This document shows, piece after piece, positions 1 to 64,000 of a stretch of 64,000 nucleotides of DNA (positions within the stretch are counted from its first letter, which is position 1; the number at the start of each line of letters is the position of its first letter). The notes under the pieces are model-generated. The model saw only the letters and a program-made list of their open reading frames with translations. It ran no database searches and was not told where the DNA came from. Both the position numbers and the translations under genes were made by a program. The stretch covers positions 6,316 through 70,315 of the forward strand of contig CAYNWV010000002.1 in assembly GCA_964401035.1 (NCBI GenBank), read 5' to 3'. This DNA comes from an uncultured Candidatus Saccharibacteria bacterium. GTDB taxonomy: Bacteria > Patescibacteriota > Saccharimonadia > Saccharimonadales > Saccharimonadaceae.

Positions 1-255
1 AACCCCAATTTTCGTGTTTTTTGCGATCGTATGCCCAATCAGCGCTCGATGTGGATAGCTAAAATCAAACGCCCAGTCGCCGCCGTCAAGCCAGGATGTG
101 GCACCATCGACATAGACGCCGATATGATGCCGCAGAGAATTGTCAGCGGCATGATTTTCTAGCCCCACATAGGGATAGTAAAAATCGTGCACGAGTCCGT
201 AGTTGTTCAGACCGACATGCAGCTCGCCGTTGCTTAGCACGACAGGCCGCGACAT
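1..255 (-). CDS. glycoside hydrolase family 15-like (glucoamylase-type), N-terminal 85 codons only; gene continues past window start
   Basis: Minus-strand ATG at 255-253 shares one base with the TAA of the upstream GH57 gene (TAATG). Translation MSRPVVLSNGELHVGLNNYGLVHDFYYPYVGLENH resembles the N-terminal region of archaeal/bacterial GH15 enzymes. Frame stays open to position 1. Confidence 0.5.
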   Translation of the reverse strand, partial: MSRPVVLSNGELHVGLNNYGLVHDFYYPYVGLENHAADNSLRHHIGVYVDGATSWLDGGDWAFDFSYPHRALIGHTIAKNTKIGV

Positions 256-1475
256 TACAGCTCTCCGCGCGCCGGCGAGTCCATCACTCGATAGCGAACG
301 TCCCGCACCACGTTCATATAGTACAAGAAAGCGTCATAGGGAGATGTGTAAGGACTGAAGTAGGCATGGACATCGCCATCATTCGAGTACTTCGTACTCA
401 TATAGTACGGGTGATCCGATGTCGTCAAGCGTCGCCAATCGGAAATGAGTGTTGTATCACGAGTCCTCAGGACATCATCCTCGAGGTTGTACAAGTGCCG
501 CATAGCCTCTTGCTGCAGGGTGTTACCGACCCAAGCCGATAGGTCACGCTCGGCATCTGCCCATGTCACTGTGTCGGGCATCGAGACCGTGTCACTAGCG
601 TCAAAAGCATCAGCGGCTTCTGATATCGTGTAGAACGTGTTGTCAGAGTTTTGCGCCCAGTTGCCGATAAAGTTCTCGAAGAAGCCAAATATTCCGGTAT
701 CTTCCCAGACATTTTCGCCAAATGTTTCGTAGTCCATAAAGAGGTTTAAGACCTGGCCATCGGCCAAGGCATCGTTTGCCCAGGTTGTGTAGCGGTCGGC
801 CGTTAGTGGCCACTGGTTCCACTCGCGGTTGCCGAAACGAAAGGCGATATCGTCACTGAGTTTGTAGTTTTTGAGTAGTAGTTTAATGTTTCGAGTATCG
901 TGTGGCCGATACACATAGTTCGGGCTGCGCCAACCCAGAACCTTGTCCCAGCCTTCGGTGATAATAGCTTTGTAGCCTTTTTCATCTGCCCAAGCCGCCA
1001 ACCGATCATTATAGGAAAGTTCAGTGTTGCGAAAAGCCGTGGTCTCAACACCAAATAGCTCACGAATCTTCTGGCGGTGCATGTCAACCTGTCGTTCAAA
1101 CTCAGGTAGGCTGTAGAAAAACGCCAGGCTGTGATAGTACGTTTCGGTCACAATTTCGACGCGTCCAGTGGCAACCAGGCTTTTGAAATCTTCGAGAACG
1201 TCTGGCGCCCAGGCTTCGGCTTGCTCGATCCAGGTACCCGAAATACTGAGTGACAGTTTGAAGTCGGGGTGTGTTTCGAGCAATTTCCGCAGGAGTGCAT
1301 TCATCGGTCGGTAGGATTTCTCGGCAACTTTTTTCATGACAACTTCGTTGGCGGCGTAGTGATTTGAGCCTTCGCGGAAATAATCATGCTCAACTGCGGT
1401 TTCAAACACCGAGTAATCGCGCACGCGCCAAGGCTGATGAACATGCAAATAAAGCACTAGGCCGCGCTTACTCAT
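255..1475 (-). CDS. glycoside hydrolase family 57 (alpha-amylase/amylopullulanase-type)
   Basis: ORF 255..1517. Start moved to MSKRGLVLYLHVHQPWR (ATG at 1475), giving an ATGA overlap with the upstream gene. The HQPWR N-terminus and overall layout are typical of GH57. Confidence 0.8.
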   Translation of the reverse strand: MSKRGLVLYLHVHQPWRVRDYSVFETAVEHDYFREGSNHYAANEVVMKKVAEKSYRPMNALLRKLLETHPDFKLSLSISGTWIEQAEAWAPDVLEDFKSLVATGRVEIVTETYYHSLAFFYSLPEFERQVDMHRQKIRELFGVETTAFRNTELSYNDRLAAWADEKGYKAIITEGWDKVLGWRSPNYVYRPHDTRNIKLLLKNYKLSDDIAFRFGNREWNQWPLTADRYTTWANDALADGQVLNLFMDYETFGENVWEDTGIFGFFENFIGNWAQNSDNTFYTISEAADAFDASDTVSMPDTVTWADAERDLSAWVGNTLQQEAMRHLYNLEDDVLRTRDTTLISDWRRLTTSDHPYYMSTKYSNDGDVHAYFSPYTSPYDAFLYYMNVVRDVRYRVMDSPARGEL

Positions 1476-2701
1476 GCCGTAGCTCCTATCTTCATGCGAT
1501 TGTAGGCCGTCATGCACTGCCGAGCGACATCTGTCCAGGATAATTTTGCGTATTCCAGTTTGATATCATGTTTTAGCGTAGCTTTGAGTGCCGGAGAGGT
1601 TGCAATACCGACGAGCTGGTCAGCTAAGCGATCAGTGTCCCAGAAATCATAGCGAAAAATTGATTTGAGTGTTTCGGCCACGCCCGATTGATTCGTCAAA
1701 ATAAGCGCTGTATTATGGTGTGCCGCTTCGAGAGCGGTCAGTCCAAACGGCTCCGACACCGAACTCATCACAAACACATCGGCGACATTATAGGCGTCGC
1801 GCCATTGTTTACCGCGGACAAAGCCAGTAAAGAAGACCTTTTCCGAAATACCCAGGTCAGCAGCAAGTGATATTAATTCATCGCGCTGCTCACCGTCGCC
1901 CGCCAGCAGTAATGCCATGCGGTCATTTTTTGTGATAGCTTTGGCAAAGCCCTGGAGTAGCTGCACCAGGCCTTTTTGGACGGTAAAACGCGTGACAGCA
2001 GAGACGATCGTGTGACCTTCTTCGCGCAGCGCCTCTAGGTAGCGGTATGTTCGACGATCGTATTCGTAAGTACCCATAGAGGCCACGTCGATGGCGTTGT
2101 AGACCACCTCAACCTTGTCAGCCGGAATACCGTATTTGTGAACGATAATACTTTTAGTGATGTTACTGACCGCAAAGATACGATCGGCCATCATCAGGCC
2201 TTGATATTCGATCTCGTGAACGATTGGGTTGCCCGAACCAAAAGTGCCAGCGCGGTCAAATTCGGTAGCATGAACATGGACGATCAGTGGCGCGTCAGTT
2301 AGCTCCTTTGCCTTCATGCCGGCTTCCATCGTCAACCAGTCATGAGCGTGAATCGCATCTGGTGTCGGTAGTTTCTTGACGAGTCGCTCGACGTACTGGA
2401 TGTAGCGTTTTTGAACACCGCGCATGGTCTGCAGATCTTTGACATCGACTTTGTCCAGGTCGTGTTCTTTGACATATTTGCTGTCATAGGCGCCCATCAT
2501 GCCAAATTTATGAATCGGCTCTAGATTGGTAGCCGCATGAATCGTCATGTATTCGGTGCCAGGATGTTCAGCAGAGTAGGGAAGTACGAAATCAATTGAT
2601 GCGCCTTCGGCGGCTATGGCTTTGGACATATGGTAACAGGCCACGCCGAGACCGCCACTGTTGTGCGGAGGCAATTCCCACCCAAGCATCAATATCTTCA
2701 T
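1472..2701 (-). CDS. glycogen synthase-like GT-B glycosyltransferase (GT4/GT5)
   Basis: 409 aa. N-terminus MKILMLGWELPPHNSGGLGVA (KxGGL-like). C-terminal SEPFGLTALEA (E-x7-E region). Translationally coupled to the GH57 gene. Confidence 0.75.
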   Translation of the reverse strand: MKILMLGWELPPHNSGGLGVACYHMSKAIAAEGASIDFVLPYSAEHPGTEYMTIHAATNLEPIHKFGMMGAYDSKYVKEHDLDKVDVKDLQTMRGVQKRYIQYVERLVKKLPTPDAIHAHDWLTMEAGMKAKELTDAPLIVHVHATEFDRAGTFGSGNPIVHEIEYQGLMMADRIFAVSNITKSIIVHKYGIPADKVEVVYNAIDVASMGTYEYDRRTYRYLEALREEGHTIVSAVTRFTVQKGLVQLLQGFAKAITKNDRMALLLAGDGEQRDELISLAADLGISEKVFFTGFVRGKQWRDAYNVADVFVMSSVSEPFGLTALEAAHHNTALILTNQSGVAETLKSIFRYDFWDTDRLADQLVGIATSPALKATLKHDIKLEYAKLSWTDVARQCMTAYNRMKIGATA

Positions 2702-2845
2702 GTTGGCTCAACAAGACGCGTAGATCGCCTCAGATCCCCTCTTCTGTTATGGTGTTGTTTCTATTACAGTATAGCGCGCTGCTTATGGTTTTTACAACAC
2801 CAAAAACGGTTAAGTTTTTCACAGTTTTCAGTGTGACCTGTGGTT

Positions 2846-2879
2846 TGCTATAATATGGCGTGTTCACTTGCGGTATAAT
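2846..2879 (+). promoter_or_regulatory. candidate promoter(s) of tRNA-Trp
   Basis: TGcTATAAT at 2846-2854 and a second TATAAT at 2874-2879, 12 nt upstream of the tRNA 5' end. Confidence 0.4.
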
Positions 2880-2891
2880 ACCTATCTATAC

Positions 2892-2966
2892 AGGGGAGTA
2901 GCTCAACGGTAGAGTAGCGGTCTCCAAAACCGTTGGTTGCAGGTTCAAATCCTGTCTCCCCTGCCA
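2892..2966 (+). tRNA. trnW: tRNA-Trp (anticodon CCA), CCA end encoded
   Basis: Hand-folded cloverleaf. Acceptor AGGGGAG/CTCCCCT. Anticodon stem GCGGT/ACCGT with loop CTCCAAA. T-arm GCAGG-TTCAAAT-CCTGT. Discriminator G plus CCA. Confidence 0.9.
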
Positions 2967-3117
2967 CTAAAACACTCCCGGCCTCGCGTCGGGATGTTTT
3001 AATATAAAAGTTGAATCTGAACTTGCGCCGCGTTTTGTCAATGGCGCAGGGATCACACACATCCATCGAGCTATGGCAATTGTGTTGGCCGATCTTTTTT
3101 CGTAAGATAGGCTCAAT

Positions 3118-3834
3118 ATGTCAAATACCTATGGACTTGCATTTATCGATGATGAAACACTGCGTGTTGAAGTAAAGAAAGTGGTTGATAAAGCCATGGC
3201 AGCGGCAGTCGAGGGTGAAAAGAACCTCTATTCAAACGTCGTTGACCCTTTTTCGGCTGTCTTTGATGCCATGCGACAGGAAGTTAGTCTGTCAGACTGG
3301 ATTGAGCAAGAAAAAGCCCGTCAAGTCCAGAAAACGCTCCAAAACGCGATCGGCGATTTTCACCAAGCCATACTCGGAAAAATAGGGGACTGGGAAGACC
3401 TGCATGTTGGTGGGGTAGTGGATATCCGCAGCAAAAATAATCGAGTCATAGCAGAAGTAAAAAACAAGTTTAACACTACAAAAGGTAGTGACCAAAAAAC
3501 TATTTACGACAATCTGGAATCGAGACTAAATGGCGACTATAAGGGCTACACTGGCTACTACGTGGAAATTATCCCGAAGTCAAAGCACGCATATGACAAA
3601 CCCTTTACGCCATCAGACAATGTCGCAAAAAAACGACGTCCAAAAAATGATTATATTCGAAAAATCGACGGTCGATCATTTTATGCACTGGTGACAAACC
3701 AGGAAGACGCCCTCGATCAGCTCTATCAAGTCTTACCAACAGTCATTGCAGACGTGCTGGGCAATACGGCATCGATTGTGATAAATGACAGTTTGTACGA
3801 GAGCCTATTCAAAAAAGCCTATCCATTTTCATAA
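3118..3834 (+). CDS. type II restriction endonuclease, PD-(D/E)XK fold (possibly Eco47II/Sau96I-like family)
   Basis: 238 aa immediately upstream of an m5C methyltransferase. Candidate catalytic motif VVDIRSKNNRVIAEVKNK (D-x10-E-x-K). The family name is recollection only and not verified. Confidence 0.55.
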   Translation: MSNTYGLAFIDDETLRVEVKKVVDKAMAAAVEGEKNLYSNVVDPFSAVFDAMRQEVSLSDWIEQEKARQVQKTLQNAIGDFHQAILGKIGDWEDLHVGGVVDIRSKNNRVIAEVKNKFNTTKGSDQKTIYDNLESRLNGDYKGYTGYYVEIIPKSKHAYDKPFTPSDNVAKKRRPKNDYIRKIDGRSFYALVTNQEDALDQLYQVLPTVIADVLGNTASIVINDSLYESLFKKAYPFS

Positions 3835-3870
3835 GAACCCTTGCTATATGCAAGGGTTCTCCTATATACT
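3835..3870 (+). promoter_or_regulatory. perfect 10-bp inverted repeat plus -10 box in front of the methyltransferase gene
   Basis: GAACCCTTGC-TATAT-GCAAGGGTTC at 3835-3859, followed by TATACT at 3865-3870, 6 nt before ATG 3877. Could be an operator for the HTH of the methyltransferase or the terminator of the R gene. Confidence 0.45.
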
Positions 3871-3876
3871 CATAGC

Positions 3877-5154
3877 ATGAGCGAAATACTAACAATATCG
3901 CAAGCAGCCGACGAGATCGGCGTGTCAGTAGACACAATCCGTCGCTGGGAGAAAAAAGGTCTAATAAAAGGCGCACGATCAGACAAGAACTATCGTCTAT
4001 TTAATGTCGCGGAAGTACGCCGGATCCACGATAAGCTATCTGGGGTAACTGCATCAAATAACTATTGCATCCTGAAAGCACCTGACGTCACTGATCTTAC
4101 GTCTATTGACCTATTTGCGGGTGCTGGTGGTACCGCATTGGGTTTGGAGCACGCTGGCATCCGACACATCGCCTTGAATGAGTGGGACAAGTCGGCGGCC
4201 GCCACGCTGCGCCACAATCGGCCGGACTGGAACGTCATAGAAGGCGACATCGCCACTGTTGACTTTTCTGAATACGCAGGCAAGATCGATATCGTTGAAG
4301 GCGGCTTCCCGTGTCAAGCATTTAGCTACGCCGGCAAAAAAATGGGCTTTGAGGATGCGCGTGGAACATTGTTTTACGAGTTTGCTCGTGTCGTGAAACA
4401 AGTCCAGCCAAAAATCGCCATCGGTGAAAACGTCAAGGGTTTGCTGACGCACGACGATGGGCGAACGCTCCAAAGTATGGTTGGTATTTTGCAAGAACTT
4501 GGCTACAAAGTCGCTTATCGGCTGCTTCGTGCGCAGTACTTTGACGTACCGCAAAAACGTGAACGGCTGGTTATTATTGCCGTTCGAAACGATATTGATG
4601 CGCCAATTTTGTATCCAAGAGAACACGACTATACGATTTCGCTCCGTGAGGCGATAGGTGATCGGCCGCAATCTGCCGGACAGGAATATTCGGACTATAA
4701 AAAGTCGATTATGTCGCTGGTACCACCGGGCGGCTACTGGCGCGATCTGCCACTCGACAAGCAAAAAGAATACATGAAAACCAGCTTTTTCATGGGTGGC
4801 GGTAAAACCGGTATGGCCAGGCGACTGTCTTGGGACGAGCCAAGCCTGACGCTAACCTGTGGTCCGGCACAGAAACAAACCGAACGCTGCCACCCCGAAG
4901 AGACTCGACCTCTCAATGTTCGCGAATACGCGCGTATTCAGACCTTTCCAGACGACTGGCATTTTGTCGGCTCGACCGGTGCTCAGTACAAACAAATCGG
5001 CAACGCCGTGCCGGTCAACCTCGGCTATTACATGGGGATGGCGGCGCGTGCAATTCTCACTGGCAACTATAACCCCGATGAATTTGAAGTCGTTGCGCCG
5101 CGAGAAAAGATCGATACGGAACTCCCGGCTGCCAGGCAAATGAGCCTGCTGTAG
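3877..5154 (+). CDS. DNA (cytosine-5)-methyltransferase with N-terminal MerR/excisionase-type HTH
   Basis: Motifs DLFAGAGG (I), GFPCQAFS (IV), ENVKGL (VI), QKRERLVII (VIII), TFPDDW, GNAVPV (X). N-terminal ILTISQAADEIGVSVDTIRRWEKKGLI. ATG 3877 preferred over the TTG at 3841 in the ORF track. Confidence 0.9.
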   Translation: MSEILTISQAADEIGVSVDTIRRWEKKGLIKGARSDKNYRLFNVAEVRRIHDKLSGVTASNNYCILKAPDVTDLTSIDLFAGAGGTALGLEHAGIRHIALNEWDKSAAATLRHNRPDWNVIEGDIATVDFSEYAGKIDIVEGGFPCQAFSYAGKKMGFEDARGTLFYEFARVVKQVQPKIAIGENVKGLLTHDDGRTLQSMVGILQELGYKVAYRLLRAQYFDVPQKRERLVIIAVRNDIDAPILYPREHDYTISLREAIGDRPQSAGQEYSDYKKSIMSLVPPGGYWRDLPLDKQKEYMKTSFFMGGGKTGMARRLSWDEPSLTLTCGPAQKQTERCHPEETRPLNVREYARIQTFPDDWHFVGSTGAQYKQIGNAVPVNLGYYMGMAARAILTGNYNPDEFEVVAPREKIDTELPAARQMSLL

Positions 5155-5190
5155 CGACAGCGCTACATCCAAAGTGTTATCATAAAACTG

Positions 5191-6027
5191 ATGAAAAAGC
5201 ATAGCCTAACCCTTGCGACTAACCTCACTGTCCATTTTTGGGAATACCATCCTAATCAACCGCAAACTATCGTCTTTATTCACGGTTTTCGCGGCACTCA
5301 TCACGGGCTGGAACTTATCGCGCAGGCGCTGCCCGAATACCGCATCCTGATACCGGATCTGCCAGGTTTTGGCGAAAGCGACAAGCTACCTGACATGCAC
5401 ACACTCGAGAACTATGTGGCTTTTTTGCACACATTCATCCAGGAGGTTGTCGGTGATAGAGACGTCAATCTGCTCGGACATTCTTTTGGTAGTATCCTGG
5501 TGAGTCATTACGCGGCAACCTATCCCATGACACTTCACCGACTTATCCTGGTCAATCCAATCGGTGCACCGGCACTAAAAGGCGACCGCGCTATCATGAC
5601 ACAACTGGCAGTGTTTTATTACTGGTTAGGCAAGGTGTTACCGCATCCGCTCGACCGCACCTGGTTATCGAGCAAAGTCGTCACGATGATCATGAGCCGT
5701 GCCCTCGCAAAAACCAAAGACAAAGCGCTCCAGAAATTTATTGATACCCAACATCTGACGCATTTTAGTTCATTTGCGGACCCCAGGCAGCTCGCCGAAG
5801 CCTTCGATACATCGGTGCGCCACGATGTCAGTCAAGTCGCCGAGCGACTGACCGTACCAACCCTCATGATTGTCGGCGAAAAAGACGATATCACACCGCT
5901 CCGCAAAGAACATGAGCTCCACGGTCGGATCAAAAATTCAGCGATTGTCGTCATAAATAATGTCGGCCACCTCACGCATTACGAGACACCCCACGAAGTT
6001 GCTGACGCAATACGTGCGTTTCTCTAG
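5191..6027 (+). CDS. alpha/beta-fold hydrolase
   Basis: HGFRGTHHG oxyanion region, GHSFGS nucleophile elbow, C-terminal GHLTHYE. TGtTATCAT box lies 7 nt upstream of the ATG. Confidence 0.7.
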   Translation: MKKHSLTLATNLTVHFWEYHPNQPQTIVFIHGFRGTHHGLELIAQALPEYRILIPDLPGFGESDKLPDMHTLENYVAFLHTFIQEVVGDRDVNLLGHSFGSILVSHYAATYPMTLHRLILVNPIGAPALKGDRAIMTQLAVFYYWLGKVLPHPLDRTWLSSKVVTMIMSRALAKTKDKALQKFIDTQHLTHFSSFADPRQLAEAFDTSVRHDVSQVAERLTVPTLMIVGEKDDITPLRKEHELHGRIKNSAIVVINNVGHLTHYETPHEVADAIRAFL

Positions 6028-6048
6028 CACTTCGCTATAATAAGTCGT

Positions 6049-6732
6049 ATGAAGTTTGTGAGGGAATCAAATGAAGTCGCTGTTACTACGATCAGCCAGC
6101 GCATGATCAGTCTCCTGACAGAGGGCAAAAAAGTTCTCTGGCTAACAAGCGGTGGCTCGATGATACCACTGCAGGTTGCTATGCTTGACCATATCAAAGA
6201 CAGCGTCCCACAGCTGCTAGATCATCTGTTGATTATGCCAGGTGATGAACGCTATGGCCCACCGGCACATGCAAATAGCAACCATTATCAACTTGTCGAA
6301 GCTGGTTTTGAACCCAGATCTGCTGTTTGGATCGACATACTGTCACCCGAGCTTGACCCCGAGCACACACGCGATCGCTATCAGGCTGACCTCACCGAGT
6401 GTATCGACGTTAGCGATATCGTCATCGCCACATTTGGTATCGGTACCGATGGCCACACGGCTGGCGTCTTGCCTGGTAGCCCAGCAGTCGTTGATACAGA
6501 ACTCGCCACCTATTACGAGGCCGATGACTTTCAGCGAATTACTCTGTCGCTGGATGCAATCGAGCAACATGTCGATGAGGCATATGTTGTTGCACGCGGT
6601 CAGAGCAAAACTGCGGCGCTCGAGCGCCTGATGGCTCACACAGAAGCAGCCGACACACTACCATCAGTTGTCTATACAAAAATACCGGTATGTGTCATTT
6701 TTAATGACAGTATTGAAAAGGAGGTGCTATGA
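6049..6732 (+). CDS. pgl: 6-phosphogluconolactonase
   Basis: LTSGGS, PGDERY and GIGTDGHTAGVLPGSP motifs of the 6PGL/NagB family. First gene of an overlapping pgl-gnd-zwf operon. Confidence 0.75.
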   Translation: MKFVRESNEVAVTTISQRMISLLTEGKKVLWLTSGGSMIPLQVAMLDHIKDSVPQLLDHLLIMPGDERYGPPAHANSNHYQLVEAGFEPRSAVWIDILSPELDPEHTRDRYQADLTECIDVSDIVIATFGIGTDGHTAGVLPGSPAVVDTELATYYEADDFQRITLSLDAIEQHVDEAYVVARGQSKTAALERLMAHTEAADTLPSVVYTKIPVCVIFNDSIEKEVL

Positions 6733-7652
6733 AAGTAATTATCCACGGGCTCGGCCGCATGGGACTGCAGATCGCTCGCAAACTAGCCGAAGGTGGTCAT
6801 GAAATTATAGCCCTAAACCGCTCTCCCAAACCTGTCGCCGAGGCTGTGAGCTACGGCGCGACCGGCGCATCAACGATCGATGAAGCATTGACACATGTCG
6901 CATCTGACGAGACAGGCTACGTCTGGCTGATGCTACCGAGTGAAATCACTGCCGACATGATCCGCAAATGGCTCGACGTTTTGCCACCAGGCAGTGTTAT
7001 CATAAATGGCGCAAATGCCGACTACCGTGAGACTCGTGAGCTCAGCAAGGAAGTTGTCACTGCCGGTATGGCGCCACTCATTGATGTTGGCGTCAGTGGC
7101 GGTGTCTGGGGGTATGACAATGGCTTCCCACTTATGATCGGCTGCGATGACCGAGCTACTGTCGAAAAGCTATCTCCAGTTTTCGAAACGCTTACAGCAC
7201 CCGGAGGAGCTTACGCTTATTTCGGATCAAGCGGCGCCGGCAACTACGTCAAGATGGTGCACAACGCTATCGAATACGGCATGATGCAGTCACTCGGCGA
7301 AGGCTACCGACTACTTTTCGAAGGCGCCTACGACAACATCGATCTGGCAGCTGCCGGAAATGTCTGGCAACATCATAGCGTCATCACCAGCTGGCTCAAT
7401 GAACTCACACGCCAGGCTGTGTCAGAAAATCCCACTATGGATGGAGTGACCGGCTACGTCGCTGAAAGCGGCGAAGCCCGCTGGGCACTCGAGACGGCCG
7501 AATCGGCTGGGTATTCGCTGCCGTCTATCCAAGCCGCTTTTGATGTCCGTATTGCTTCACAACGCGGCGAAACAAATTTCGCCACCAAAATAGTGGCAGC
7601 GCAGCGCAATAAATTTGGCGGTCACAACTTGAATGGTGAGGGCAGGGCGTGA
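6729..7652 (+). CDS. gnd: 6-phosphogluconate dehydrogenase (decarboxylating), short form
   Basis: GLGRMG dinucleotide fold, DVGVSGGVWG, GAGNYVKMVHNAIEYG. 4-bp overlaps with both neighbours. Confidence 0.8.
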   Translation: MKVIIHGLGRMGLQIARKLAEGGHEIIALNRSPKPVAEAVSYGATGASTIDEALTHVASDETGYVWLMLPSEITADMIRKWLDVLPPGSVIINGANADYRETRELSKEVVTAGMAPLIDVGVSGGVWGYDNGFPLMIGCDDRATVEKLSPVFETLTAPGGAYAYFGSSGAGNYVKMVHNAIEYGMMQSLGEGYRLLFEGAYDNIDLAAAGNVWQHHSVITSWLNELTRQAVSENPTMDGVTGYVAESGEARWALETAESAGYSLPSIQAAFDVRIASQRGETNFATKIVAAQRNKFGGHNLNGEGRA

Positions 7653-9031
7653 ACGAGCCACTCAACCGGCCAATTATCTTCGTCATCTTCGGTATATCGG
7701 GAGATCTAGCGCATCGTAAGCTTCTACCAGCACTAGCGTCACTCCACGCCAATGGCCATTTACCAGAGCAGTTCCAAATCATTGGGGTCACCCGACAAGA
7801 CAATTACGCGATCGAGCATTTGGCCGATGATGTGACGCCGTTTTTGTCAGAAACCATGCGCAACGACGAGCACCTCGGCACGCTACTCGAACACGTCACA
7901 ATTGTGGCCAACCCTCAATCGTCGGTCGATGATTTTCGCAGACTTCGATCAGCCATTGAACCGATCGTCGCGGCATTTGGATCTGATACTTTGCGCCTGT
8001 ATTATCTGTCTATCCCAGCCCAAGCTTTTGTCCGCACCGTGCAGTTGCTCGGTGAGAGCGGCCACAATCAGCGCTTCGGTGACGAGCGGGAACTACCGCG
8101 CATCCTGGTTGAAAAACCATTTGGCTATGACAGTACTTCGGCACAGGAACTGATCGATGGTACAGCGCAGGTGTTCCGAGATTCGGAAGTTTACCGAATC
8201 GATCATTATCTGGCTAAAGAAACCGCCCAAAATATCCTGACATTTCGTTTTGATAACTCACTCTTCGACAATAGCTGGAACACCGAGCAGATTAGTCGTA
8301 TCAAGATCGTCGCGCATGAAACAATCGATATCGAAGGTCGGGCGCATTTTTACGAGCAGACTGGCGCTCTTCGCGATATTATTCAGAGCCATTTACTGCA
8401 GCTACTGGCACTTGTCATGATGGAGCAGCCAGCCTCACTCGATAGCGCAGCGATCCACGAGCAAAAACTGGCTTTTCTAAGGCAAGTTCGCAGTGCCAAT
8501 CCCGACCAGGCTATTCGCGGCCAATACAGTAGCTACCGTGAATCAACCGAAAACCCAACTTCTCTGACTGAGACCTTTGCTCGCCTCACTTTATCTGTCG
8601 ATAGCGACCTGTGGCGCGACACCGAAATCGTACTCCAAACTGGCAAAGGCCTTCATGAAAAGACAACGCATGTCGAAATCGAGTTTCGACCAGCTGACGA
8701 TACACAGACGCCAAATATCTTGTATTTCCGCCTCGCGCCGCGCGAAGGTGTTACCATCGGTCTACGCGCCAAGCGTCCCGGTCTGACACATGCTACCGAG
8801 CCTGTGGCTATGAGCTTCTACTATGATACGTCGTTTGAGGCCAATGTCTCCGAAGCCTACGAACGGGTGATTGTCGATGCCATGCGCGGCGACCAGTCGC
8901 TCTTCGCTTCAAGCCAAGAAGTTATGGAATCTTGGCGTATTATTCAGCCAGCTCTCGACCGATGGAGTACCGATGGCACAGATCTCATACCGTATGAGCT
9001 TGGTACTGATCCGACAACATTTTTGACCTAG
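7649..9031 (+). CDS. zwf: glucose-6-phosphate 1-dehydrogenase
   Basis: GISGDLAHRKLLPAL N-terminus and the RIDHYLAKE active-site signature. Confidence 0.9.
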   Translation: MNEPLNRPIIFVIFGISGDLAHRKLLPALASLHANGHLPEQFQIIGVTRQDNYAIEHLADDVTPFLSETMRNDEHLGTLLEHVTIVANPQSSVDDFRRLRSAIEPIVAAFGSDTLRLYYLSIPAQAFVRTVQLLGESGHNQRFGDERELPRILVEKPFGYDSTSAQELIDGTAQVFRDSEVYRIDHYLAKETAQNILTFRFDNSLFDNSWNTEQISRIKIVAHETIDIEGRAHFYEQTGALRDIIQSHLLQLLALVMMEQPASLDSAAIHEQKLAFLRQVRSANPDQAIRGQYSSYRESTENPTSLTETFARLTLSVDSDLWRDTEIVLQTGKGLHEKTTHVEIEFRPADDTQTPNILYFRLAPREGVTIGLRAKRPGLTHATEPVAMSFYYDTSFEANVSEAYERVIVDAMRGDQSLFASSQEVMESWRIIQPALDRWSTDGTDLIPYELGTDPTTFLT

Positions 9032-9099
9032 CGTAAAAGCAGAAGCGTGTTATAATACAAAATACACCCATTAGAAAAGATAAAAAGGGGATCTCTAGC

Positions 9100-9687
9100 A
9101 TGAAGTCGCCGAGACAATTAGCAATTTTAAGTGGCGTGGCCGTGGCGATTCTTGCGGCGACCAGCACGGGACTCTATGCCTATGCCCTCGAAGATACTGA
9201 GGTCAAAGAACCTGAGTCATCAAGGAGCCAGAAGCCAGAGACCGAAGCATCTCGCGATAAGGTGAAGAACGAGAAATCATCAAAGGCAGCAAAAGATACC
9301 AAAAAAGCCGACATCTGCAAAAAACGCCAGGACAACATCGCCCGACGACTAACGAGCCTAAACGAGCGAGCCGCGCGTCATTTTGAAGTCATAGAAAAAG
9401 TATATGCTAATCTATCGCGCTACAATGCGGAACATGGTATCACGCTCACCGCAGAGCAAACAACTGCTGTCACGACAGCCCACAGTACCGCTCAGAGTGC
9501 GATTGACCGGTTAAAAACCAACAGCAGTACCTTTAGCTGCGATTCTAACAATTTCGGCAGCACTGCTTCGAGTCTTCGCAGCGATATTCAAACAGTCAAC
9601 GAAGCACTCCACACCTACCGACAAGCTGTCAAGGACGCACTCAACCAGGCGAAGGTACAGGAGGCGAGCAATGACACGAACAACTAA
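9100..9687 (+). CDS. hypothetical secreted/membrane-anchored Lys/Glu-rich protein
   Basis: N-terminal hydrophobic segment LAILSGVAVAILAA. TGtTATAAT at 9047-9055 and AAAAGGGGA RBS upstream. Confidence 0.6.
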   Translation: MKSPRQLAILSGVAVAILAATSTGLYAYALEDTEVKEPESSRSQKPETEASRDKVKNEKSSKAAKDTKKADICKKRQDNIARRLTSLNERAARHFEVIEKVYANLSRYNAEHGITLTAEQTTAVTTAHSTAQSAIDRLKTNSSTFSCDSNNFGSTASSLRSDIQTVNEALHTYRQAVKDALNQAKVQEASNDTNN

Positions 9688-9967
9688 GCGTGGATCAGTC
9701 ACGATCTTTGAGTTTGCTGCGATTATTGCGGTGGTGCTCGTGGTTGGGTTCCTAGGCTTCACTTTCGTAAACCGTCAACAGCAACTTGCTTCAATTCATG
9801 GATCAGAACCTACCGTCAAACCAGTCCAGTCTACCGATATTAAACCCATCGCAACGCCAGCAGATATTATTGCTTCTGCTAGCCAGCTCGATACTATGGA
9901 TCAAGAGTTAAATGAATCGGGTGATATTAGTAGCCTCGATGCCGACCTAAGCGCGCTCGAAGATTAA
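9671..9967 (+). CDS. hypothetical small membrane protein with pseudopilin-like N-terminus
   Basis: KRGSVTIFEFAAIIAVVLVV resembles TadE/Flp-type G-x4-EF leaders, but the spacing is not canonical. Overlaps the upstream gene by 17 nt. Confidence 0.45.
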   Translation: MTRTTKRGSVTIFEFAAIIAVVLVVGFLGFTFVNRQQQLASIHGSEPTVKPVQSTDIKPIATPADIIASASQLDTMDQELNESGDISSLDADLSALED

Positions 9968-9981
9968 CGTTGTCGCCAAGT

Positions 9982-10016
9982 AAAATACTCCCGCCGATGA
10001 GAGCGGGAGTATTTTT
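9982..10016. terminator. bidirectional intrinsic terminator
   Basis: ATACTCCCGC / GCGGGAGTAT 10-bp stem flanked by an A-run and a T-run, between convergent genes. Confidence 0.8.
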
Positions 10017-10042
10017 AGGTGTAGCGTTCGGTAGTTTCGTAT

Positions 10043-11431
10043 TTAGCGATCACCGAGTGCGCGGCGGCTTGCAAAGTAGTAGTAGCCGGCTGTTGTCAAA
10101 GCGCCAAGGCCTAGGCTGCCACTGAAGGCGTCGCCCAGACCAGTCTTTGGCAGCTGTGGCACGACTGGTGCACAATCAGCAGCTGTACCGTGTTTGCTGG
10201 CATCGTACTTTTCTTTGTCAATTGTAATCATCTCGTGCGTTGTCAGGTCACAGACCTTGATACGGCAATCGTCGAGATTTGTACTGTATTTTTTGTCATC
10301 CATTTGGTTGCGGTAGATCGTAATGATCTTGCCAGTTGCGATTTCACAGACGGTTGTTTTTTCACAATCAGTCAGTTTCGTACTGTGCTTGGTCGAATCA
10401 AATTTTTCTTTGTCGATCGTAATAACGGTATTCGTCTTTAGATCGCAGACCTGCATGCGACAGTCAGCCAAGTTCTTGCTGTGCTTTTTCGCGTCAAAGT
10501 CGTGCTCATCAATAGTGATGATTTTGCTCGAACCTAGGTCACAGACCTGAATCGGCTTTGGTACGTAGCAGTCAGGGCTATCTTTTGGCAAGTTTTCTTT
10601 GCCAGGAACTGGACACATTTCTTGCTGAACGGTCAGTGGCTTTGCGCAAGCATCACTCGTGACGTTGCCGACACTGGTGATAGCAAAGGCGCGCATTGTG
10701 TAAGTACCTGGGGTAAGAGTCATTTCAACTGAGCTTGAGGCACCATTAGCCGGAATACCTTGAACTGGATTGCCAGCTTTGTCAAAAGCGTAGTAGTGAA
10801 TTGCGCTCACTGTTGCGCCATCAACTCCGTGCGCTGCGCCCGTCAAACGGAACTTCGTGCGTGAGAGTGGGGTAACAGTCAAGCTATCACAGTAAGCAGC
10901 AGGCTTTGGAGCTGGCTTGACTGGTGTCGCATAGACAGGGTTGCCACATGAGTTGAGGATTGCACCGACAAAACGGCCATTGCCGTCCATATAGACGAGG
11001 GCAGAGATCGAGTTTGACAGGAATGAACGCTGGGTTGAGTGTTCATAAAATGTCTTACCGTTGATCTGGAAGGTGTTGTCACCGCTGTAGCCCAGTCGAC
11101 CGACCGTGCCGGCGCCAGTTGCTACGAGTTGATTACCGATATAGACGTTGCCGTCTTTTGTCACGGTACCGACAGCAGCCGAGCGTGAGCGGATCATGTC
11201 GCCCGTAATACCATAGCGACCGTAAATCTGTGGCAGATCCCCAGTTGCGTTCGCGTTATATTTGTCGATCAGCACGCTTTCGCTTGCCACGCCACAATAG
11301 ATAACAGCGCCGCTCGTACAGTCAGCAGCTGTGCTGACAGCCAAAAGCGAGTCACCAGTTACGAGGTTGAACCCGACAAATGCAAATGCTGCAACAATCA
11401 GCCCAACCAATAATGCTTTAACCTTAGTCAT
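10043..11431 (-). CDS. LPXTG-anchored cell-surface protein with Cys-bracketed repeats
   Basis: Signal peptide MTKVKALLVGLIVAAFAFVG. C-terminal LPKTG plus hydrophobic stretch plus RRALGDR tail (sortase signal). Four ~32-aa repeats before the anchor. Confidence 0.85.
   Translation of the reverse strand: MTKVKALLVGLIVAAFAFVGFNLVTGDSLLAVSTAADCTSGAVIYCGVASESVLIDKYNANATGDLPQIYGRYGITGDMIRSRSAAVGTVTKDGNVYIGNQLVATGAGTVGRLGYSGDNTFQINGKTFYEHSTQRSFLSNSISALVYMDGNGRFVGAILNSCGNPVYATPVKPAPKPAAYCDSLTVTPLSRTKFRLTGAAHGVDGATVSAIHYYAFDKAGNPVQGIPANGASSSVEMTLTPGTYTMRAFAITSVGNVTSDACAKPLTVQQEMCPVPGKENLPKDSPDCYVPKPIQVCDLGSSKIITIDEHDFDAKKHSKNLADCRMQVCDLKTNTVITIDKEKFDSTKHSTKLTDCEKTTVCEIATGKIITIYRNQMDDKKYSTNLDDCRIKVCDLTTHEMITIDKEKYDASKHGTAADCAPVVPQLPKTGLGDAFSGSLGLGALTTAGYYYFASRRALGDR
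10172..10552 (-). repeat. four tandem ~32-33-aa coding repeats (VCDLxTxxxITIDKxKFDxxKHSxxLxDC)
   Basis: Residues 294-420 of the LPXTG protein, aligned by eye. Each unit begins and ends with a Cys. Confidence 0.8.
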
Positions 11432-11564
11432 GTATGCCTCCTTAACGCCTCATGATTAACAAGTTTCGTCTCAGTCTATCATGTTGTTTACGTTTTGTCA
11501 ATACTTTTTCATAATATATATCGCTTATGATTAGATCTACAAAAACGTTTGCTATACTGAGAGT

Positions 11565-12134
11565 ATGAAATCGTTACACCTGTCCCGTCCGCATGCGATT
11601 ATGATGGTAGGTTACCCCGGCAGCGGCAAGAGTTTCTTCGCTCAGAAATTTGCCGATATGTTCAACGCTCCCTATATCGATGCACTAACTTTGACATCGT
11701 ACGCCAAAGATGTTCCATCAGCTATGAAAATTATCACAAACTTTGCCGAGGAGGTCGCAAAGACCGGACAAACCTTTGTCTATGAAGGTGATACCGACTC
11801 ACGGACGCTCCGTACCGAATTTGTAAAATGGGCAAAATCTTTTGGCTACGAACCGCTGATTGTCTGGGTACAGGTTGAAAAAGATACCGCCAAAGCCCGC
11901 ACACTCAAAAAAAATAGCCTCGACCCCGATGCGTTCGAAGAGGTTATCAAGCAGTTTAGCCCCCCACACGAGACTGAGCGTCCGATTGTGATCAGTGGCA
12001 AACATACCTATGCCTCTCAGGCCAAGGTCGTCCTATCATACCTCAGCCGTCATGGTCGTTTGGTGACAAAACCCGTCAGCGTACCCGATCGACCAGCCAC
12101 CCCTCACATAGCTCGAACTATCAATGTCCGCTAG
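11565..12134 (+). CDS. P-loop NTPase/kinase (AAA_33 / polynucleotide-kinase-like)
   Basis: Walker A MVGYPGSGKSF. TGcTATACT lies 6 nt upstream of the ATG. Confidence 0.6.
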   Translation: MKSLHLSRPHAIMMVGYPGSGKSFFAQKFADMFNAPYIDALTLTSYAKDVPSAMKIITNFAEEVAKTGQTFVYEGDTDSRTLRTEFVKWAKSFGYEPLIVWVQVEKDTAKARTLKKNSLDPDAFEEVIKQFSPPHETERPIVISGKHTYASQAKVVLSYLSRHGRLVTKPVSVPDRPATPHIARTINVR

Positions 12135-12834
12135 CCCCACCTCTTTTCTTGACGACGAATTTGGCACTATTACAGTCTCAAAACGTGCCGGTGCCCGCTA
12201 TTTACGCGCCAAAGTCGGTACCGATGGCCGCCTGAATGTCACAATGCCACGCTTTACGCCACTGAGTGTTGCCAAGGCATTTATTATGACTCAGCGGCGG
12301 GAGCTACGGCAGTTACTGCACGAACAAACGCCTGCGGTGCGCTACGAACATGCCCAGACTATCGGTAAGAGTCATCGGATCGCTATCGTCGAGACAGGTC
12401 TCGTCAAGCAACCAAGCGTCGAGCTAAAAGGCCAGCATATTATCGCAAAAATACCGCCAAATACAGAGGTAGCGAGCGAGGTCGTGCAGCGACTCCTACG
12501 CGACGCCGTCATCAAAGCTCTGCGCGTCGAGGCAAAAGCCCACCTGCCACGGCGGCTCAAAGAGCTAGCAGCCCGCCACGGCTTTCGCTACGAAACCGTG
12601 CGGTTTTCGCACGCCGGCAGCCGATGGGGCAGTTGTAGCTCACGAGGCACGATTAGTCTCAATATTGCACTCATGAAACTCCCCGATGAGCTGATTGACT
12701 ATGTGCTGGCTCACGAACTCGCTCATACTCGCCACATGAACCATTCCGACGCGTTTTGGCGCGAAGTTGCAGCGCTGGATCCCGCCTACAGTCTCCATCG
12801 TCGTCAGCTCAAACTGCAAACACCGACAATTTAG
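12124..12834 (+). CDS. YgjP/DUF45-type zinc metallopeptidase (M48-like)
   Basis: HELAHTRHMNHSDAFW (HExxH followed by NHS..FW). Overlaps the upstream gene by 11 nt. Confidence 0.7.
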   Translation: MSASPTSFLDDEFGTITVSKRAGARYLRAKVGTDGRLNVTMPRFTPLSVAKAFIMTQRRELRQLLHEQTPAVRYEHAQTIGKSHRIAIVETGLVKQPSVELKGQHIIAKIPPNTEVASEVVQRLLRDAVIKALRVEAKAHLPRRLKELAARHGFRYETVRFSHAGSRWGSCSSRGTISLNIALMKLPDELIDYVLAHELAHTRHMNHSDAFWREVAALDPAYSLHRRQLKLQTPTI

Positions 12835-12870
12835 TTTGTTTTTTAGAGAGTAGCGCATATAATAAAGCTA

Positions 12871-14187
12871 ATGAATACGGGTGGTCAGTACAAACCGCAC
12901 TGGCAGGCGACGACTGTCAAATATTTGACGCTCGGTCTACCGATCTTGTTTGCGGCGCTACTGCTCATTACCCCCGCCGAACCAGCGCTCAGTACGATCT
13001 TTATCATTGCGTGGCTTGCTATCTGCATATTGCAGATTTTCCATCTGACACACCTACGTTGTATCGATATCGACGACATGAAGCGTGATCGCCATGCCGC
13101 TGCACTCGAACGCGACCGCATGATGACCATTGTCAACAACCTGGCCGATGCTATCATCGTTACCGACAACGACGGTGTCGTACAGATTGCCAATGCCGCC
13201 ACCCTGGCGCTTCTCGACACCAACGTATCAGTCATCGGCAAAAAAGTCTCGTCCATCGCAAAACTCAGCGACACCGCCACAGGCGCGCCGTATCATCTGT
13301 TGCCAGAGCTGAAAAAAGCCCGCGCTGTGGCGACACGTGACGATATTGATCTGAAGCTTGGTGATGAGCGATTGCATCTCAGTCTGATTTATTCGCCAAT
13401 TCGTGGCACGAGCAGTGAGTCTACCAGTGATAACCGCGATGGCTATATCATTATCATGCGCGATATCACCAGAGAAAAAAGCCTCGAAGAAGAGCGCGAT
13501 GAGTTTATATCAGTTGTCAGTCACGAACTCCGGACGCCCATCACTATCGCCGAAGGTTCGTTGTCAAATCTCCAGGCGTTGTTTAACAGAGGTAAAGCCA
13601 CTGACGCAATGCTCAAAAATGGTGTTGCCATGGCACACGATCAAATCTTGTTCCTGTCATCGATGATTAATGACCTATCGACATTATCTCGCGCCGAACG
13701 TGGCGTGGCCGACGCGGCTGATGTGATCGACCTCGAACCATTCATGCATAGTTTATTTAAGCAATATCTGGCAGAAGCTACCAAAAAAGGCCTCCGGCTT
13801 AATCTCGACCTGGATCCACAAATCGGTTCAGTGACCGCCAGTGAGCTGTATCTCCATGAGCTGCTGCAAAACTTCGTCACCAACGCCATCAAGTATACGA
13901 AAGTTGGTTCAGTGACGATTCGAGTCAAGAAACAACGCGGCGACATGCTGGAATTTAGCGTCCAGGACAGCGGTATCGGTATCTCAAAGGCCGACCAAAA
14001 GCACGTCTTTGAAAAATTCTTCCGCAGCGAAGATTATCGTACCCGTGAGACTGGCGGTACTGGCTTGGGACTCTATGTGGCCGCAAAACTGGCTCGTAAG
14101 CTGCAGACCCAAGTGACCCTAGAAAGCCGCCTCAACCATGGTTCGACTTTTGGTTTCTCGCTACCCAGCACGCCAAAACAGCAATGA
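12871..14187 (+). CDS. sensor histidine kinase (2 TM, PAS, HisKA, HATPase_c)
   Basis: H-box FISVVSHELRTPIT, N-box NAIKYT, DSGIGI, GGTGLGL. No response regulator gene in the window. Confidence 0.85.
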   Translation: MNTGGQYKPHWQATTVKYLTLGLPILFAALLLITPAEPALSTIFIIAWLAICILQIFHLTHLRCIDIDDMKRDRHAAALERDRMMTIVNNLADAIIVTDNDGVVQIANAATLALLDTNVSVIGKKVSSIAKLSDTATGAPYHLLPELKKARAVATRDDIDLKLGDERLHLSLIYSPIRGTSSESTSDNRDGYIIIMRDITREKSLEEERDEFISVVSHELRTPITIAEGSLSNLQALFNRGKATDAMLKNGVAMAHDQILFLSSMINDLSTLSRAERGVADAADVIDLEPFMHSLFKQYLAEATKKGLRLNLDLDPQIGSVTASELYLHELLQNFVTNAIKYTKVGSVTIRVKKQRGDMLEFSVQDSGIGISKADQKHVFEKFFRSEDYRTRETGGTGLGLYVAAKLARKLQTQVTLESRLNHGSTFGFSLPSTPKQQ

Positions 14188-14229
14188 TATTTGACTTCGG
14201 TCACAGAGTGGTATACTATAAGACTTGAC

Positions 14230-14251
14230 AGTCTGCCTAAGCAGACTTTTT
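14230..14251 (+). terminator. intrinsic terminator after the kinase gene
   Basis: AGTCTGC-CTAA-GCAGACT followed by TTTTT. Confidence 0.6.
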
Positions 14252-14270
14252 AAATTGAGAGAAGGTAAGA

Positions 14271-14609
14271 GTGGCAACATCTTCAGACGACCAACCGCGG
14301 GTAACACGAATCAAAGCGGGCGGTAACACAAAACAAAAAAAACGCTTATTTCAGCGTGCTGCAAAAACCGAAAAAGACATCGAGAGCGTCAAGCAAGAGC
14401 TGCGCGATCAAAAACGCAATCCGCTGCGCGCTATCATTGACTATTTCAAGGGCTCATGGCAGGAGCTGCGCCTGGTTCGGTGGCCAGATCGGGCTGCGAC
14501 CTGGAAAATGACGGTGGCACTCATCGCTTTTACGCTCGGATTTACTGGGTTGATCGTCATCATTGACATCGGATTTCAATATTTATTTAACGCACTTCTA
14601 GGAAAGTAA
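14271..14609 (+). CDS. secE: preprotein translocase subunit SecE
   Basis: GTG start after AGAAGG. C-terminal WQELRLVRWPDRAATWKMTVALIAFTLGFTGLIVII. Sits immediately before nusG. Confidence 0.8.
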   Translation: MATSSDDQPRVTRIKAGGNTKQKKRLFQRAAKTEKDIESVKQELRDQKRNPLRAIIDYFKGSWQELRLVRWPDRAATWKMTVALIAFTLGFTGLIVIIDIGFQYLFNALLGK

Positions 14610-14610
14610 T

Positions 14611-15159
14611 ATGGCAGGCAAGAACAGATATGACTCAACGCGGCAATGGTATGCCGTCCACACCTACTCTGGTTACGAAGAAAAAGTAGCCGATAGTATT
14701 AAGCAGCGCTCAGAAGCCGTCGATATGGCCGACAAAATCTTTGATTCGCTGGTTCCAAAAGAAAAGCAAATCCAGATCAAAAATGGTAAACGCAAAGTCG
14801 TCGAGGCTAAGATCTTCCAGGGCTACGTCCTTGTCGAGATGAAACTAACCGATGAAACCTGGTACATCGTCCGTAATACCCCTGGCGTCACGGGCTTTGT
14901 CGGTAGCGGCACTGAGCCAACACCGGTTTCCGAGTCAGAAATGGCAAAGATCAAGAAACGCATGGGTGTCGAGGATCCCAAACACCAGATCGATTTCGAA
15001 GTCGGTGAAGTAGTCAATATCGTCGATGGTCCGTTCAAGGGCTTTGATGGCTCGGTCGCCGAAATCGACACCGCAAAGGGCAAACTCAAAGTCATGGTCA
15101 GCATGTTTGGTCGCGACACACCAGTCGAGCTCGACGCCCTCCAGGTCAACAAAGTTTAA
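14611..15159 (+). CDS. nusG: transcription termination/antitermination factor NusG
   Basis: WYAVHTYSGYEEKV NGN start and C-terminal KOW (GEVVNIVDGPFKGFDGSV). Confidence 0.9.
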   Translation: MAGKNRYDSTRQWYAVHTYSGYEEKVADSIKQRSEAVDMADKIFDSLVPKEKQIQIKNGKRKVVEAKIFQGYVLVEMKLTDETWYIVRNTPGVTGFVGSGTEPTPVSESEMAKIKKRMGVEDPKHQIDFEVGEVVNIVDGPFKGFDGSVAEIDTAKGKLKVMVSMFGRDTPVELDALQVNKV

Positions 15160-15181
15160 TCAACTACCTCTGTCTCGTACT

Positions 15182-15213
15182 ATGAGCGCATTGACGAAAT
15201 GCGCTCATGCTTT
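15182..15213 (+). terminator. intrinsic terminator after nusG
   Basis: 11-bp stem ATGAGCGCATT / AATGCGCTCAT, loop GACGA, then GCTTTG. Confidence 0.65.
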
Positions 15214-15228
15214 GTAGAGTAGAGGGAG

Positions 15229-15792
15229 ATGAAATACCAGACAAAAAGAGGGTTCACGCTTGTCGAGCTACTGCTCGTGATCACGATTATTGCGATCCTG
15301 ACTGTTATCTCCATTACGACCTACGCTGGCATCTCCTACCGCGCAACCGTCAGTGGCGCCCGGACGACACTCTCGACTCTCGGGAAAGCTCTGGACATCT
15401 ACAAGTCTCAGTACGGGAAATACCCGCCGAACTACTCCAACCCCACTACTAGCATGACTGAAATGCAGGCACTACTCACCGAATACAAGCTCTTCACGCC
15501 TACGAGGTATAATGCCAGCATCAGCTACACAGTGGGGAAGTATGAGCCAATCGTATATTGTACTTCTGCTGATTTTTCAAAATATATTCTTGTCTCTGCT
15601 ATCGGTAACCAGGATGGCACTTTCACCAATACAACAGAGATGCTCTACGTATCATCTTTTGTGACAGGAAAACGAACCTACGACACAACCCTGACAGATT
15701 CGGTGGCGGGCGCTCGCTTTTGTCAATCAGTGCAAGGTAACTTAGATATTCTCATTGTTCGCTGGCTCTACGATACGCCAACACTCCACTAG
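15229..15792 (+). CDS. type IV pilin-like protein (prepilin-type N-terminal cleavage/methylation domain)
   Basis: MKYQTKRG/FTLVELLLVITIIAILTVI class III signal. GAGGGAG RBS. Confidence 0.8.
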   Translation: MKYQTKRGFTLVELLLVITIIAILTVISITTYAGISYRATVSGARTTLSTLGKALDIYKSQYGKYPPNYSNPTTSMTEMQALLTEYKLFTPTRYNASISYTVGKYEPIVYCTSADFSKYILVSAIGNQDGTFTNTTEMLYVSSFVTGKRTYDTTLTDSVAGARFCQSVQGNLDILIVRWLYDTPTLH

Positions 15793-15795
15793 TTC

Positions 15796-15824
15796 TTGCA
15801 AAAAAGTCGATTTTCGCGTACAAT
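15796..15824 (+). promoter_or_regulatory. rplK promoter
   Basis: TTGCAA-17 nt-TACAAT. Predicts a ~150-nt leader containing hairpins (for example CGAGCGA/TCGCTCG at 15911-15929). Confidence 0.55.
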
Positions 15825-15984
15825 CATCCACTGTTACGCACTAAATATGCTTCCAATAGTATTTAGTAAATTTGTGCTCTTTCGTGGGATTTGGAAAGAG
15901 CAGCCCATCCCGAGCGATTTATTCGCTCGCATGGCGCGATGAGAAAACTGCTTGCAGTTGTCTCATATCCCGAAGGGAAATTCT

Positions 15985-16410
15985 ATGGCAAAAAAAGTAA
16001 TCGGTAATTTGAAATTACGCATCCCGGCTGGCCGCGCCACCGCTGGACCTCCAGTTGGTAGCACCCTTGGTCAGTGGGGTCTCAACATGATGGATTTTAT
16101 CAATCCATTTAACGAAGGTACAAAAGCCGACATGGGCAAAGACGTCATCGTCCATATCCAGGTCTATGAAGACCGCACCTTTACCTGGAAGAGTCTCGGT
16201 CAACCAGTTGATGACGCTATCCGCGCCAAAATTGGCATCCAAAAAGGCTCAGCTCGCCCTCACACCGACAAAGTCGGTAAAATCACCCGCAAACAGCTCG
16301 AAGAAATTGCTGAAAGCAAGATGGAACAGCTGAACGCAATCGATCTCGATGGCGCCGTCAAAACTCTGGCCGGCACCGCCCGCAGCATGGGTGTGGAAGT
16401 CGTTAACTAG
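15985..16410 (+). CDS. rplK: 50S ribosomal protein L11
   Basis: MAKKVIGNLKLRIPAGRATAGPPVGSTLGQWGLNMMDF. ATG 15985 preferred over the upstream TTG in the ORF track. Confidence 0.95.
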   Translation: MAKKVIGNLKLRIPAGRATAGPPVGSTLGQWGLNMMDFINPFNEGTKADMGKDVIVHIQVYEDRTFTWKSLGQPVDDAIRAKIGIQKGSARPHTDKVGKITRKQLEEIAESKMEQLNAIDLDGAVKTLAGTARSMGVEVVN

Positions 16411-16430
16411 TCAAAGTGTTATCGCTCACG

Positions 16431-16460
16431 AAAATACACCCAAATCCGGGTGTATTTTTA
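16431..16460. terminator. bidirectional intrinsic terminator (rplK / tRNA-Pro)
   Basis: AAATACACCC / GGGTGTATTT stem with flanking A- and T-runs. Confidence 0.75.
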
Positions 16461-16467
16461 TAGCAAT

Positions 16468-16544
16468 TGGTCGGGGTGATGTGATTTGAACACACGACCT
16501 CACCGTCCCGAACGGTGCGCGCTACCAAGCTGCGCCACACCCCG
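16468..16544 (-). tRNA. trnP: tRNA-Pro (anticodon CGG), CCA end encoded
   Basis: Reverse complement folds as acceptor CGGGGTG/CACCCCG, anticodon stem CACCG/CGGTG with loop TTCGGGA, T-arm GTGTG-TTCAAAT-CACAT, discriminator A plus CCA. Confidence 0.9.
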
Positions 16545-16702
16545 ACATGTCAATTAGTATACTCCAGTCTCGAGTGTTGATCCAACGTATCTCCTGACGG
16601 CACGCGAACGGTGTGGTCACGTCCCGCGACCCCCGGATTTCGCGACTGAAAGCAGGGCTTTCATCGGAAAGTCCGTTTCCGAACTGTCGCTGACAGTTCT
16701 CA

Positions 16703-16763
16703 CTACCAAGCTGCGCCACACCCCGACATGTCAATTAGTATACTCCAGTCTCGAGTGTGGATC
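16703..16763 (-). pseudogene. duplicated tRNA-Pro 5' part (positions 1-22) plus its upstream promoter region
   Basis: 56 identical bases (16522-16577 = 16703-16758) and 60 of 61 over the extended match, period 181 bp. After tRNA position 22 the sequence diverges and no cloverleaf can be completed. Confidence 0.8.
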
Positions 16764-16832
16764 TATCGCAATAGTGACACGATAAGAGCTAGGCTCGCCG
16801 ATTTTTCGATAATTTTGTTATCATAAATAAGT

Positions 16833-17705
16833 ATGCGTAAGCGAAAAGCCGTTTCAAAGAGTCAGCGTGCCGCGCTGTATTTGTTTGTGGTGCTGATCGC
16901 GTCACTCGGCGCACTGCTCGTTTCCTACACGAACTGGGCAACAGCCAGCACCGTCAGAGCCAATGCGCAGCTCACTACCGAAAACCAGTCACAGAGTAAA
17001 GAATACGCCAAATACGTTGCCGCACGCGGTGTCGAAACACAAGCACGTACGCAAACCTTGGCCGATATGCAGAAATTATCTCTGACCGAAGCGCAACTGG
17101 TCGAATCAACGCTTGCAAAAGCCACCGAAACGCCCGCTAGCACCTGTGCCACAAGAGCAACTAATTCGCTCACGATCGTCGTCAATAAAAAACACTGTAT
17201 CGACCCCTCTGACTGGACGCCAGATGGCCTCGTGTCAGTCGACGGCTATCAGATGCGCCGCGAGGTCGCTGACAGCTTACAGAACATGCTGAGCGCCGCC
17301 GCAGCAGCAGGGGAGAGCGCCACCCTCACCAGCGCCTACCGTTCGTATGCCGACCAGACGATCATGTATCGAGACAAAGTCGCGGCTGGCACAACCACGG
17401 TCGTCGATACCACAAATGCTCGGCCAGGTTACAGCGAGCACCAAACTGGTCTAGCAATCGATTTCAAGAGTGGCGGCTGCGTGCTAGAGTGTTTCGGCAC
17501 GACAAGTATGTACACCTGGCTGCAGTCTCACGCTGCCGATTATGGTTTTATCGAACGCTATCCGGTTGGACTCTCCAGCATCACCGGCTACGCCCCCGAA
17601 GCTTGGCACTGGCGCTATGTCGGCAAAGACGTCGCTCTCGACATGAAACGCAAGCACATCCAGACTCTAGAACAATATTTCGGCATATCTGGCGGAACCT
17701 ACTAG
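16833..17705 (+). CDS. D-alanyl-D-alanine carboxypeptidase, VanY/peptidase M15B family
   Basis: SAYRSYADQ, GYSEHQTGLAIDF and EAWHWRYVG zinc-site motifs. N-terminal TM anchor. TGtTATCAT lies 8 nt upstream of the ATG. Confidence 0.8.
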   Translation: MRKRKAVSKSQRAALYLFVVLIASLGALLVSYTNWATASTVRANAQLTTENQSQSKEYAKYVAARGVETQARTQTLADMQKLSLTEAQLVESTLAKATETPASTCATRATNSLTIVVNKKHCIDPSDWTPDGLVSVDGYQMRREVADSLQNMLSAAAAAGESATLTSAYRSYADQTIMYRDKVAAGTTTVVDTTNARPGYSEHQTGLAIDFKSGGCVLECFGTTSMYTWLQSHAADYGFIERYPVGLSSITGYAPEAWHWRYVGKDVALDMKRKHIQTLEQYFGISGGTY

Positions 17706-17737
17706 CATTTCACGCTGTTTTCCGTAAATTACTAGAG

Positions 17738-17768
17738 TTGACGGCGCAGCTAATAGGCAAGCTATACT
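17738..17768 (+). promoter_or_regulatory. candidate promoter of the plus-strand unit of GC-rich islet A
   Basis: TTGACG-19 nt-TATACT. Would give a ~200-nt leader before ATG 17973. Confidence 0.4.
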
Positions 17769-17972
17769 AAGTGTAGTCATGACGGTACTGGCGCCACAAG
17801 CGCTTTTCCACCGACAGACTACTTAACAACACTTGCGTTCGGTATCTGCCGCACGCTCACATCACGACTTCAGACGCCAATGATCGAGAGAAGCAAGCTC
17901 ATCGAGATCAGTCTTGTCGTTCATACTCACCACGCTTGCGACAAAAACCTGTAATCCATAGGAGAGTATGCT

Positions 17973-18215
17973 ATGAACGCACAACAAAATATAATCAACA
18001 GTCCAGTTACCGTGACGGCACTCGGTTTCGACCGAACCATGCACGCCTACCCAAAACGAATGGAATGGCAGGGTCAGACCTACCACTTCGTCGATGCCGG
18101 TATCCGTGTCCGTCGCGGCGAACGGGGTGGCTGCACGCTCACCATGAGCGACGGTGTCCGGAGTTTTTGTCTCCGTGAGCTGGCAGGCACCTGGACACTT
18201 GTCAGCGTCAGCTGA
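17973..18215 (+). CDS. hypothetical 80-aa soluble protein (GC-rich islet A)
   Basis: AGGAGAG RBS 6 nt upstream. Followed by its own intrinsic terminator. No family recognised. Confidence 0.6.
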   Translation: MNAQQNIINSPVTVTALGFDRTMHAYPKRMEWQGQTYHFVDAGIRVRRGERGGCTLTMSDGVRSFCLRELAGTWTLVSVS

Positions 18216-18224
18216 CACGAAGAA

Positions 18225-18250
18225 GCGTCGGAGTGATCCGGCGCTTTTTT
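18225..18250 (+). terminator. intrinsic terminator of the 80-aa gene
   Basis: GCGTCGGA-GTGA-TCCGGCGC (one G-U pair) followed by TTTTTT. Confidence 0.75.
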
Positions 18251-18264
18251 GCTGCTTTTTGTTA

Positions 18265-18293
18265 CCAAAGGAAAAGGGGTCGTGAGTGACCCC
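18265..18293 (-). terminator. intrinsic terminator of the minus-strand unit of islet A
   Basis: On the minus strand: GGGGTC-ACTCAC-GACCCC followed by TTTTCCTTT. Confidence 0.7.
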
Positions 18294-18353
18294 GAGCGTT
18301 ACCGCTCTGAGAGTCTTCACGACCCCGTTGTCGCTTCCCGCGACCCCTCTCCC

Positions 18354-18455
18354 TTACCTGAACAGTCGCTCGAACCAGTCGAGCAGTCTGTTCAGGAGAC
18401 TGTAGTACTCAGACGGACCGGTGTAGTCCGCCCATGGGTTGTCATCGTACCTCAT
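18354..18455 (-). CDS. hypothetical 33-aa peptide coupled to the upstream membrane protein
   Basis: ATGA stop/start overlap with the 122-aa gene. Translation MRYDDNPWADYTGPSEYYSLLNRLLDWFERLFR (C-terminal half amphipathic). Not in the ORF track because it is under 60 aa. Confidence 0.4.
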   Translation of the reverse strand: MRYDDNPWADYTGPSEYYSLLNRLLDWFERLFR

Positions 18456-18820
18456 CGCTCCTCCTCACGGAGTGCACGGTAGGGGTCAATGCCGATCTGG
18501 CGAAGACCATGTGCGATCTCGCGCAGCTCTTCCTCCTTACGGAGGCGAGCAACATCACGAGCGAACTCGTGATCATCTCGTCCCTCTCGCCAGAACCAGC
18601 GATCCTGGCGGTAGGCGAAGAACATGAAGAGCACGATGTGAATGGCCGCTAGTGACGTCACGAACGCAAGCACTGCCAGCAGGCATGCAAGCGCGACCAT
18701 GATCTCACCTGCGATACGAGCACTGCGCCAGTTGACCCGCGAGATGATGAACATCCCAGCGACAAAACTGACGTAGCATGCGACCGTAGCGGCCGTAACA
18801 ACAAACGCGAAGAGATCCAT
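18452..18820 (-). CDS. hypothetical 122-aa membrane protein (about 3 TM helices plus charged C-terminal helix), GC-rich islet A
   Basis: AAAGGAG RBS 8 nt upstream. Consensus promoter upstream. Hydrophobic segments FAFVVTAATVACYVSFVAGMFII, IMVALACLLAVLAFV, IHIVLFMFFAY. Confidence 0.7.
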   Translation of the reverse strand: MDLFAFVVTAATVACYVSFVAGMFIISRVNWRSARIAGEIMVALACLLAVLAFVTSLAAIHIVLFMFFAYRQDRWFWREGRDDHEFARDVARLRKEEELREIAHGLRQIGIDPYRALREEER

Positions 18821-18896
18821 CGCTGAATCTCCTTTCTAACTGGGGAAGGGTTGGGAAGGAGCAAGCTTTGATGTGATATCGCAGCCTACTATTCTC

Positions 18897-18925
18897 ATTA
18901 TAGCACTTTCATGTGTTTGTGTCAA
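18897..18925 (-). promoter_or_regulatory. consensus sigma70-type promoter of the minus-strand unit of islet A
   Basis: On the minus strand: TTGACA-17 nt-TGcTATAAT (both hexamers perfect, with TG extension). Confidence 0.75.
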
Positions 18926-18996
18926 TGCTCTTATGTTTATATTGGCCTGGACAACAGAGGCGGGGTATGCTATAGTCAAGCTATCACTATCAATGT

Positions 18997-19016
18997 TGGG
19001 AGGCTGTGAAGCAGCC
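18997..19016 (+). promoter_or_regulatory. candidate L1-binding mRNA mimic of the 23S rRNA L1 stalk in the rplA leader
   Basis: TGGGAGGCTGTGAAG (18997-19011) matches 14 of 15 positions of the E. coli 23S segment UGGGAGGCUUUGAAG as I recall it. Embedded hairpin GGCTG-TGAAG-CAGCC. Lies 30 nt upstream of the rplA ATG. Confidence 0.5.
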
Positions 19017-19044
19017 GCTATCACCACAGAAAGGGTATACACCT

Positions 19045-20049
19045 ATGGCTAAAAAAGCCGAATTACTAGAGGAAGCCGCCAAACTAAAGATCGATGTGCC
19101 GGCAAAGGCGACGATCGCTGATATCGAGAAATTGATCGCTGGCGCAAAACCAGAAAAACGCGAAAAAGTCGAAAAAGAAATCGTCGCCGAGCGCAAGAGT
19201 GACACCGCAAAAGCCGGCAAACGCAGCGAAAAAGCCATCGAAGAAGCGGAAGAAAAGGCCGCTCGTGACGCTCGTAAAGAAGCAGGCGACACCACGCCTC
19301 GCGATCCCGAAGCTGATGCTGCGCGCAAAAAAGGCCCAGCGCCAAAAGTCCGTAGCCGCCTAGAGCGCCGTGGCAAGAACTACCGCCTGGTTGCCGACAA
19401 AGTTGACCATACTACGGTCTACTCGCTGACCGATGCCATCAAGCTCGCCACCGAGACCAATCCATCGAAAATGGATGCCAGTGTTGAAGTCCATGTCCGC
19501 CTGGGTGTTGACCCTCGCCAAGCCGACCAAAACATCCGCACCACTGTCGTGTTGCCTCATGGTACCGGCAAAACCATCCGTGTAGCTGTCTTTGCACCGG
19601 AAGCCGATGCCGCAAAAGCCAAAAAAGCCGGTGCTGATATCGCTGGTGACGAAGAGCTTACCAAACAACTGGACAAAGGCGAGCTGAATTTTGACGTCTT
19701 GGTCGCCACGCCTGCTTATATGCCAAAACTCGGCAAGTACGCCCGACTGCTCGGTCCAAAAGGCCTGATGCCAAATCCAAAGAGCGGCACCGTCGCCGCT
19801 GACGTCGCCAAAGCCGTCACCGAAGCCAAAGCCGGCAAAGTTGAATACCGCGTCGACAAACAGGCGATTGTCCACCTGTCGGTCGGTAAAGTGAGTTTCG
19901 GTGCTGCCAAACTCGAAGAAAACGCCCGCGCGTTCTTCCAGAGTCTCCAGAGCCAGAAACCATCGAGCCTCAAAGGCATCTACGTCAAGTCGACCTCGGT
20001 CTCCACGACCATGGGTCCTGGTATTAAAGTCGAAAACCAGACAAACTAG
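19045..20049 (+). CDS. rplA: 50S ribosomal protein L1 with ~108-aa N-terminal extension
   Basis: Canonical L1 core starts near [26 protein letters not shown] and continues through [12 protein letters not shown] and [14 protein letters not shown] 19045 (MAKKAELL) follows an AAAGGG RBS. TGcTATAGT at 18968-18976. Confidence 0.9.
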
Positions 20050-20072
20050 ATAGCTCCATCGCTATCCCCACA

Positions 20073-20096
20073 CCGCCCCGTAACAGGGGCGGTTTT
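20073..20096 (+). terminator. intrinsic terminator after rplA
   Basis: CCGCCCC-GTAACA-GGGGCGG followed by TTTT. Confidence 0.8.
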
Positions 20097-20269
20097 CGTC
20101 ATTTTGTAGAATCCTCAGATCATAGGATCTAACCCTGGAATCGCTGAAGTTGTTATTTTGGTGTATGTGGGGCTCTGCCGTACACTAGATAGTAGCTCAG
20201 CTATCTTCGGATAGCCCTGCTGCACAGAGTGGCGCGTCGTGACTAGACTCCGGCGCGCCACGTATAATG

Positions 20270-20968
20270 TCAGTATTCTCCATTCCCGTACACGCAGACT
20301 TCTTCACGGAACGTCTCGCCGTGCGTGATCATATCGAGCGTTGAGCTGGTGGTTGGAAATAGGCGATCGTGTGCGAGTAGTTTTTCGACCGTCATCCATT
20401 CGCTGTAGCCACCATACCAAGCACTTGGAGTTGTCATGACAGGGACATCAGCGAGCATAATAACAAAAAGCTTGTCCTCGAGTATCGCGCCGTGGATATC
20501 TCGGTCGATGACACGGTACGTACCAGCAACACGGAATACAGCATCGATACCCGTCTGACGCTTGAGCGCTCGCTCGGCCGACCTTTCAGCTGGCATACCA
20601 CGCAGTAGCGGCGCGCTGGCAATACCCCAGAAATCACGAAACGGCTCGCGGTCGCGCCGGTGGCCGATCACATAATCGCTGCACCGCACCACCATGAGCA
20701 TCGATGATTTTGGCTGTTCGATCTCGCGGCCACGAAAGTCTAGCCGACCAGTGAATTCTTTGCCTTCAGCGGTCAGTTCATATAGCCCATCTTCAGCTTT
20801 TATAACATAGCCTTGTCTCTGTAGTTTCCGGATATGAAACTTGAACGTATCACTTTCTATGCCCGCAGCTCGTCGCAGTTCGCTATATCGTGCGCGCGTA
20901 GCATACAGAAGGGAACGCAGCACGCTACTTTGCACGATGTGCAGTCTATCATTTTGTTTCATTGTCAT
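20270..20968 (-). CDS. winged-helix DNA-binding domain fused to a Nudix-fold domain with a degenerate Nudix box (putative regulator)
   Basis: N-terminus LRSLLYATRARYSELRRAAGIESDTFKFHIRKLQRQGYV (MarR/ArsR-like wHTH). C-terminal GMPAERSAERALKRQTGID aligns to GX5EX7REUXEEXGU, but EE is replaced by RQ. Confidence 0.5.
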   Translation of the reverse strand: MTMKQNDRLHIVQSSVLRSLLYATRARYSELRRAAGIESDTFKFHIRKLQRQGYVIKAEDGLYELTAEGKEFTGRLDFRGREIEQPKSSMLMVVRCSDYVIGHRRDREPFRDFWGIASAPLLRGMPAERSAERALKRQTGIDAVFRVAGTYRVIDRDIHGAILEDKLFVIMLADVPVMTTPSAWYGGYSEWMTVEKLLAHDRLFPTTSSTLDMITHGETFREEVCVYGNGEY

Positions 20969-20986
20969 GATTATAGCAGGTTATCA

Positions 20987-21004
20987 AGGGTAGTAATTTA
21001 CCCT
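20987..21004. promoter_or_regulatory. inverted repeat in the divergent promoter region between the regulator gene and thyA
   Basis: AGGGTA-GTAATT-TACCCT. Candidate operator. Confidence 0.3.
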
Positions 21005-21062
21005 AGATATATCATTCGAACAGATCAATACTAGAAAAACAACCAACGAAAAGGAGGGTAGC

Positions 21063-22025
21063 ATGGCCGAACGAGCCGAAACACAGTATCTACAAATTGC
21101 CAAAGAAATACTCAGCGAGGGTGAAGACCGTACCGACAGAACTGGCACGGGCACCTATGAACTATTTGGACCACAAATGAAATACGACCTACGCGAAGGC
21201 CTACCGGTACTCACAACAAAACAGATTGCTCTCGGTGCTGTCGTATCGGAACTAGCCTGGATGCTCCACGGCGACACCAATCTTCGCTACCTGATCGAGC
21301 ACAAAAATTCGATCTGGAATGAGTGGCCATTTGTCGCCTACCTGGAAAAAAGCGGTCAGGCCATCCCAGAACAGGGCTCGAACGAATGGAAGACCAAGAT
21401 GGCCGAGTATATTGGCCGTGTCGCGTCTGACGATCAGTTTGCCGCCGAACACGGCGACCTGGGGCCGGTCTATGGCCGTCAATGGCGCGCCTGGCAGAGC
21501 AGTAGCGGTGATTTAATTGATCAGATCAGCACTGCTCGAGACCTGATCGTTAACAACCCAATATCACGTCGCATCATTGTCAACGCCTGGAATGTCGGCG
21601 AGCTCGACGAAATGTCTCGGTCAGGTTTGCCGCCCTGCCACATGATGTTCCAATTTAGTGCATCTTCACAATCAGATCCCGAGACCGGGAAGCCGTACCT
21701 CGATATGAAGATGTACCAACGCAGCGCCGACTGGTTCTTGGGGGTGCCATTTAATATGGCGCAGTACGCCATTCTGCTGTCACTGATGGCGCACAGCACT
21801 GACCACACTGCGCGCTACTTCACGCACACTTTTGGCCATGCACATGTCTATAAAAATCATGTCGATCAGATGCGCGAGCAACTGTCTCGTAAAGATGCGC
21901 TGTATCCGCCACCACGCCTGCTTATTAACCCAGAACTACGAGACTTAACAGTTGTCGAACCGAATGATATAGAAATAGTCGGTTATCGATCCCATCCGCG
22001 CATTAAAGCACCGGTAGCTATCTAA
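21063..22025 (+). CDS. thyA: thymidylate synthase (ThyA type)
   Basis: DRTGTGT, RRIIVNAWN and LPPCHMMFQF active-site Cys motifs. AAGGAGGG RBS. Confidence 0.9.
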   Translation: MAERAETQYLQIAKEILSEGEDRTDRTGTGTYELFGPQMKYDLREGLPVLTTKQIALGAVVSELAWMLHGDTNLRYLIEHKNSIWNEWPFVAYLEKSGQAIPEQGSNEWKTKMAEYIGRVASDDQFAAEHGDLGPVYGRQWRAWQSSSGDLIDQISTARDLIVNNPISRRIIVNAWNVGELDEMSRSGLPPCHMMFQFSASSQSDPETGKPYLDMKMYQRSADWFLGVPFNMAQYAILLSLMAHSTDHTARYFTHTFGHAHVYKNHVDQMREQLSRKDALYPPPRLLINPELRDLTVVEPNDIEIVGYRSHPRIKAPVAI

Positions 22026-22579
22026 TTAAATCGATAGGTCACAAAGCTGTAGTTCGGCTCGTCTACGGCCTCAGGATCGACCGCAATACGACGCTGCTCG
22101 ATCCACCCCTCCGGAAACTCTGGCATGAGCACATCTCCCGGAAAATTGCCCGTGATCTCAGTGGCATGAAAGAGAGCAGTCACCCCAATATCATGTAGAG
22201 AGGTATTAGTAAGATACGTAAATGCTTGCTCAAACATCCGCGCACCACCGCCCACGATTGGCTTACCGTACTTTACAGGATCGTTTGCTACCAATGCCAG
22301 AGCATCATCGAGAGTCGGCTGAACAATACACGGCGAGTCAATCGGACGAGATACAACCACTACGACATGGCGTCCGAACTTACCGTGAAGAGACCGCACA
22401 AACGGCTCAGTGTTCGCGCCGACAATCAGAGTATTATCCTTTGTTAATGCACGAAAATGGCGCATATCTTGTTTGAGCATCATCCCCCAGGGCAAACCAT
22501 GTGGGTTTCGGGAATCACCCATCACACGATCAGGTATCGTATACGCGCCGACCATTTCAAAAGCTACTGTCTGCTTCAT
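22022..22579 (-). CDS. folA: dihydrofolate reductase
   Basis: GLPWGMMLKQDMRHFRALTKDNTLIVGANT pattern (LPW...D...F...T...G..T). Its 3' end overlaps the thyA 3' end by 4 bp (convergent). Confidence 0.7.
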   Translation of the reverse strand: MKQTVAFEMVGAYTIPDRVMGDSRNPHGLPWGMMLKQDMRHFRALTKDNTLIVGANTEPFVRSLHGKFGRHVVVVVSRPIDSPCIVQPTLDDALALVANDPVKYGKPIVGGGARMFEQAFTYLTNTSLHDIGVTALFHATEITGNFPGDVLMPEFPEGWIEQRRIAVDPEAVDEPNYSFVTYRFN

Positions 22580-22662
22580 ATATATTCATGGTAGCACGAA
22601 GCAGATTCCACAACGCTATATGTAGCGTGCTCATGCTACCATAATACGAAAAAGGAGAGATC

Positions 22663-23382
22663 ATGGGAGTCTATAGTAATACGCAGATTACCGCTGCGGT
22701 CAAAGATGGAACAATTGTCTGTGTGCCATTTCAGGAACAGCATGTGAGTGAAGCCAGTCTCGACTTTACCCTCGGCCAGTACTATTACCGGCAAGATAGG
22801 GAAGGAGTCGGCGGAGTTTATAATCCATTTGACCCCGATGACGTCCGACGATATTTCCAAGAACGACTCGAAGCGACACCGCACAAGCAGTGGTGTAGCG
22901 CCCATGGCTACAAGACCTTCGTCAATATACCGGACGATCATCCGATTATTGTGCTCGCCCCTGGTGAGCGTATCTTAGCGCATACGCACGAATTTGTCGG
23001 TATCCGTGCCAGGGGTGGCGCCTGCGAGGTACGCTCGCGCAGCAGCTGGGGTCGCAATGGTGTGGCGGTCTGTTTCGATGCCGGCTGGATCGACCCAGGC
23101 TATGTCAATCGCATTACCCTCGAGATCTATAATCTCAACAAGCACGAAAGTGTCGTCCTGCCCGTCGGTGAACGCATGGGACAATTGATATTTCATCATA
23201 CTGGACCGGTCAAAGGCAGTTACGCCGATGGCCGCAACGGCATGAGCGGCAAATACCAGCAGACCGACGATCTCGTCGAGTTGATCGCCAACTGGCAGCC
23301 AAGCGACATGCTACCTCGCGCTTTTAAAGATATACGGCAGATGCCAGAGGCAATCAAAGGCACTCAAAAAGGAGTGAAATGA
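22663..23382 (+). CDS. dcd: dCTP deaminase / dUTPase-superfamily enzyme
   Basis: SLDFTLG N-terminal motif and GWIDPGYVNRITLEIYN. AAAGGAGAG RBS. Confidence 0.75.
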   Translation: MGVYSNTQITAAVKDGTIVCVPFQEQHVSEASLDFTLGQYYYRQDREGVGGVYNPFDPDDVRRYFQERLEATPHKQWCSAHGYKTFVNIPDDHPIIVLAPGERILAHTHEFVGIRARGGACEVRSRSSWGRNGVAVCFDAGWIDPGYVNRITLEIYNLNKHESVVLPVGERMGQLIFHHTGPVKGSYADGRNGMSGKYQQTDDLVELIANWQPSDMLPRAFKDIRQMPEAIKGTQKGVK

Positions 23383-24032
23383 AACAGCGCGGCAGATATA
23401 TCGTTTTCGAGGGTAGTGATGGCGTAGGCAAGGGCACACAGATGAAGCTTGCTGTTGAGGAGTCTAGACGCCGCGATATTCCAACGCTTGCGACTCGTGA
23501 GCCCGGTGATTCAAGTATTGGGTCAGCTGTTCGCAAGATCCTACTTGATCCACATTCTGGCGATATTCACCCTCTTGCTGAGGGCAGCTTATACCTCGCC
23601 GATCGAACACAGTTATGGTTTGGGAAGCTAGCCAGCGCACTTGATGCAGGAATGACCGTTTTTAGCGATCGAAATTACTGGTCAGAAGTAGCATATCAGG
23701 GTTTTGGTGGTCAACAAGATGTCAATAAAATTCTCCAAAAACATCGTCTGGTACTCCCTGAGCGCTACTTGTCTCCGGATATTGGACTTGTCTTTTATCT
23801 GAGCGAGGAAGCGCGTACTGCACGCAAAGCAACTGCTGGCAACGAAGAGTTTGGTACTTTAGATCGCATGGAGCAAAAGCAAGATGTGTTTTTTCAACGT
23901 GTCGAACAAGGCTATGGCTACGTGATGCAGCAGTTAGGCGGAACCGGTGTTGATGCATCTGGCACAATAGAAGAGGTGACTGCCCAGTGGTGGAGGAGAG
24001 TTTTTCCAGATGAACAGCCTCAGCTGTTTTAG
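23379..24032 (+). CDS. tmk: thymidylate kinase
   Basis: IVFEGSDGVGKGTQ P-loop. DR(N)YWS LID-region pattern. 4-bp overlap with dcd. Confidence 0.85.
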   Translation: MKQRGRYIVFEGSDGVGKGTQMKLAVEESRRRDIPTLATREPGDSSIGSAVRKILLDPHSGDIHPLAEGSLYLADRTQLWFGKLASALDAGMTVFSDRNYWSEVAYQGFGGQQDVNKILQKHRLVLPERYLSPDIGLVFYLSEEARTARKATAGNEEFGTLDRMEQKQDVFFQRVEQGYGYVMQQLGGTGVDASGTIEEVTAQWWRRVFPDEQPQLF

Positions 24033-24088
24033 TCCGCCACCACTGTTCTGTGATTGACTTTTCTAAGCTTTAGTGATATAATGTTTCG

Positions 24089-25687
24089 GTGACAAATTTC
24101 GCTCCGGCCTCTGATAGACGAGCCGATACCTACGCCGATTCTCCCGCTTCGCCGAGCGAAGATTTTCCTATGGCACCAGATTCCGTACGTGCGGCCTACC
24201 AATACTATTGGCAGCGCACACAAACTGCTCGCGACACCGCACGCCAAGACGAGCATCGTATGACGACAGTCAATACCCTGCTTCACGACTTTGGCCAAGA
24301 CGACCTCAACAAAGATATCTATACAGCCGCCATGCTCGGGCCGTTTATAGATCGTACTGACGACTATTTGACGTCAAGGAATGCTTTACGTGCGCTCAAG
24401 CAATACTCGACGTATTCTAGCACTACTGCAGACGAATCTGCCTACGTGCTCGGTATTCTAGGTGATCGACGAGCGACGCGTGGTTATTGGAATCGAAGTT
24501 TGTGCGCACTGCATGCGGGCGATACGGAGCTCCTGCCACTCCTCCTCGATCAGTCAAATCTAATGCCGGTATCAGATGAGCTATGGATAAAAACTGATCT
24601 ACTCAAGGGCGTTGATACTCAAACAGCCGTCGATTATTTCGTTGCACTCGATGAGCATGTGCAAGATGTGAATATTGAATCTTTGCTCATCAGTGCTGTC
24701 GAAGAGTATGTCTGGCTCACTTCTGATGAGCCATCGAACGACTCACAGACTTTTCAGCACGTTCACAAGACTGAAGTTTTCTTGGCACCGATCTGTGAGT
24801 TTATCGGTTTTGATGGCCTGGCTTCGGCACTACGCAGTGAGTCCCTGAAGCGTCGGCTGATTAATTCTGGTAATGATATGTACATCAATGATGCAGCAAA
24901 ACTCTTGCAGTCACTAGGCGACGACACGACGGTTGAACAACAGACGCAGCGCATGATTGAGGCGGCACTGGGCGATAATCTGCACGAAGCTGTTATCACC
25001 AATAACGGCAAGCACGATATTCTCATCGGCGAAGGCATCTGTATGCCTGAAACACGCCGGATTACCTGGCGACGCAAATCACTTGGTTCACTAGCCTACA
25101 AACTGTACGAGGATAAGTACTCGGAACAAACAGGGTCACAGCACCCGATGGATATTGTTGCCGCAACCGTCGTTGTAGATAGCGAAGATGAAGTAGCCGA
25201 TATTGTTGCGCATATTGTAGCGCGTATCCAGACCGACTCTCGAACAACACCGAAACCGTCTCCTAGCCGAGAGCAAGCACTGCATATTACGGGACGGCGA
25301 GAGTATATCGAGGCTATCAAGGCATCATTAGAGCAAGCCGGTATCGATACGTCATCGAGAACACTCGACGAAAAACCAGTTGAAACCAAAGCTTTCCATG
25401 TCACGAAGTTTACCTTCATCTATCAAGAATGGCAGCAGCCGATCATGCCAGTAGAGGTTATGGTCACCACATCGCGAGATCGTCGCGAAGCCCGAGTCGG
25501 CGTGGCAGCACATGTACTCTATAAACTGGGCGTCAAACCAACAGCTGGCATAAAGACAGCACCACTTGTGGGTGCTTTTCATAATTTGCGTTCTCGTCGT
25601 GACTGGCTAGGGCACAACCACTTGACAGACAAAAGCCGCGCAAGAGGCAGAGAATTTGGCGACTTAATTGACGCGATACCGCTATAG
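24089..25687 (+). CDS. divergent RelA/SpoT homologue (HD-like plus synthetase-like domains, no TGS/ACT)
   Basis: Alignment by eye to Rel: WRRKSLGSLAYKL (GRPKHIYSIYRKM), MDIVAATVVV (FDLIAIRCVM), VEVMVTTSRDRREARVGVAAHVLYK ([25 protein letters not shown]), AAMLGPFIDRTDD (GFLHDVVEDTD). GTG start at 24089; an alternative ATG is at 24170. Confidence 0.6.
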   Translation: MTNFAPASDRRADTYADSPASPSEDFPMAPDSVRAAYQYYWQRTQTARDTARQDEHRMTTVNTLLHDFGQDDLNKDIYTAAMLGPFIDRTDDYLTSRNALRALKQYSTYSSTTADESAYVLGILGDRRATRGYWNRSLCALHAGDTELLPLLLDQSNLMPVSDELWIKTDLLKGVDTQTAVDYFVALDEHVQDVNIESLLISAVEEYVWLTSDEPSNDSQTFQHVHKTEVFLAPICEFIGFDGLASALRSESLKRRLINSGNDMYINDAAKLLQSLGDDTTVEQQTQRMIEAALGDNLHEAVITNNGKHDILIGEGICMPETRRITWRRKSLGSLAYKLYEDKYSEQTGSQHPMDIVAATVVVDSEDEVADIVAHIVARIQTDSRTTPKPSPSREQALHITGRREYIEAIKASLEQAGIDTSSRTLDEKPVETKAFHVTKFTFIYQEWQQPIMPVEVMVTTSRDRREARVGVAAHVLYKLGVKPTAGIKTAPLVGAFHNLRSRRDWLGHNHLTDKSRARGREFGDLIDAIPL

Positions 25688-25704
25688 AAAACAGTTCTTA
25701 GAAA

Positions 25705-25740
25705 AGAAGCAGCCGCCCGGATGGGCGGCTTTTTGCTTCA
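25705..25740. terminator. bidirectional intrinsic terminator
   Basis: AGCCGCCC-GGAT-GGGCGGCT with a T-run downstream and an A-rich run upstream. Confidence 0.8.
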
Positions 25741-26376
25741 CTGTAGAGAAGTCGTCGACCAGAACCGGGCGGAATGTCCTCAGGACGATTCTTTTCTGGC
25801 GGAGAGTCTGATCGACACTCCGCCCGGTCTGGAAGATCTAGTAGTGTCGCGGAAAGGTGCGGGCGCTTCTTGTGACCCAGCCCGCACAGTGGGTCAGGGT
25901 CTGCCCAGTTTCAGGCGGCTCATCAGAGCTCCTTTCGTTCCGTGGGTGCACGGGGTCGCGTTCAGAAGCCGGCCGCGGTGATCTCGATCGCTGAGATCTG
26001 AGTGATCGCGGTGCACGGAGCACCGCGAGCGCGCGTGACGGACTGTCCCATGAGATTCTTCCTTTCGTCGGGGGCAACCTTGCCCCTGGTGGGTGATCGC
26101 GCACAAGTGCGCAGGAGTTATCTGCAACCAAGTAGCGGTTTTCGATAGCCCTTGAGAGACGAGGCCTCTCTTTATGGCACTGAGGTGTCAACTCCAAGTT
26201 CCAGTCAGTGACTACTCGCAGCGATACCGGTTCGAAACTGGTCAAACTGGTGTCGCTGCGAATAGGGTGGTTCTCTATACAGTGAAGGTTCGTGCGATAG
26301 GAGCATAGGCTCAACTTTTCGCTTGTTGTTGATAGCACGCCGTTTTTTTCACGACGTCAAGACATTTTTCACGATA

Positions 26377-26405
26377 TTGCAATCAGACGCTAGATCTGCT
26401 ACAAT
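26377..26405 (+). promoter_or_regulatory. rplJ-rplL promoter
   Basis: TTGCAA-17 nt-TGcTACAAT. Confidence 0.65.
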
Positions 26406-26411
26406 ACCCCC

Positions 26412-26584
26412 TAGACATTACCAAAGACAGTAGCGGGTTATCACAGATAACCGATAAGAATGCTACCGAGGGATGAACTCTCTTTTACGTCTTTGGCTAT
26501 TGCCAGAGATTTTTGTAATGTCAGCAAGTTAACAATGTGGTCACATGTATATCAAAGTTAACCTAACAAAGGACATATTATCCT
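26412..26584 (+). promoter_or_regulatory. structured rplJ leader (candidate L10 autoregulatory leader)
   Basis: Nested helices CCAAAGAC/GTCTTTGG (26421-28/26489-96), GTAGC/GCTAC (26430-34/26462-66) and hairpin GGTTATC-ACA-GATAACC (26436-52). The position matches known L10 leaders. Confidence 0.5.
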
Positions 26585-27109
26585 ATGGCAATTTCTAAGG
26601 ATAAGAAACAAGCTTTGGTCAGTGAAATGAGTGAACTGTTCGCAAGCGCAAAAGGCACCGCGGTCGCAAAATACCAGGGCATCAGCGTGGCTGATCTCCA
26701 GGTACTACGCCGCCGCGCCCGCGAATCAGGCGTGACGATAAAAGTCGTCAAAAACCGCTTGGTGCGTGTCGCTATGGGAGACAACAAAACCTACAAAGAC
26801 GCAGATACTGCAGCACTGGTCGGTCAGTTGCTCTACGCCTTTAGCGACAGCGACGAAGTCATGCCAGCGAAGGTTTTGGATACTTTTGCAAAAGATCATC
26901 CAGAACTCGAACTCGTAGCAGGCTTTAGCGGCGAAGGTCTCACCCAAAACGCGACCGACGTCAAGGCACTCGCTAGTCTTCCATCGAAGAATCAGCTCAT
27001 CGCCGAGACGATCGCTCAACTACTTTCACCGGTTCACGATGTCACCAACGCGCTGTCGGGCAACCTACACGCGCTCTTGGACGGCGTCGAAGCCAAAGCT
27101 GCCGCTTAA
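26585..27109 (+). CDS. rplJ: 50S ribosomal protein L10
   Basis: 174 aa. MAISKDKKQALVSEMSELFASAKGTAVAKYQGISVADLQVLRRRARE. Followed by rplL. Confidence 0.9.
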   Translation: MAISKDKKQALVSEMSELFASAKGTAVAKYQGISVADLQVLRRRARESGVTIKVVKNRLVRVAMGDNKTYKDADTAALVGQLLYAFSDSDEVMPAKVLDTFAKDHPELELVAGFSGEGLTQNATDVKALASLPSKNQLIAETIAQLLSPVHDVTNALSGNLHALLDGVEAKAAA

Positions 27110-27213
27110 GCGGCAAGCATTTGGAATATAGATCATGGATTATAGAATAATTCGGGTCTCATTCCATAATCCATACTCTATAAACTAACTTCTATTTTCC
27201 GGAGGAAAATCCT

Positions 27214-27594
27214 ATGGCAGATGTAAAGAAACTCGCAGAGGAACTGACAAAACTGACAGTTCTCGAAGTCAATGAACTAAAAAACATTCTCAAAGATGAA
27301 TACGGTATCGAGCCGGCTGCAGCTGCTGTTGCAGTCGCTGGCCCTGCTGCTGGCGGTGACGCTGCTGCAGCTGCTGACGAAAAGACAGAATTTACTGTCA
27401 CCCTCAAAGAAGGCGGCGCCCAAAAAGTGGCTGTCATCAAAGCCGTCAAAGAAATCACCGGCCTCGGCCTGGGTGAAGCCAAAGCTCTCGTCGATAACGC
27501 TCCAAGCGCTATCCTAGAGAAAGCTGGCAAAGACGACGCCGAAAAAGCCAAAAAAGCTCTCGAAGAAGCTGGCGCAACTGTCGAACTAGCCTAA
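27214..27594 (+). CDS. rplL: 50S ribosomal protein L7/L12
   Basis: Ala-rich hinge [20 protein letters not shown] and C-terminal [36 protein letters not shown]. Confidence 0.95.
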
Positions 27595-27628
27595 GTTCAC
27601 ATCACTCCGACCACATTGGATACTTCAT

Positions 27629-27664
27629 AAAACACACCTTGATTTTCAGGGTGTGTTTTATTGT
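27629..27664 (+). terminator. intrinsic terminator after rplL
   Basis: AAACACACC / GGTGTGTTT stem followed by TTTATTG. Confidence 0.75.
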
Positions 27665-27688
27665 GTTTCTAGATTATGGTGTTATAAT
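27661..27688 (+). promoter_or_regulatory. promoter of the small gene in GC-rich islet C
   Basis: TTGTGT-16 nt-TGtTATAAT. Confidence 0.55.
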
Positions 27689-27738
27689 ATAACAATCGTC
27701 AACAACCGTTGATGTCGATCGATCTAGGGAGCACCGAT

Positions 27739-27933
27739 ATGAACATGACAAGCCCAGTACCGAAACCTCTTGACGCTAGGCTCCGCCAATACGTCAACCG
27801 GCGGCTCGATGCAGCATACACGGCCTACTACAGGCCGTCCACGCTCATCGGTCAGATGAGACCTGTCTCTCGTATGCTCCTCTGGGGCATCGTCTCGGTC
27901 ATCATCGATCGGCCGCGGCCGACAGATGGCTGA
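27739..27933 (+). CDS. hypothetical 64-aa protein with one short hydrophobic segment (GC-rich islet C)
   Basis: AGGGAG RBS 7 nt upstream of ATG 27739. MNMTSPVPKPLDARLRQYVNRRLD...MLLWGIVSVIIDRPRPTDG. Followed by a long hairpin plus T-run. Confidence 0.5.
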   Translation: MNMTSPVPKPLDARLRQYVNRRLDAAYTAYYRPSTLIGQMRPVSRMLLWGIVSVIIDRPRPTDG

Positions 27934-27940
27934 CGATCCG

Positions 27941-28013
27941 CCGCATGGAAAGGCACCATGGAGAGCGACACCTGTCGCTCCTCCTGCCGCTCTCCATGCG
28001 GCCTTTCCTTTTG
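27941..28013 (+). terminator. long compound hairpin / terminator after the islet C gene
   Basis: ATGGAGAGCG/CGCTCTCCAT (10 bp) nested inside GGAAAGGC/GCCTTTCC, then TTTTG. An alternative pairing CCGCATGG/CCATGCGG is possible. Confidence 0.6.
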
Positions 28014-28117
28014 TCACAACAGGGGCATACCACGGTCAAAAACCAGCTGTCCAGACCAAAATTAACAACACTTTGGCGTCTACCCCTGAAATACCTGTGG
28101 AAAATACCGTGCGCCGC

Positions 28118-28146
28118 TTGACATATGCCAGATATCGCGATATATA
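28118..28146 (+). promoter_or_regulatory. promoter of the 171-aa hypothetical gene
   Basis: TTGACA-17 nt-TATATA. Confidence 0.55.
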
Positions 28147-28188
28147 TGAGGTGATATTACAAAAAACACAGACAAGGAACTGCGAGAA

Positions 28189-28704
28189 ATGTCTGACCTA
28201 CCAGAAAAACAAGTCAAACGCCTGAAGAGTTTGCTTCAGGAGGCGGAGACTAATTTAGCTGCCGCCAAAGAATTACTGATCAGCATCATCGGTGACGACG
28301 GCTCTGTCGTCACACCAACCAATAGTCGTGAAGAGGTCACAGGCAAGGTTATTGAGGGTGTATTTGATGGCCAAATCATGATCGGCCCAGATGGCAAAAC
28401 CTATCCAGTACCAGCCAACTACGCCAGCAAGTCAAAACTCGTCGAAGGCGATATCTTGAAACTCACCATCGCTGACGATGGCGGTTTTATCTACAAGCAG
28501 ATTGGCCCCGTGCCACGCAAGCAGATTATCGGAACACTCACCCAACACGACGGCGCGTATTATGTAGAAGCGAGTGGTCGCGAATACCGTATTTTGCTAG
28601 CTAGCGTGACGTATTTCCGCATCAATATCGGTGATCAAGTGACGATTATTGTCCCCGAAGACGCCCCAGACGCTACCTGGGCAGCTGTCGAAGCTGCACT
28701 ATAG
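28189..28704 (+). CDS. hypothetical protein (171 aa)
   Basis: Long ORF with host-like composition, AAGGAA RBS and its own promoter. No family recognised. Confidence 0.65.
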   Translation: MSDLPEKQVKRLKSLLQEAETNLAAAKELLISIIGDDGSVVTPTNSREEVTGKVIEGVFDGQIMIGPDGKTYPVPANYASKSKLVEGDILKLTIADDGGFIYKQIGPVPRKQIIGTLTQHDGAYYVEASGREYRILLASVTYFRINIGDQVTIIVPEDAPDATWAAVEAAL

Positions 28705-28873
28705 TCTTAGGGAGGGCGACGCCCTCCCGCTTCATATCTCGGAGTGAGTCCGAGATATTTGCCCCACCCCTAAAGCAGGCCTGACGGCCTGTTAGTTATA
28801 TTCTTGGCACAAAATCACAACGATATCACAGTGCCAACACGGTATAATAGAACCAGTTAGAAAAGGGGAGAAG

Positions 28874-30265
28874 GTGTCTCAGGCGTTATACCGCAAATAC
28901 CGTAGCAAATCGCTTGATGAGATTGTCGGCCAGGATCATATCACTGGCATTTTAAAGCGAGCGATTGAAAACGGGCGAGTCGCGCACGCCTATCTACTGA
29001 CCGGTCCACGCGGTGTCGGCAAGACGTCGATTGCGCGTATACTGGCACACGAAATCAACAAACTGCCCTATACCGACGAGTCGACCCATCTGGATATTAT
29101 CGAAATCGACGCCGCCAGCAATAACAGTGTCGAAGATGTCCGAGATTTGCGGGAAAAAGCCCAAATCGCTCCGACATCGGCCGCCAAAAAAATCTACATC
29201 ATCGACGAAGTTCACATGCTCAGCAAAGCGGCGTTCAACGCGTTACTAAAGACGCTCGAGGAACCACCCGAGCATATTGTATTTATCCTCGCGACCACTG
29301 ATAGTGATAAATTGCCAGCAACGATCCTCAGCCGCGTGCAGCGTTTTAATTTCCGAACCATCGGCCAAGCCGATGCTACCAGACACCTGGCTGCTATTGC
29401 CCGCGAAGAGGGAATTAGCGTCGATGACGATGCCCTAGCGCTGATTGCGCTGCACGGTAATGGCAGTTTTCGCGATAGTATTAGCTTGCTCGACCAACTC
29501 CAAAATGTGGCGGGTGACACCATAACTCGAAGTGCTGTTGAGTTAGCCCTCGGTCTCGCGACAGCCGACATGGTGAATAGTTTGCTGGCTGCCTATCAAT
29601 CTGATGATCTACCGACAATTATTACGCTACTAAACGACGCTGAGTCCCGCGGCATACCGTCAGTCATCCTAGCCGAGCAGCTTATTGCAACCGCCCGACG
29701 AGACGTCATGACCAACCCAGAATTTCTACCGCTTCTCGAAACCCTCATTGATGTCACACGCTCAGCCTGGCCAGATATCAAGCTGTTGACAGCGCTCACA
29801 CAGCGAACCACCGGGCAAAGCCCTCTAGCGGCGCCAGCCATCAAAGTGCCAGCCGTGACGCCAAAAAAGCCCGAGCTATCACTTGCCGCGGTCGATACTC
29901 GAGTGGAGACACAGCCGAAGGCGACGCCTCCTGAACCCAAGCAGACGGCCACCACCAAAAAACCTGCTGTCGCATTTGAATGGGAACAATTTATTGCAGC
30001 CCTGAAGTCACACGAAGCTGCCGGTGCGGTGGCGATCCTTCGCACCTGTGCGCATGAATTTGACGGCGAAACACTCACGGTATATGCCGGCAAAAAATTC
30101 AACAAAATCAAACTCGATAAATCACTACCAGATCTCATGGCGGCACTGCAGACGATGCGCCCAGACGGTATGGTGACTATAGAGGCAAGTGCCAAACCAG
30201 CCGGCGATAGCGAAACTGCGGCGATTGTTGCTATGATGGGTGGTGGAGAAGAAGTAAATGTCTGA
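28874..30265 (+). CDS. dnaX: DNA polymerase III subunit gamma/tau
   Basis: GTG start after AAAGGGGAGAAG. GQDHITGILKRAIENGRVAHAYLLTGPRGVGKTS, IIDEVHMLS, SRVQRF. Confidence 0.9.
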   Translation: MSQALYRKYRSKSLDEIVGQDHITGILKRAIENGRVAHAYLLTGPRGVGKTSIARILAHEINKLPYTDESTHLDIIEIDAASNNSVEDVRDLREKAQIAPTSAAKKIYIIDEVHMLSKAAFNALLKTLEEPPEHIVFILATTDSDKLPATILSRVQRFNFRTIGQADATRHLAAIAREEGISVDDDALALIALHGNGSFRDSISLLDQLQNVAGDTITRSAVELALGLATADMVNSLLAAYQSDDLPTIITLLNDAESRGIPSVILAEQLIATARRDVMTNPEFLPLLETLIDVTRSAWPDIKLLTALTQRTTGQSPLAAPAIKVPAVTPKKPELSLAAVDTRVETQPKATPPEPKQTATTKKPAVAFEWEQFIAALKSHEAAGAVAILRTCAHEFDGETLTVYAGKKFNKIKLDKSLPDLMAALQTMRPDGMVTIEASAKPAGDSETAAIVAMMGGGEEVNV

Positions 30266-31613
30266 TAGCAAAAAAGAAGTCGCGGCTGGCCGAATTCCGC
30301 CACAAAACCTCGATGCCGAGATGAGCTTGCTCGGTGCGGTTTTGATTGATGAAGAAGTCCTGGCCGATATTTCTGAACATGTCACCGCCAAAGATTTTTA
30401 TGACAAACGCCACCAAACGATTTACGCCGGCATGATGAAGCTCTACGAGCGGCATCGACCGGTCGATCTATTGACGCTGACTGAAGAGCTAAAGAAAAAG
30501 AATCGGATCGAAGCTATCGGCGGTTCAGCGTATCTGACCGAACTGACCAACTACGTGCCAACCGCTGCCCACGCTGAAAGCTATGCCGAAATCGTGGCGC
30601 AAAAAGCTGTTCGTCGCCGGCTGATTAAAGCCAGTGCCGATATCTCGGAACTTGGCTACGATGAAGAAACGACGACTCAGGAACTGCTGGAACAAGCCGA
30701 AGCTGAATTATTTAGCGTCTCGGATCAGTCGCTCAAGCAAGATTTGGTGTCGATCGAATCGATTCTGACAGAGAGTTTCGACCGTATCGAAGAGCTCCAT
30801 CGTAACAAAGGTCAGCTGCGCGGTATTCGCACTGGCTACCGTGACCTCGACAACATGACGGCTGGTTTGCAGCGCTCTGACCTCATCATCTTAGCCGCAC
30901 GCCCAGCAATGGGTAAAACGACCCTAGTAACAAACCTCGCCTATAACGTGGCAACCATCGCCAAACTACCGGTGCTGTTTTTTAGCCTCGAAATGAGCAA
31001 AGAACAGTTGATCGACCGTATGCTGGCCGATGCCAGTGGTGTCGACAGCTGGAATATTCGCACTGGCAATCTGTCGGACGATGACTTTAGCAAGATTTCT
31101 GAAGCGATGGGGGAGATGGCTGAAGCGCCGATTTTTATCGATGATACGCCAGGTCTCAGCGTCCTTGAGATGCGCACCAAAGCCCGCCGGGCGGCTCACG
31201 ACCAGCCACTCGGTCTGATTGTTGTTGACTACTTGCAGTTGATGCAGGCGACAAATACCCATCAAGGCAACCGTGTCCAAGAGGTTTCTGAGATATCGCG
31301 CGGTCTCAAACTGATTGCCCGCGAACTGAACGTACCGCTAATTGCGCTGTCGCAGCTGTCGCGCTCGGTCGAATCACGCACACCACCAATTCCGCAGCTG
31401 GCCGACCTGCGCGAATCCGGTTCTATCGAGCAAGACGCCGATATTGTGACATTCATCTATCGACCAGGATATTACGAACCAGACAACCCAGAACTGCAGA
31501 ACATCACCGACCTGATTATTGCCAAGCACCGCAACGGACCTGTCGGCAAAGTCCAGCTGTACTTCCACCCAGAACGACTGCGGTTTATGTCACTCGACAA
31601 GCGCCGCGACTAA
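30258..31613 (+). CDS. dnaB: replicative DNA helicase DnaB
   Basis: PPQNLDAEMSLLGAVL N-terminus, Walker A ARPAMGKTT, LSQLSR, DLRESGSIEQDAD. Confidence 0.95.
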   Translation: MSDSKKEVAAGRIPPQNLDAEMSLLGAVLIDEEVLADISEHVTAKDFYDKRHQTIYAGMMKLYERHRPVDLLTLTEELKKKNRIEAIGGSAYLTELTNYVPTAAHAESYAEIVAQKAVRRRLIKASADISELGYDEETTTQELLEQAEAELFSVSDQSLKQDLVSIESILTESFDRIEELHRNKGQLRGIRTGYRDLDNMTAGLQRSDLIILAARPAMGKTTLVTNLAYNVATIAKLPVLFFSLEMSKEQLIDRMLADASGVDSWNIRTGNLSDDDFSKISEAMGEMAEAPIFIDDTPGLSVLEMRTKARRAAHDQPLGLIVVDYLQLMQATNTHQGNRVQEVSEISRGLKLIARELNVPLIALSQLSRSVESRTPPIPQLADLRESGSIEQDADIVTFIYRPGYYEPDNPELQNITDLIIAKHRNGPVGKVQLYFHPERLRFMSLDKRRD

Positions 31614-31641
31614 GTTGCCTATGCTATAATCAAGAGCAGCT

Positions 31642-33093
31642 ATGCAGCATCGCATCACCGATTTTCTCGCATACCGATGGAGATACATCCTCGGATACAC
31701 TATCGCTTTGTCGGCGGTTGCCGTCATGTTGACCGTTGCGGCGCTCTTCGTCCCTCATGAACTACGCCAGGGTGAATTAGATTCAGCGGTCACGAGTGGC
31801 TCGCTCGGTACGACAACCATGGTGCCCAATGCTGTGGTTAACCTGCCGTATCATTTGCTGCAGAAGTTTTCATTTGTCCTTTTCGGCGTCTCGACTCTGA
31901 CTATAAAACTCCCCTCGATTCTTCTGGGCGCCTTGACTGCACTGGGTGTTTTTTTACTGTTAAAAACGTGGTTTCACACTCGTGTTGCGATCCTGGGAGT
32001 CGCTCTGACGATCATCACGTCGCAGTTCTTGTTTCTATCGCAGGATGGTACGCCATTAGTGGTCTTTCCTTTTGTTGCTACTTGGCTATTGTTCGTCGCG
32101 ACCTATGTCACTCGTCGCAAAATCTTTGGTCTGCTCTGGAAAGTTCTGACGTGTCTCGCTATGGCAATGAGCCTGTATACGCCGCTTGGTATTTATTTGG
32201 TGCTTGTCATGCTCGTCGTCGCACTGTTTCATCCGCATATCCGCTACCTTATCCGGCGCTTTAACCCCTATAAATTATTGATTGCTGTTTTGCTATCACT
32301 CGGAGCAGTGGTGCCGCTCATCTACGCCATTTACCTGGATCATACTATCTTAACGACGCTCCTCGGTATTCCAACAAATGGCCTGAATCTGCCGGAGAAC
32401 TTTATACTCGTCGTCAAAGAAACATTTGGGATCGCATCATTGTCATCGAGCTATCTTATTCGACCCCTGTATCCGCTTGGCGCCGCAATTCTCATGTTTG
32501 TTGGTCTGTATCATCTGCTCACCAAAAAACACACCGCTCGTAGTACGATCACATTAGCGTGGGGTGTTGTCCTCAGCGTGCTGGTTATCCTGAACCCCGA
32601 CTATGTCACCTATCTCTACCCGATCTCAGTGATTCTGGTGGCATACGGCATCACATACATGTTTAGTAGTTGGTATCGCCTATTTCCGCACAACCCCTAC
32701 GCCAGAGTTGCTGGGTTTATACCTCTGGCCATCCTCATTGTCGCCATGATTAGCTCTGGTGTATCAAGATACGTCAATACCTATCTGTATAATCCAGCTA
32801 TTCTCGCGAACTATACCAGCGATCTCAGGCTGCTTCGTACAACATTACAGACCGAAAAAGCAGGGAACCATGGCGCAACATTGATTGTCGATCAAAATAA
32901 CCTGGCATTTTACCGACTCGTCAGCAAATATGATCAGCGAATTGATGTCACTGCCGATCCAAGTGCAACTGGCAAGCTCGTCTTAGCGAGTCGTTCAATG
33001 AAAAAAGCCGGTGTCGAGCCTCATGTTATTGTCGTGAATGCGCGTGCAAATGACGCTGACCGATTCTACGTCTACAAAACTGCGCCTCAGTAG
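31642..33093 (+). CDS. polytopic integral membrane protein, possibly a GT-C (ArnT/PMT-like) glycosyltransferase
   Basis: 483 aa with about 11-12 hydrophobic helices and a C-terminal soluble domain. The function is a guess from topology only. Confidence 0.35.
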   Translation: MQHRITDFLAYRWRYILGYTIALSAVAVMLTVAALFVPHELRQGELDSAVTSGSLGTTTMVPNAVVNLPYHLLQKFSFVLFGVSTLTIKLPSILLGALTALGVFLLLKTWFHTRVAILGVALTIITSQFLFLSQDGTPLVVFPFVATWLLFVATYVTRRKIFGLLWKVLTCLAMAMSLYTPLGIYLVLVMLVVALFHPHIRYLIRRFNPYKLLIAVLLSLGAVVPLIYAIYLDHTILTTLLGIPTNGLNLPENFILVVKETFGIASLSSSYLIRPLYPLGAAILMFVGLYHLLTKKHTARSTITLAWGVVLSVLVILNPDYVTYLYPISVILVAYGITYMFSSWYRLFPHNPYARVAGFIPLAILIVAMISSGVSRYVNTYLYNPAILANYTSDLRLLRTTLQTEKAGNHGATLIVDQNNLAFYRLVSKYDQRIDVTADPSATGKLVLASRSMKKAGVEPHVIVVNARANDADRFYVYKTAPQ

Positions 33094-33128
33094 CGTATAC
33101 TGGTAGCAGTAAATACGGAGGAATCGAT

Positions 33129-33419
33129 ATGGCCCTAGACCAGATCAAGATGTTAAATGACCTAAGAAAAGCGCAAAAAGATCTCGCCAAAGAGATCGTC
33201 GAAGTCGAAGCCGGTGACGGTGCTGTTGTCGTACAGATCACTGGCGAGTTGAAAGTCAAATCAATCAAAATCGAACCAGACATGGTCGATCTCGACGATA
33301 TCCACGAGCTCGAGCATTGGCTGGAAATTGCTATCCGCGATGGTATGCAAAAAGCCCAGGAAATCGCCGCCGAGAAGATGAAGCCGCTAATGGGCGGACT
33401 CGGTAGCCTCGGCCTGTAA
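33129..33419 (+). CDS. ybaB: nucleoid-associated protein YbaB/EbfC
   Basis: 96 aa. MLNDLRKAQKDLAKEI...VKSIKIEP...LE..I..A...A. Conserved position before recR. Confidence 0.85.
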   Translation: MALDQIKMLNDLRKAQKDLAKEIVEVEAGDGAVVVQITGELKVKSIKIEPDMVDLDDIHELEHWLEIAIRDGMQKAQEIAAEKMKPLMGGLGSLGL

Positions 33420-33427
33420 TTAGCCCC

Positions 33428-34054
33428 ATGGCACGACTTTTGCCCAGCGCACTCTTAAAAGCGATCGACGAGCTCGGTCGCTTGCCTGGTGTGGGAGCGC
33501 GAACAGCCGAACGCTATGCTTATTTTTTACTCAAAGCCGATGAAAAAGCCGTACGGTCACTGGCCGACAGCCTGGCATTTTTACACGATGGTGTGAAAAT
33601 CTGTCCAAAAACCTTTGCGCTGATCGACCCAGACGAGACCGTGTCGCCACTCTACACTGACCGCGATCGTAACAAAAAACTCGTGGCTGTCGTCGAGGAG
33701 CCGCTCGATATCGTTGCACTGGAGCGCACCGGACAGTTCGTGGGCACCTACCATGTCCTAGGTGGTGTGATATCGCCAATCGACGGAATTGGCCCCGAAA
33801 AACTCCACCTACCAGAACTTGTGCAGCGCCTACGCGAGGATGAGGTCGAAGAATTGATTATCGCTACTAACGCCAGCGTAGAAGGTGAGTCGACCGCACT
33901 ATTTATCGAGCGGCACATCCGCGAGGCCAAACTCGACCTCACGATCAGCCGCTTGGCACGCGGTATTCCCGTGGGTGTTGACCTAGAATACGCCGACCAG
34001 ATCACGCTTGGCCACGCCCTAGCGGGTCGCAAAAAGCTTGAGCATATTGACTAA
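33428..34054 (+). CDS. recR: recombination protein RecR (zinc-finger cysteines mostly absent)
   Basis: LPGVGARTAERYAYFLL HhH, Toprim VVEEPLDIVALERTGQFVGTYHVLGG and EGESTALFI. Only one Cys (KICPKT) where C-x2-C...C-x2-C is expected. Confidence 0.9.
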   Translation: MARLLPSALLKAIDELGRLPGVGARTAERYAYFLLKADEKAVRSLADSLAFLHDGVKICPKTFALIDPDETVSPLYTDRDRNKKLVAVVEEPLDIVALERTGQFVGTYHVLGGVISPIDGIGPEKLHLPELVQRLREDEVEELIIATNASVEGESTALFIERHIREAKLDLTISRLARGIPVGVDLEYADQITLGHALAGRKKLEHID

Positions 34055-34075
34055 TATAGATATATTTGCTATAAT
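34047..34075 (+). promoter_or_regulatory. consensus promoter of a non-coding transcript (islet D)
   Basis: TTGACT-17 nt-TGcTATAAT, overlapping the recR stop codon. Confidence 0.65.
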
Positions 34076-34081
34076 ATAACG

Positions 34082-34334
34082 ATGGAATAGTGACGGCTTG
34101 CCATCCGGTACGTAAGCGAGTCGATTCGCTCGGCCACGTAGATCGTATTCACGGCTAAGGGTAGTCACCGCTGACTATACCGAATAGCACGCGTACAGCG
34201 CACCCTCCAAGTGTCGCTACAGGCGCAGCGCGAGCATCCGCTCGCAATTTGTCACTGCCACCTAGGAGGGGCGAACTAACCATTCGCCCCTCCACATACA
34301 CCAAAACAGCACCCCTTTAACGGGGGCTGTTTTG
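34082..34334 (+). ncRNA. candidate ~250-nt structured ncRNA of unknown class
   Basis: Bounded by the promoter above and by hairpins GGAGGGGCGAA/TTCGCCCCTCC (34265-93) and CAGCaCCCC/GGGGGCTG plus TTTTG (34303-34). Longest internal reading frame is about 22 codons without an RBS. Several internal helices (AGCGA/TCGCT, GCGAGC/GCTCGC). Confidence 0.45.
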
Positions 34335-34340
34335 CTATTT

Positions 34341-34421
34341 CACCTCCAGACTATTTCAACTGCTGAAATAGTCTGGAGGTGCCAGGTGCACGAAGTTTCT
34401 CGAAAGAAACACCATGCACCT
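34341..34421 (-). terminator. two long perfect hairpins in the 3' region of the islet D membrane-protein gene
   Basis: 18-bp perfect stem CACCTCCAGACTATTTCA/TGAAATAGTCTGGAGGTG (34341-81). Nested hairpin AGGTGCA..GTTTCT-CGAA-AGAAAC..TGCACCT (34384-421). Confidence 0.5.
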
Positions 34422-34431
34422 GTCGCGCGCC

Positions 34432-34746
34432 TCAGAAGTTGATGCCGATACTCGGCAACCACTTCGGCAGGAACGAGAAGATCAACCAGAAGAGGCCGAA
34501 CATCACCGGAACGATGAACGCCCAGATGGCGATGGCGACCTTCCAGTTGGCGATCAGGCTGCCGCCGACGATCAGACCGAGGCCGAGACCGGCCAGCGTG
34601 ATCGTCATCGGCAGCGGTAGACCACCGAAGAACAGCGCCGCGACGATCACAATGGCCGGGATGACACCCGACATCATGATCCATGTTCCGACATTCAGCC
34701 GGCGCTCGTCACGATCAACAGTGACGAAGTCTGCAGTAGTGCTCAT
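34432..34746 (-). CDS. hypothetical 104-aa polytopic membrane protein (GC-rich islet D)
   Basis: AGGAGAAAA RBS adjacent to the ATG. About 3 hydrophobic helices. By my hand count 85 of 104 codons end in G/C, all Phe codons are TTC, and all but one Ile codon are ATC. Confidence 0.7.
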   Translation of the reverse strand: MSTTADFVTVDRDERRLNVGTWIMMSGVIPAIVIVAALFFGGLPLPMTITLAGLGLGLIVGGSLIANWKVAIAIWAFIVPVMFGLFWLIFSFLPKWLPSIGINF

Positions 34747-34874
34747 TTTTCTCCTGTAGCGTAGTGGGCTCGACTCTGTTGTAGAACCCGCATCAACGAC
34801 CTGGTAGTGCCAGGCTACTGATACAGGTTCTACTTCTTAAGGCGCGATTGAGTCTTGTTAGACTCAATAACTCT

Positions 34875-34903
34875 ATCTTAGCACAATCGTTATGTTTTGT
34901 CAA
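34875..34903 (-). promoter_or_regulatory. promoter of the islet D membrane-protein gene
   Basis: On the minus strand: TTGACA-17 nt-TGcTAAGAT. Predicts a ~115-nt leader containing TTGAGTCT-AACA-AGACTCAA and the GTAGAACC...GGTTCTAC helix. Confidence 0.6.
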
Positions 34904-34979
34904 TCTAATTATGCTTTCCTCGAATCTCATCTACACGACTTATATCTGTAACGGCAGGCAGTTTGTTACAATAGTACAT

Positions 34980-35990
34980 ATGTACGATATTGTGAAGCAG
35001 CGGATTGATGCCGCGCAGAGTATAGTGGTGATACAACCTGAAAACCCAGATGGCGACAGCCTGGGGAGTTCGCTGGCGCTCGAAGAGATCCTGGGCGACC
35101 TAGGAAAAGACGTCACGCTGTACTGTGCTATCGATATGCCGAAATACCTGCGCTACATCGACGGCTGGGATAGGGTCACCAATGAGTGGTCCGGGCAGTC
35201 CGATCTAGCACTGATCGTGGATACGGCGGCCGAAGCCTTGCTCCAAAAAGCCCTCTCGACACCTGGTATCCGCCACTTCTTCGAATCACACCCAGTCATC
35301 GTCCTCGATCACCACGGCGAACTCGACGAAGACGAACCGACCAACGATCTGCCGTTCCCGCACGAGTTTATATTGAGCAGTAGTGCCGCGAGCACCAGCG
35401 AGTTGATTTGGGAGATTGCCCAGGCACATGACTGGCCCATCAACGCGCAGGCAGCCACCAGCATGTATAGCAGTATCGCAGCTGACACTTTAGGCATGAC
35501 GACTCAGGGTGCTACCGCACAAACCTTTGCAGTCGTGGCTGATCTGGTAAAATCCGGTGCAAAACCCTATGAAATCGAAACCAAGCGGCGCGAGTACATG
35601 AAAAAACCAGCCGATATCTTGGCTTACAAAGCCCAGCTGATCGAACGCATCGAATACCACCTGGACGGCAAATTAGCCACCGTGCACATACCGTGGGAAG
35701 ACATCCAGGAATACAGCGACCGCTACAACCCGAGTATCCTGGTACTCGATGAAATGCGTCTAGTGGAGGGCGTAGAGGTCGCCTGCGCTATAAAAACCTA
35801 TCCTGATGGCAAGTTGACCGGCAAACTGCGCTGCAATACACCAGTCGCCAGTACAATTGCTGGCTACTTTGGCGGTGGTGGCCATAGTTATGCAGCGGGA
35901 TTTAAAGTCAACGAAAGCCTGGACATCATACTGCCAGAGGTACTAACAGCAACCGAGAAAGCCCTGCGCGATGGCACTGAAACTGCATAA
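34980..35990 (+). CDS. nrnA: DHH/DHHA1 phosphoesterase (NrnA-like oligoribonuclease / pAp phosphatase)
   Basis: PDGDSLGSSLAL, VLDHHGE, GGGGHSYAAGF. ATG 34980 lies 7 nt after TGtTACAAT. The TTG at 34848 in the ORF track would read through the divergent promoter. Confidence 0.8.
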   Translation: MYDIVKQRIDAAQSIVVIQPENPDGDSLGSSLALEEILGDLGKDVTLYCAIDMPKYLRYIDGWDRVTNEWSGQSDLALIVDTAAEALLQKALSTPGIRHFFESHPVIVLDHHGELDEDEPTNDLPFPHEFILSSSAASTSELIWEIAQAHDWPINAQAATSMYSSIAADTLGMTTQGATAQTFAVVADLVKSGAKPYEIETKRREYMKKPADILAYKAQLIERIEYHLDGKLATVHIPWEDIQEYSDRYNPSILVLDEMRLVEGVEVACAIKTYPDGKLTGKLRCNTPVASTIAGYFGGGGHSYAAGFKVNESLDIILPEVLTATEKALRDGTETA

Positions 35991-37545
35991 TACACTCACA
36001 AAAAAAGTTGAGGAGTTCACGCCGCTGACCGCTGGCAAAGTAACACTCTATACCTGTGGACCAACTGTCTACGACTATCCACACGTCGGCAACTGGGCAT
36101 CGTATGTCTACTGGGACACGCTCGTCCGCACCCTGATCGCTCATGGCTATGCGGTCGAACGCGTTATGAATATCACTGATGTCGGCCATCTGGTAAGCGA
36201 TGCTGATGATGGCGAGGACAAGCTCGAAAAAGGCGCCCGGCGGGAGGGCAAGACTGCTTGGGAAATCGCTGAATTTTATGCCGAAGATTTCCTAAACGGT
36301 ATGGAAAAACTGGGTCTGATCCCGCCAGAACATATCACCAAAGCGACTGATTTTATCGATCAACAAATTGAGCTGATCCGTGTCCTCAAAGAAAAGGGGC
36401 ACACTTACCAGACGACCGATGGAATCTACTTTGACACCTCGACATTTCCGGCCTATGCGGACTTCGCGCATCTCGATCTCGCAGCGCAGCGCGCCGGTGC
36501 CAGGGTCGAAGCCAACGATGAAAAGCGCCAACCGTGGGATTTTGCACTCTGGAAGTTCACGCCTGTCGGTCAGAAGCGCGACATGGAATGGGAGACACCG
36601 GATGATTTGCTAGAATTACCGAGAGCCGAGGAGCCTGTCGACTCTGACGAAACATCTGCAGCCCGAGCTTCTGCCGATGCGTACTCGACAGAAGCGCGGC
36701 GCGAAGCCGTTTCGGATGGGTCGCAGGCGAGTCCGGCGGGACAAACTGTCATGGGATTTCCCGGCTGGCATCTTGAATGCAGCGCTATGGCTATGAGCAT
36801 CCTGGGGCCGACCATCGATATCCACACCGGCGGCATCGACCATATACCCGTGCACCATACCAACGAAGTTGCCCAAAGCGAAGCTGCTAGCGGTCAGAAG
36901 TTTGCAAACTATTGGCTCCACAACAACCACCTAAAAATTGACGGTAGTAAAATCAGCAAATCGCTTGGCAACGGCTATACTCTCCAGGATCTCGAAGAAA
37001 AAGGTTTCTCACCGCTAGATCTACGCATGTTTATTTTGCAAAGCCAGTTTGTCAGCGAAGGTAATTTTACCTGGGAGAATCTAGAGGCGGCAAAAAATCG
37101 GCTGCATAACTGGCGAAACTATGCAGCACTACGACACCAGACACATGACCGATTACAGAGTGATGATGACAAAAAGACAGTCAGCCATGTCACATTTGAC
37201 AGCGCACCAGACGCCATCAAGACTGCTCTAGCCGATAACCTCAACACACCCGAAGCTTTGCACGCAGTCGATGCGGCCTTTCAGACACTTGACGGCGCCG
37301 AACTAGACACTGTCAACCGCGGTAGTTTCGTGGCTTTTATTGACAATATCGATGAGCTGCTGGGGCTGCAGCTAGCCACTTCGACGCCAGATATCAGCGA
37401 TGACCAAAAACGCCTCATCCTGGAGCGCCAGCGCGCCCGCGATGCCAAAGACTGGCAGCGCTCAGACGCGATTCGCGATGAATTATTACAAAGCGACATA
37501 GCGCTCAACGACACGCAATACGGAACGGTCTGGAGTTATCGCTAA
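35971..37545 (+). CDS. cysS: cysteine--tRNA ligase with a ~50-aa internal insertion
   Basis: HVGN (YPHVGNWASY), GFPGWHLECSAM, KISKSLGN. Confidence 0.95.
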   Translation: MALKLHNTLTKKVEEFTPLTAGKVTLYTCGPTVYDYPHVGNWASYVYWDTLVRTLIAHGYAVERVMNITDVGHLVSDADDGEDKLEKGARREGKTAWEIAEFYAEDFLNGMEKLGLIPPEHITKATDFIDQQIELIRVLKEKGHTYQTTDGIYFDTSTFPAYADFAHLDLAAQRAGARVEANDEKRQPWDFALWKFTPVGQKRDMEWETPDDLLELPRAEEPVDSDETSAARASADAYSTEARREAVSDGSQASPAGQTVMGFPGWHLECSAMAMSILGPTIDIHTGGIDHIPVHHTNEVAQSEAASGQKFANYWLHNNHLKIDGSKISKSLGNGYTLQDLEEKGFSPLDLRMFILQSQFVSEGNFTWENLEAAKNRLHNWRNYAALRHQTHDRLQSDDDKKTVSHVTFDSAPDAIKTALADNLNTPEALHAVDAAFQTLDGAELDTVNRGSFVAFIDNIDELLGLQLATSTPDISDDQKRLILERQRARDAKDWQRSDAIRDELLQSDIALNDTQYGTVWSYR

Positions 37546-37546
37546 C

Positions 37547-37577
37547 AAAAAAACCCGGCTAGATGAGCCGGATTTTT
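37547..37577. terminator. bidirectional intrinsic terminator (cysS / AI-2E transporter)
   Basis: CCGGCT / AGCCGG stem flanked by an A7 run and a T5 run. Confidence 0.7.
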
Positions 37578-37590
37578 AGTAAAAGCTAGG

Positions 37591-38733
37591 TTAGGCTTTT
37601 TTGCTCTCAAGCTTGGCACGAGCGGCACGCGCGGCACGGCGAGCCTCGTCAGCCTGGCGTTCCTCGTTCACTTTATCGACGTATTCTTCAGCCAAAATCT
37701 TCAGGCAGCCCGCTAGCGGGATGGCGATAATACCGCCAGGCAGCCCAAGCATGAAGATACCGATTGTCACCGCCACTAGGATCGACAGTGCGCTCAAGTT
37801 GATTGATTTCGCCTGTACAGCCGGCACGATAACGTTGTTCTCGATCTGTTGGTAGATAAAGAAGTAGACGATATAGATGATGGCTGCCGGAATACTATTG
37901 AGGGCGATCAAGATCGCAGCGAGCGCTCCAGCGATTGTGGCACCGAACATTGGGATCATCGACAAGACAAACGACATTGCAGCAACCGGTAGCGCCAGAC
38001 TCGATGGAATCTCGTGGAAAAATAGGCTGAGTATAAACACCGCTAGCCCTGCCGCCACACCATCGATAGCTGACACCGTCACCTGACCAGTCACATACCC
38101 AGTGACAACGTTGTACATGCGATCGAGGAGCTTTTTGTGGTAACGCATTTTACCGTTATCGCGGTAGAGCAGCCAGACACGCTTTGCCCATTCGGGACCT
38201 TCCACTAGCATGAAAAACGTCATAAATAGCACGATAAGCGAGGTCGTAAAGAACGTCAGAACTGACCCGAGACCGCTCACAAAGCTTTGTCCTAGGTTAC
38301 CCGCCCATGAGAACATACTACTTTTAACATTTTCGACAGCCGAATCAATCTGTGGCTGGAGGTTATGGCGCTGGATCAGGTCATTGAGTCCGCCCCACTG
38401 ATGTCTCGCGTTCTCAACAAGAGAGGGAAAGTTGTCAGCTAGGTGGGCGCTCTGATCGACGATCGGTGGGATTACCAGAAAAATCAGCGTTCCAAATATC
38501 GCGACAACCGAGATAAAAGCTACGGCGGTCGCGCCGACGCGACTATTACCGGGTAATTTCTTGGATAGCCAGGTGACTGGCCGTGAAAAAGCCAGCGCCA
38601 AAAATAATGAGATCGCCACCAGAACAAGAGCGTTTCGTGCGCCATACAAGAATATCGCGAGAGCCGCGAACCCGATCACGACCAGCCAAAACCGCACGAA
38701 GGTTTTGGTGTCGATTTCAATACGTGTTTTCAT
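37591..38733 (-). CDS. AI-2E family (PerM/UPF0118) transporter
   Basis: About 8 TM helices. Start moved to MKTRIEIDTKTF (ATG 38733). C-terminal Ala/Arg-rich tail. Confidence 0.7.
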   Translation of the reverse strand: MKTRIEIDTKTFVRFWLVVIGFAALAIFLYGARNALVLVAISLFLALAFSRPVTWLSKKLPGNSRVGATAVAFISVVAIFGTLIFLVIPPIVDQSAHLADNFPSLVENARHQWGGLNDLIQRHNLQPQIDSAVENVKSSMFSWAGNLGQSFVSGLGSVLTFFTTSLIVLFMTFFMLVEGPEWAKRVWLLYRDNGKMRYHKKLLDRMYNVVTGYVTGQVTVSAIDGVAAGLAVFILSLFFHEIPSSLALPVAAMSFVLSMIPMFGATIAGALAAILIALNSIPAAIIYIVYFFIYQQIENNVIVPAVQAKSINLSALSILVAVTIGIFMLGLPGGIIAIPLAGCLKILAEEYVDKVNEERQADEARRAARAARAKLESKKA

Positions 38734-38781
38734 AGTAGCTTCAGTATACCACCTGAACCGTAAGCATGGTATCGTAAAGAT

Positions 38782-39531
38782 ATGCAGGACAATACAATTG
38801 TGGATGTGTCCCACTTCATGATGAAGTTCGGTGACAAAACAGTTATCAAAGACTTATCGTTTCAAGTCCAAAGAGGTGAGGTCTTCGGCTTTTTGGGCAG
38901 TAACGGTTCTGGCAAAACCACCACGATTCGGGCGTTGCTCGGACTCTACGAGCCATCGAGCGGCATACTGACAATCGACGGAAAAACTTTCCAGCCTGGT
39001 AAGAGCTCGGTGCGACTGGGCTATCTACCCGAGGAGCGTGGCCTCTATAAAAAAGAAAAAGTGCTGGATGTCATGCGCTATTTTGGCCGCCTGAAGGGTT
39101 TGTCGCCCCACGACGCCGAAGCCTTTTCACTGCGATTTTTGGAACGAGTCGGACTAAGCCATCACGCCCAGACTCGGCTCGACAAATTATCGGGCGGTCA
39201 GCAGCAAAAAGTTCAGCTGGGTGTCACGATTATGGGCGATCCAGAACTGCTGATCCTCGATGAACCGACCAAAGGGTTTGACCCCGTGAATCGACGGCTG
39301 CTGATGGATATTATCGAGGAACACCAAAAGTCCGGTGCGACAATTATCTTTATTACCCATCAGATGGAAGAAGTTGAGCGCTTATGTGACCGCATAATTC
39401 TGCTCAAAGACGGCGTTGCCCGCGCCTATGGTACCGTGGCATCTGTCCGCAAAAAATTTGGGAACAAGAGCCTGGATGACATTTTTGTGACGATCTACGG
39501 CGACGAAAATCAGGAGGAGCACAATGTTTAA
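38782..39531 (+). CDS. ABC transporter ATP-binding protein
   Basis: Walker A GSNGSGKTT, signature LSGGQQQKV, Walker B LLILDEPT. Confidence 0.9.
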   Translation: MQDNTIVDVSHFMMKFGDKTVIKDLSFQVQRGEVFGFLGSNGSGKTTTIRALLGLYEPSSGILTIDGKTFQPGKSSVRLGYLPEERGLYKKEKVLDVMRYFGRLKGLSPHDAEAFSLRFLERVGLSHHAQTRLDKLSGGQQQKVQLGVTIMGDPELLILDEPTKGFDPVNRRLLMDIIEEHQKSGATIIFITHQMEEVERLCDRIILLKDGVARAYGTVASVRKKFGNKSLDDIFVTIYGDENQEEHNV

Positions 39532-40729
39532 TCTCGGCACAGTTTACACGTTTGAAGTTGTCCGGACACTCAAGAAAAAAAGTTTTTGGATTACAGCACT
39601 GATGTTTCCGATCCTGATGATCGTCATCGGCGGCATCATGTACTATTCAAACAAAGCCACTAACGAAGCGGCTGACAAGATGAAGAATGCCACGTTTAGC
39701 ATCATCATGACCGACGAATCCCAGGCGATCTCTCCGCGCTACGTCGAAACACTCAAAATCCAGGCGGCCACGTCGAAAGAGCAGGGGATCGAAGCCGTCA
39801 AAACTGGTAAAGTCGATGCCTATTTTTACTACCCGAGTGATCTCGCCACACAATCCGTCGAAGTCTACGGCAAAAACGTCGGTATATTCGACAATGACAA
39901 ATACCAAGCCGTCGCCAAATACCTACTGACGGAATCGATTGCCGCTGGCGTCAATACGAATGTTTCGAATGTTTTGCGCGGCAACACAAGGTTCATGACA
40001 ACGACCTATCAAAACGGCGCAGTCTACGATGGGCTACAACGTGCCATATTTCCGGGGCTATTTCTAGTACTGTTTTACTTCCTGATCGCCATGTTTGGTG
40101 GTCAAATGCTTACCAGCACGACCGAAGAAAAAGAAAACCGTGTCATGGAAATGATCCTCACAACCGTGGCAGCTCGTACGCTGATCGTTGGCAAGATTTT
40201 GTCGCTGATCACACTGGCCTTTGTCCAAGGTCTGATTGTCGCGACACCGGTCGCCGTCGCTTACTTCTTTTTCCGAGAACAGCTCGCTATTCCAGCGATT
40301 GACCTGACGGCGATTCCGGTCGACCCAGGACGTATCTTGACGGGCGCGGCGCTCTTTGCCTCGAGCTTCTTCTTGTTCACGGGTCTACTCGTCATGATTG
40401 GTGCCGCCAGCCCAACCGCCAAAGAGGCTTCAAATTTCCTGGGCATCGTCATGACACTCCTGTTTGCGCCACTCTATGCTTTTGCACTTTACCTGTCCGC
40501 GCCAGATAGCCTGATTGTCAGGATTTTGACCTATTTCCCGCTGACTGCACCAATTCCGTCACTGATGCGAAATGCCGTTGGCAACCTCAGCCCTTCGGAG
40601 GCCATACTCGTGATTGCAATTCTGGGTATTTCGGCTATCATCGTCATGTTCTTTGCGATTCGCATGTTCAAATACGGTGCTATCGAATATTCGAAAAAAC
40701 TTTCACCGCGCATGTTGTTTAAGAAATAG
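39524..40729 (+). CDS. ABC-2 type transporter permease
   Basis: Overlaps the ATPase gene by 8 nt. N-terminal TM, large extracytoplasmic loop, then 5 C-terminal TM helices. Confidence 0.75.
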   Translation: MFNLGTVYTFEVVRTLKKKSFWITALMFPILMIVIGGIMYYSNKATNEAADKMKNATFSIIMTDESQAISPRYVETLKIQAATSKEQGIEAVKTGKVDAYFYYPSDLATQSVEVYGKNVGIFDNDKYQAVAKYLLTESIAAGVNTNVSNVLRGNTRFMTTTYQNGAVYDGLQRAIFPGLFLVLFYFLIAMFGGQMLTSTTEEKENRVMEMILTTVAARTLIVGKILSLITLAFVQGLIVATPVAVAYFFFREQLAIPAIDLTAIPVDPGRILTGAALFASSFFLFTGLLVMIGAASPTAKEASNFLGIVMTLLFAPLYAFALYLSAPDSLIVRILTYFPLTAPIPSLMRNAVGNLSPSEAILVIAILGISAIIVMFFAIRMFKYGAIEYSKKLSPRMLFKK

Positions 40730-40740
40730 CTTGCCATTAC

Positions 40741-40774
40741 AAAAAGAACGCTCCGACAGAGCGTTCTTTATTTT
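40741..40774. terminator. bidirectional intrinsic terminator
   Basis: AAGAACGCTC-CGACA-GAGCGTTCTT flanked by A- and T-runs. Confidence 0.8.
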
Positions 40775-40791
40775 AGTGACGATAAAAAGGC

Positions 40792-40980
40792 CTACGAGTA
40801 GGCGATCATGACGGCGATCAGCACCAAAAGTGAACCAGCGGCGGCCGAAACGGCATAGGTCATGCGATTTGGGTAAAAATCGACTTTTTGTGATGATTTT
40901 TTAGTTTTAGACGCGACAGGCTTTTTCGCCTTGACGACGCGCGACTTTGTCTGTGTCTTGGATTTCTTTGCTGCTACCAT
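40792..40980 (-). CDS. hypothetical 62-aa Lys-rich tail-anchored membrane protein
   Basis: MVAAKKSKTQTKSRVVKAKKPVASKTKK... followed by the C-terminal helix AVSAAAGSLLVLIAVMIAY. TATGCT box lies 7 nt upstream of the ATG. Confidence 0.5.
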   Translation of the reverse strand: MVAAKKSKTQTKSRVVKAKKPVASKTKKSSQKVDFYPNRMTYAVSAAAGSLLVLIAVMIAYS

Positions 40981-41040
40981 AAGCTATAGCATACTCCATA
41001 GCACTTATGATTAGCAAGATGTTTGCTACAATAGTGGCAG

Positions 41041-43563
41041 ATGAATTATTACTCGAAGTCGGTGGAGGGAGTACTGCGCGAGTTCGATTCGAGTGCCGCT
41101 GGGCTATCGAACATCGAAGTCAGCAAACGACGACGACAGTATGGCGCCAACCGTGTGGTGGTCAAGAAACGTCCGCTCTGGCGACGTGTTGTTCAGCCAT
41201 TTGCCTCGGTTTTTATGATTATCCTGGTTATCGCTGCCGCTATCAGTTTCTGGCACGACGCGCCGGTCGATGGTGCTATCATCCTGGCGGTTATCGTCCT
41301 GAGCGCGCTGATAGATTATATCCAACAGTTTTCGACCGAACGAATCATCCGTTCACTCCAAAAGAAAACCCCACATATTGTCTCTGTTATTCGCGATAAT
41401 ACGACAATCACCTGCCAAGCGAGCGAGCTAGTACCTGGTGATATTGTACTACTCACCGAAGGAGATAAGGTGCCAGCGGACGCCCGACTGATAGCCTGCA
41501 CGTCACTACGGGTTGATGAGTCTCAACTAACTGGTGAATCCGAGCCAGTCACGAAAACACCAGCTAAACTGAGTGGTCGCCAAGAACTCTACGAGCAATC
41601 AAACATGGTCTTTCAGGGTTCGTTTGTGACCGGCGGCAGCGGCCGGGCTGTCGTTATTGCAACCGGTCGCTCGACCGAGTTTGGCCGTATGGCAACGCTA
41701 GCAACAGATACCTCTGAAGAAAGTCCCGTAGGTAAACGTATCGATGCTCTGATTACGAAAGTCATCTTCGCCGTGTCGCTCCTAGCCCTCATTACCTTTG
41801 GTCTAGCCGTCATGCGCGGTATGGAAGCATTTGAAGCCCTGAAGTTTGTTATTGCGGTAGCGGTCAGCGCTGTGCCCGAAGGCCTACCAGTCGCCATATC
41901 AGTTATATTGGCTGTTGGCATGTACCGGATGGCGAAACGCCGCGCGTTGGTACGATCTATGGCTGCGATCGAATCAATCGGTGTCATTACCACTATCGCT
42001 ACCGATAAAACTGGCACGTTAACAAAAAACCAGCTGACTGTTCTGGAGCTCTGGAGCCCGGAGCGTAGCCTCAAGCAACTCAAGCGCACCCTGACGCATG
42101 TGTCATTGCCAAAATCGGCCGATCACCTCGGACGCGATCCACTCGACACGGCACTCGACGACTATGCTCGGCGCTATCGTTTTATACAGCCTCGTCATCT
42201 GCCTGCGCAGACTTTCTCATTTGAGCACACGACTGCCATCAGTGGCACTCTCTACCATGACGGCGAAGATTATACGCTGTATGTCAAAGGCTCGCCTGAG
42301 ACAATTCTCGACCGAGCAGCTTTGACCGAAAACGACCGTGAACGCGCCGTCGCCTGTATTCATCATTACGCCGGTCTCGGCTACCGCGTGATTGCCTTGG
42401 CTCACGCTACAAAAGTGCCCAAGGTCGCTTCGCTCCGTAGACTGCCAGCCACAGCCAAGTTACAGTTTGATGGCCTGATAGCCGTTGCTGATGCCCTGAG
42501 ACCTGAGGCGCGCAGTGCGATCAAACAAGCGCTCCGGGCTGGTATTTCGGTGCGCATGATTACCGGTGACCACTACGAGACCGCCTACCATATTGGGCGT
42601 AAGCTCGGACTCTGCGCGTCACGAAGCGAGGTGTTTGATGCCAGAGAGATGCGCTATATGGGAGACGAGGAGCTGGCAGATGTTCTACCCCACATCCGCG
42701 TCTTTGCCCGGGTAACGCCCGAGCGTAAGCACCGAATTTTGACTATCTTAAAAGAAAACGATATCGCTGCTATGACCGGTGATGGTATCAACGATGTGCC
42801 AGCCCTCACCAATGCCCATGTCGGTATTGCCATGGGGTCGGGAAGTGATATAGCCAAAGATGCTGGAGATATCATACTGCTCAACAACGACTTTGGATCA
42901 ATTGTTGATGCCGTGCACGAAGGCCGCACTATCTTTGCAAACATTCAGCGCATGGTCGCGTACCTGCTATCGACCAACCTGGCCGAAGCCGCAATTTCGA
43001 TTATTGCACTGGCTATGGGCTATCCGATCCCGCTGCTGCCGATTCAGATCTTGTGGATCAACCTCGTGACTGATACAACAATGGTGATTCCGCTTGGGCT
43101 TGAACCACCACGCGATAACACCATGAAGCGCCCACCAATTCGCCCTGGCGCGCCATTGCTGAGCGCCACACTGCTGTCGCGCATGATTATCCTAACGATT
43201 GTTATCACTTGGTTTATCATCGGTGTTTATATCACCTATATGACACGCTACGGCGTGGATTACGCTAGAACAACCGTCTTCTGCGCACTGGTGGCTATAC
43301 AGTGGTCAAGCGCGCTCTGTTTCCGCAGTGGTCACGACCCATTCTGGAAACGCATGTTCACCCGTAATCCATCGTTCTGGTTTGGTATTGTACTCTCAGT
43401 CATACTCCAGATAGTTGCGGTACTCGGACCGCTCGCGCCGCTACTGCATCTCACGAATATATCTTACGGTGATATCGCCTATGTCGGCTTCCTAGCACTG
43501 CTCTTGCCGATCATCACGATCGAGCTCCACAAGTACATCGTCCGGCGCTATTTCAAGAAATAG
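41041..43563 (+). CDS. P-type cation-transporting ATPase (P2, Ca2+-ATPase-like)
   Basis: LTGESEPV, VPEGLPV, DKTGTLT, MITGDH, TGDGINDVPAL. TGcTACAAT lies 8 nt upstream of the ATG. Confidence 0.9.
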   Translation: MNYYSKSVEGVLREFDSSAAGLSNIEVSKRRRQYGANRVVVKKRPLWRRVVQPFASVFMIILVIAAAISFWHDAPVDGAIILAVIVLSALIDYIQQFSTERIIRSLQKKTPHIVSVIRDNTTITCQASELVPGDIVLLTEGDKVPADARLIACTSLRVDESQLTGESEPVTKTPAKLSGRQELYEQSNMVFQGSFVTGGSGRAVVIATGRSTEFGRMATLATDTSEESPVGKRIDALITKVIFAVSLLALITFGLAVMRGMEAFEALKFVIAVAVSAVPEGLPVAISVILAVGMYRMAKRRALVRSMAAIESIGVITTIATDKTGTLTKNQLTVLELWSPERSLKQLKRTLTHVSLPKSADHLGRDPLDTALDDYARRYRFIQPRHLPAQTFSFEHTTAISGTLYHDGEDYTLYVKGSPETILDRAALTENDRERAVACIHHYAGLGYRVIALAHATKVPKVASLRRLPATAKLQFDGLIAVADALRPEARSAIKQALRAGISVRMITGDHYETAYHIGRKLGLCASRSEVFDAREMRYMGDEELADVLPHIRVFARVTPERKHRILTILKENDIAAMTGDGINDVPALTNAHVGIAMGSGSDIAKDAGDIILLNNDFGSIVDAVHEGRTIFANIQRMVAYLLSTNLAEAAISIIALAMGYPIPLLPIQILWINLVTDTTMVIPLGLEPPRDNTMKRPPIRPGAPLLSATLLSRMIILTIVITWFIIGVYITYMTRYGVDYARTTVFCALVAIQWSSALCFRSGHDPFWKRMFTRNPSFWFGIVLSVILQIVAVLGPLAPLLHLTNISYGDIAYVGFLALLLPIITIELHKYIVRRYFKK

Positions 43564-43571
43564 CCAAATGT

Positions 43572-45617
43572 TTACGACTTAACTCGGCGCTGGTAGGCTT
43601 CGAGCATTTGGATATCTGACATATCTTTGCGACGACCGAGATTTTGCTTGCAAGCGATAAGGTCGGTGACAGACATCAGCATGACGCCCTGTTGTTTCGT
43701 GGCACCGCGCTTGAGGCTGTCAAACGAGCGCCCAATCCAGCGACGCATCAGGTTAATGCCGTTGTGGGTGAGGATCGTTTTTCCAGTCGGTGCGAGATAC
43801 TCATTCCAGTCGGCTTTGCGACGATATTTTTCGTACAGAGTGTCGGAAACAACCAGATCGACATCAGTGGTATCCCGAAGATTCAATGTCTCCATGACAC
43901 CGCCGCCGACGATAATCACTTGATCGAGCGGCAGTTTCAGTGCTTTGACACGGTCAATCGCCGTACGATTGTGCGGCACTTCGTAGAGAATTGCTGCGCG
44001 AAGAGTCGGCATGATATTGGCGTGCCCGACGAGATCAGTCACTCCGTAGCGCTCAAACTCACGCAGCAGCCCTGGTGAGATATGGGCAAAACCGAGGCGA
44101 ATCCCATCGACGCTCAGCAGGCGGTAGAGCGATTTGAGCTGTTCGACGGCTGTATAGTCGATACTATCGATCGCCCCTGCATCGACAATCATCGACCGAA
44201 CATCATGCTGTGCACCCTTGACGGCGCGCTTGAGTCGGTGGATGAAATAGTTGCTATTTTCAAAGAACAGTGGCCCGTCGAAACTATAGACGATCATATC
44301 CTCTGGTATTTGCGATACTTCACCGACGCGCTCACGTGCCCAATCAGACAACTTGCCGTCGCGGAGTAGTATCTCGTCACGCGGATGGTATTCGCGTCTT
44401 AGGCGCTCCATCAGCGACAAGACAACAGCCAGCACGACACCGCCGAACACACCCAGAAACACCACGCCAAATAGCGCTGCGAGCGCGATGAAAAACTCGA
44501 CTTTGTGGGTTTGCAAAATATACTGCAGTTCGCGTGCCCGAATCAAATGAAGCCCCATTGCGAAGACTATTGCGGCTAGCGCTGGTGCCGGCAAATATGC
44601 AAATATACTGCCGCCGAATAGGACGATCAGCCAAACAAGCAAACTCATGACAACTGCCGTACCTTGAGTACGCATACCAGCGATATCAGCTATAGCTGTT
44701 CGCGGGGGGCTACCATTGATAGCAAACCCATGCGTCAGTGACGATACAACCCCAGAGAAGCTCAGCGCCAGCATATCGCGCGGTAAATCAATCGGATCAT
44801 CATGTTCGGTGGCGTGCGTACGAATCACCGCCGTGCTTTGTGCCAAGATAACGATGGCAACCGAAAAGGCAATCGGCAGGAGTGTCACGATCGTCTCGAT
44901 AGTGAGGTTGGGCAGAGTTAATTGCGGCAACCCACCCGGTATGGCACCGACCAGAGCGACACCCATATGCGTCAGGTCAATACAGAGTGCCAAAATAATA
45001 GCAGCAGCCAGCGCAATCAGTGGCCCAGGAACCCTGGAGCGTCGAAAAATTAAGATAACCCCAACCACCAAAATAGCAATTGTCGCTGACATGCCATTGA
45101 TATGCGTGATCTGCTCTGGAATAGCCGCAAAGACTTGTCGGATCGAACCATGGAGCGTAATCCCGAGCATATCAGGTAGCTTCGTCAGCATCAGCTGCGC
45201 GCCAACACCGGCTAGGAAACCGACCATAACTGGCCGCGAAATAAGATCGGACAAAAAGTTCAGCTTTAGGATGGTAATGAGCGCCAAAATAATCGAGGCA
45301 AGTAGGCTGACGATAATGACAGTTGAGACGTATTGCGGTGTACCCGCTGCCGCTACACTGATAGCCGCTGACGCCAGCAAGACGGCCGTCGCCGAATCCG
45401 CCCCGATAATCAAGCGTTTTGATGACCCAAAAATCGCAAACACAATCGGTGCCAGCAGGGCGCTATACAGCCCCATTTCGATCGGTACGCCGGCGATAAC
45501 TGCGATACCCATGAGTTCCGGTATAGCGACGGCGCTAACCACCAGACCAGCGATAATATCGTGTTTGGCGTCTTTTCGGAGGTAGGTTTTTATGTTCTTT
45601 TGTAGCGCATAACGCAT
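43572..45617 (-). CDS. SulP-family anion transporter with STAS domain and an extra C-terminal nucleotidyltransferase-fold domain
   Basis: Polytopic N-terminal ~400 aa of SulP type. STAS segment MIVYSFDGPLFFENSNYF...IDSIDYTAVEQL. Last 150 aa contain GGGVMETLNLRDTTDVDLVV (G-G-x10-D-x-D). Confidence 0.8.
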   Translation of the reverse strand: MRYALQKNIKTYLRKDAKHDIIAGLVVSAVAIPELMGIAVIAGVPIEMGLYSALLAPIVFAIFGSSKRLIIGADSATAVLLASAAISVAAAGTPQYVSTVIIVSLLASIILALITILKLNFLSDLISRPVMVGFLAGVGAQLMLTKLPDMLGITLHGSIRQVFAAIPEQITHINGMSATIAILVVGVILIFRRSRVPGPLIALAAAIILALCIDLTHMGVALVGAIPGGLPQLTLPNLTIETIVTLLPIAFSVAIVILAQSTAVIRTHATEHDDPIDLPRDMLALSFSGVVSSLTHGFAINGSPPRTAIADIAGMRTQGTAVVMSLLVWLIVLFGGSIFAYLPAPALAAIVFAMGLHLIRARELQYILQTHKVEFFIALAALFGVVFLGVFGGVVLAVVLSLMERLRREYHPRDEILLRDGKLSDWARERVGEVSQIPEDMIVYSFDGPLFFENSNYFIHRLKRAVKGAQHDVRSMIVDAGAIDSIDYTAVEQLKSLYRLLSVDGIRLGFAHISPGLLREFERYGVTDLVGHANIMPTLRAAILYEVPHNRTAIDRVKALKLPLDQVIIVGGGVMETLNLRDTTDVDLVVSDTLYEKYRRKADWNEYLAPTGKTILTHNGINLMRRWIGRSFDSLKRGATKQQGVMLMSVTDLIACKQNLGRRKDMSDIQMLEAYQRRVKS

Positions 45618-45681
45618 ATGTCCTCATATTAGTAACAATTATCACTGCTGTCAATCAGTCCACCTCTTATACTGGAAGCCA

Positions 45682-47880
45682 ATGGGGAAGTTAGTTGTTG
45701 TATCAAATCGCCTGCCGATCGCGATCACTAAAAAAGACGGGAAGCTGTCGTATGTGCATACGAGTGGCGGCTTGGGCACGGCCATGTCATCGCTCGATAT
45801 CGATGATTTTGTGTGGGTCGGTTGGCCGGGTATTGCCTCTGATGAACTAACCGACGAAGAGATGCGGCAGATCACCCAGGATCTCAAAGAGCAATTCAAT
45901 TACATCCCCGTCTTTCAGACGAGACAACAGATTGCCCTGTACTATGAAGGGTACGCTAACGATACCTTGTGGCCACTGTTCCATTATTTTCAATCACACG
46001 CCGTTTACCGAGATGAGTATTGGACGACTTATCAAGAGGTCAACCAATTATTCCTGCAAGCAATCGAGAGTGTTGCCGATGATGATTCGCGTATTTGGAT
46101 CCACGACTACCATCTCATGCTCCTGCCCGAAATGACCCGGCGCGTGCTGCCCGATGCCAAAATCGGCTTTTTCCTGCATATTCCGTTTCCATCGTACGAA
46201 ATTTTTCGACTCATCCCCGAGCGCAAAGAATTAATCCGCGGCATGCTCGGCGCTGACCTGGTTGGCTTCCATATCTACGACTACGCGCGGCACTTTCTCA
46301 GTAGTTCACAGCGCCTGCTTGGCGCCACGAGTGACAATGGTACGATCGAACACGATGGCCGCATGGTCAAAGTTGATACTTTTCCAATCGGCGTTGACTA
46401 TGGACGCTTCAAAGAAGAACTGGCAAAGCCTGCTGTCAAGAAAGAACTGCGGTCGCTCACCAAGCGTTTTATTGATCAAAAATTGATCGTGGCTGTTGAC
46501 CGACTCGATTATTCGAAAGGTATCCCGGAGCGACTGGCCGGTTTTGAGCGATTTCTGGCAGAACACCCTGAATATCACGAAAAAGTCGTGTTTCATATGA
46601 TTGCCGCGCCGTCCCGAACCGAAGTCGAGACCTATCGACAGCTGCGCGACAGTGTCGAACAAACCGTCAGTCGTATCAATGGCCTCTATGCCACCTATCG
46701 CTGGTCGCCAATAGCCTACCAATTCCAAAATCTCGGGTTCGACAAGATCGTGCCGCTCTACCATCGAGCTGATGTAGCACTGGTAACGCCCGTCCGTGAT
46801 GGTATGAACCTAGTCGCCAAAGAATATGTCGCCTCCAAGCAAGCGCAGCCTGGCGTGCTGATACTCAGTGAGACCGCTGGCGCGGCCGATGAACTGATGG
46901 ATGCCCTACTCATCAACCCCAATGACGCTCACGAGGTCGCAACAGCAATACATGAGGCGCTCGAAATGCCGACAAATGCTCAGCTAACTCGTCTCGAGCG
47001 CATGCAGGAGCGTATTGCCGATTATACTGTCCAAAAATGGGGCAATGATTTCCTAGGTGAGCTCGACGCTGTCAGTGAAACTCACAAAGGCTCACTGCAA
47101 AAGCGTCTACGCAGTGCAGATAGCGAAGTGATTGTTCGTGAATACCGTCAGGCCACCTCGAGACTCCTGCTGCTTGACTACGACGGGACACTTCATCATT
47201 TTGTGGCCACGCCAGGTAGGGAAGCGGCGCGACCCGACGCTGAACTGCTCGCTATGATCGATCGTCTCGCCAAACAACCGGGCACAAAAGTTATCATCAC
47301 CAGTGGCCGTGACCGCCAGACGCTCCAGAGTTGGTTTGGGCATTTCGCGCAAGTCTCACTGGTCGCCGAACATGGCGCCTGGACGCGCGATCATGGCGAA
47401 TGGAAGCGAAACACCGAAGAATTCGACAAAAAACCCTACCTTGACATCATGAAACGCTACGGAGTCCGCACCGCTGGGTCAGTCATCGACGAGAAAGAAT
47501 TTTCAGTTGTCTGGCACTATCGCCGCGTCAATCCGGAACTTGCCTATATCCGAAACGCCGGTCTGCGCCACGAGCTGCGCGAAGCCACCGAGCACACCGA
47601 TATTGGCGTCTACGACGGCCGTAAAATCATCGAGGTCAAGCCGCGCGGCCTGCATAAAGGTGTGATCGCTCGCGAATCACTGGACAAATACCCGAGCGAT
47701 TTCATACTCTGCGCCGGCGATGACTACACCGACGAAGAAGCTTTTCGTGTCATGCCAGCCGAAGCGCACACTATCAAAATCGGTTTCGGACAAACTCACG
47801 CTCGATATCAGGTCGGCAAAATGGAAAAAATTCTCACGCTGCTCGATAAATTAAGCCACGAAAAGATAGGAAAGTCATGA
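45682..47880 (+). CDS. otsA: bifunctional trehalose-6-phosphate synthase / phosphatase (GT20 plus HAD-IIB fusion)
   Basis: VVVSNRLP N-terminus, [11 protein letters not shown]-terminal [10 protein letters not shown] and [10 protein letters not shown]. Confidence 0.9.
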
Positions 47881-48647
47881 CAGAACTACTCGATACAGCC
47901 GCAGGTGAATCACTAAAAACAGCATACCGACAGGCTTCGCGTTGTCTGTTGGCGCTTGATTATGATGGGGTGCTCCATGATCTTGTCGATGATATTTCGG
48001 TCGAAGGCGCTCGACCTACCGGTGACACGCTGCGATTACTGGGCGCCCTAGCAGCCGATCCAAAAACCAATCTGACCATCGTCAGCGGACGCACCCGAGA
48101 GATTCTACAAGACTGGTTTCAGACAGCTCCAGAGATTGACCTGTGCGCCGAACATGGCGCCTGGCGCAAGATTGACGGTGAATGGCAAGCTCAAGTTGAG
48201 CGATTTGACATGAGTCATCTGGTTGCATTTTTACAGCCCTATGTGGCGCAGTTTCCTGGGACAGCCATCGAGCAAAAAAGCTTCGGACTGGTATTTCATT
48301 ACCGTTTAGCCGCGGATAAACCAGCCGTCGAGCGTGCATTACCTGCCATCAGACAGGGTCTCGCCGAACTGGTCAATACCGAACAAATCGGTGTCTTTGA
48401 CGGTAGCAATATTATCGAAATCAAGCCGCGCAGCATGGATAAAGGCATCATGGTGCGCTCACTGATCGACGAAACGCACCCTGATTATGTTTTGATCGCC
48501 GGCGATGACTATACCGACGAACACATGTTCGCCGCCGCACCAGAGGCTGCCTACACTATCCACGTTGGCGACGAACCGACCGAGGCACGCTATCGAATTG
48601 GGAGCTCTCATCAATTTGTCGAGGTATTAAAATCGCTTTTGACATAG
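47877..48647 (+). CDS. otsB: trehalose-phosphatase (stand-alone HAD-IIB)
   Basis: LLALDYDGVL, IVSGR, GDDYTDEHMF. 4-bp overlap with the fusion gene. Confidence 0.8.
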   Translation: MTELLDTAAGESLKTAYRQASRCLLALDYDGVLHDLVDDISVEGARPTGDTLRLLGALAADPKTNLTIVSGRTREILQDWFQTAPEIDLCAEHGAWRKIDGEWQAQVERFDMSHLVAFLQPYVAQFPGTAIEQKSFGLVFHYRLAADKPAVERALPAIRQGLAELVNTEQIGVFDGSNIIEIKPRSMDKGIMVRSLIDETHPDYVLIAGDDYTDEHMFAAAPEAAYTIHVGDEPTEARYRIGSSHQFVEVLKSLLT

Positions 48648-48698
48648 ACACACTATGACATCCACACGCGAAAAAGTGTGCGTGATAAACTTAATACC

Positions 48699-49904
48699 AT
48701 GAATGCTACCTACAGAAGTCGATTAGAGAGGAATATTGGCAAATATTCTTGGTACAAGGTATTCACAAAACGTGTTTATTTGCCCCTTATCACAATCCAG
48801 CTCGTCAATGTAGGCAAGGTAACACTCGAAGAATTAGCGATTATTGTCGTCATCTCGTCGATTGTTCAGGCAATCTTGCAAATGCCGGCAGGATATATTG
48901 CAGATAAGATTGGTAATCGCAAGTCAATAATACTCGGTGCCAGTATCGCAGTTACGTCACCGCTATTTTACGCCTTTATACCGAACTTCTGGGGTGGTCT
49001 GATTGCTGCCATTTTATTTTTTGGTGGCTACGCTTTTCAATCAGGGGCACTTGAAGCCTTTATCCACGACACTCTCGTTGCGCTCGACAGGGAAAAGGAT
49101 TATGCAAAAGTTATGGGTCACGCTCAGACATACGGACTGGTTGGGAATATTATTCTCGTCGCCCTCATCCCAGCCACATACTCGATAAATCATGCCCTGC
49201 CATTTGTCATCGGATTTTTCTCATTAGTAGTCATGTTATGGCTGACGTTCAGCTTCGAGCACCCGAAGACAGAGGAGTCCACAGCAGCAAAGAAAAACCC
49301 GTTTTTGGCAATAAAGAGTATTGTTAACGCTGAGAATGTCATGCTGTTTATATTCTCTGGTTTTCTGACGGGTGTTTCAAATAAGGGTGGCGAGTTCCGA
49401 GAACTCGTATTTCAACATGTTGGCATAGCTGTTACGCTATTCGGCATCATTCTTGCGCTTGCTAGTCTGATGGGGGCGATAATGGGCTGGTATGTTCATA
49501 TTCTCGATCGTATGAAGCCGCTGTCATTTTACCTATTTGATCTGCTGATAATAGCCCTCTGTTTGGTATTTATGGGTGCAACATCAAACCCGATAGTTGC
49601 GGTGATGGCATTTACACTGTTCGCGGCTTATACACGAGTCCGGATGATAATATTCCAGGCAAAGATGCTCCACGAGATGAAACATGCATACAAAGCGACC
49701 CTTATTTCTGCGCTCAACCTGTTTACACTGCTTGGCGATATTATCGCTATAACATTGCTGACAAAGTTCATAACCGACAACGGATATCTCTCTGGTCATG
49801 TGTTATTCGCTGGCGCAGTGTTCGTCATTGGTGTCATTCTTTGGTCGCTCATGGTATTTGAAGCCAACAGCCGCAGGAGGCAACGAACATTGACTGTATC
49901 CTAA
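48699..49904 (+). CDS. MFS transporter
   Basis: About 12 hydrophobic helices. GYIADKIGNRKSII loop motif. ATG 48699 chosen; the GTG at 48678 in the ORF track is an alternative. Confidence 0.75.
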   Translation: MNATYRSRLERNIGKYSWYKVFTKRVYLPLITIQLVNVGKVTLEELAIIVVISSIVQAILQMPAGYIADKIGNRKSIILGASIAVTSPLFYAFIPNFWGGLIAAILFFGGYAFQSGALEAFIHDTLVALDREKDYAKVMGHAQTYGLVGNIILVALIPATYSINHALPFVIGFFSLVVMLWLTFSFEHPKTEESTAAKKNPFLAIKSIVNAENVMLFIFSGFLTGVSNKGGEFRELVFQHVGIAVTLFGIILALASLMGAIMGWYVHILDRMKPLSFYLFDLLIIALCLVFMGATSNPIVAVMAFTLFAAYTRVRMIIFQAKMLHEMKHAYKATLISALNLFTLLGDIIAITLLTKFITDNGYLSGHVLFAGAVFVIGVILWSLMVFEANSRRRQRTLTVS

Positions 49905-49944
49905 AAGTAATTCCCGTATATCTTTTGATATACGGGAATTACTA

Positions 49945-50019
49945 TGGCTGGGGTGGAGGGATTTGAACCCCCGAATGCATGGACCAAAACCATGTGCCTT
50001 ACCACTTGGCGACACCCCA
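49945..50019 (-). tRNA. trnQ: tRNA-Gln (anticodon UUG), CCA end encoded
   Basis: Reverse complement folds as acceptor TGGGGTG/CACCCCA (U1-A72), anticodon stem CATGG/CCATG with loop TTTTGGT, T-arm GGGGG-TTCAAAT-CCCTC, discriminator G plus CCA. Confidence 0.9.
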
Positions 50020-50107
50020 AGATGTGCGAGATACTGAGATTCCGCCAGGTAGTAAGGTTTTGGTCTATGGACTGTTATTTTCTGACTCGCGCGATGCGCT
50101 CGAACAG

Positions 50108-50138
50108 CCATGTGCCTTACCACTTGGCGACACCCCAA
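50108..50138 (-). pseudogene. duplicated tRNA-Gln 5' half (positions 1-31), truncated
   Basis: 31 identical bases (49990-50020 = 50108-50138). After the 5' strand of the anticodon stem it continues into an unrelated hairpin (CTGTT...AACAG). No T-arm or 3' acceptor strand. Confidence 0.8.
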
Positions 50139-50155
50139 TAAATGGCGCACTGCAT

Positions 50156-50164
50156 ATTGTACCA
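50156..50164 (-). promoter_or_regulatory. extended -10 box upstream of the truncated tRNA-Gln copy
   Basis: On the minus strand: TGgTACAAT, 17 nt upstream of the pseudo-tRNA 5' end. No comparable box directly upstream of the intact tRNA-Gln. Confidence 0.4.
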
Positions 50165-50186
50165 CATTGCTCGGGGGTGAGGAGCG

Positions 50187-50753
50187 CTATTTCTTGCCGA
50201 ACAAACTACTGAGGCCGCCCAGCACTTCATCGAGCACTGAACCGTCATGATTTTTGTCCAAAATCGAAGTGGCGATCTGCGTCAGCGGGCTACCTGACTG
50301 CGTGGTTTGTTTCGACAAACTATCCGCGAGATCACCTGAACTCATGTTTTGATCGAGTTTTTTCTTGCCGAGATAGGCGAGTACCAGTGGTGCCACAAAA
50401 CTCAGGATCTGAATGACCGTTTGAGCATCAACCCCTGTCTTTTTGGAGATCTGGTTGGCGGCCTTTGTATCGTTGCTGCCAAAAATATGCCCCAGAATAC
50501 TCATGCCATCGGCGTTTTGTGCGCCCTGACCAAACACGGTATCATGCGAATCTGTGGCGTGACCAGCCACCGCCTGATCGAGCGCCGTGGCACCACTCGC
50601 AGTCTGGGCATTATTACCGAGCTGCCCCAGGATAACCGGCAGACCAGCCGCAATGACTTTCGAGACATCGTTGCTGCTGGCACCAGTCGCTTCAGAAATC
50701 TGATCGTGTGTACTGTTACCGATAACCGAACCAAGAATTGATTGTAGATCCAT
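50187..50753 (-). CDS. hypothetical Gly/Ser/Ala-rich protein (possibly DUF937-like)
   Basis: 188 aa with repeated ILGxxIG / ILGHIFG / LSSLFG motifs. The family name is an uncertain recollection. Confidence 0.5.
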   Translation of the reverse strand: MDLQSILGSVIGNSTHDQISEATGASSNDVSKVIAAGLPVILGQLGNNAQTASGATALDQAVAGHATDSHDTVFGQGAQNADGMSILGHIFGSNDTKAANQISKKTGVDAQTVIQILSFVAPLVLAYLGKKKLDQNMSSGDLADSLSKQTTQSGSPLTQIATSILDKNHDGSVLDEVLGGLSSLFGKK

Positions 50754-50860
50754 AAATAGCTCCCTTGTCTCTACTGTTTTATACTACTAGTCTTATTATA
50801 CGCGTTTCTGATGATTTATGACTTCTCGGTTGATTCCGCTAATGCTATACTAAAATCAAT

Positions 50861-53218
50861 ATGAATACGCACGAGAAACACTCCATGAGCCAGTATCTGC
50901 GCGCTGTTAATTATTTGACGGCAGCCCAGATTTTTTTACATGACAACTTTTTAATGCAGCGGGATCTCAAATTTGACGATGTCAAAAACCGCCTGCTCGG
51001 GCACTGGGGTAGCTGCCCGGGCATCAACTTTGCCTATGCCCACCTGAGTCGTTACGCCAAAAAATACGATCAAGACATGATGTACGTTGTCGGTCCAGGC
51101 CACGGTTTCCCGGGTCTGCAGGCTAACTTATTTATGGAAGGCACACTCAGTCACTTTGACCCATCGCTGACCATGGATATGGCCGGTGTCGAACGCCTGT
51201 GCCGCGAGTTTAGCTGGCCGTATGGCTACCCGAGCCACTCCAACCCCGAAACACCAGGCGTCATCCTAGAGGGTGGCGAACTGGGGTATGCGCTATCGAC
51301 GAGCTATGGTGCCGTCATGGATAACCCCGATCTAATGGTAGCCTGTCTAGTGGGGGACGGTGAAGCTGAAACTGGTCCAACCGCTGGTGCGTGGCATCTA
51401 AACAAGCTCATCAACCCGAAAAAAGACGGTATTGTCCTGCCGATTCTTCACCTGAACGGCTATAAAATCTCCGCTCCAACCGTCTTTGGTCGCATGAGCA
51501 ACTACGAACTCATGGCACTGTTTTCGGGCTACGGTTACGAACCACGTATCGTTGACTGCACCAAAGAAGGTGTCAATCCAAATGAAGCCATGGCCGAAGC
51601 ACTGGACTGGGCACACGATATCATCGCTGATATTCGTGCCGGTGAAGATGACGTCGCACCGCGTATTCCGATGTTGATCATGCGCACCCTCAAAGGCTGG
51701 ACTGGCGTCAAAGAGCTCGATGGTAACAAAGTCGAGGGTAACTGCCTGTCGCACCAAGTTGTTTTGACAGAAGCAAAAACGAATGAAGAGCACCTAAAGC
51801 TTCTCAACACCTGGCTCCAGAGCTACAACTTCTCTGAGCTCTTTAGTCCAAAGACTGGTTTTGGCGACTACGTCAAAGATATCATCCCTGAAAATCCTGA
51901 AAAACGCCTGGGTATGAACAAGCACGCCCGCGCTGCCGGCGGTGTCTACAAGCCACTTGAGCTACCTGAAGTGACTGAGTTTGCTCAGAATGCCGAAACA
52001 CCTGGTCAGACAAATGCCTCGAGCATGATCCAGACCGGTAAATATCTCAAGCGTGTTTTCGACCTAAATGCCGACAACAAGAACTTCCGTTTTATGAGTC
52101 CAGATGAAACCTACTCGAACAAACTCGATGCCGTATTCCAAAGCACGCACCGTGCCTGGCAATGGCCGATTATGGAGTGGGACAAAGACCTGGCGCAGGA
52201 CGGTCGTGTCATGGAAATGCTGTCCGAACACAATATGCAGGGTCTCATGCAAGGCTATGTCTTGACTGGTCGCCACGGTGTGCTGGCTAGTTACGAAGCT
52301 TTCCTGCAGGTGATCTCGAGCATGGTTGACCAGTGTGCCAAATTCTTGACCCAGAGCCGCGGTGTTGAATGGCGCGAGACTATATCGTCGCTCAACTACA
52401 TCCTGACATCGAGCGGCTGGCGCCAAGACCACAATGGCTTTAGCCACCAAAACCCGGGCTTTATCGACGATATTTTGCGCCGACAAAGCAACTTTAGTAA
52501 CGTCTACTTCCCAGCCGACGCCAACAGCTGTCTGGTCACTATGGAACGTATGCTCAGCTCGACCCGTCAGATCAACGCCGTGGTCGGTGGCAAAACCATG
52601 GAGCCGCAGTGGCTGTCGGTTGACCAAGCTCGTGCACAGGTCAATCGTGGCCTGATGATCTGGGAATTTGCTTCCGATGACAATCCCGACCTGGTTATGG
52701 CAGCGGCCGGCGACTATCCGGTCAAAGAATCTCTGGCAGCTATCAATATCGTGCACGAAGAATTTCCTGAAGCTCGTATCCGTTTTGTCAACGTGTCGAG
52801 CCTGACCACAACTGGCTTTGGCACGATCGAAAACGTCACCGATCAAGTCGCATTCGAAGATGCCTTCACCGATAACAAACCCGTTATTTTCAACTTCCAC
52901 GGCTACCCGCAGACAATCAAGAGTATCCTCTTCAACTATGCCTACGATCCACGTCGTTTCGATGTCCGCGGCTATATCGAAGTTGGCTCGACGACCACGC
53001 CATTTGACATGCACGTTCGCAACTTTACCAGTCGCTACCACTTGGCTATCGCCGCCTTTGACCGACTAGGTCGAACTGGCGTCGTACCGTTCTCGGAATC
53101 TGAACACAAGATTGCCGAATACATGGAAAAGATCAACCAAAATACTGAGTATATCAAGGCAAACGGTATCGATGATCCAGAAATTGACGCGTGGGTATGG
53201 AAGGGCAGACAAAACTAA
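50861..53218 (+). CDS. xfp: xylulose-5-phosphate/fructose-6-phosphate phosphoketolase
   Basis: LLGHWGSCPGINF, EGGELGYALS, GDGEAETGP. 785 aa. Confidence 0.95.
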   Translation: MNTHEKHSMSQYLRAVNYLTAAQIFLHDNFLMQRDLKFDDVKNRLLGHWGSCPGINFAYAHLSRYAKKYDQDMMYVVGPGHGFPGLQANLFMEGTLSHFDPSLTMDMAGVERLCREFSWPYGYPSHSNPETPGVILEGGELGYALSTSYGAVMDNPDLMVACLVGDGEAETGPTAGAWHLNKLINPKKDGIVLPILHLNGYKISAPTVFGRMSNYELMALFSGYGYEPRIVDCTKEGVNPNEAMAEALDWAHDIIADIRAGEDDVAPRIPMLIMRTLKGWTGVKELDGNKVEGNCLSHQVVLTEAKTNEEHLKLLNTWLQSYNFSELFSPKTGFGDYVKDIIPENPEKRLGMNKHARAAGGVYKPLELPEVTEFAQNAETPGQTNASSMIQTGKYLKRVFDLNADNKNFRFMSPDETYSNKLDAVFQSTHRAWQWPIMEWDKDLAQDGRVMEMLSEHNMQGLMQGYVLTGRHGVLASYEAFLQVISSMVDQCAKFLTQSRGVEWRETISSLNYILTSSGWRQDHNGFSHQNPGFIDDILRRQSNFSNVYFPADANSCLVTMERMLSSTRQINAVVGGKTMEPQWLSVDQARAQVNRGLMIWEFASDDNPDLVMAAAGDYPVKESLAAINIVHEEFPEARIRFVNVSSLTTTGFGTIENVTDQVAFEDAFTDNKPVIFNFHGYPQTIKSILFNYAYDPRRFDVRGYIEVGSTTTPFDMHVRNFTSRYHLAIAAFDRLGRTGVVPFSESEHKIAEYMEKINQNTEYIKANGIDDPEIDAWVWKGRQN

Positions 53219-54396
53219 TCCTGGTTGCCAACCCAGGTAGCTCGAGTCGCAAATATGCGCTGTACGAGTCTATAGACGATACCCTAAAAACCCGCGCAAC
53301 TGTCCATATCGAGACCAGTGACCAGGGACTGCTCGGTAGTATTGTCCGGTACGATCAGCCCCGCGCTGACCTAGTAGTAGAGTTTGACGATTTAGCCGAT
53401 AGTTCACAACATATCGAATCTATTTTGCGTCAAGAAGGTGCTCTGTACGAACAAGAATCGCTGGCGGCAATCGGCTTACGCGTCGTGGCGCCGAACAGCT
53501 ATTTCATGCGCGATCAAATTATCGCCGAAGAGTTCGTGTCGAAATTACACGAAGTCCAGGAAATCGCGCCAATTCACATCAGCGGGACACTGGCCGAACT
53601 CACGTCGTTACAATCACAGTTTGCCGATATACCTGTTGTCGGCGTATCGGACAGTGCTTTCCATGCCACAAAACCACCCTACGCCTGGAATTATGGACTG
53701 CCCATCGCCGATGCTGATACGTACGATATCAAACGGTTTGGCTATCACGGCATCTCAACTCAGAGCGCCATTGATGCGTTATGGAATGCCGGCAAACTAG
53801 TACCGAAAGTTATCGTCTGTCACCTCGGTAGCGGTTCATCAGTTACGGCCGTCTATCATGGCCGTAGCATTGACACCACCATGGGATTTTCGCCGCTCGA
53901 AGGTGTCCTGATGGCCACTCGCTCTGGTTCTATTGATCCAACTGCTGTTGCGGCGCTTCAGCTAAAACTCGGCAAAGACGATGTTGCCATGCAGGACTAC
54001 CTCCATCACGAATCTGGCCTGATGGGGATTGGTGGGAGCGCAGATATTCGTGAGCTGATTGAACGAGAAAACAACGGCGATCATTTGGCGCACCTCGCAC
54101 TCACAACGCTTGTGCATACGTATCACAAAGCAATTGGTGCTATGCTCGTGGCGCTCGGCGGCGCCGATGCCCTAGTCTTTACCGGTACGGTCGGTGAGCG
54201 ATCAGCGATTTTGCGTCGACGCATTGTGGCACATCTGCGGTTTGCCGAATTTAGCCTCGATGGCGTCGTTAATGATGCCTGTTTGACACCTGAAACGATG
54301 ACCGTGATCAGTGAAAAGGGAGTTTCAAAACCTATTATTGTTATTCCCGCTGACGAATCGCACGAAATAGCTAAACACGTCGTAAAGGTACTCTAA
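53197..54396 (+). CDS. ackA: acetate kinase
   Basis: LVANPGSSSRKYALY, FGYHGIS, HLGSGSS. ATG 53197 overlaps the xfp 3' end. Confidence 0.9.
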   Translation: MEGQTKLILVANPGSSSRKYALYESIDDTLKTRATVHIETSDQGLLGSIVRYDQPRADLVVEFDDLADSSQHIESILRQEGALYEQESLAAIGLRVVAPNSYFMRDQIIAEEFVSKLHEVQEIAPIHISGTLAELTSLQSQFADIPVVGVSDSAFHATKPPYAWNYGLPIADADTYDIKRFGYHGISTQSAIDALWNAGKLVPKVIVCHLGSGSSVTAVYHGRSIDTTMGFSPLEGVLMATRSGSIDPTAVAALQLKLGKDDVAMQDYLHHESGLMGIGGSADIRELIERENNGDHLAHLALTTLVHTYHKAIGAMLVALGGADALVFTGTVGERSAILRRRIVAHLRFAEFSLDGVVNDACLTPETMTVISEKGVSKPIIVIPADESHEIAKHVVKVL

Positions 54397-54400
54397 ATTT

Positions 54401-55780
54401 ATGGGTTTACTGTCCTGGATAACCGGAAAAGTCGAACAAACCAAACTCGCCAAACAACACGAAAAAAATATCGTCAAAGCCCACAAACGCTATTCGCGTT
54501 TTGGTCGTTTTGTCCGAGTGCTTGGCCCCGGCGTCGTGACGGGTGCGGCCGACGATGACCCAAGCGGTATCGCGACCTATTCGCAAGCTGGCGCTATCTA
54601 TGGCTATGGCTTATTGTGGCTATTTCCGATCATGTTTCCACTACTCCTGGCTGTCCAAGAATCCTGCGCCCGAATTGGTGCTGTCACTGGTGACGGCTTA
54701 GCGGCAATCTTGAGAAAGCATTATTCGAAAAAAGTGCTCATCGCCGCCGTCTTGCTCGTGGTCGTGGCAAATACGGTCAATATCGGCTCAGATCTCGCCG
54801 CCATGGCAGCAACTGTACAGCTATTTGCACCCAATGTGCCGTTTATCGGCCTGGCGATATTTTTTGCTATCTTGTGTATCGCACTGCAAATTTTTGTGCC
54901 ATACCGTCAGTATGCCAAATTTCTGAAATGGCTAGCTATCGCCCTGTTTGCGTATCCGGTGACAGCTTTTATCGTTGGGCAGCCGTGGGGCGAAGTGTTC
55001 AAGAGCACTTTTGTGCCAAATGTTCATATCGATAAAGATACGATTTATATCATTGTTGGCATACTTGGCACAACTATCAGCCCATACTTGTTCTTCTGGA
55101 ATACGAGTGAAGTTGTCGAGGATGAAGTCGAGAGCCATCGGATCATGATATCGTCGGGCAAGGGCACGCCGCGGATCAGCCGCAGTTTTATGCGCAAAAT
55201 CAAGCTAGATAATATTGCTGGCATGTCGCTAGCCACAGTTTCAGCGTGGTTTATTATCATCGCCTGCGCCAGTACATTGCACGTCAACGGCATCACGCAG
55301 ATCCAAAACGCCAATGATGCAGCAGCAGCCCTCGAACCACTTGTCCACGGTTTTCCGTACGCTGGCGTGCTGGCAAAGCTACTCTTTAGCGTCGGAATTA
55401 TTGGTATTGGCCTACTGGCCGTGCCGGTCCTAGCTGGGTCGTCGAGTTACGCTATTAGCGAGGCGCTCGGTCTCAAAGAAGGGCTGTATCGCAATTTCAG
55501 AAAAGCCCATGGCTTTTATACGATTATCGCCCTGGCAACTCTGGCCGGTCTTGTGATCAATTTCATCGGCATTGATCCTATCCAAGCGCTCATCTTTACC
55601 GCTGTCTTCAACGCTGTCGCCTCGGTACCGTTACTCTGGATGATTTTCCGGGTTGGCAACAACAAAGCCGTCATGGGTGACTACAAAAACAAATTTCTCA
55701 GCAATATCGGCGTCTTTGCAGCTTTTGTCCTAATGGCCATCGCCTCGCTGGTGCTTTTCTATTCGCTCATCCCACGGTAG
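54401..55780 (+). CDS. NRAMP-family divalent metal transporter
   Basis: GPGVVTGAADDDPSGIATYSQAGA N-terminal motif and about 11 TM helices. Confidence 0.8.
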   Translation: MGLLSWITGKVEQTKLAKQHEKNIVKAHKRYSRFGRFVRVLGPGVVTGAADDDPSGIATYSQAGAIYGYGLLWLFPIMFPLLLAVQESCARIGAVTGDGLAAILRKHYSKKVLIAAVLLVVVANTVNIGSDLAAMAATVQLFAPNVPFIGLAIFFAILCIALQIFVPYRQYAKFLKWLAIALFAYPVTAFIVGQPWGEVFKSTFVPNVHIDKDTIYIIVGILGTTISPYLFFWNTSEVVEDEVESHRIMISSGKGTPRISRSFMRKIKLDNIAGMSLATVSAWFIIIACASTLHVNGITQIQNANDAAAALEPLVHGFPYAGVLAKLLFSVGIIGIGLLAVPVLAGSSSYAISEALGLKEGLYRNFRKAHGFYTIIALATLAGLVINFIGIDPIQALIFTAVFNAVASVPLLWMIFRVGNNKAVMGDYKNKFLSNIGVFAAFVLMAIASLVLFYSLIPR

Positions 55781-55789
55781 AATGAGTCA

Positions 55790-57271
55790 GTGAAGACACC
55801 TCAATTCGAAACTCTTGTCCTCGACAAAATTGTCGGCGGCGGCCAAGCACTCGGCACACTGGCTGATGGCCGCAAAGCTTTCGTGTGGGGTGGACTACCG
55901 GGCGAACGTGTCACTATCGCCGTTACAAAACGCAAGTCAAAATTTGTCGAAGGTATCGTCACCGAAGTACTTGAGTCTTCGCTAGAGCGTGTCGAACCAC
56001 GCGATCCTGATACGTATCTCTCGACTAGCCCGTGGCAAATTATGAGTATGTCCGCCGAACAGCACTACAAATCCGCGCTGATCGAAGAAGCATTTGAGCT
56101 CCATGATATTGTGTTGCCACAGGCAATTGAGGTGTACACAAACGGCGTCGAATACGAGTACCGAAACAAAGCTGAATTTAGCTGGTATGGTCATATCGAC
56201 GAGTTATCTGGCGAAGAACGCCTCGATCTAGCATTTTTCCGACGCGGCACCAGCGGCAAAGTTATCATCGACAACTGCTCGCTGATGCACCCACACATCA
56301 TGCGCCTCGCGTACCAAATCCGAGATTATCTACAGGCCAAACAGGTTGCGGCGCGAGACCTGAAAACTCTTTTGATCCGCTGCGACCAAGCAGGCAACTG
56401 CGTCTGGCAGCTGTATGTCAAAGACAGGCACTTTTCATCTATTCACGAGGTAGCCGCCAAAGATTTCGACGCCCAGGGCGGGGAAGTTATCTACAGCGAT
56501 CCAAAAAGCCCCGCTAGTCGTATCACCAAACGACTTTTGGCAGCTGGAGACACTGTATTGACCGATACGATTTTCGGCGTTCCATTCCGTTATGCCACAG
56601 AAGGCTTTTTCCAGGTCAACCTGCCGGTGTATGAGCAAGCTTTGCGAGACATGGGGGGCGAGTTGGAAAGTTTGGAAGTTGGAAAGTTAGAAAGTAGTGA
56701 AGACACTGATAAGCGGGTGACACGAGGCGGGGCAGCACCCACTTTTAGCAGCGCCGCAGGCGATGTAAAAGAAGGGGCGGACCGAGTGGCGGGACCCGCG
56801 TCTAGCGACCTACGTGCCACCGCAGGTGGTAACGACGGGAGCGGGGATAAGCGCGTTATAGATCTCTATTCTGGTGTCGGTTCAATCGGCCTGACGATCG
56901 GCGGCGATACTGTCACACTTGTCGAGATCAATGAAGACGCCGTAAGAGAGATGAGGCAGAACATCACAATGCTCGGCACAAACGCAACCGCTGTCCTAGC
57001 CCCAACGGAGAAAGCCCTCGAATACATTACGGCTGACAGTGTCGTTATCGTCGATCCGCCGCGCGCTGGCATACACCACGATGTCATCACACGCTTACTC
57101 GAAGTGAAACCAGAGCGCATCATTTACCTCAGCTGTAACCCCGTCACGCAAGCCCGCGACATCGCGCTGCTTGCGAGCGAATACGGCATCGGAAAACACC
57201 GCGGCTACAACTTCTTCCCGCGCACGCCTCATATCGAACACCTCGTCATACTCCACAGAGCCAAGTCGTAG
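55790..57271 (+). CDS. RNA (uracil-C5)-methyltransferase, RlmD/TrmA family, with a ~67-aa insertion
   Basis: GTG start. N-terminal TRAM-like domain. FFQVN, DLYSGVGSIGL (motif I), VDPPRAG (motif IV), YLSCNP. Confidence 0.8.
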   Translation: MKTPQFETLVLDKIVGGGQALGTLADGRKAFVWGGLPGERVTIAVTKRKSKFVEGIVTEVLESSLERVEPRDPDTYLSTSPWQIMSMSAEQHYKSALIEEAFELHDIVLPQAIEVYTNGVEYEYRNKAEFSWYGHIDELSGEERLDLAFFRRGTSGKVIIDNCSLMHPHIMRLAYQIRDYLQAKQVAARDLKTLLIRCDQAGNCVWQLYVKDRHFSSIHEVAAKDFDAQGGEVIYSDPKSPASRITKRLLAAGDTVLTDTIFGVPFRYATEGFFQVNLPVYEQALRDMGGELESLEVGKLESSEDTDKRVTRGGAAPTFSSAAGDVKEGADRVAGPASSDLRATAGGNDGSGDKRVIDLYSGVGSIGLTIGGDTVTLVEINEDAVREMRQNITMLGTNATAVLAPTEKALEYITADSVVIVDPPRAGIHHDVITRLLEVKPERIIYLSCNPVTQARDIALLASEYGIGKHRGYNFFPRTPHIEHLVILHRAKS

Positions 57272-57326
57272 CGTACCGATAAAATAATAGTCTTTAGTTT
57301 GTGCTACATTTTGCTACAATAAGGTC

Positions 57327-58940
57327 ATGGTTAAGTATAGACGGGACATCGGATTTACTATTGTTGAAATTTCGGTTGTCATCGTCATCCTCGGCATACT
57401 CGTCAGCCTCGTACTGGTCGCATTTACACGAGTCCAGGTCAACGCTCGGGACTCAGTGCGCTCCACCCGGGCAACTGTCATCGCCGATGCGCTCGAAAAA
57501 TATTACGACAAAAACGGTGAATACCCGGCCTGTGCCACGCTTTCTCAGTCAGCGAGCACAGTCAACTCGACTGTCCTATCTGGCGTTGGCGAGACAACGC
57601 TTCTCACCCCAAAAAGTGCCAGTGGCGACACAAACTCTATTAAGTGTTCTGATCTGACAAGTGCATCCTCGCCCGATATTTTTGCCTATGTCGGCGATAC
57701 AAGTACCGGTTGTACAACTGGCGCCGCCTGTATTAGCTGGACGCTCAAATACACCGAAGAAGGTAGCAGCACTATCAAGCAAATCGACAGTCGACGCCGC
57801 GCACTTGTCGCCGTGTCCGGCGCACCGACCTTGACAGCAGGAGCACCTGGTTTCGACCAAGTCAGCCTCAGCTGGACATCAGTAGCAAACGCAACTTCAT
57901 ATCAGGTACAACGGGCAACAAACGCCGGATTTACCACTGGTGTTGTCAATAGTACCGTTATCGGATCTTCATTCTCTGACACTGGCCTGACGACAAATAC
58001 AGCCTACTACTTCCGAGTACTGGCGAATGCTCCAGGTAGCCAGGGTGCGTGGTCAAATGTCGTCAACACGACCACTAATAGCGTACCGACACCGGTCGTC
58101 ACCGCCACAGCAACCTCGAACACGACCTTTACGTCTTCGTGGCCAGCCATTTCGGGTGCCACCAGCTACAATGTACAGTATTCCACCGATAACGCTACCT
58201 GGAACCCATCATCAAGTACAACAGCCACCAGCTATAACTGGGGACCTACCTACCAGGGAACTCGGCTCTACTTCCGTACTCAGGCCGTCAATGGCGCCTT
58301 TACTTCGGCCTGGTCAGCATCGGCTACCGCGCTGAGCAATATCGATGCACCAGCAGCTTACACTGTCAGCCAGGCAAACTCGCTCGCTGGTGGATGGAAC
58401 GCACTCTACGCCACAAGCAATGCAACCTGTCCAGCTGGTACGACACCGAGTTACGACTGGTACCGGAATATCAACGGCAATAACGCTTTTTGGGTCAGCG
58501 GCACACAGTACCAAACTGTCTCGCACTGGCTAAGCTGGAATGAAACCGCTACTCTCACTGTTGCCACACGTTGCATTACTGCGGCAAACTCTAGTGGATT
58601 TATCTGGGCAAATAACGGCGCTTCGATGTCGCTGCCATGGCCAACTGCTTGGACGGCCGGTCTCTCAAACCGCGTCATGAGCTGGGGTGGTACCTGTCCA
58701 AATTATACGACATCCTCTGGCTACGACTGGTTCGTCATGGCCAACCGCGGTGGCTGGTCAGCTAGCGGCTCCTATGTGCAATATACATCGTATAGCAATC
58801 AGGCGGTTGCCTGGGGTGATGGCGATATTCGTGTCACACTACATTGTCAGGGTCCATGGGGTGATGCAACAGTAGGCGCCTGGTACACTTACGGCTATGG
58901 CTGTGTTCCAACAATAACAACTTCGTGGTGTACCTATTAG
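57327..58940 (+). CDS. large type IV pilin-like protein with two fibronectin type III domains
   Basis: MVKYRRDIG/FTIVEISVVIVILGIL class III signal. Two Fn3-like units (LSWTSVANATSYQVQR..YYFRV; SSWPAISGATSYNVQY..LYFRTQAV). TGcTACAAT lies 6 nt upstream of the ATG. Confidence 0.8.
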   Translation: MVKYRRDIGFTIVEISVVIVILGILVSLVLVAFTRVQVNARDSVRSTRATVIADALEKYYDKNGEYPACATLSQSASTVNSTVLSGVGETTLLTPKSASGDTNSIKCSDLTSASSPDIFAYVGDTSTGCTTGAACISWTLKYTEEGSSTIKQIDSRRRALVAVSGAPTLTAGAPGFDQVSLSWTSVANATSYQVQRATNAGFTTGVVNSTVIGSSFSDTGLTTNTAYYFRVLANAPGSQGAWSNVVNTTTNSVPTPVVTATATSNTTFTSSWPAISGATSYNVQYSTDNATWNPSSSTTATSYNWGPTYQGTRLYFRTQAVNGAFTSAWSASATALSNIDAPAAYTVSQANSLAGGWNALYATSNATCPAGTTPSYDWYRNINGNNAFWVSGTQYQTVSHWLSWNETATLTVATRCITAANSSGFIWANNGASMSLPWPTAWTAGLSNRVMSWGGTCPNYTTSSGYDWFVMANRGGWSASGSYVQYTSYSNQAVAWGDGDIRVTLHCQGPWGDATVGAWYTYGYGCVPTITTSWCTY

Positions 58941-58949
58941 GAGGCATCG

Positions 58950-59816
58950 ATGAACCAGCATCCGTATCAATTTCAGCCTCAACCACAGCGTTCTCACGGC
59001 AAACTTATCCTACGCGTTCTTATTGGGCTAGCGGTAATTGTCGCGTCAGCAGTGATCACCGTGTTGCTCATCAAGTTTTTCTATAAAACACCCACCCCTG
59101 TAGCGCCCGCCGTCAAAGAGCTTAGTTCGGCCGAGATGGTCAAAAAATACAAAGATGAGCACAAACTCGAGGGCTACGCGCTAAACACGTCGATGAACGA
59201 TTCTATCATCCCCTACAAATTGAGCGAGACACCCTACGCCGTTCAGGTCAGCGCCATCGATACGGTGCAGTTCACGCGTACCGAAAACTCCACGGCAGAT
59301 GATATTACAAAGGCCGCCAGTGATAGCAAAGCGTTTCTGACTACCAATGGGCTCAAATTGGCTGATCATCAGCCAGCAAAAGACACGAACTGGGTGGTCT
59401 ATGATGGCCAGCAGACAGTCTGTAAAACCTATAGCTCCCTCCATCCAGACAAGAAAGTCTCGTCCTACGGCCTCGTCTGCACCGACAAGAAGGCCATTGT
59501 AGCCGAACGCGACAGTATCAAGGCTCTTCTCGACCTCTACACCAAGACCGGCACACATGCAGATTTTAGTAGTATTGTTCAGACCATCCATAGTGAAGGT
59601 AACAAGCGACTTAGTCTACTATCAGCCGCACCGACCGATACCACTAAACCACCCGTGACGCTGATCTTTGCCAGTATCGACGGCACGTGGTCATATGTCG
59701 GCACGCGCGTCACACCATCAATCGATGTCGAAAGTAGCTTTGTTATCCCCGACGATCTCAAAAAAGCTATCAGCGATCCAAAATACGACGGCTTTCTCCT
59801 TAAGTATGTTCACTAG
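58950..59816 (+). CDS. hypothetical membrane-anchored protein
   Basis: GGAGG RBS. Single N-terminal TM LRVLIGLAVIVASAVITVLLI. Lies between two pilin-like genes. Confidence 0.65.
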   Translation: MNQHPYQFQPQPQRSHGKLILRVLIGLAVIVASAVITVLLIKFFYKTPTPVAPAVKELSSAEMVKKYKDEHKLEGYALNTSMNDSIIPYKLSETPYAVQVSAIDTVQFTRTENSTADDITKAASDSKAFLTTNGLKLADHQPAKDTNWVVYDGQQTVCKTYSSLHPDKKVSSYGLVCTDKKAIVAERDSIKALLDLYTKTGTHADFSSIVQTIHSEGNKRLSLLSAAPTDTTKPPVTLIFASIDGTWSYVGTRVTPSIDVESSFVIPDDLKKAISDPKYDGFLLKYVH

Positions 59817-59840
59817 TTCCAATATTTTTGGTCGTGTACG

Positions 59841-60299
59841 ATGATGCATAAAAAAATGCGCGGCTTTACTGTCATCGAAGTTGCGACAGTCGTTGTAATC
59901 TTGGCAATTCTAGTAACGATTTCACTCGTCGTATTTCAAAATATCCAGCGACAATCCCGTGATTCAACCCGGCAGTCCGACGTACTCAAACTGCAAGCGG
60001 CCGTCGAACGCTATATAGCCGAGAACTCCGAAGCACCTTGGCCAGCCAGTGGCTACGACAAAGGCACCGGCTACGATATCGCCATCATAACGTCGATGCT
60101 CGTACCGCGATATATCGAAGAACTACCGACTCCACCACAGCCAAATACGATGGGTTACTACCGCTATATCGTCGATGATACGACACCAACCAAATGGTCA
60201 ATCGAAGTTCGTAACGAAGCCTCTCCAGTCTGTCAAATCGGTAACCGGCCGAACCTCACATGGTGGAATAATGCGCCATTGTGCCGCTATGGCAACTAG
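59841..60299 (+). CDS. type IV pilin-like protein
   Basis: MMHKKMRG/FTVIEVATVVVILAILVTISLV class III signal. Confidence 0.8.
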   Translation: MMHKKMRGFTVIEVATVVVILAILVTISLVVFQNIQRQSRDSTRQSDVLKLQAAVERYIAENSEAPWPASGYDKGTGYDIAIITSMLVPRYIEELPTPPQPNTMGYYRYIVDDTTPTKWSIEVRNEASPVCQIGNRPNLTWWNNAPLCRYGN

Positions 60300-60784
60300 C
60301 TTGTCATAATCCGTCGATAGGTGAACTTTACGCTCGGGCGCCAGCCGCCATGGGCATCATGATCGGCCTGATAAATCGTACCGTCTTTTACTTCGTGAAT
60401 CTGGATGAGCGCTGGGCAATAGGGTGCCAGTGTGCGATAAAATACCAGGTCAGCGTCAGTCACATGATCGCGTCCCGGAAATACTTCGCGAAATTTTTCG
60501 CGGCCGAAATCTTCAAAATAATGTGGCCGTCCTTTGGGCGGAAAGTATGTCTCGGCTTTGAGCCCCATGCGTGCCACAATCTTTTTGACATCACTATAGA
60601 GTAAGCGCGATGGGCCATGGATAAAGCACATCAGCTGTTTTTTCTTGGTCAGATAGACAGTCGCCCGCGCTGACTTCGAGACGTCGGCATTGCGCACGAT
60701 CACGGTATCGACTTCGAGCGGCACACCGAACCTGTCCCTCGCCTCGCGCTCGAGGGCAAAATCATCAAAGATGTCGCCATTCAT
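60296..60784 (-). CDS. hypothetical protein (162 aa)
   Basis: Uninterrupted ORF with host-like composition. Convergent 4-bp overlap with the pilin gene. No family recognised. Confidence 0.55.
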   Translation of the reverse strand: MNGDIFDDFALEREARDRFGVPLEVDTVIVRNADVSKSARATVYLTKKKQLMCFIHGPSRLLYSDVKKIVARMGLKAETYFPPKGRPHYFEDFGREKFREVFPGRDHVTDADLVFYRTLAPYCPALIQIHEVKDGTIYQADHDAHGGWRPSVKFTYRRIMTS

Positions 60785-60826
60785 ACCGTCATTATACCAC
60801 CAGAGTACGCTACAATAGACTAAGCA

Positions 60827-63800
60827 ATGAACTATAGAGAGCGGTATAAGCAGCTAAATACTCGTCAGAAACAAGCTGTCGACACGATCGATGGCCCATT
60901 ACTCGTGATCGCGGGACCCGGCACCGGCAAGACCGAGCTGCTCAGTATGCGAACTGCCACTATCTTAGATCGCACGGATACACTGCCAGAAAATATCTTG
61001 CTGCTGACATTTACTGACAGCGGCGCCAATGCTATGCGTGAGCGCCTGGCTAGCATCATCGGTCCCGATGCCTACCGCGTTGCTATTCACACGTTTCATA
61101 GTTTTGGTTCGGAAATTATCAATCAACACCGCGAATATTTTTATAATGGCGCCAGTCTGCAGCCAGCCGATGAAATAACCAGTCGTGAAATACTGACCAA
61201 AATTTTCGATGAGCTGGACTACGCCAATGTACTGGCCGCAAAACACAATGGAAAATACGCCCACCTAGAAGATGCGCTGCGGACAATTTCCGAATTAAAA
61301 AACAGCGGCTTAACGAGTGATGAGCTGGTGACAATTCTTGATGCCAACCAAGCCGTGCTCGATGCCGTCGAAGCCGACTTGTCAGAGGTTTTTCAGGCAA
61401 AAATCAGCACAACCATGCTCGCGTCACTCGTGCCACTCGCTGAGCGCGTGGCTGCACTCGCACAGCCGTCATTGCCACCCGGCATTACACCGTTGTCCAA
61501 TATTCTAGCGCTCAGTATGGCGCACGCTTTTGACGAAGCTGTCCAAACTGGCAAGACAAATGCTATCACTGTCTGGCGCAATCAATGGATGGAAAAAAAT
61601 CACGACGGCATACAGGTATTTAAGGACCGCAAACGTATCACGAAACTGCGCGCCATCAGCTATATCTACTACTTGTATCTCACGCGCATGACCGAAGCTA
61701 GCCTGTATGACTACGACGATATGATCCTCAATGTTGTTCACGCGCTCGAAACACATGACGACCTGCGCTACAACCTCCAGGAGCGCTACCAGTATATTTT
61801 GGTCGACGAATTTCAAGATACGAACCTGGCGCAGCTACGTATTTTGTTTGACCTGACGAACAACCCAGCGCACGAAGGTCGGCCAAATATCATGGCGGTC
61901 GGTGACGACGACCAGGCAATTTATAGTTTTCAGGGCGCTGATATCAACAATATTCACCGGTTTCGCGATCAATACCCCGCACATGAAATTGTCGTTCTAA
62001 CCGACAATTATCGCTCTGGCCAAGCTGTCCTATCCCAGGCTCGTTCGGTGATTTTACAGGGGCAGGGCAGACTAGAAGAAACTATCGACTTCGTCGACAA
62101 GACGCTGACGCCACATAGTGGGGAAGCTTCGGTTGCGCTATGGCAGTTCGATACGCCGCTCGATGAACGCGCTTGGATTGCCCGCGACATCCAGGAGCAG
62201 CTCCAGCGAGGCGTTGCTCCCGAATCAATTACAGTCTTAGCGCGTCGTCACCAAGAGCTCATTGCCCTGGTACCATACCTCGAGCGGCTGGGTATTGCTA
62301 TCAACTACGAACGTCGTGACAATGTACTCGAAAATGAAGCCGTGCGATTACTATTTCTGATGTCAGCTATTTTGACGGCGCTGTGGGGTGATGATAATTC
62401 GGTAGCCGACAGTTTGCTGCCAGAGCTATTATCTCAACCAATTTATAATTTTAGCGCTGAAGCAATCTGGCGACTCAGCCTCGGCGCTCACCGCAACAAT
62501 CAGCGCTTGTTCGAGGCCATGCTACTAACTCCTGAGTTTACGCCACTTGCTACGTGGTTGCTCGAGCTTCGTAAACTCGCCGACAGCGCCTATTTGGAGC
62601 AGATGCTCGACACGCTCATTGGTGCTCCCGATACGCCAGTTATAGCGAGTTTTCGCTCGCCGCTCTATGACTATTACTTTAGCCCAGAGCGCTTAGCGGG
62701 GGAACCTTCCCGCTATCTGGAATACCTCGAAGCCATCCGCACCATTCGCGCCAAGTTACGTGACTATAGCGCTAGCGAGATTTTATATATTCAAGATTTT
62801 TTGGACTTTGTGCGACTGTATGAAGAACTTGGTTCGAGTATTACGACGCTCCGACGCCATAGCGACAAGCTAGGGGGCAGTGTCAATCTGATGACCGCGC
62901 ATAAATCAAAAGGTCTCGAGTTCGATCATGTCTATATTATGAATGCTGTTGATTCGGTCTGGGGCGAACGCGTCCGAACCCGTAGCCGCTTGATCGGCTA
63001 CCCAGAAAACCTGCAGATTGCGCCGGCCGGCGATAGCTATGATGAACGGTTGCGACTGTTTTTTGTCGCTATGACACGCGCCAAAAAGCAGCTATCGATT
63101 TCGTACTCAACCAGTGACGAAGTCGGTAAATCGACCCTGCTCGCGAGCTTTCTCGCCGACGATACCCTCAGTGTACAGATCCCAGCCACGCCTTCGATTG
63201 AGCACGAAACACAAGTGCTCACGACCGATTGGCGTAGCCTACATACGGCACCGCCAACGGCATCGATGCGTGAGTTATTGGCACCGACGCTCGAAACCTA
63301 CAAACTTTCGGCTACACATCTCGGTACTTTCATCGACGTCACCCGCGGTGGACCAGCCAACTTCTTAATGCGTAACCTTCTCCGGTTCCCACAGGCAAAA
63401 TCACCCGAAGCCAGTTACGGCACTGCTGTCCATGCTACGTTGCAACGTGCGCACAATACTTTTACGGCCAATGGTATTCGGCGACCCGTCGAAGATATTT
63501 TGCATGATTTTGAACACGAGCTCGAACGTCAACATCTGCAGCCCGACGACGAAAAACAGTTCACAAAGCGCGGTATCGATGCGCTGACAAAATTCCTCGA
63601 AGTCGAGTATGGAAATTTCTCAAGAACCCAAAAAACTGAGCTAGGTTTTGGCGAGCAAGGGGTTGTATTAGACGGTGCCAAGCTCACTGGTTCGCTCGAT
63701 CTCGTCACGATCAATGACAAATCGATTCGTGTGGTTGATTACAAAACTGGCGCACCCAGCCGCGAGTGGCGGGGTAGTACCGAATACGAAAAGATCAAAC

Positions 63801-64000
63801 TGCACAAATATCGCCAGCAGCTGATGTTTTACCAGCTACTGATCGAGCATTCACGCGATTTTGCCAAATACACCTTTGATGGTGCAGTCCTACAGTTTGT
63901 CGAGCCCGACCGCCAGGGCAAGCTCCACCGGCTTGAGACATCATTTTCGACCGATGAACTAGTGTATTTTCAGCAGCTCATTGTGGCTGTCTGGCGCCGA
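60827..64000 (+). CDS. UvrD/PcrA-like superfamily 1 helicase with C-terminal PD-(D/E)XK nuclease domain (AddA-like), 3' end outside window
   Basis: Not in the ORF track because no stop lies within the window. Motifs AGPGTGKT, VDEFQD, GDDDQAIYSFQGA, TDNYRS, MTAHKSKGLEF, VAMTRAK. C-terminal GSLDLVT...IRVVDYKTG...YRQQLMFY. cGcTACAAT lies 10 nt upstream of the ATG. Confidence 0.85.
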   Translation, partial: MNYRERYKQLNTRQKQAVDTIDGPLLVIAGPGTGKTELLSMRTATILDRTDTLPENILLLTFTDSGANAMRERLASIIGPDAYRVAIHTFHSFGSEIINQHREYFYNGASLQPADEITSREILTKIFDELDYANVLAAKHNGKYAHLEDALRTISELKNSGLTSDELVTILDANQAVLDAVEADLSEVFQAKISTTMLASLVPLAERVAALAQPSLPPGITPLSNILALSMAHAFDEAVQTGKTNAITVWRNQWMEKNHDGIQVFKDRKRITKLRAISYIYYLYLTRMTEASLYDYDDMILNVVHALETHDDLRYNLQERYQYILVDEFQDTNLAQLRILFDLTNNPAHEGRPNIMAVGDDDQAIYSFQGADINNIHRFRDQYPAHEIVVLTDNYRSGQAVLSQARSVILQGQGRLEETIDFVDKTLTPHSGEASVALWQFDTPLDERAWIARDIQEQLQRGVAPESITVLARRHQELIALVPYLERLGIAINYERRDNVLENEAVRLLFLMSAILTALWGDDNSVADSLLPELLSQPIYNFSAEAIWRLSLGAHRNNQRLFEAMLLTPEFTPLATWLLELRKLADSAYLEQMLDTLIGAPDTPVIASFRSPLYDYYFSPERLAGEPSRYLEYLEAIRTIRAKLRDYSASEILYIQDFLDFVRLYEELGSSITTLRRHSDKLGGSVNLMTAHKSKGLEFDHVYIMNAVDSVWGERVRTRSRLIGYPENLQIAPAGDSYDERLRLFFVAMTRAKKQLSISYSTSDEVGKSTLLASFLADDTLSVQIPATPSIEHETQVLTTDWRSLHTAPPTASMRELLAPTLETYKLSATHLGTFIDVTRGGPANFLMRNLLRFPQAKSPEASYGTAVHATLQRAHNTFTANGIRRPVEDILHDFEHELERQHLQPDDEKQFTKRGIDALTKFLEVEYGNFSRTQKTELGFGEQGVVLDGAKLTGSLDLVTINDKSIRVVDYKTGAPSREWRGSTEYEKIKLHKYRQQLMFYQLLIEHSRDFAKYTFDGAVLQFVEPDRQGKLHRLETSFSTDELVYFQQLIVAVWRR

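Follow-up and report, generated by a model that had tools for sequence, protein, structure and literature searches.

A strain-specific insert in the recR-DHH gap of a Saccharibacteria genome, read as two transcription units converging on one bidirectional terminator

Islet D is a strain-specific insert of 0.9 kb in a Saccharibacteria (TM7) genome, where it fills the gap that separates recR from an nrnA-like gene of the DHH family; it is analyzed here within a stretch of 64 kb that we call the window. Our main reading, to which we assign a probability of roughly 55%, is that the islet represents strain-specific cargo in a hypervariable slot, and that this cargo comprises two independent units converging on one bidirectional terminator. 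The minus-strand unit would be a cassette that carries all it needs to express a rare membrane protein with three helices and about 100 aa, and the plus-strand unit is probably a real but evolutionarily young transcription unit.

The slot itself lies within a gene string conserved in Saccharibacteria, GT(PMT_2)-ybaB-recR-slot-DHH(nrnA-like)-cysS, and the genes adjoining the islet, named by Pfam, are housekeeping genes. Across a comparison set of 162 related Saccharibacteria loci, gap lengths were counted in the 108 that carry recR and DHH on the same strand, revealing gaps from 0 to about 2.9 kb (up to 2888 nt) that hold unrelated cargo; the gap is at most 100 nt in 43 of these loci and exceeds 400 nt in 59, and in some relatives the two genes overlap. 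Cargo recurs at this junction among Saccharibacteria, which makes it a handy place to seek strain-specific surface or membrane functions in these episymbionts. We count the islet as accessory because this gap is hypervariable, because the codon usage of its membrane gene is anomalous and because that gene is patchily distributed. The preliminary description had suggested that the module is foreign, and an accessory or foreign origin is supported in part. With a GC content of 0.561 the islet ranks among the highest 0.9% of 750-nt windows, although the window mean, 0.51, lies a mere 5 points lower. No direct repeats were found around it and no match to phage or plasmid DNA, such that neither repeats, nor similarity to phages, plasmids or viral contigs, nor the neighboring genes mark it as a mobile element, an integron cassette or a prophage remnant. 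The preliminary description had likened the islet's architecture to that of an islet A; no sequence similar to islet D was found elsewhere in the 64 kb. A search of metagenomes by RecR returned no closer relative above 78% identity, and the read set SRR12712865 contains an identical contig.

The minus strand encodes a protein of 104 aa (34432-34746) with a strong ribosome-binding site, AGGAG, just as first described. An AF2 model, whose pLDDT of 68 is too low to support a fold comparison, places helices at residues 3-40, 45-66 and 68-100, and the hydrophobic stretch spans approximately residues 19 to 95 in this protein and in its one ortholog. The product would presumably be inserted into the cell membrane. 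That ortholog (P0002; 100 aa, 43% identity, E 6e-12) occupies the same recR-DHH site in L082/L083, two loci of a more distant Saccharibacteria lineage whose DHH and CysS proteins are 64-66% identical to those of the window, while the gene is missing from the closer relatives L002, L003 and L007. Exhaustive phmmer and profile searches of about 15 billion proteins recovered no further homolog, no relatives were found in viral contigs or by tblastn against phages, and neither protein has a match above the curated cut-off in Pfam, NCBIfam, PHROGs, PADLOC or PDB sequences; PHO4 came closest (E 0.034), scoring 13.6 bits where 33.7 would be required. In L082/L083 a co-directional ORF of 108 aa, likewise an orphan on homolog search, and an HD hydrolase gene are present in place of a convergent RNA. 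A candidate 126-aa ORF antisense to the membrane gene (34379-34759, plus strand) was rejected as a by-product of high GC3, its frame being broken in L082; the sense frame is the sole frame open in both orthologs.

Expression signals surround this gene on both sides. Its predicted promoter, TTGACA-17-TGcTAAGAT (34875-34903, minus strand; 10/12 matches, extended -10), is present as had been described and aligns with a 12/12 promoter at L082 4840-4868. From it would follow a structured 5' leader of about 122 nt (34747-34868, minus strand; fold z -5.3 to -5.7), whose order is a 5'-terminal hairpin (34847-34868, formed by the palindrome 34847-34855/34860-34868), the motif GCGCCUU, a long hairpin (34781-34833), the motif ACAACAGAGUYGA and then a free AGGAG ribosome-binding site (34751-34755); the palindrome and the long-range helix noted earlier are thus both there. 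The consensus of the leader with L082 holds 27 pairs, 4 of them compensatory and none broken, and a covariance model built on it found no other instance in the 162 loci or the window. GCGCCUU and ACAACAGAGUYGA are themselves conserved between window and L082, and as single-stranded motifs they suggest an extra factor-binding or regulatory role. The leader includes the motif ACAACAGAG.

Beyond the stop codon lie two long hairpins, which had been taken as perfect: both exist, but only hairpin B (34341-34381, minus strand) has a perfect stem of 18 bp (CACCUCC.../...GGAGGUG), hairpin A (34383-34422, minus strand; 18 bp) reaching 83% pairing. Over 53 nt, hairpin B shares 83% identity with L082 5354-5406; there TTTTT follows the stem, which would provide the gene with its own terminator, whereas in the window the T-run is missing. 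Hairpin A has a counterpart at the same position in the ortholog locus, with a conserved base (CAGGTGC/ACCTGG) and 2 compensatory pairs; taken together, the 3' hairpins of window and L082 hold 30 pairs, 2 compensatory, and the 3' region of the mRNA folds at z -11.4. The pattern of the conserved hairpins retrieved no further family members from metagenome and viral contigs. The mRNA would begin directly with a stem-loop, continue with a second long hairpin and then expose its AGGAG ribosome-binding site, and the terminal hairpins may stabilize it against 5'-end-dependent and 3'-exonucleolytic decay. Because an ortholog at the same site shares promoter, leader, 3' hairpins and GC3, we judge from these sequence features that the minus-strand unit is a real gene of an orphan family with two known members, its conservation extending to two lineages only. 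Both members of this three-helix family, the only ones known among about 15 billion proteins, come as whole promoter-leader-CDS-hairpin cassettes.

Codon usage sets the gene apart further. The preliminary description had counted, by hand, 85 of 104 codons ending in G or C, every Phe codon as TTC and all but one Ile codon as ATC, and this count is exact (GC3 0.82; TTC 9, TTT 0; ATC 12, ATT 1). The difference from the genome that it proposed is real: this GC3 stands 4.8 SD above 649 coding windows of the same length, the maximum of which is 0.73, and compares with a background near 0.55 and with 0.42-0.61 in nearby genes. Since Phe in ribosomal-protein genes is TTT in 69% of cases, the high GC3 is not expression bias. 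One explanation would be that the membrane cassette, perhaps with the whole islet, was gained recently and horizontally from a donor of high GC, for instance an actinobacterial host or a phage of that host, as opposed to an old Saccharibacteria gene with high GC3 held by selection. Recent gain is consistent with the distance between a GC3 of 0.82 and a background of 0.55, with codon choices that run counter to those of the genome (TTC 9/9 against 35% genome-wide), with the patchy distribution of the gene, with its location in a cargo hot spot and with the GC3 of 0.72 in the neighboring orphan ORF of L082. We nonetheless consider it possible but somewhat unlikely: no homolog exists beyond two Saccharibacteria lineages in the protein search, nor in phages, plasmids or viral contigs; the cassette promoter is the host genome's own consensus; and flanking direct repeats are lacking. 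Moreover, the two orthologs sit at the same chromosomal site, are only 43% identical and both have GC3 near 0.8 (0.79 in L082), which is better fitted by long residence with selection or a gene-specific bias than by two recent transfers. Our main reading of strain-specific cargo does not account for the high GC3 kept in two diverged orthologs, and GC3 near 0.8 in genomes near 0.55 is explained neither by expression bias nor by simple recent transfer.

On the plus strand, a sigma-70-type promoter, TTGACT-17-TGcTATAAT (34047-34075; 11/12 matches, extended -10), overlaps the recR stop as first described, recR ending at 34054. Scanning the 64 kb for this class (at least 10/12 matches with TG) revealed 8 matches, 7 of them intergenic; one of these is the promoter at 34047 itself, and the other six precede a gene or tRNA by 7-129 nt. 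The class is specific to intergenic DNA and stands above chance. It would drive a non-coding RNA of about 255 nt (34082-34340, plus strand), its extent deduced from promoter and terminator positions, which would also form the 3' UTR of the recR operon. The terminator is an intrinsic one (34296-34340, stem 34302-34334) with an A-tract before and a T-tract after, giving tails of TTTTG on the plus and TTTTGG on the minus strand; the earlier proposal of a plus-unit terminator with TTTTG that might be bidirectional agrees with this hairpin, which is canonical in both directions. It would end the transcripts of the recR operon and the plus unit from one side and that of the membrane gene from the other, and so insulate the convergent units. 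With both transcripts and their ends placed by consensus motifs, we infer that the terminator is the sole region in which they would overlap.

We regard it as plausible that the plus unit is transcribed from its promoter to its terminator. No ORF with start codon and ribosome-binding site occurs in the RNA region, in agreement with the preliminary description, and codon periodicity is absent (p 0.30); the transcript would start with AUG GAA UAG, which leaves no usable ORF, and this mini-ORF is probably coincidental. The many helices that had been attributed to the RNA did not survive comparison with background. The full-length RNA folds at z of about -5, but this derives from the terminator and from a perfect 11-bp GC-rich hairpin, GGAGGGGCGAA/TTCGCCCCTCC (34265-34293), whereas the 181-nt body (34082-34262) has z -1.5, its antisense strand -1.8 and the background -0.5 +/- 1.0. 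The body therefore shows no folding energy beyond composition-matched controls of the kind that would mark a structured functional ncRNA, and the antisense strand folds just as well. The exact pattern of the 11-bp hairpin is absent from viral contigs.

Known RNA families and relatives of the RNA were likewise not encountered. The Rfam 15 gathering scan of the window returned only 3 tRNAs and an L10 leader, no plus-strand match appeared in 34082-34300 when 33900-35000 was scanned at E<=10, and ARAGORN found no tmRNA, such that the RNA matches no housekeeping family in Rfam, an identity that would have spoken against the original ncRNA proposal. By blastn, nhmmer and covariance model, no homologs were found in the 162 related loci, the ortholog locus included, and none in phages or plasmids; these searches of public collections covered related loci and exact patterns, and distant homologs may exist elsewhere in genomes. 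A literature search on ncRNAs of Saccharibacteria brought up nothing of relevance. Two further candidates were set aside: a housekeeping RNA at a syntenic position, which is absent downstream of recR in the 162 loci, and a decayed remnant of one of the genes found here in L002 and L082 (the HD hydrolase gene or the 108-aa gene), for which there is neither tblastn signal nor codon periodicity.

The demonstrable functional elements of the plus unit are its promoter and terminator only. Because the body shows no sign of selected structure, coding capacity or conservation, we consider the transcript more likely to be lineage-specific, and possibly weakly functional or without function, than to be a partner dedicated to the membrane gene. 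More generally, near-consensus promoter-to-terminator units can occur without conservation or excess structure, which counsels caution in calling ncRNAs from anatomy alone. A non-coding stretch of 280 nt with a near-perfect promoter is unusual in such a compact genome, and for that reason the RNA, although not conserved, may have a function. Within it, a small hairpin (34197-34218, plus strand) carries a 7-nt apical loop, CCUCCAA (34204-34210), containing an anti-Shine-Dalgarno-like pentamer; CCUCC in an apical loop is a feature of some regulatory sRNAs and counts against a non-functional view, the functional meaning of the loop being something we infer only.

These features would also suit a functional trans-acting sRNA, embedded in the 3' UTR with its own promoter in the end of recR as in DapZ and MicL, whose loop pairs with the Shine-Dalgarno regions of targets as do the C-rich loops of RsaE/RoxS. 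The strong promoter over the recR stop with a Rho-independent terminator after it, the want of an ORF, the stable 3' hairpin ahead of the terminator and a loop predicted by partition function to have its CCUCC unpaired with probability 0.99 all point that way. We hold this to be unlikely, given that no homolog appears in the 162 related loci or Rfam, body structure does not rise above background, a single CCUCC could well arise by chance in 259 nt, and no target was identified, the ribosome-binding region of the adjacent gene pairing, by inspection, over only about 4 bp.

A second functional reading, that of a type-I-toxin-antitoxin-like module put forward in the preliminary description, would make the 104-aa protein a toxin and the convergent plus RNA its antisense antitoxin acting via the overlapping terminator, as in par (Fst/RNAII) and TxpA/RatA. 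In its favor, convergence on the shared bidirectional terminator would yield about 40 nt of cis-complementarity with complementary loops, and a hydrophobic protein, a heavily structured mRNA and an accessory setting would all be in keeping. The comparison of loci, however, speaks against it: in L082/L083, the sole ortholog locus, there is neither convergent promoter nor RNA, the membrane gene having its own hairpin-plus-TTTTT terminator and a co-directional ORF next to it, and none of the 162 loci yields a match to the covariance model of the RNA, so that co-occurrence of toxin gene and antitoxin RNA is not seen. Outside the terminator, complementarity between RNA body and membrane mRNA is no longer than in shuffles, with longest runs of 7 nt (Watson-Crick) and 11 nt (with G-U) that were reached in 199 and 142 of 200 shuffles, respectively, and a duplex energy of z -1.3. 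Classical type I toxins are shorter than 60 aa and have one helix; the proteins here, of 104 and 100 aa with three predicted helices, are not small single-helix peptides of this kind, the size difference having been pointed out from the start, and no toxin match was obtained with PADLOC or Pfam. The membrane gene and the plus transcript are thus not a demonstrable toxin-antitoxin pair, and we rate this module as very unlikely.

Also very unlikely would be an excludon-like or attenuator arrangement, in which the plus terminator is conditional and read-through from both the recR operon and the plus promoter runs antisense over the entire membrane gene into DHH-cysS, repressing the former and feeding the downstream operon. 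In its support, recR and DHH lie within 100 nt of each other in 43/108 relatives, some overlapping, and are there probably co-transcribed; the terminator stem is bulged and just 4 U follow it; and no further plus-strand terminator precedes DHH. Yet a conserved promoter belongs to DHH itself and is positioned such that translation would start without a leader, in the window (TGTTACAAT at 34964-34972, ATG at 34980) and in L082 alike, no riboswitch, T-box or other attenuator family matches, an alternative anti-terminator pairing is not evident, and conservation is lacking upstream of the terminator.

Speculatively, and we think improbably, the islet could encode a new regulatory pair or riboregulator. 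In one version (a), the plus RNA would be a newly arisen antisense or anti-Shine-Dalgarno sRNA that controls membrane toxins or effectors of a new, three-helix class in a CPR bacterium living as an episymbiont; in the other (b), the two-hairpin leader with its invariant GCGCCUU and ACAACAGAGUYGA would be a new cis-regulatory RNA, a ligand or protein sensor for the orphan membrane protein. Were version (b) true, selection acting on the mRNA would lie behind the unusual and conserved GC3.

Islet D resembles several known systems in part. Type I toxin-antitoxin loci with convergent 3' overlap include par of pAD1 (Fst/RNAII) and txpA/ratA and bsrG/SR4 of Bacillus subtilis, and the islet shares with them a gene for a hydrophobic protein that faces a non-coding RNA of some 200-250 nt, convergent on or across a shared bidirectional terminator, in an accessory setting. 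It departs from them in the size of its protein (104 aa, three helices), in a predicted overlap that comprises the terminator hairpin only with no extra complementarity, and in the absence of the RNA from the gene's only ortholog locus. RsaE/RoxS and FsrA are C-rich-loop sRNAs of Gram-positive bacteria, and like them the plus RNA shows CCUCC in an apical loop, but it has a single such motif and neither sequence or structural homology nor predicted targets. DapZ and MicL are sRNAs embedded in 3' UTRs and driven by a promoter of their own, which lies within the upstream gene or at its end, and they are conserved and Hfq-dependent with defined seeds and targets. The predicted plus unit is like them in that its promoter reaches into the end of the preceding CDS (recR), it shares the operon's intrinsic terminator and it has no ORF, whereas it lacks conservation and an identified target. 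Stem-loops at the ends of mRNAs act as 5' stabilizers in the ompA, aprE and ermC leaders and as 3' stabilizers in, for example, the cry1Aa terminator. The membrane mRNA parallels the former with a stem-loop at or within 1-2 nt of its predicted 5' end (34868) and the latter with long stable hairpins after its stop codon, and these 5' and 3' hairpins, kept with compensatory changes between two orthologs, would presumably stabilize it in a similar way.

The 925-nt gap between recR and the DHH gene (34055-34979) lies within a gene order, GT-ybaB-recR-DHH-cysS, that is conserved among related loci and here comprises a PMT_2 glycosyltransferase gene (GT; Pfam; 31642-33093), ybaB (33129-33419), recR (33428-34054), the DHH/DHHA1 (nrnA-like) gene (34980-35990) and cysS (35971-37545), all on the plus strand. 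Comparing 80 genome and 80 metagenome loci retrieved via RecR, we found that the gap ranged from -8 to 2888 nt in the 108 loci with both genes, measuring at most 100 nt in 43 (some overlapping), 101-400 nt in 6, 401-1000 nt in 26 and more than 1000 nt in 33 (59 of 108 above 400 nt). The cargo is unrelated between lineages (including an HD/YfbR-like hydrolase, assorted small membrane proteins, 146-240-aa proteins and, in oral Nanosynbacter, a 388-aa surface protein); its genes are frequently encoded on the opposite strand, each with a promoter and terminator of its own. One layout recurs: recR, a terminator, an opposite-strand cargo gene under its own promoter, and finally DHH, likewise separately promoted. 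Across Saccharibacteria, this junction is a hypervariable cargo hot spot. Its occupant in this Saccharibacteria (TM7) genome (GC 51%), islet D, has a GC of 0.561, which ranks among the highest 0.9% of 750-nt windows though just 5 points over the mean; an identical contig occurs in Logan assembly SRR12712865. We read the islet, with a probability of roughly 0.55, as a stable-mRNA membrane cassette and a young or incidental plus-strand transcript, which would be independent neighbours in the cargo slot whose convergence gives them a common terminator.

The minus promoter (34903-34875, minus strand; 10/12, extended -10), taken with its spacer as TTGACAAAACATAACGATTGTGCTAAGAT (34875-34904), matches at 24 of 26 nt (92%) the promoter of the 388-aa surface-protein gene, an unrelated gene that occupies the corresponding place 5' of DHH in distant genomes (L067, L075, L077-L080 and related oral Nanosynbacter, e.g., L077 4890-4915), and the spacer may itself be conserved, as a promoter or operator element. 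In other recR-DHH gaps (L021 4040-4160; L072 and L069), two minus-strand cargo genes that otherwise differ share, at 88% identity, 97 nt of promoter and leader including a GC-rich hairpin, CCCCGCAGCCCTGCGGGG, and this segment is another portable promoter-leader module in the slot. DHH itself starts apparently leaderless, a TG-extended -10 (TGTTACAAT) lying 7-8 nt 5' of its ATG at 34980 (34964-34982), as also in L082 (4794-4815, reverse strand). A 532-aa gene has a similarly leaderless apparent start with the same 7-8-nt spacing (TATAAT ending at 24082, GTG at 24089; region 24054-24091).

On the minus strand lies a real and rare gene cassette. Its 104-aa membrane-protein ORF (34432-34746, minus strand; AGGAG 4 nt 5' of the ATG) encodes a charged N-terminus, a hydrophobic stretch from residue ~19 to 95 and an invariant C-terminal LPxWLPxxGINF, and AF2 models the protein, with low confidence (pLDDT 68), as three helices. 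An antisense 126-aa ORF over the gene was dismissed as a high-GC3 artefact, since the sense frame alone is open in both orthologs. When 5.8 billion cluster representatives were searched by word index, the protein matched only itself, and it had no match in Pfam, NCBIfam, PHROGs, PADLOC or PDB; exhaustive phmmer against 1.84 billion representatives added a single genuine homolog, P0002 (100 aa; E 6e-12 at 43% identity), with two other matches discounted as repetitive large proteins, and a profile of the two sequences recruited no additional members. P0002 is encoded at the same recR-DHH site, divergently from DHH-cysS, in assemblies L082 and L083 of a genome more distant from the window (DHH 64%, CysS 66% identity), and L002, L003 and L007 are nearer (DHH 74-84%) yet without the gene, so that the cassette, known from two lineages only, is patchily distributed. 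Next to the membrane gene, on its 3' side and in the same direction, the L082 locus further has a 108-aa ORF under a promoter of its own (5468-5918; GC3 0.72; an orphan among 5.8 billion clusters) followed by an HD/YfbR-like hydrolase gene overlapping the recR stop, both absent from the window.

Codon usage in the membrane gene is anomalous, and the hand count in the preliminary description was exact: 85 of 104 codons end in G/C (TTC 9, TTT 0, ATC 12, ATT 1). Against 649 coding windows of equal length (104 codons; mean 0.554 +/- 0.055, maximum 0.73), its GC3 of 0.82 stands 4.8 SD above the mean, and because TTT is preferred over TTC in the whole genome (65%) and in ribosomal-protein genes (69%), the bias is not the usual high-expression signature. 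Such composition could reflect recent transfer of the cassette from a high-GC donor, a reading we find rather doubtful given that no homolog occurs outside Saccharibacteria, that the promoter is of native type and that GC3 was kept through 57% protein divergence (0.82 in the window, 0.79 in L082; neighbouring genes 0.42-0.61); the competing origin is long residence under selection for high GC3.

Aligning the two loci revealed non-coding conservation at least equal to that of the CDS, and the L082 promoter scores 12/12. Both leaders run from a stem-loop at the predicted +1 through GCGCCUU, a long hairpin of 16-24 bp and ACAACAGAGUYGA to a free RBS (window: palindrome 34847-34868, long helix 34781-34833, minus strand), with the two named motifs invariant. 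In their consensus fold, 4 of 27 pairs show compensatory double changes and none is broken, each leader alone folds at z -4.7 to -5.7, and a covariance model found no further copy in 162 loci or the window. Of the two 3' hairpins (minus strand), hairpin A (34383-34422; 18 bp, 83% paired) stands 3' of the stop codon in both loci with a conserved base and 2 compensatory pairs, and hairpin B, a perfect 18-bp stem, is 83% identical over 53 nt; the 3' region folds at z -11.4. By analogy with established 5' and 3' stabilisers, the cassette would act as a classical stable-mRNA expression unit, with a strong promoter, 5'-terminal stem-loop, exposed RBS and 3' hairpins. In hairpin B (34341-34381; L082 5366-5406), a 16S-3'-end-like CACCUCC pairs with a perfect Shine-Dalgarno GGAGGUG, and because its sequence, beyond its pairing, is kept between orthologs with 43% identical proteins, it hints at a function other than termination.

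In L082, TTTTT directly follows hairpin B, which is the membrane gene's terminator; in the window AAATAGC takes the place of the T-run and the bidirectional terminator comes next (stem 34302-34334, both strands, A and T runs on its flanks). We consider an excludon-like read-through regulator very unlikely. The preliminary description had suggested a possible type I TA-like pair; L082 and L083 have no convergent promoter or RNA facing the membrane gene, and outside the common terminator, the longest Watson-Crick run between the plus RNA and the membrane mRNA is 7 nt, equalled or exceeded in 199 of 200 shuffles, with a duplex energy of z -1.3, and we give such a pair very little credence indeed. 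We favour instead the independent convergent units.

The plus promoter (34047-34075, plus strand; 11/12, extended -10) is probably real, because its motif class (at least 10/12 with TG) concentrates in intergenic DNA (7 of 8 copies in 64 kb), mostly upstream of genes or tRNAs (6 of those 7 lie 7-129 nt 5' of one, the remaining copy being 34047), and on this sequence evidence the unit is probably transcribed. The predicted start at 34082, 7 nt past the -10, reads AUG GAA UAG, placing an AUG at +1 as in the apparent leaderless start of DHH; the RNA has no plausible ORF in any frame and no three-base periodicity (p 0.30). The full-length RNA folds at z ~-5, an excess stability that comes from an 11-bp hairpin (34265-34293) and the terminator, and the 181-nt body (34082-34262) reaches z -1.5 (antisense strand -1.8) against a background of -0.48 +/- 1.04 in 64 windows. 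The 'many helices' first described here were thus the one part of a largely correct observation that failed, its promoters, terminator, hairpins, leader and ORF all being found in place; the interpretation given with it is supported in part, since the islet is accessory and its codon usage anomalous, and neither a TA module nor a structured ncRNA is demonstrable. No Rfam family matched at the gathering threshold, nor with the cut-off relaxed to E<=10, and blastn, nhmmer and a covariance model on the MFE structure likewise came up empty across 162 related loci (~0.9 Mb). The RNA had no match in phage and plasmid collections, and its 11-bp hairpin pattern no copy in viral contigs, public collections being searched via related loci and exact patterns only. 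Descent from the HD or 108-aa genes that take this place in L002 and L082 was rejected for want of tblastn similarity.

Elsewhere in the window, a second convergent islet without sequence similarity to islet D (17862-18976) pairs a 122-aa membrane ORF (18452-18820, minus strand; GC3 0.65; 12/12 promoter at 18925-18897, minus strand), weakly matching PHROG 944 'membrane protein' and the NCBIfam MAG0130 membrane family, with a converging 80-aa ORF (17973-18215, plus strand) running up to a long terminator hairpin (18218-18251). Some 640 nt without a credible ORF (25731-26376; GC up to 63%), flanked by a bidirectional terminator (25711-25730) and the L10-leader promoter (26377-26405), have no Rfam match at E<=1, fold in parts at z -3 to -3.9 on both strands, and are a candidate RNA or decayed gene. 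Over another ~3 kb (60800-64000), neither strand has an ORF above 103 aa and Rfam gives no match at E<=0.1, which is unusual in a compact genome of this kind; pseudogenisation, a fault in the assembly or a large RNA that escaped annotation could account for it.

Within the plus RNA of islet D, the CCUCCAA apical loop (34204-34210; unpaired probability 0.99) is a suggestive detail consistent with a trans-acting anti-SD sRNA, which we judge improbable. With no sign of selection on the RNA body, we treat the plus unit as a young or incidental transcript. It doubles as the recR 3' UTR, an arrangement that resembles DapZ and MicL, 3'-UTR sRNAs with internal promoters.
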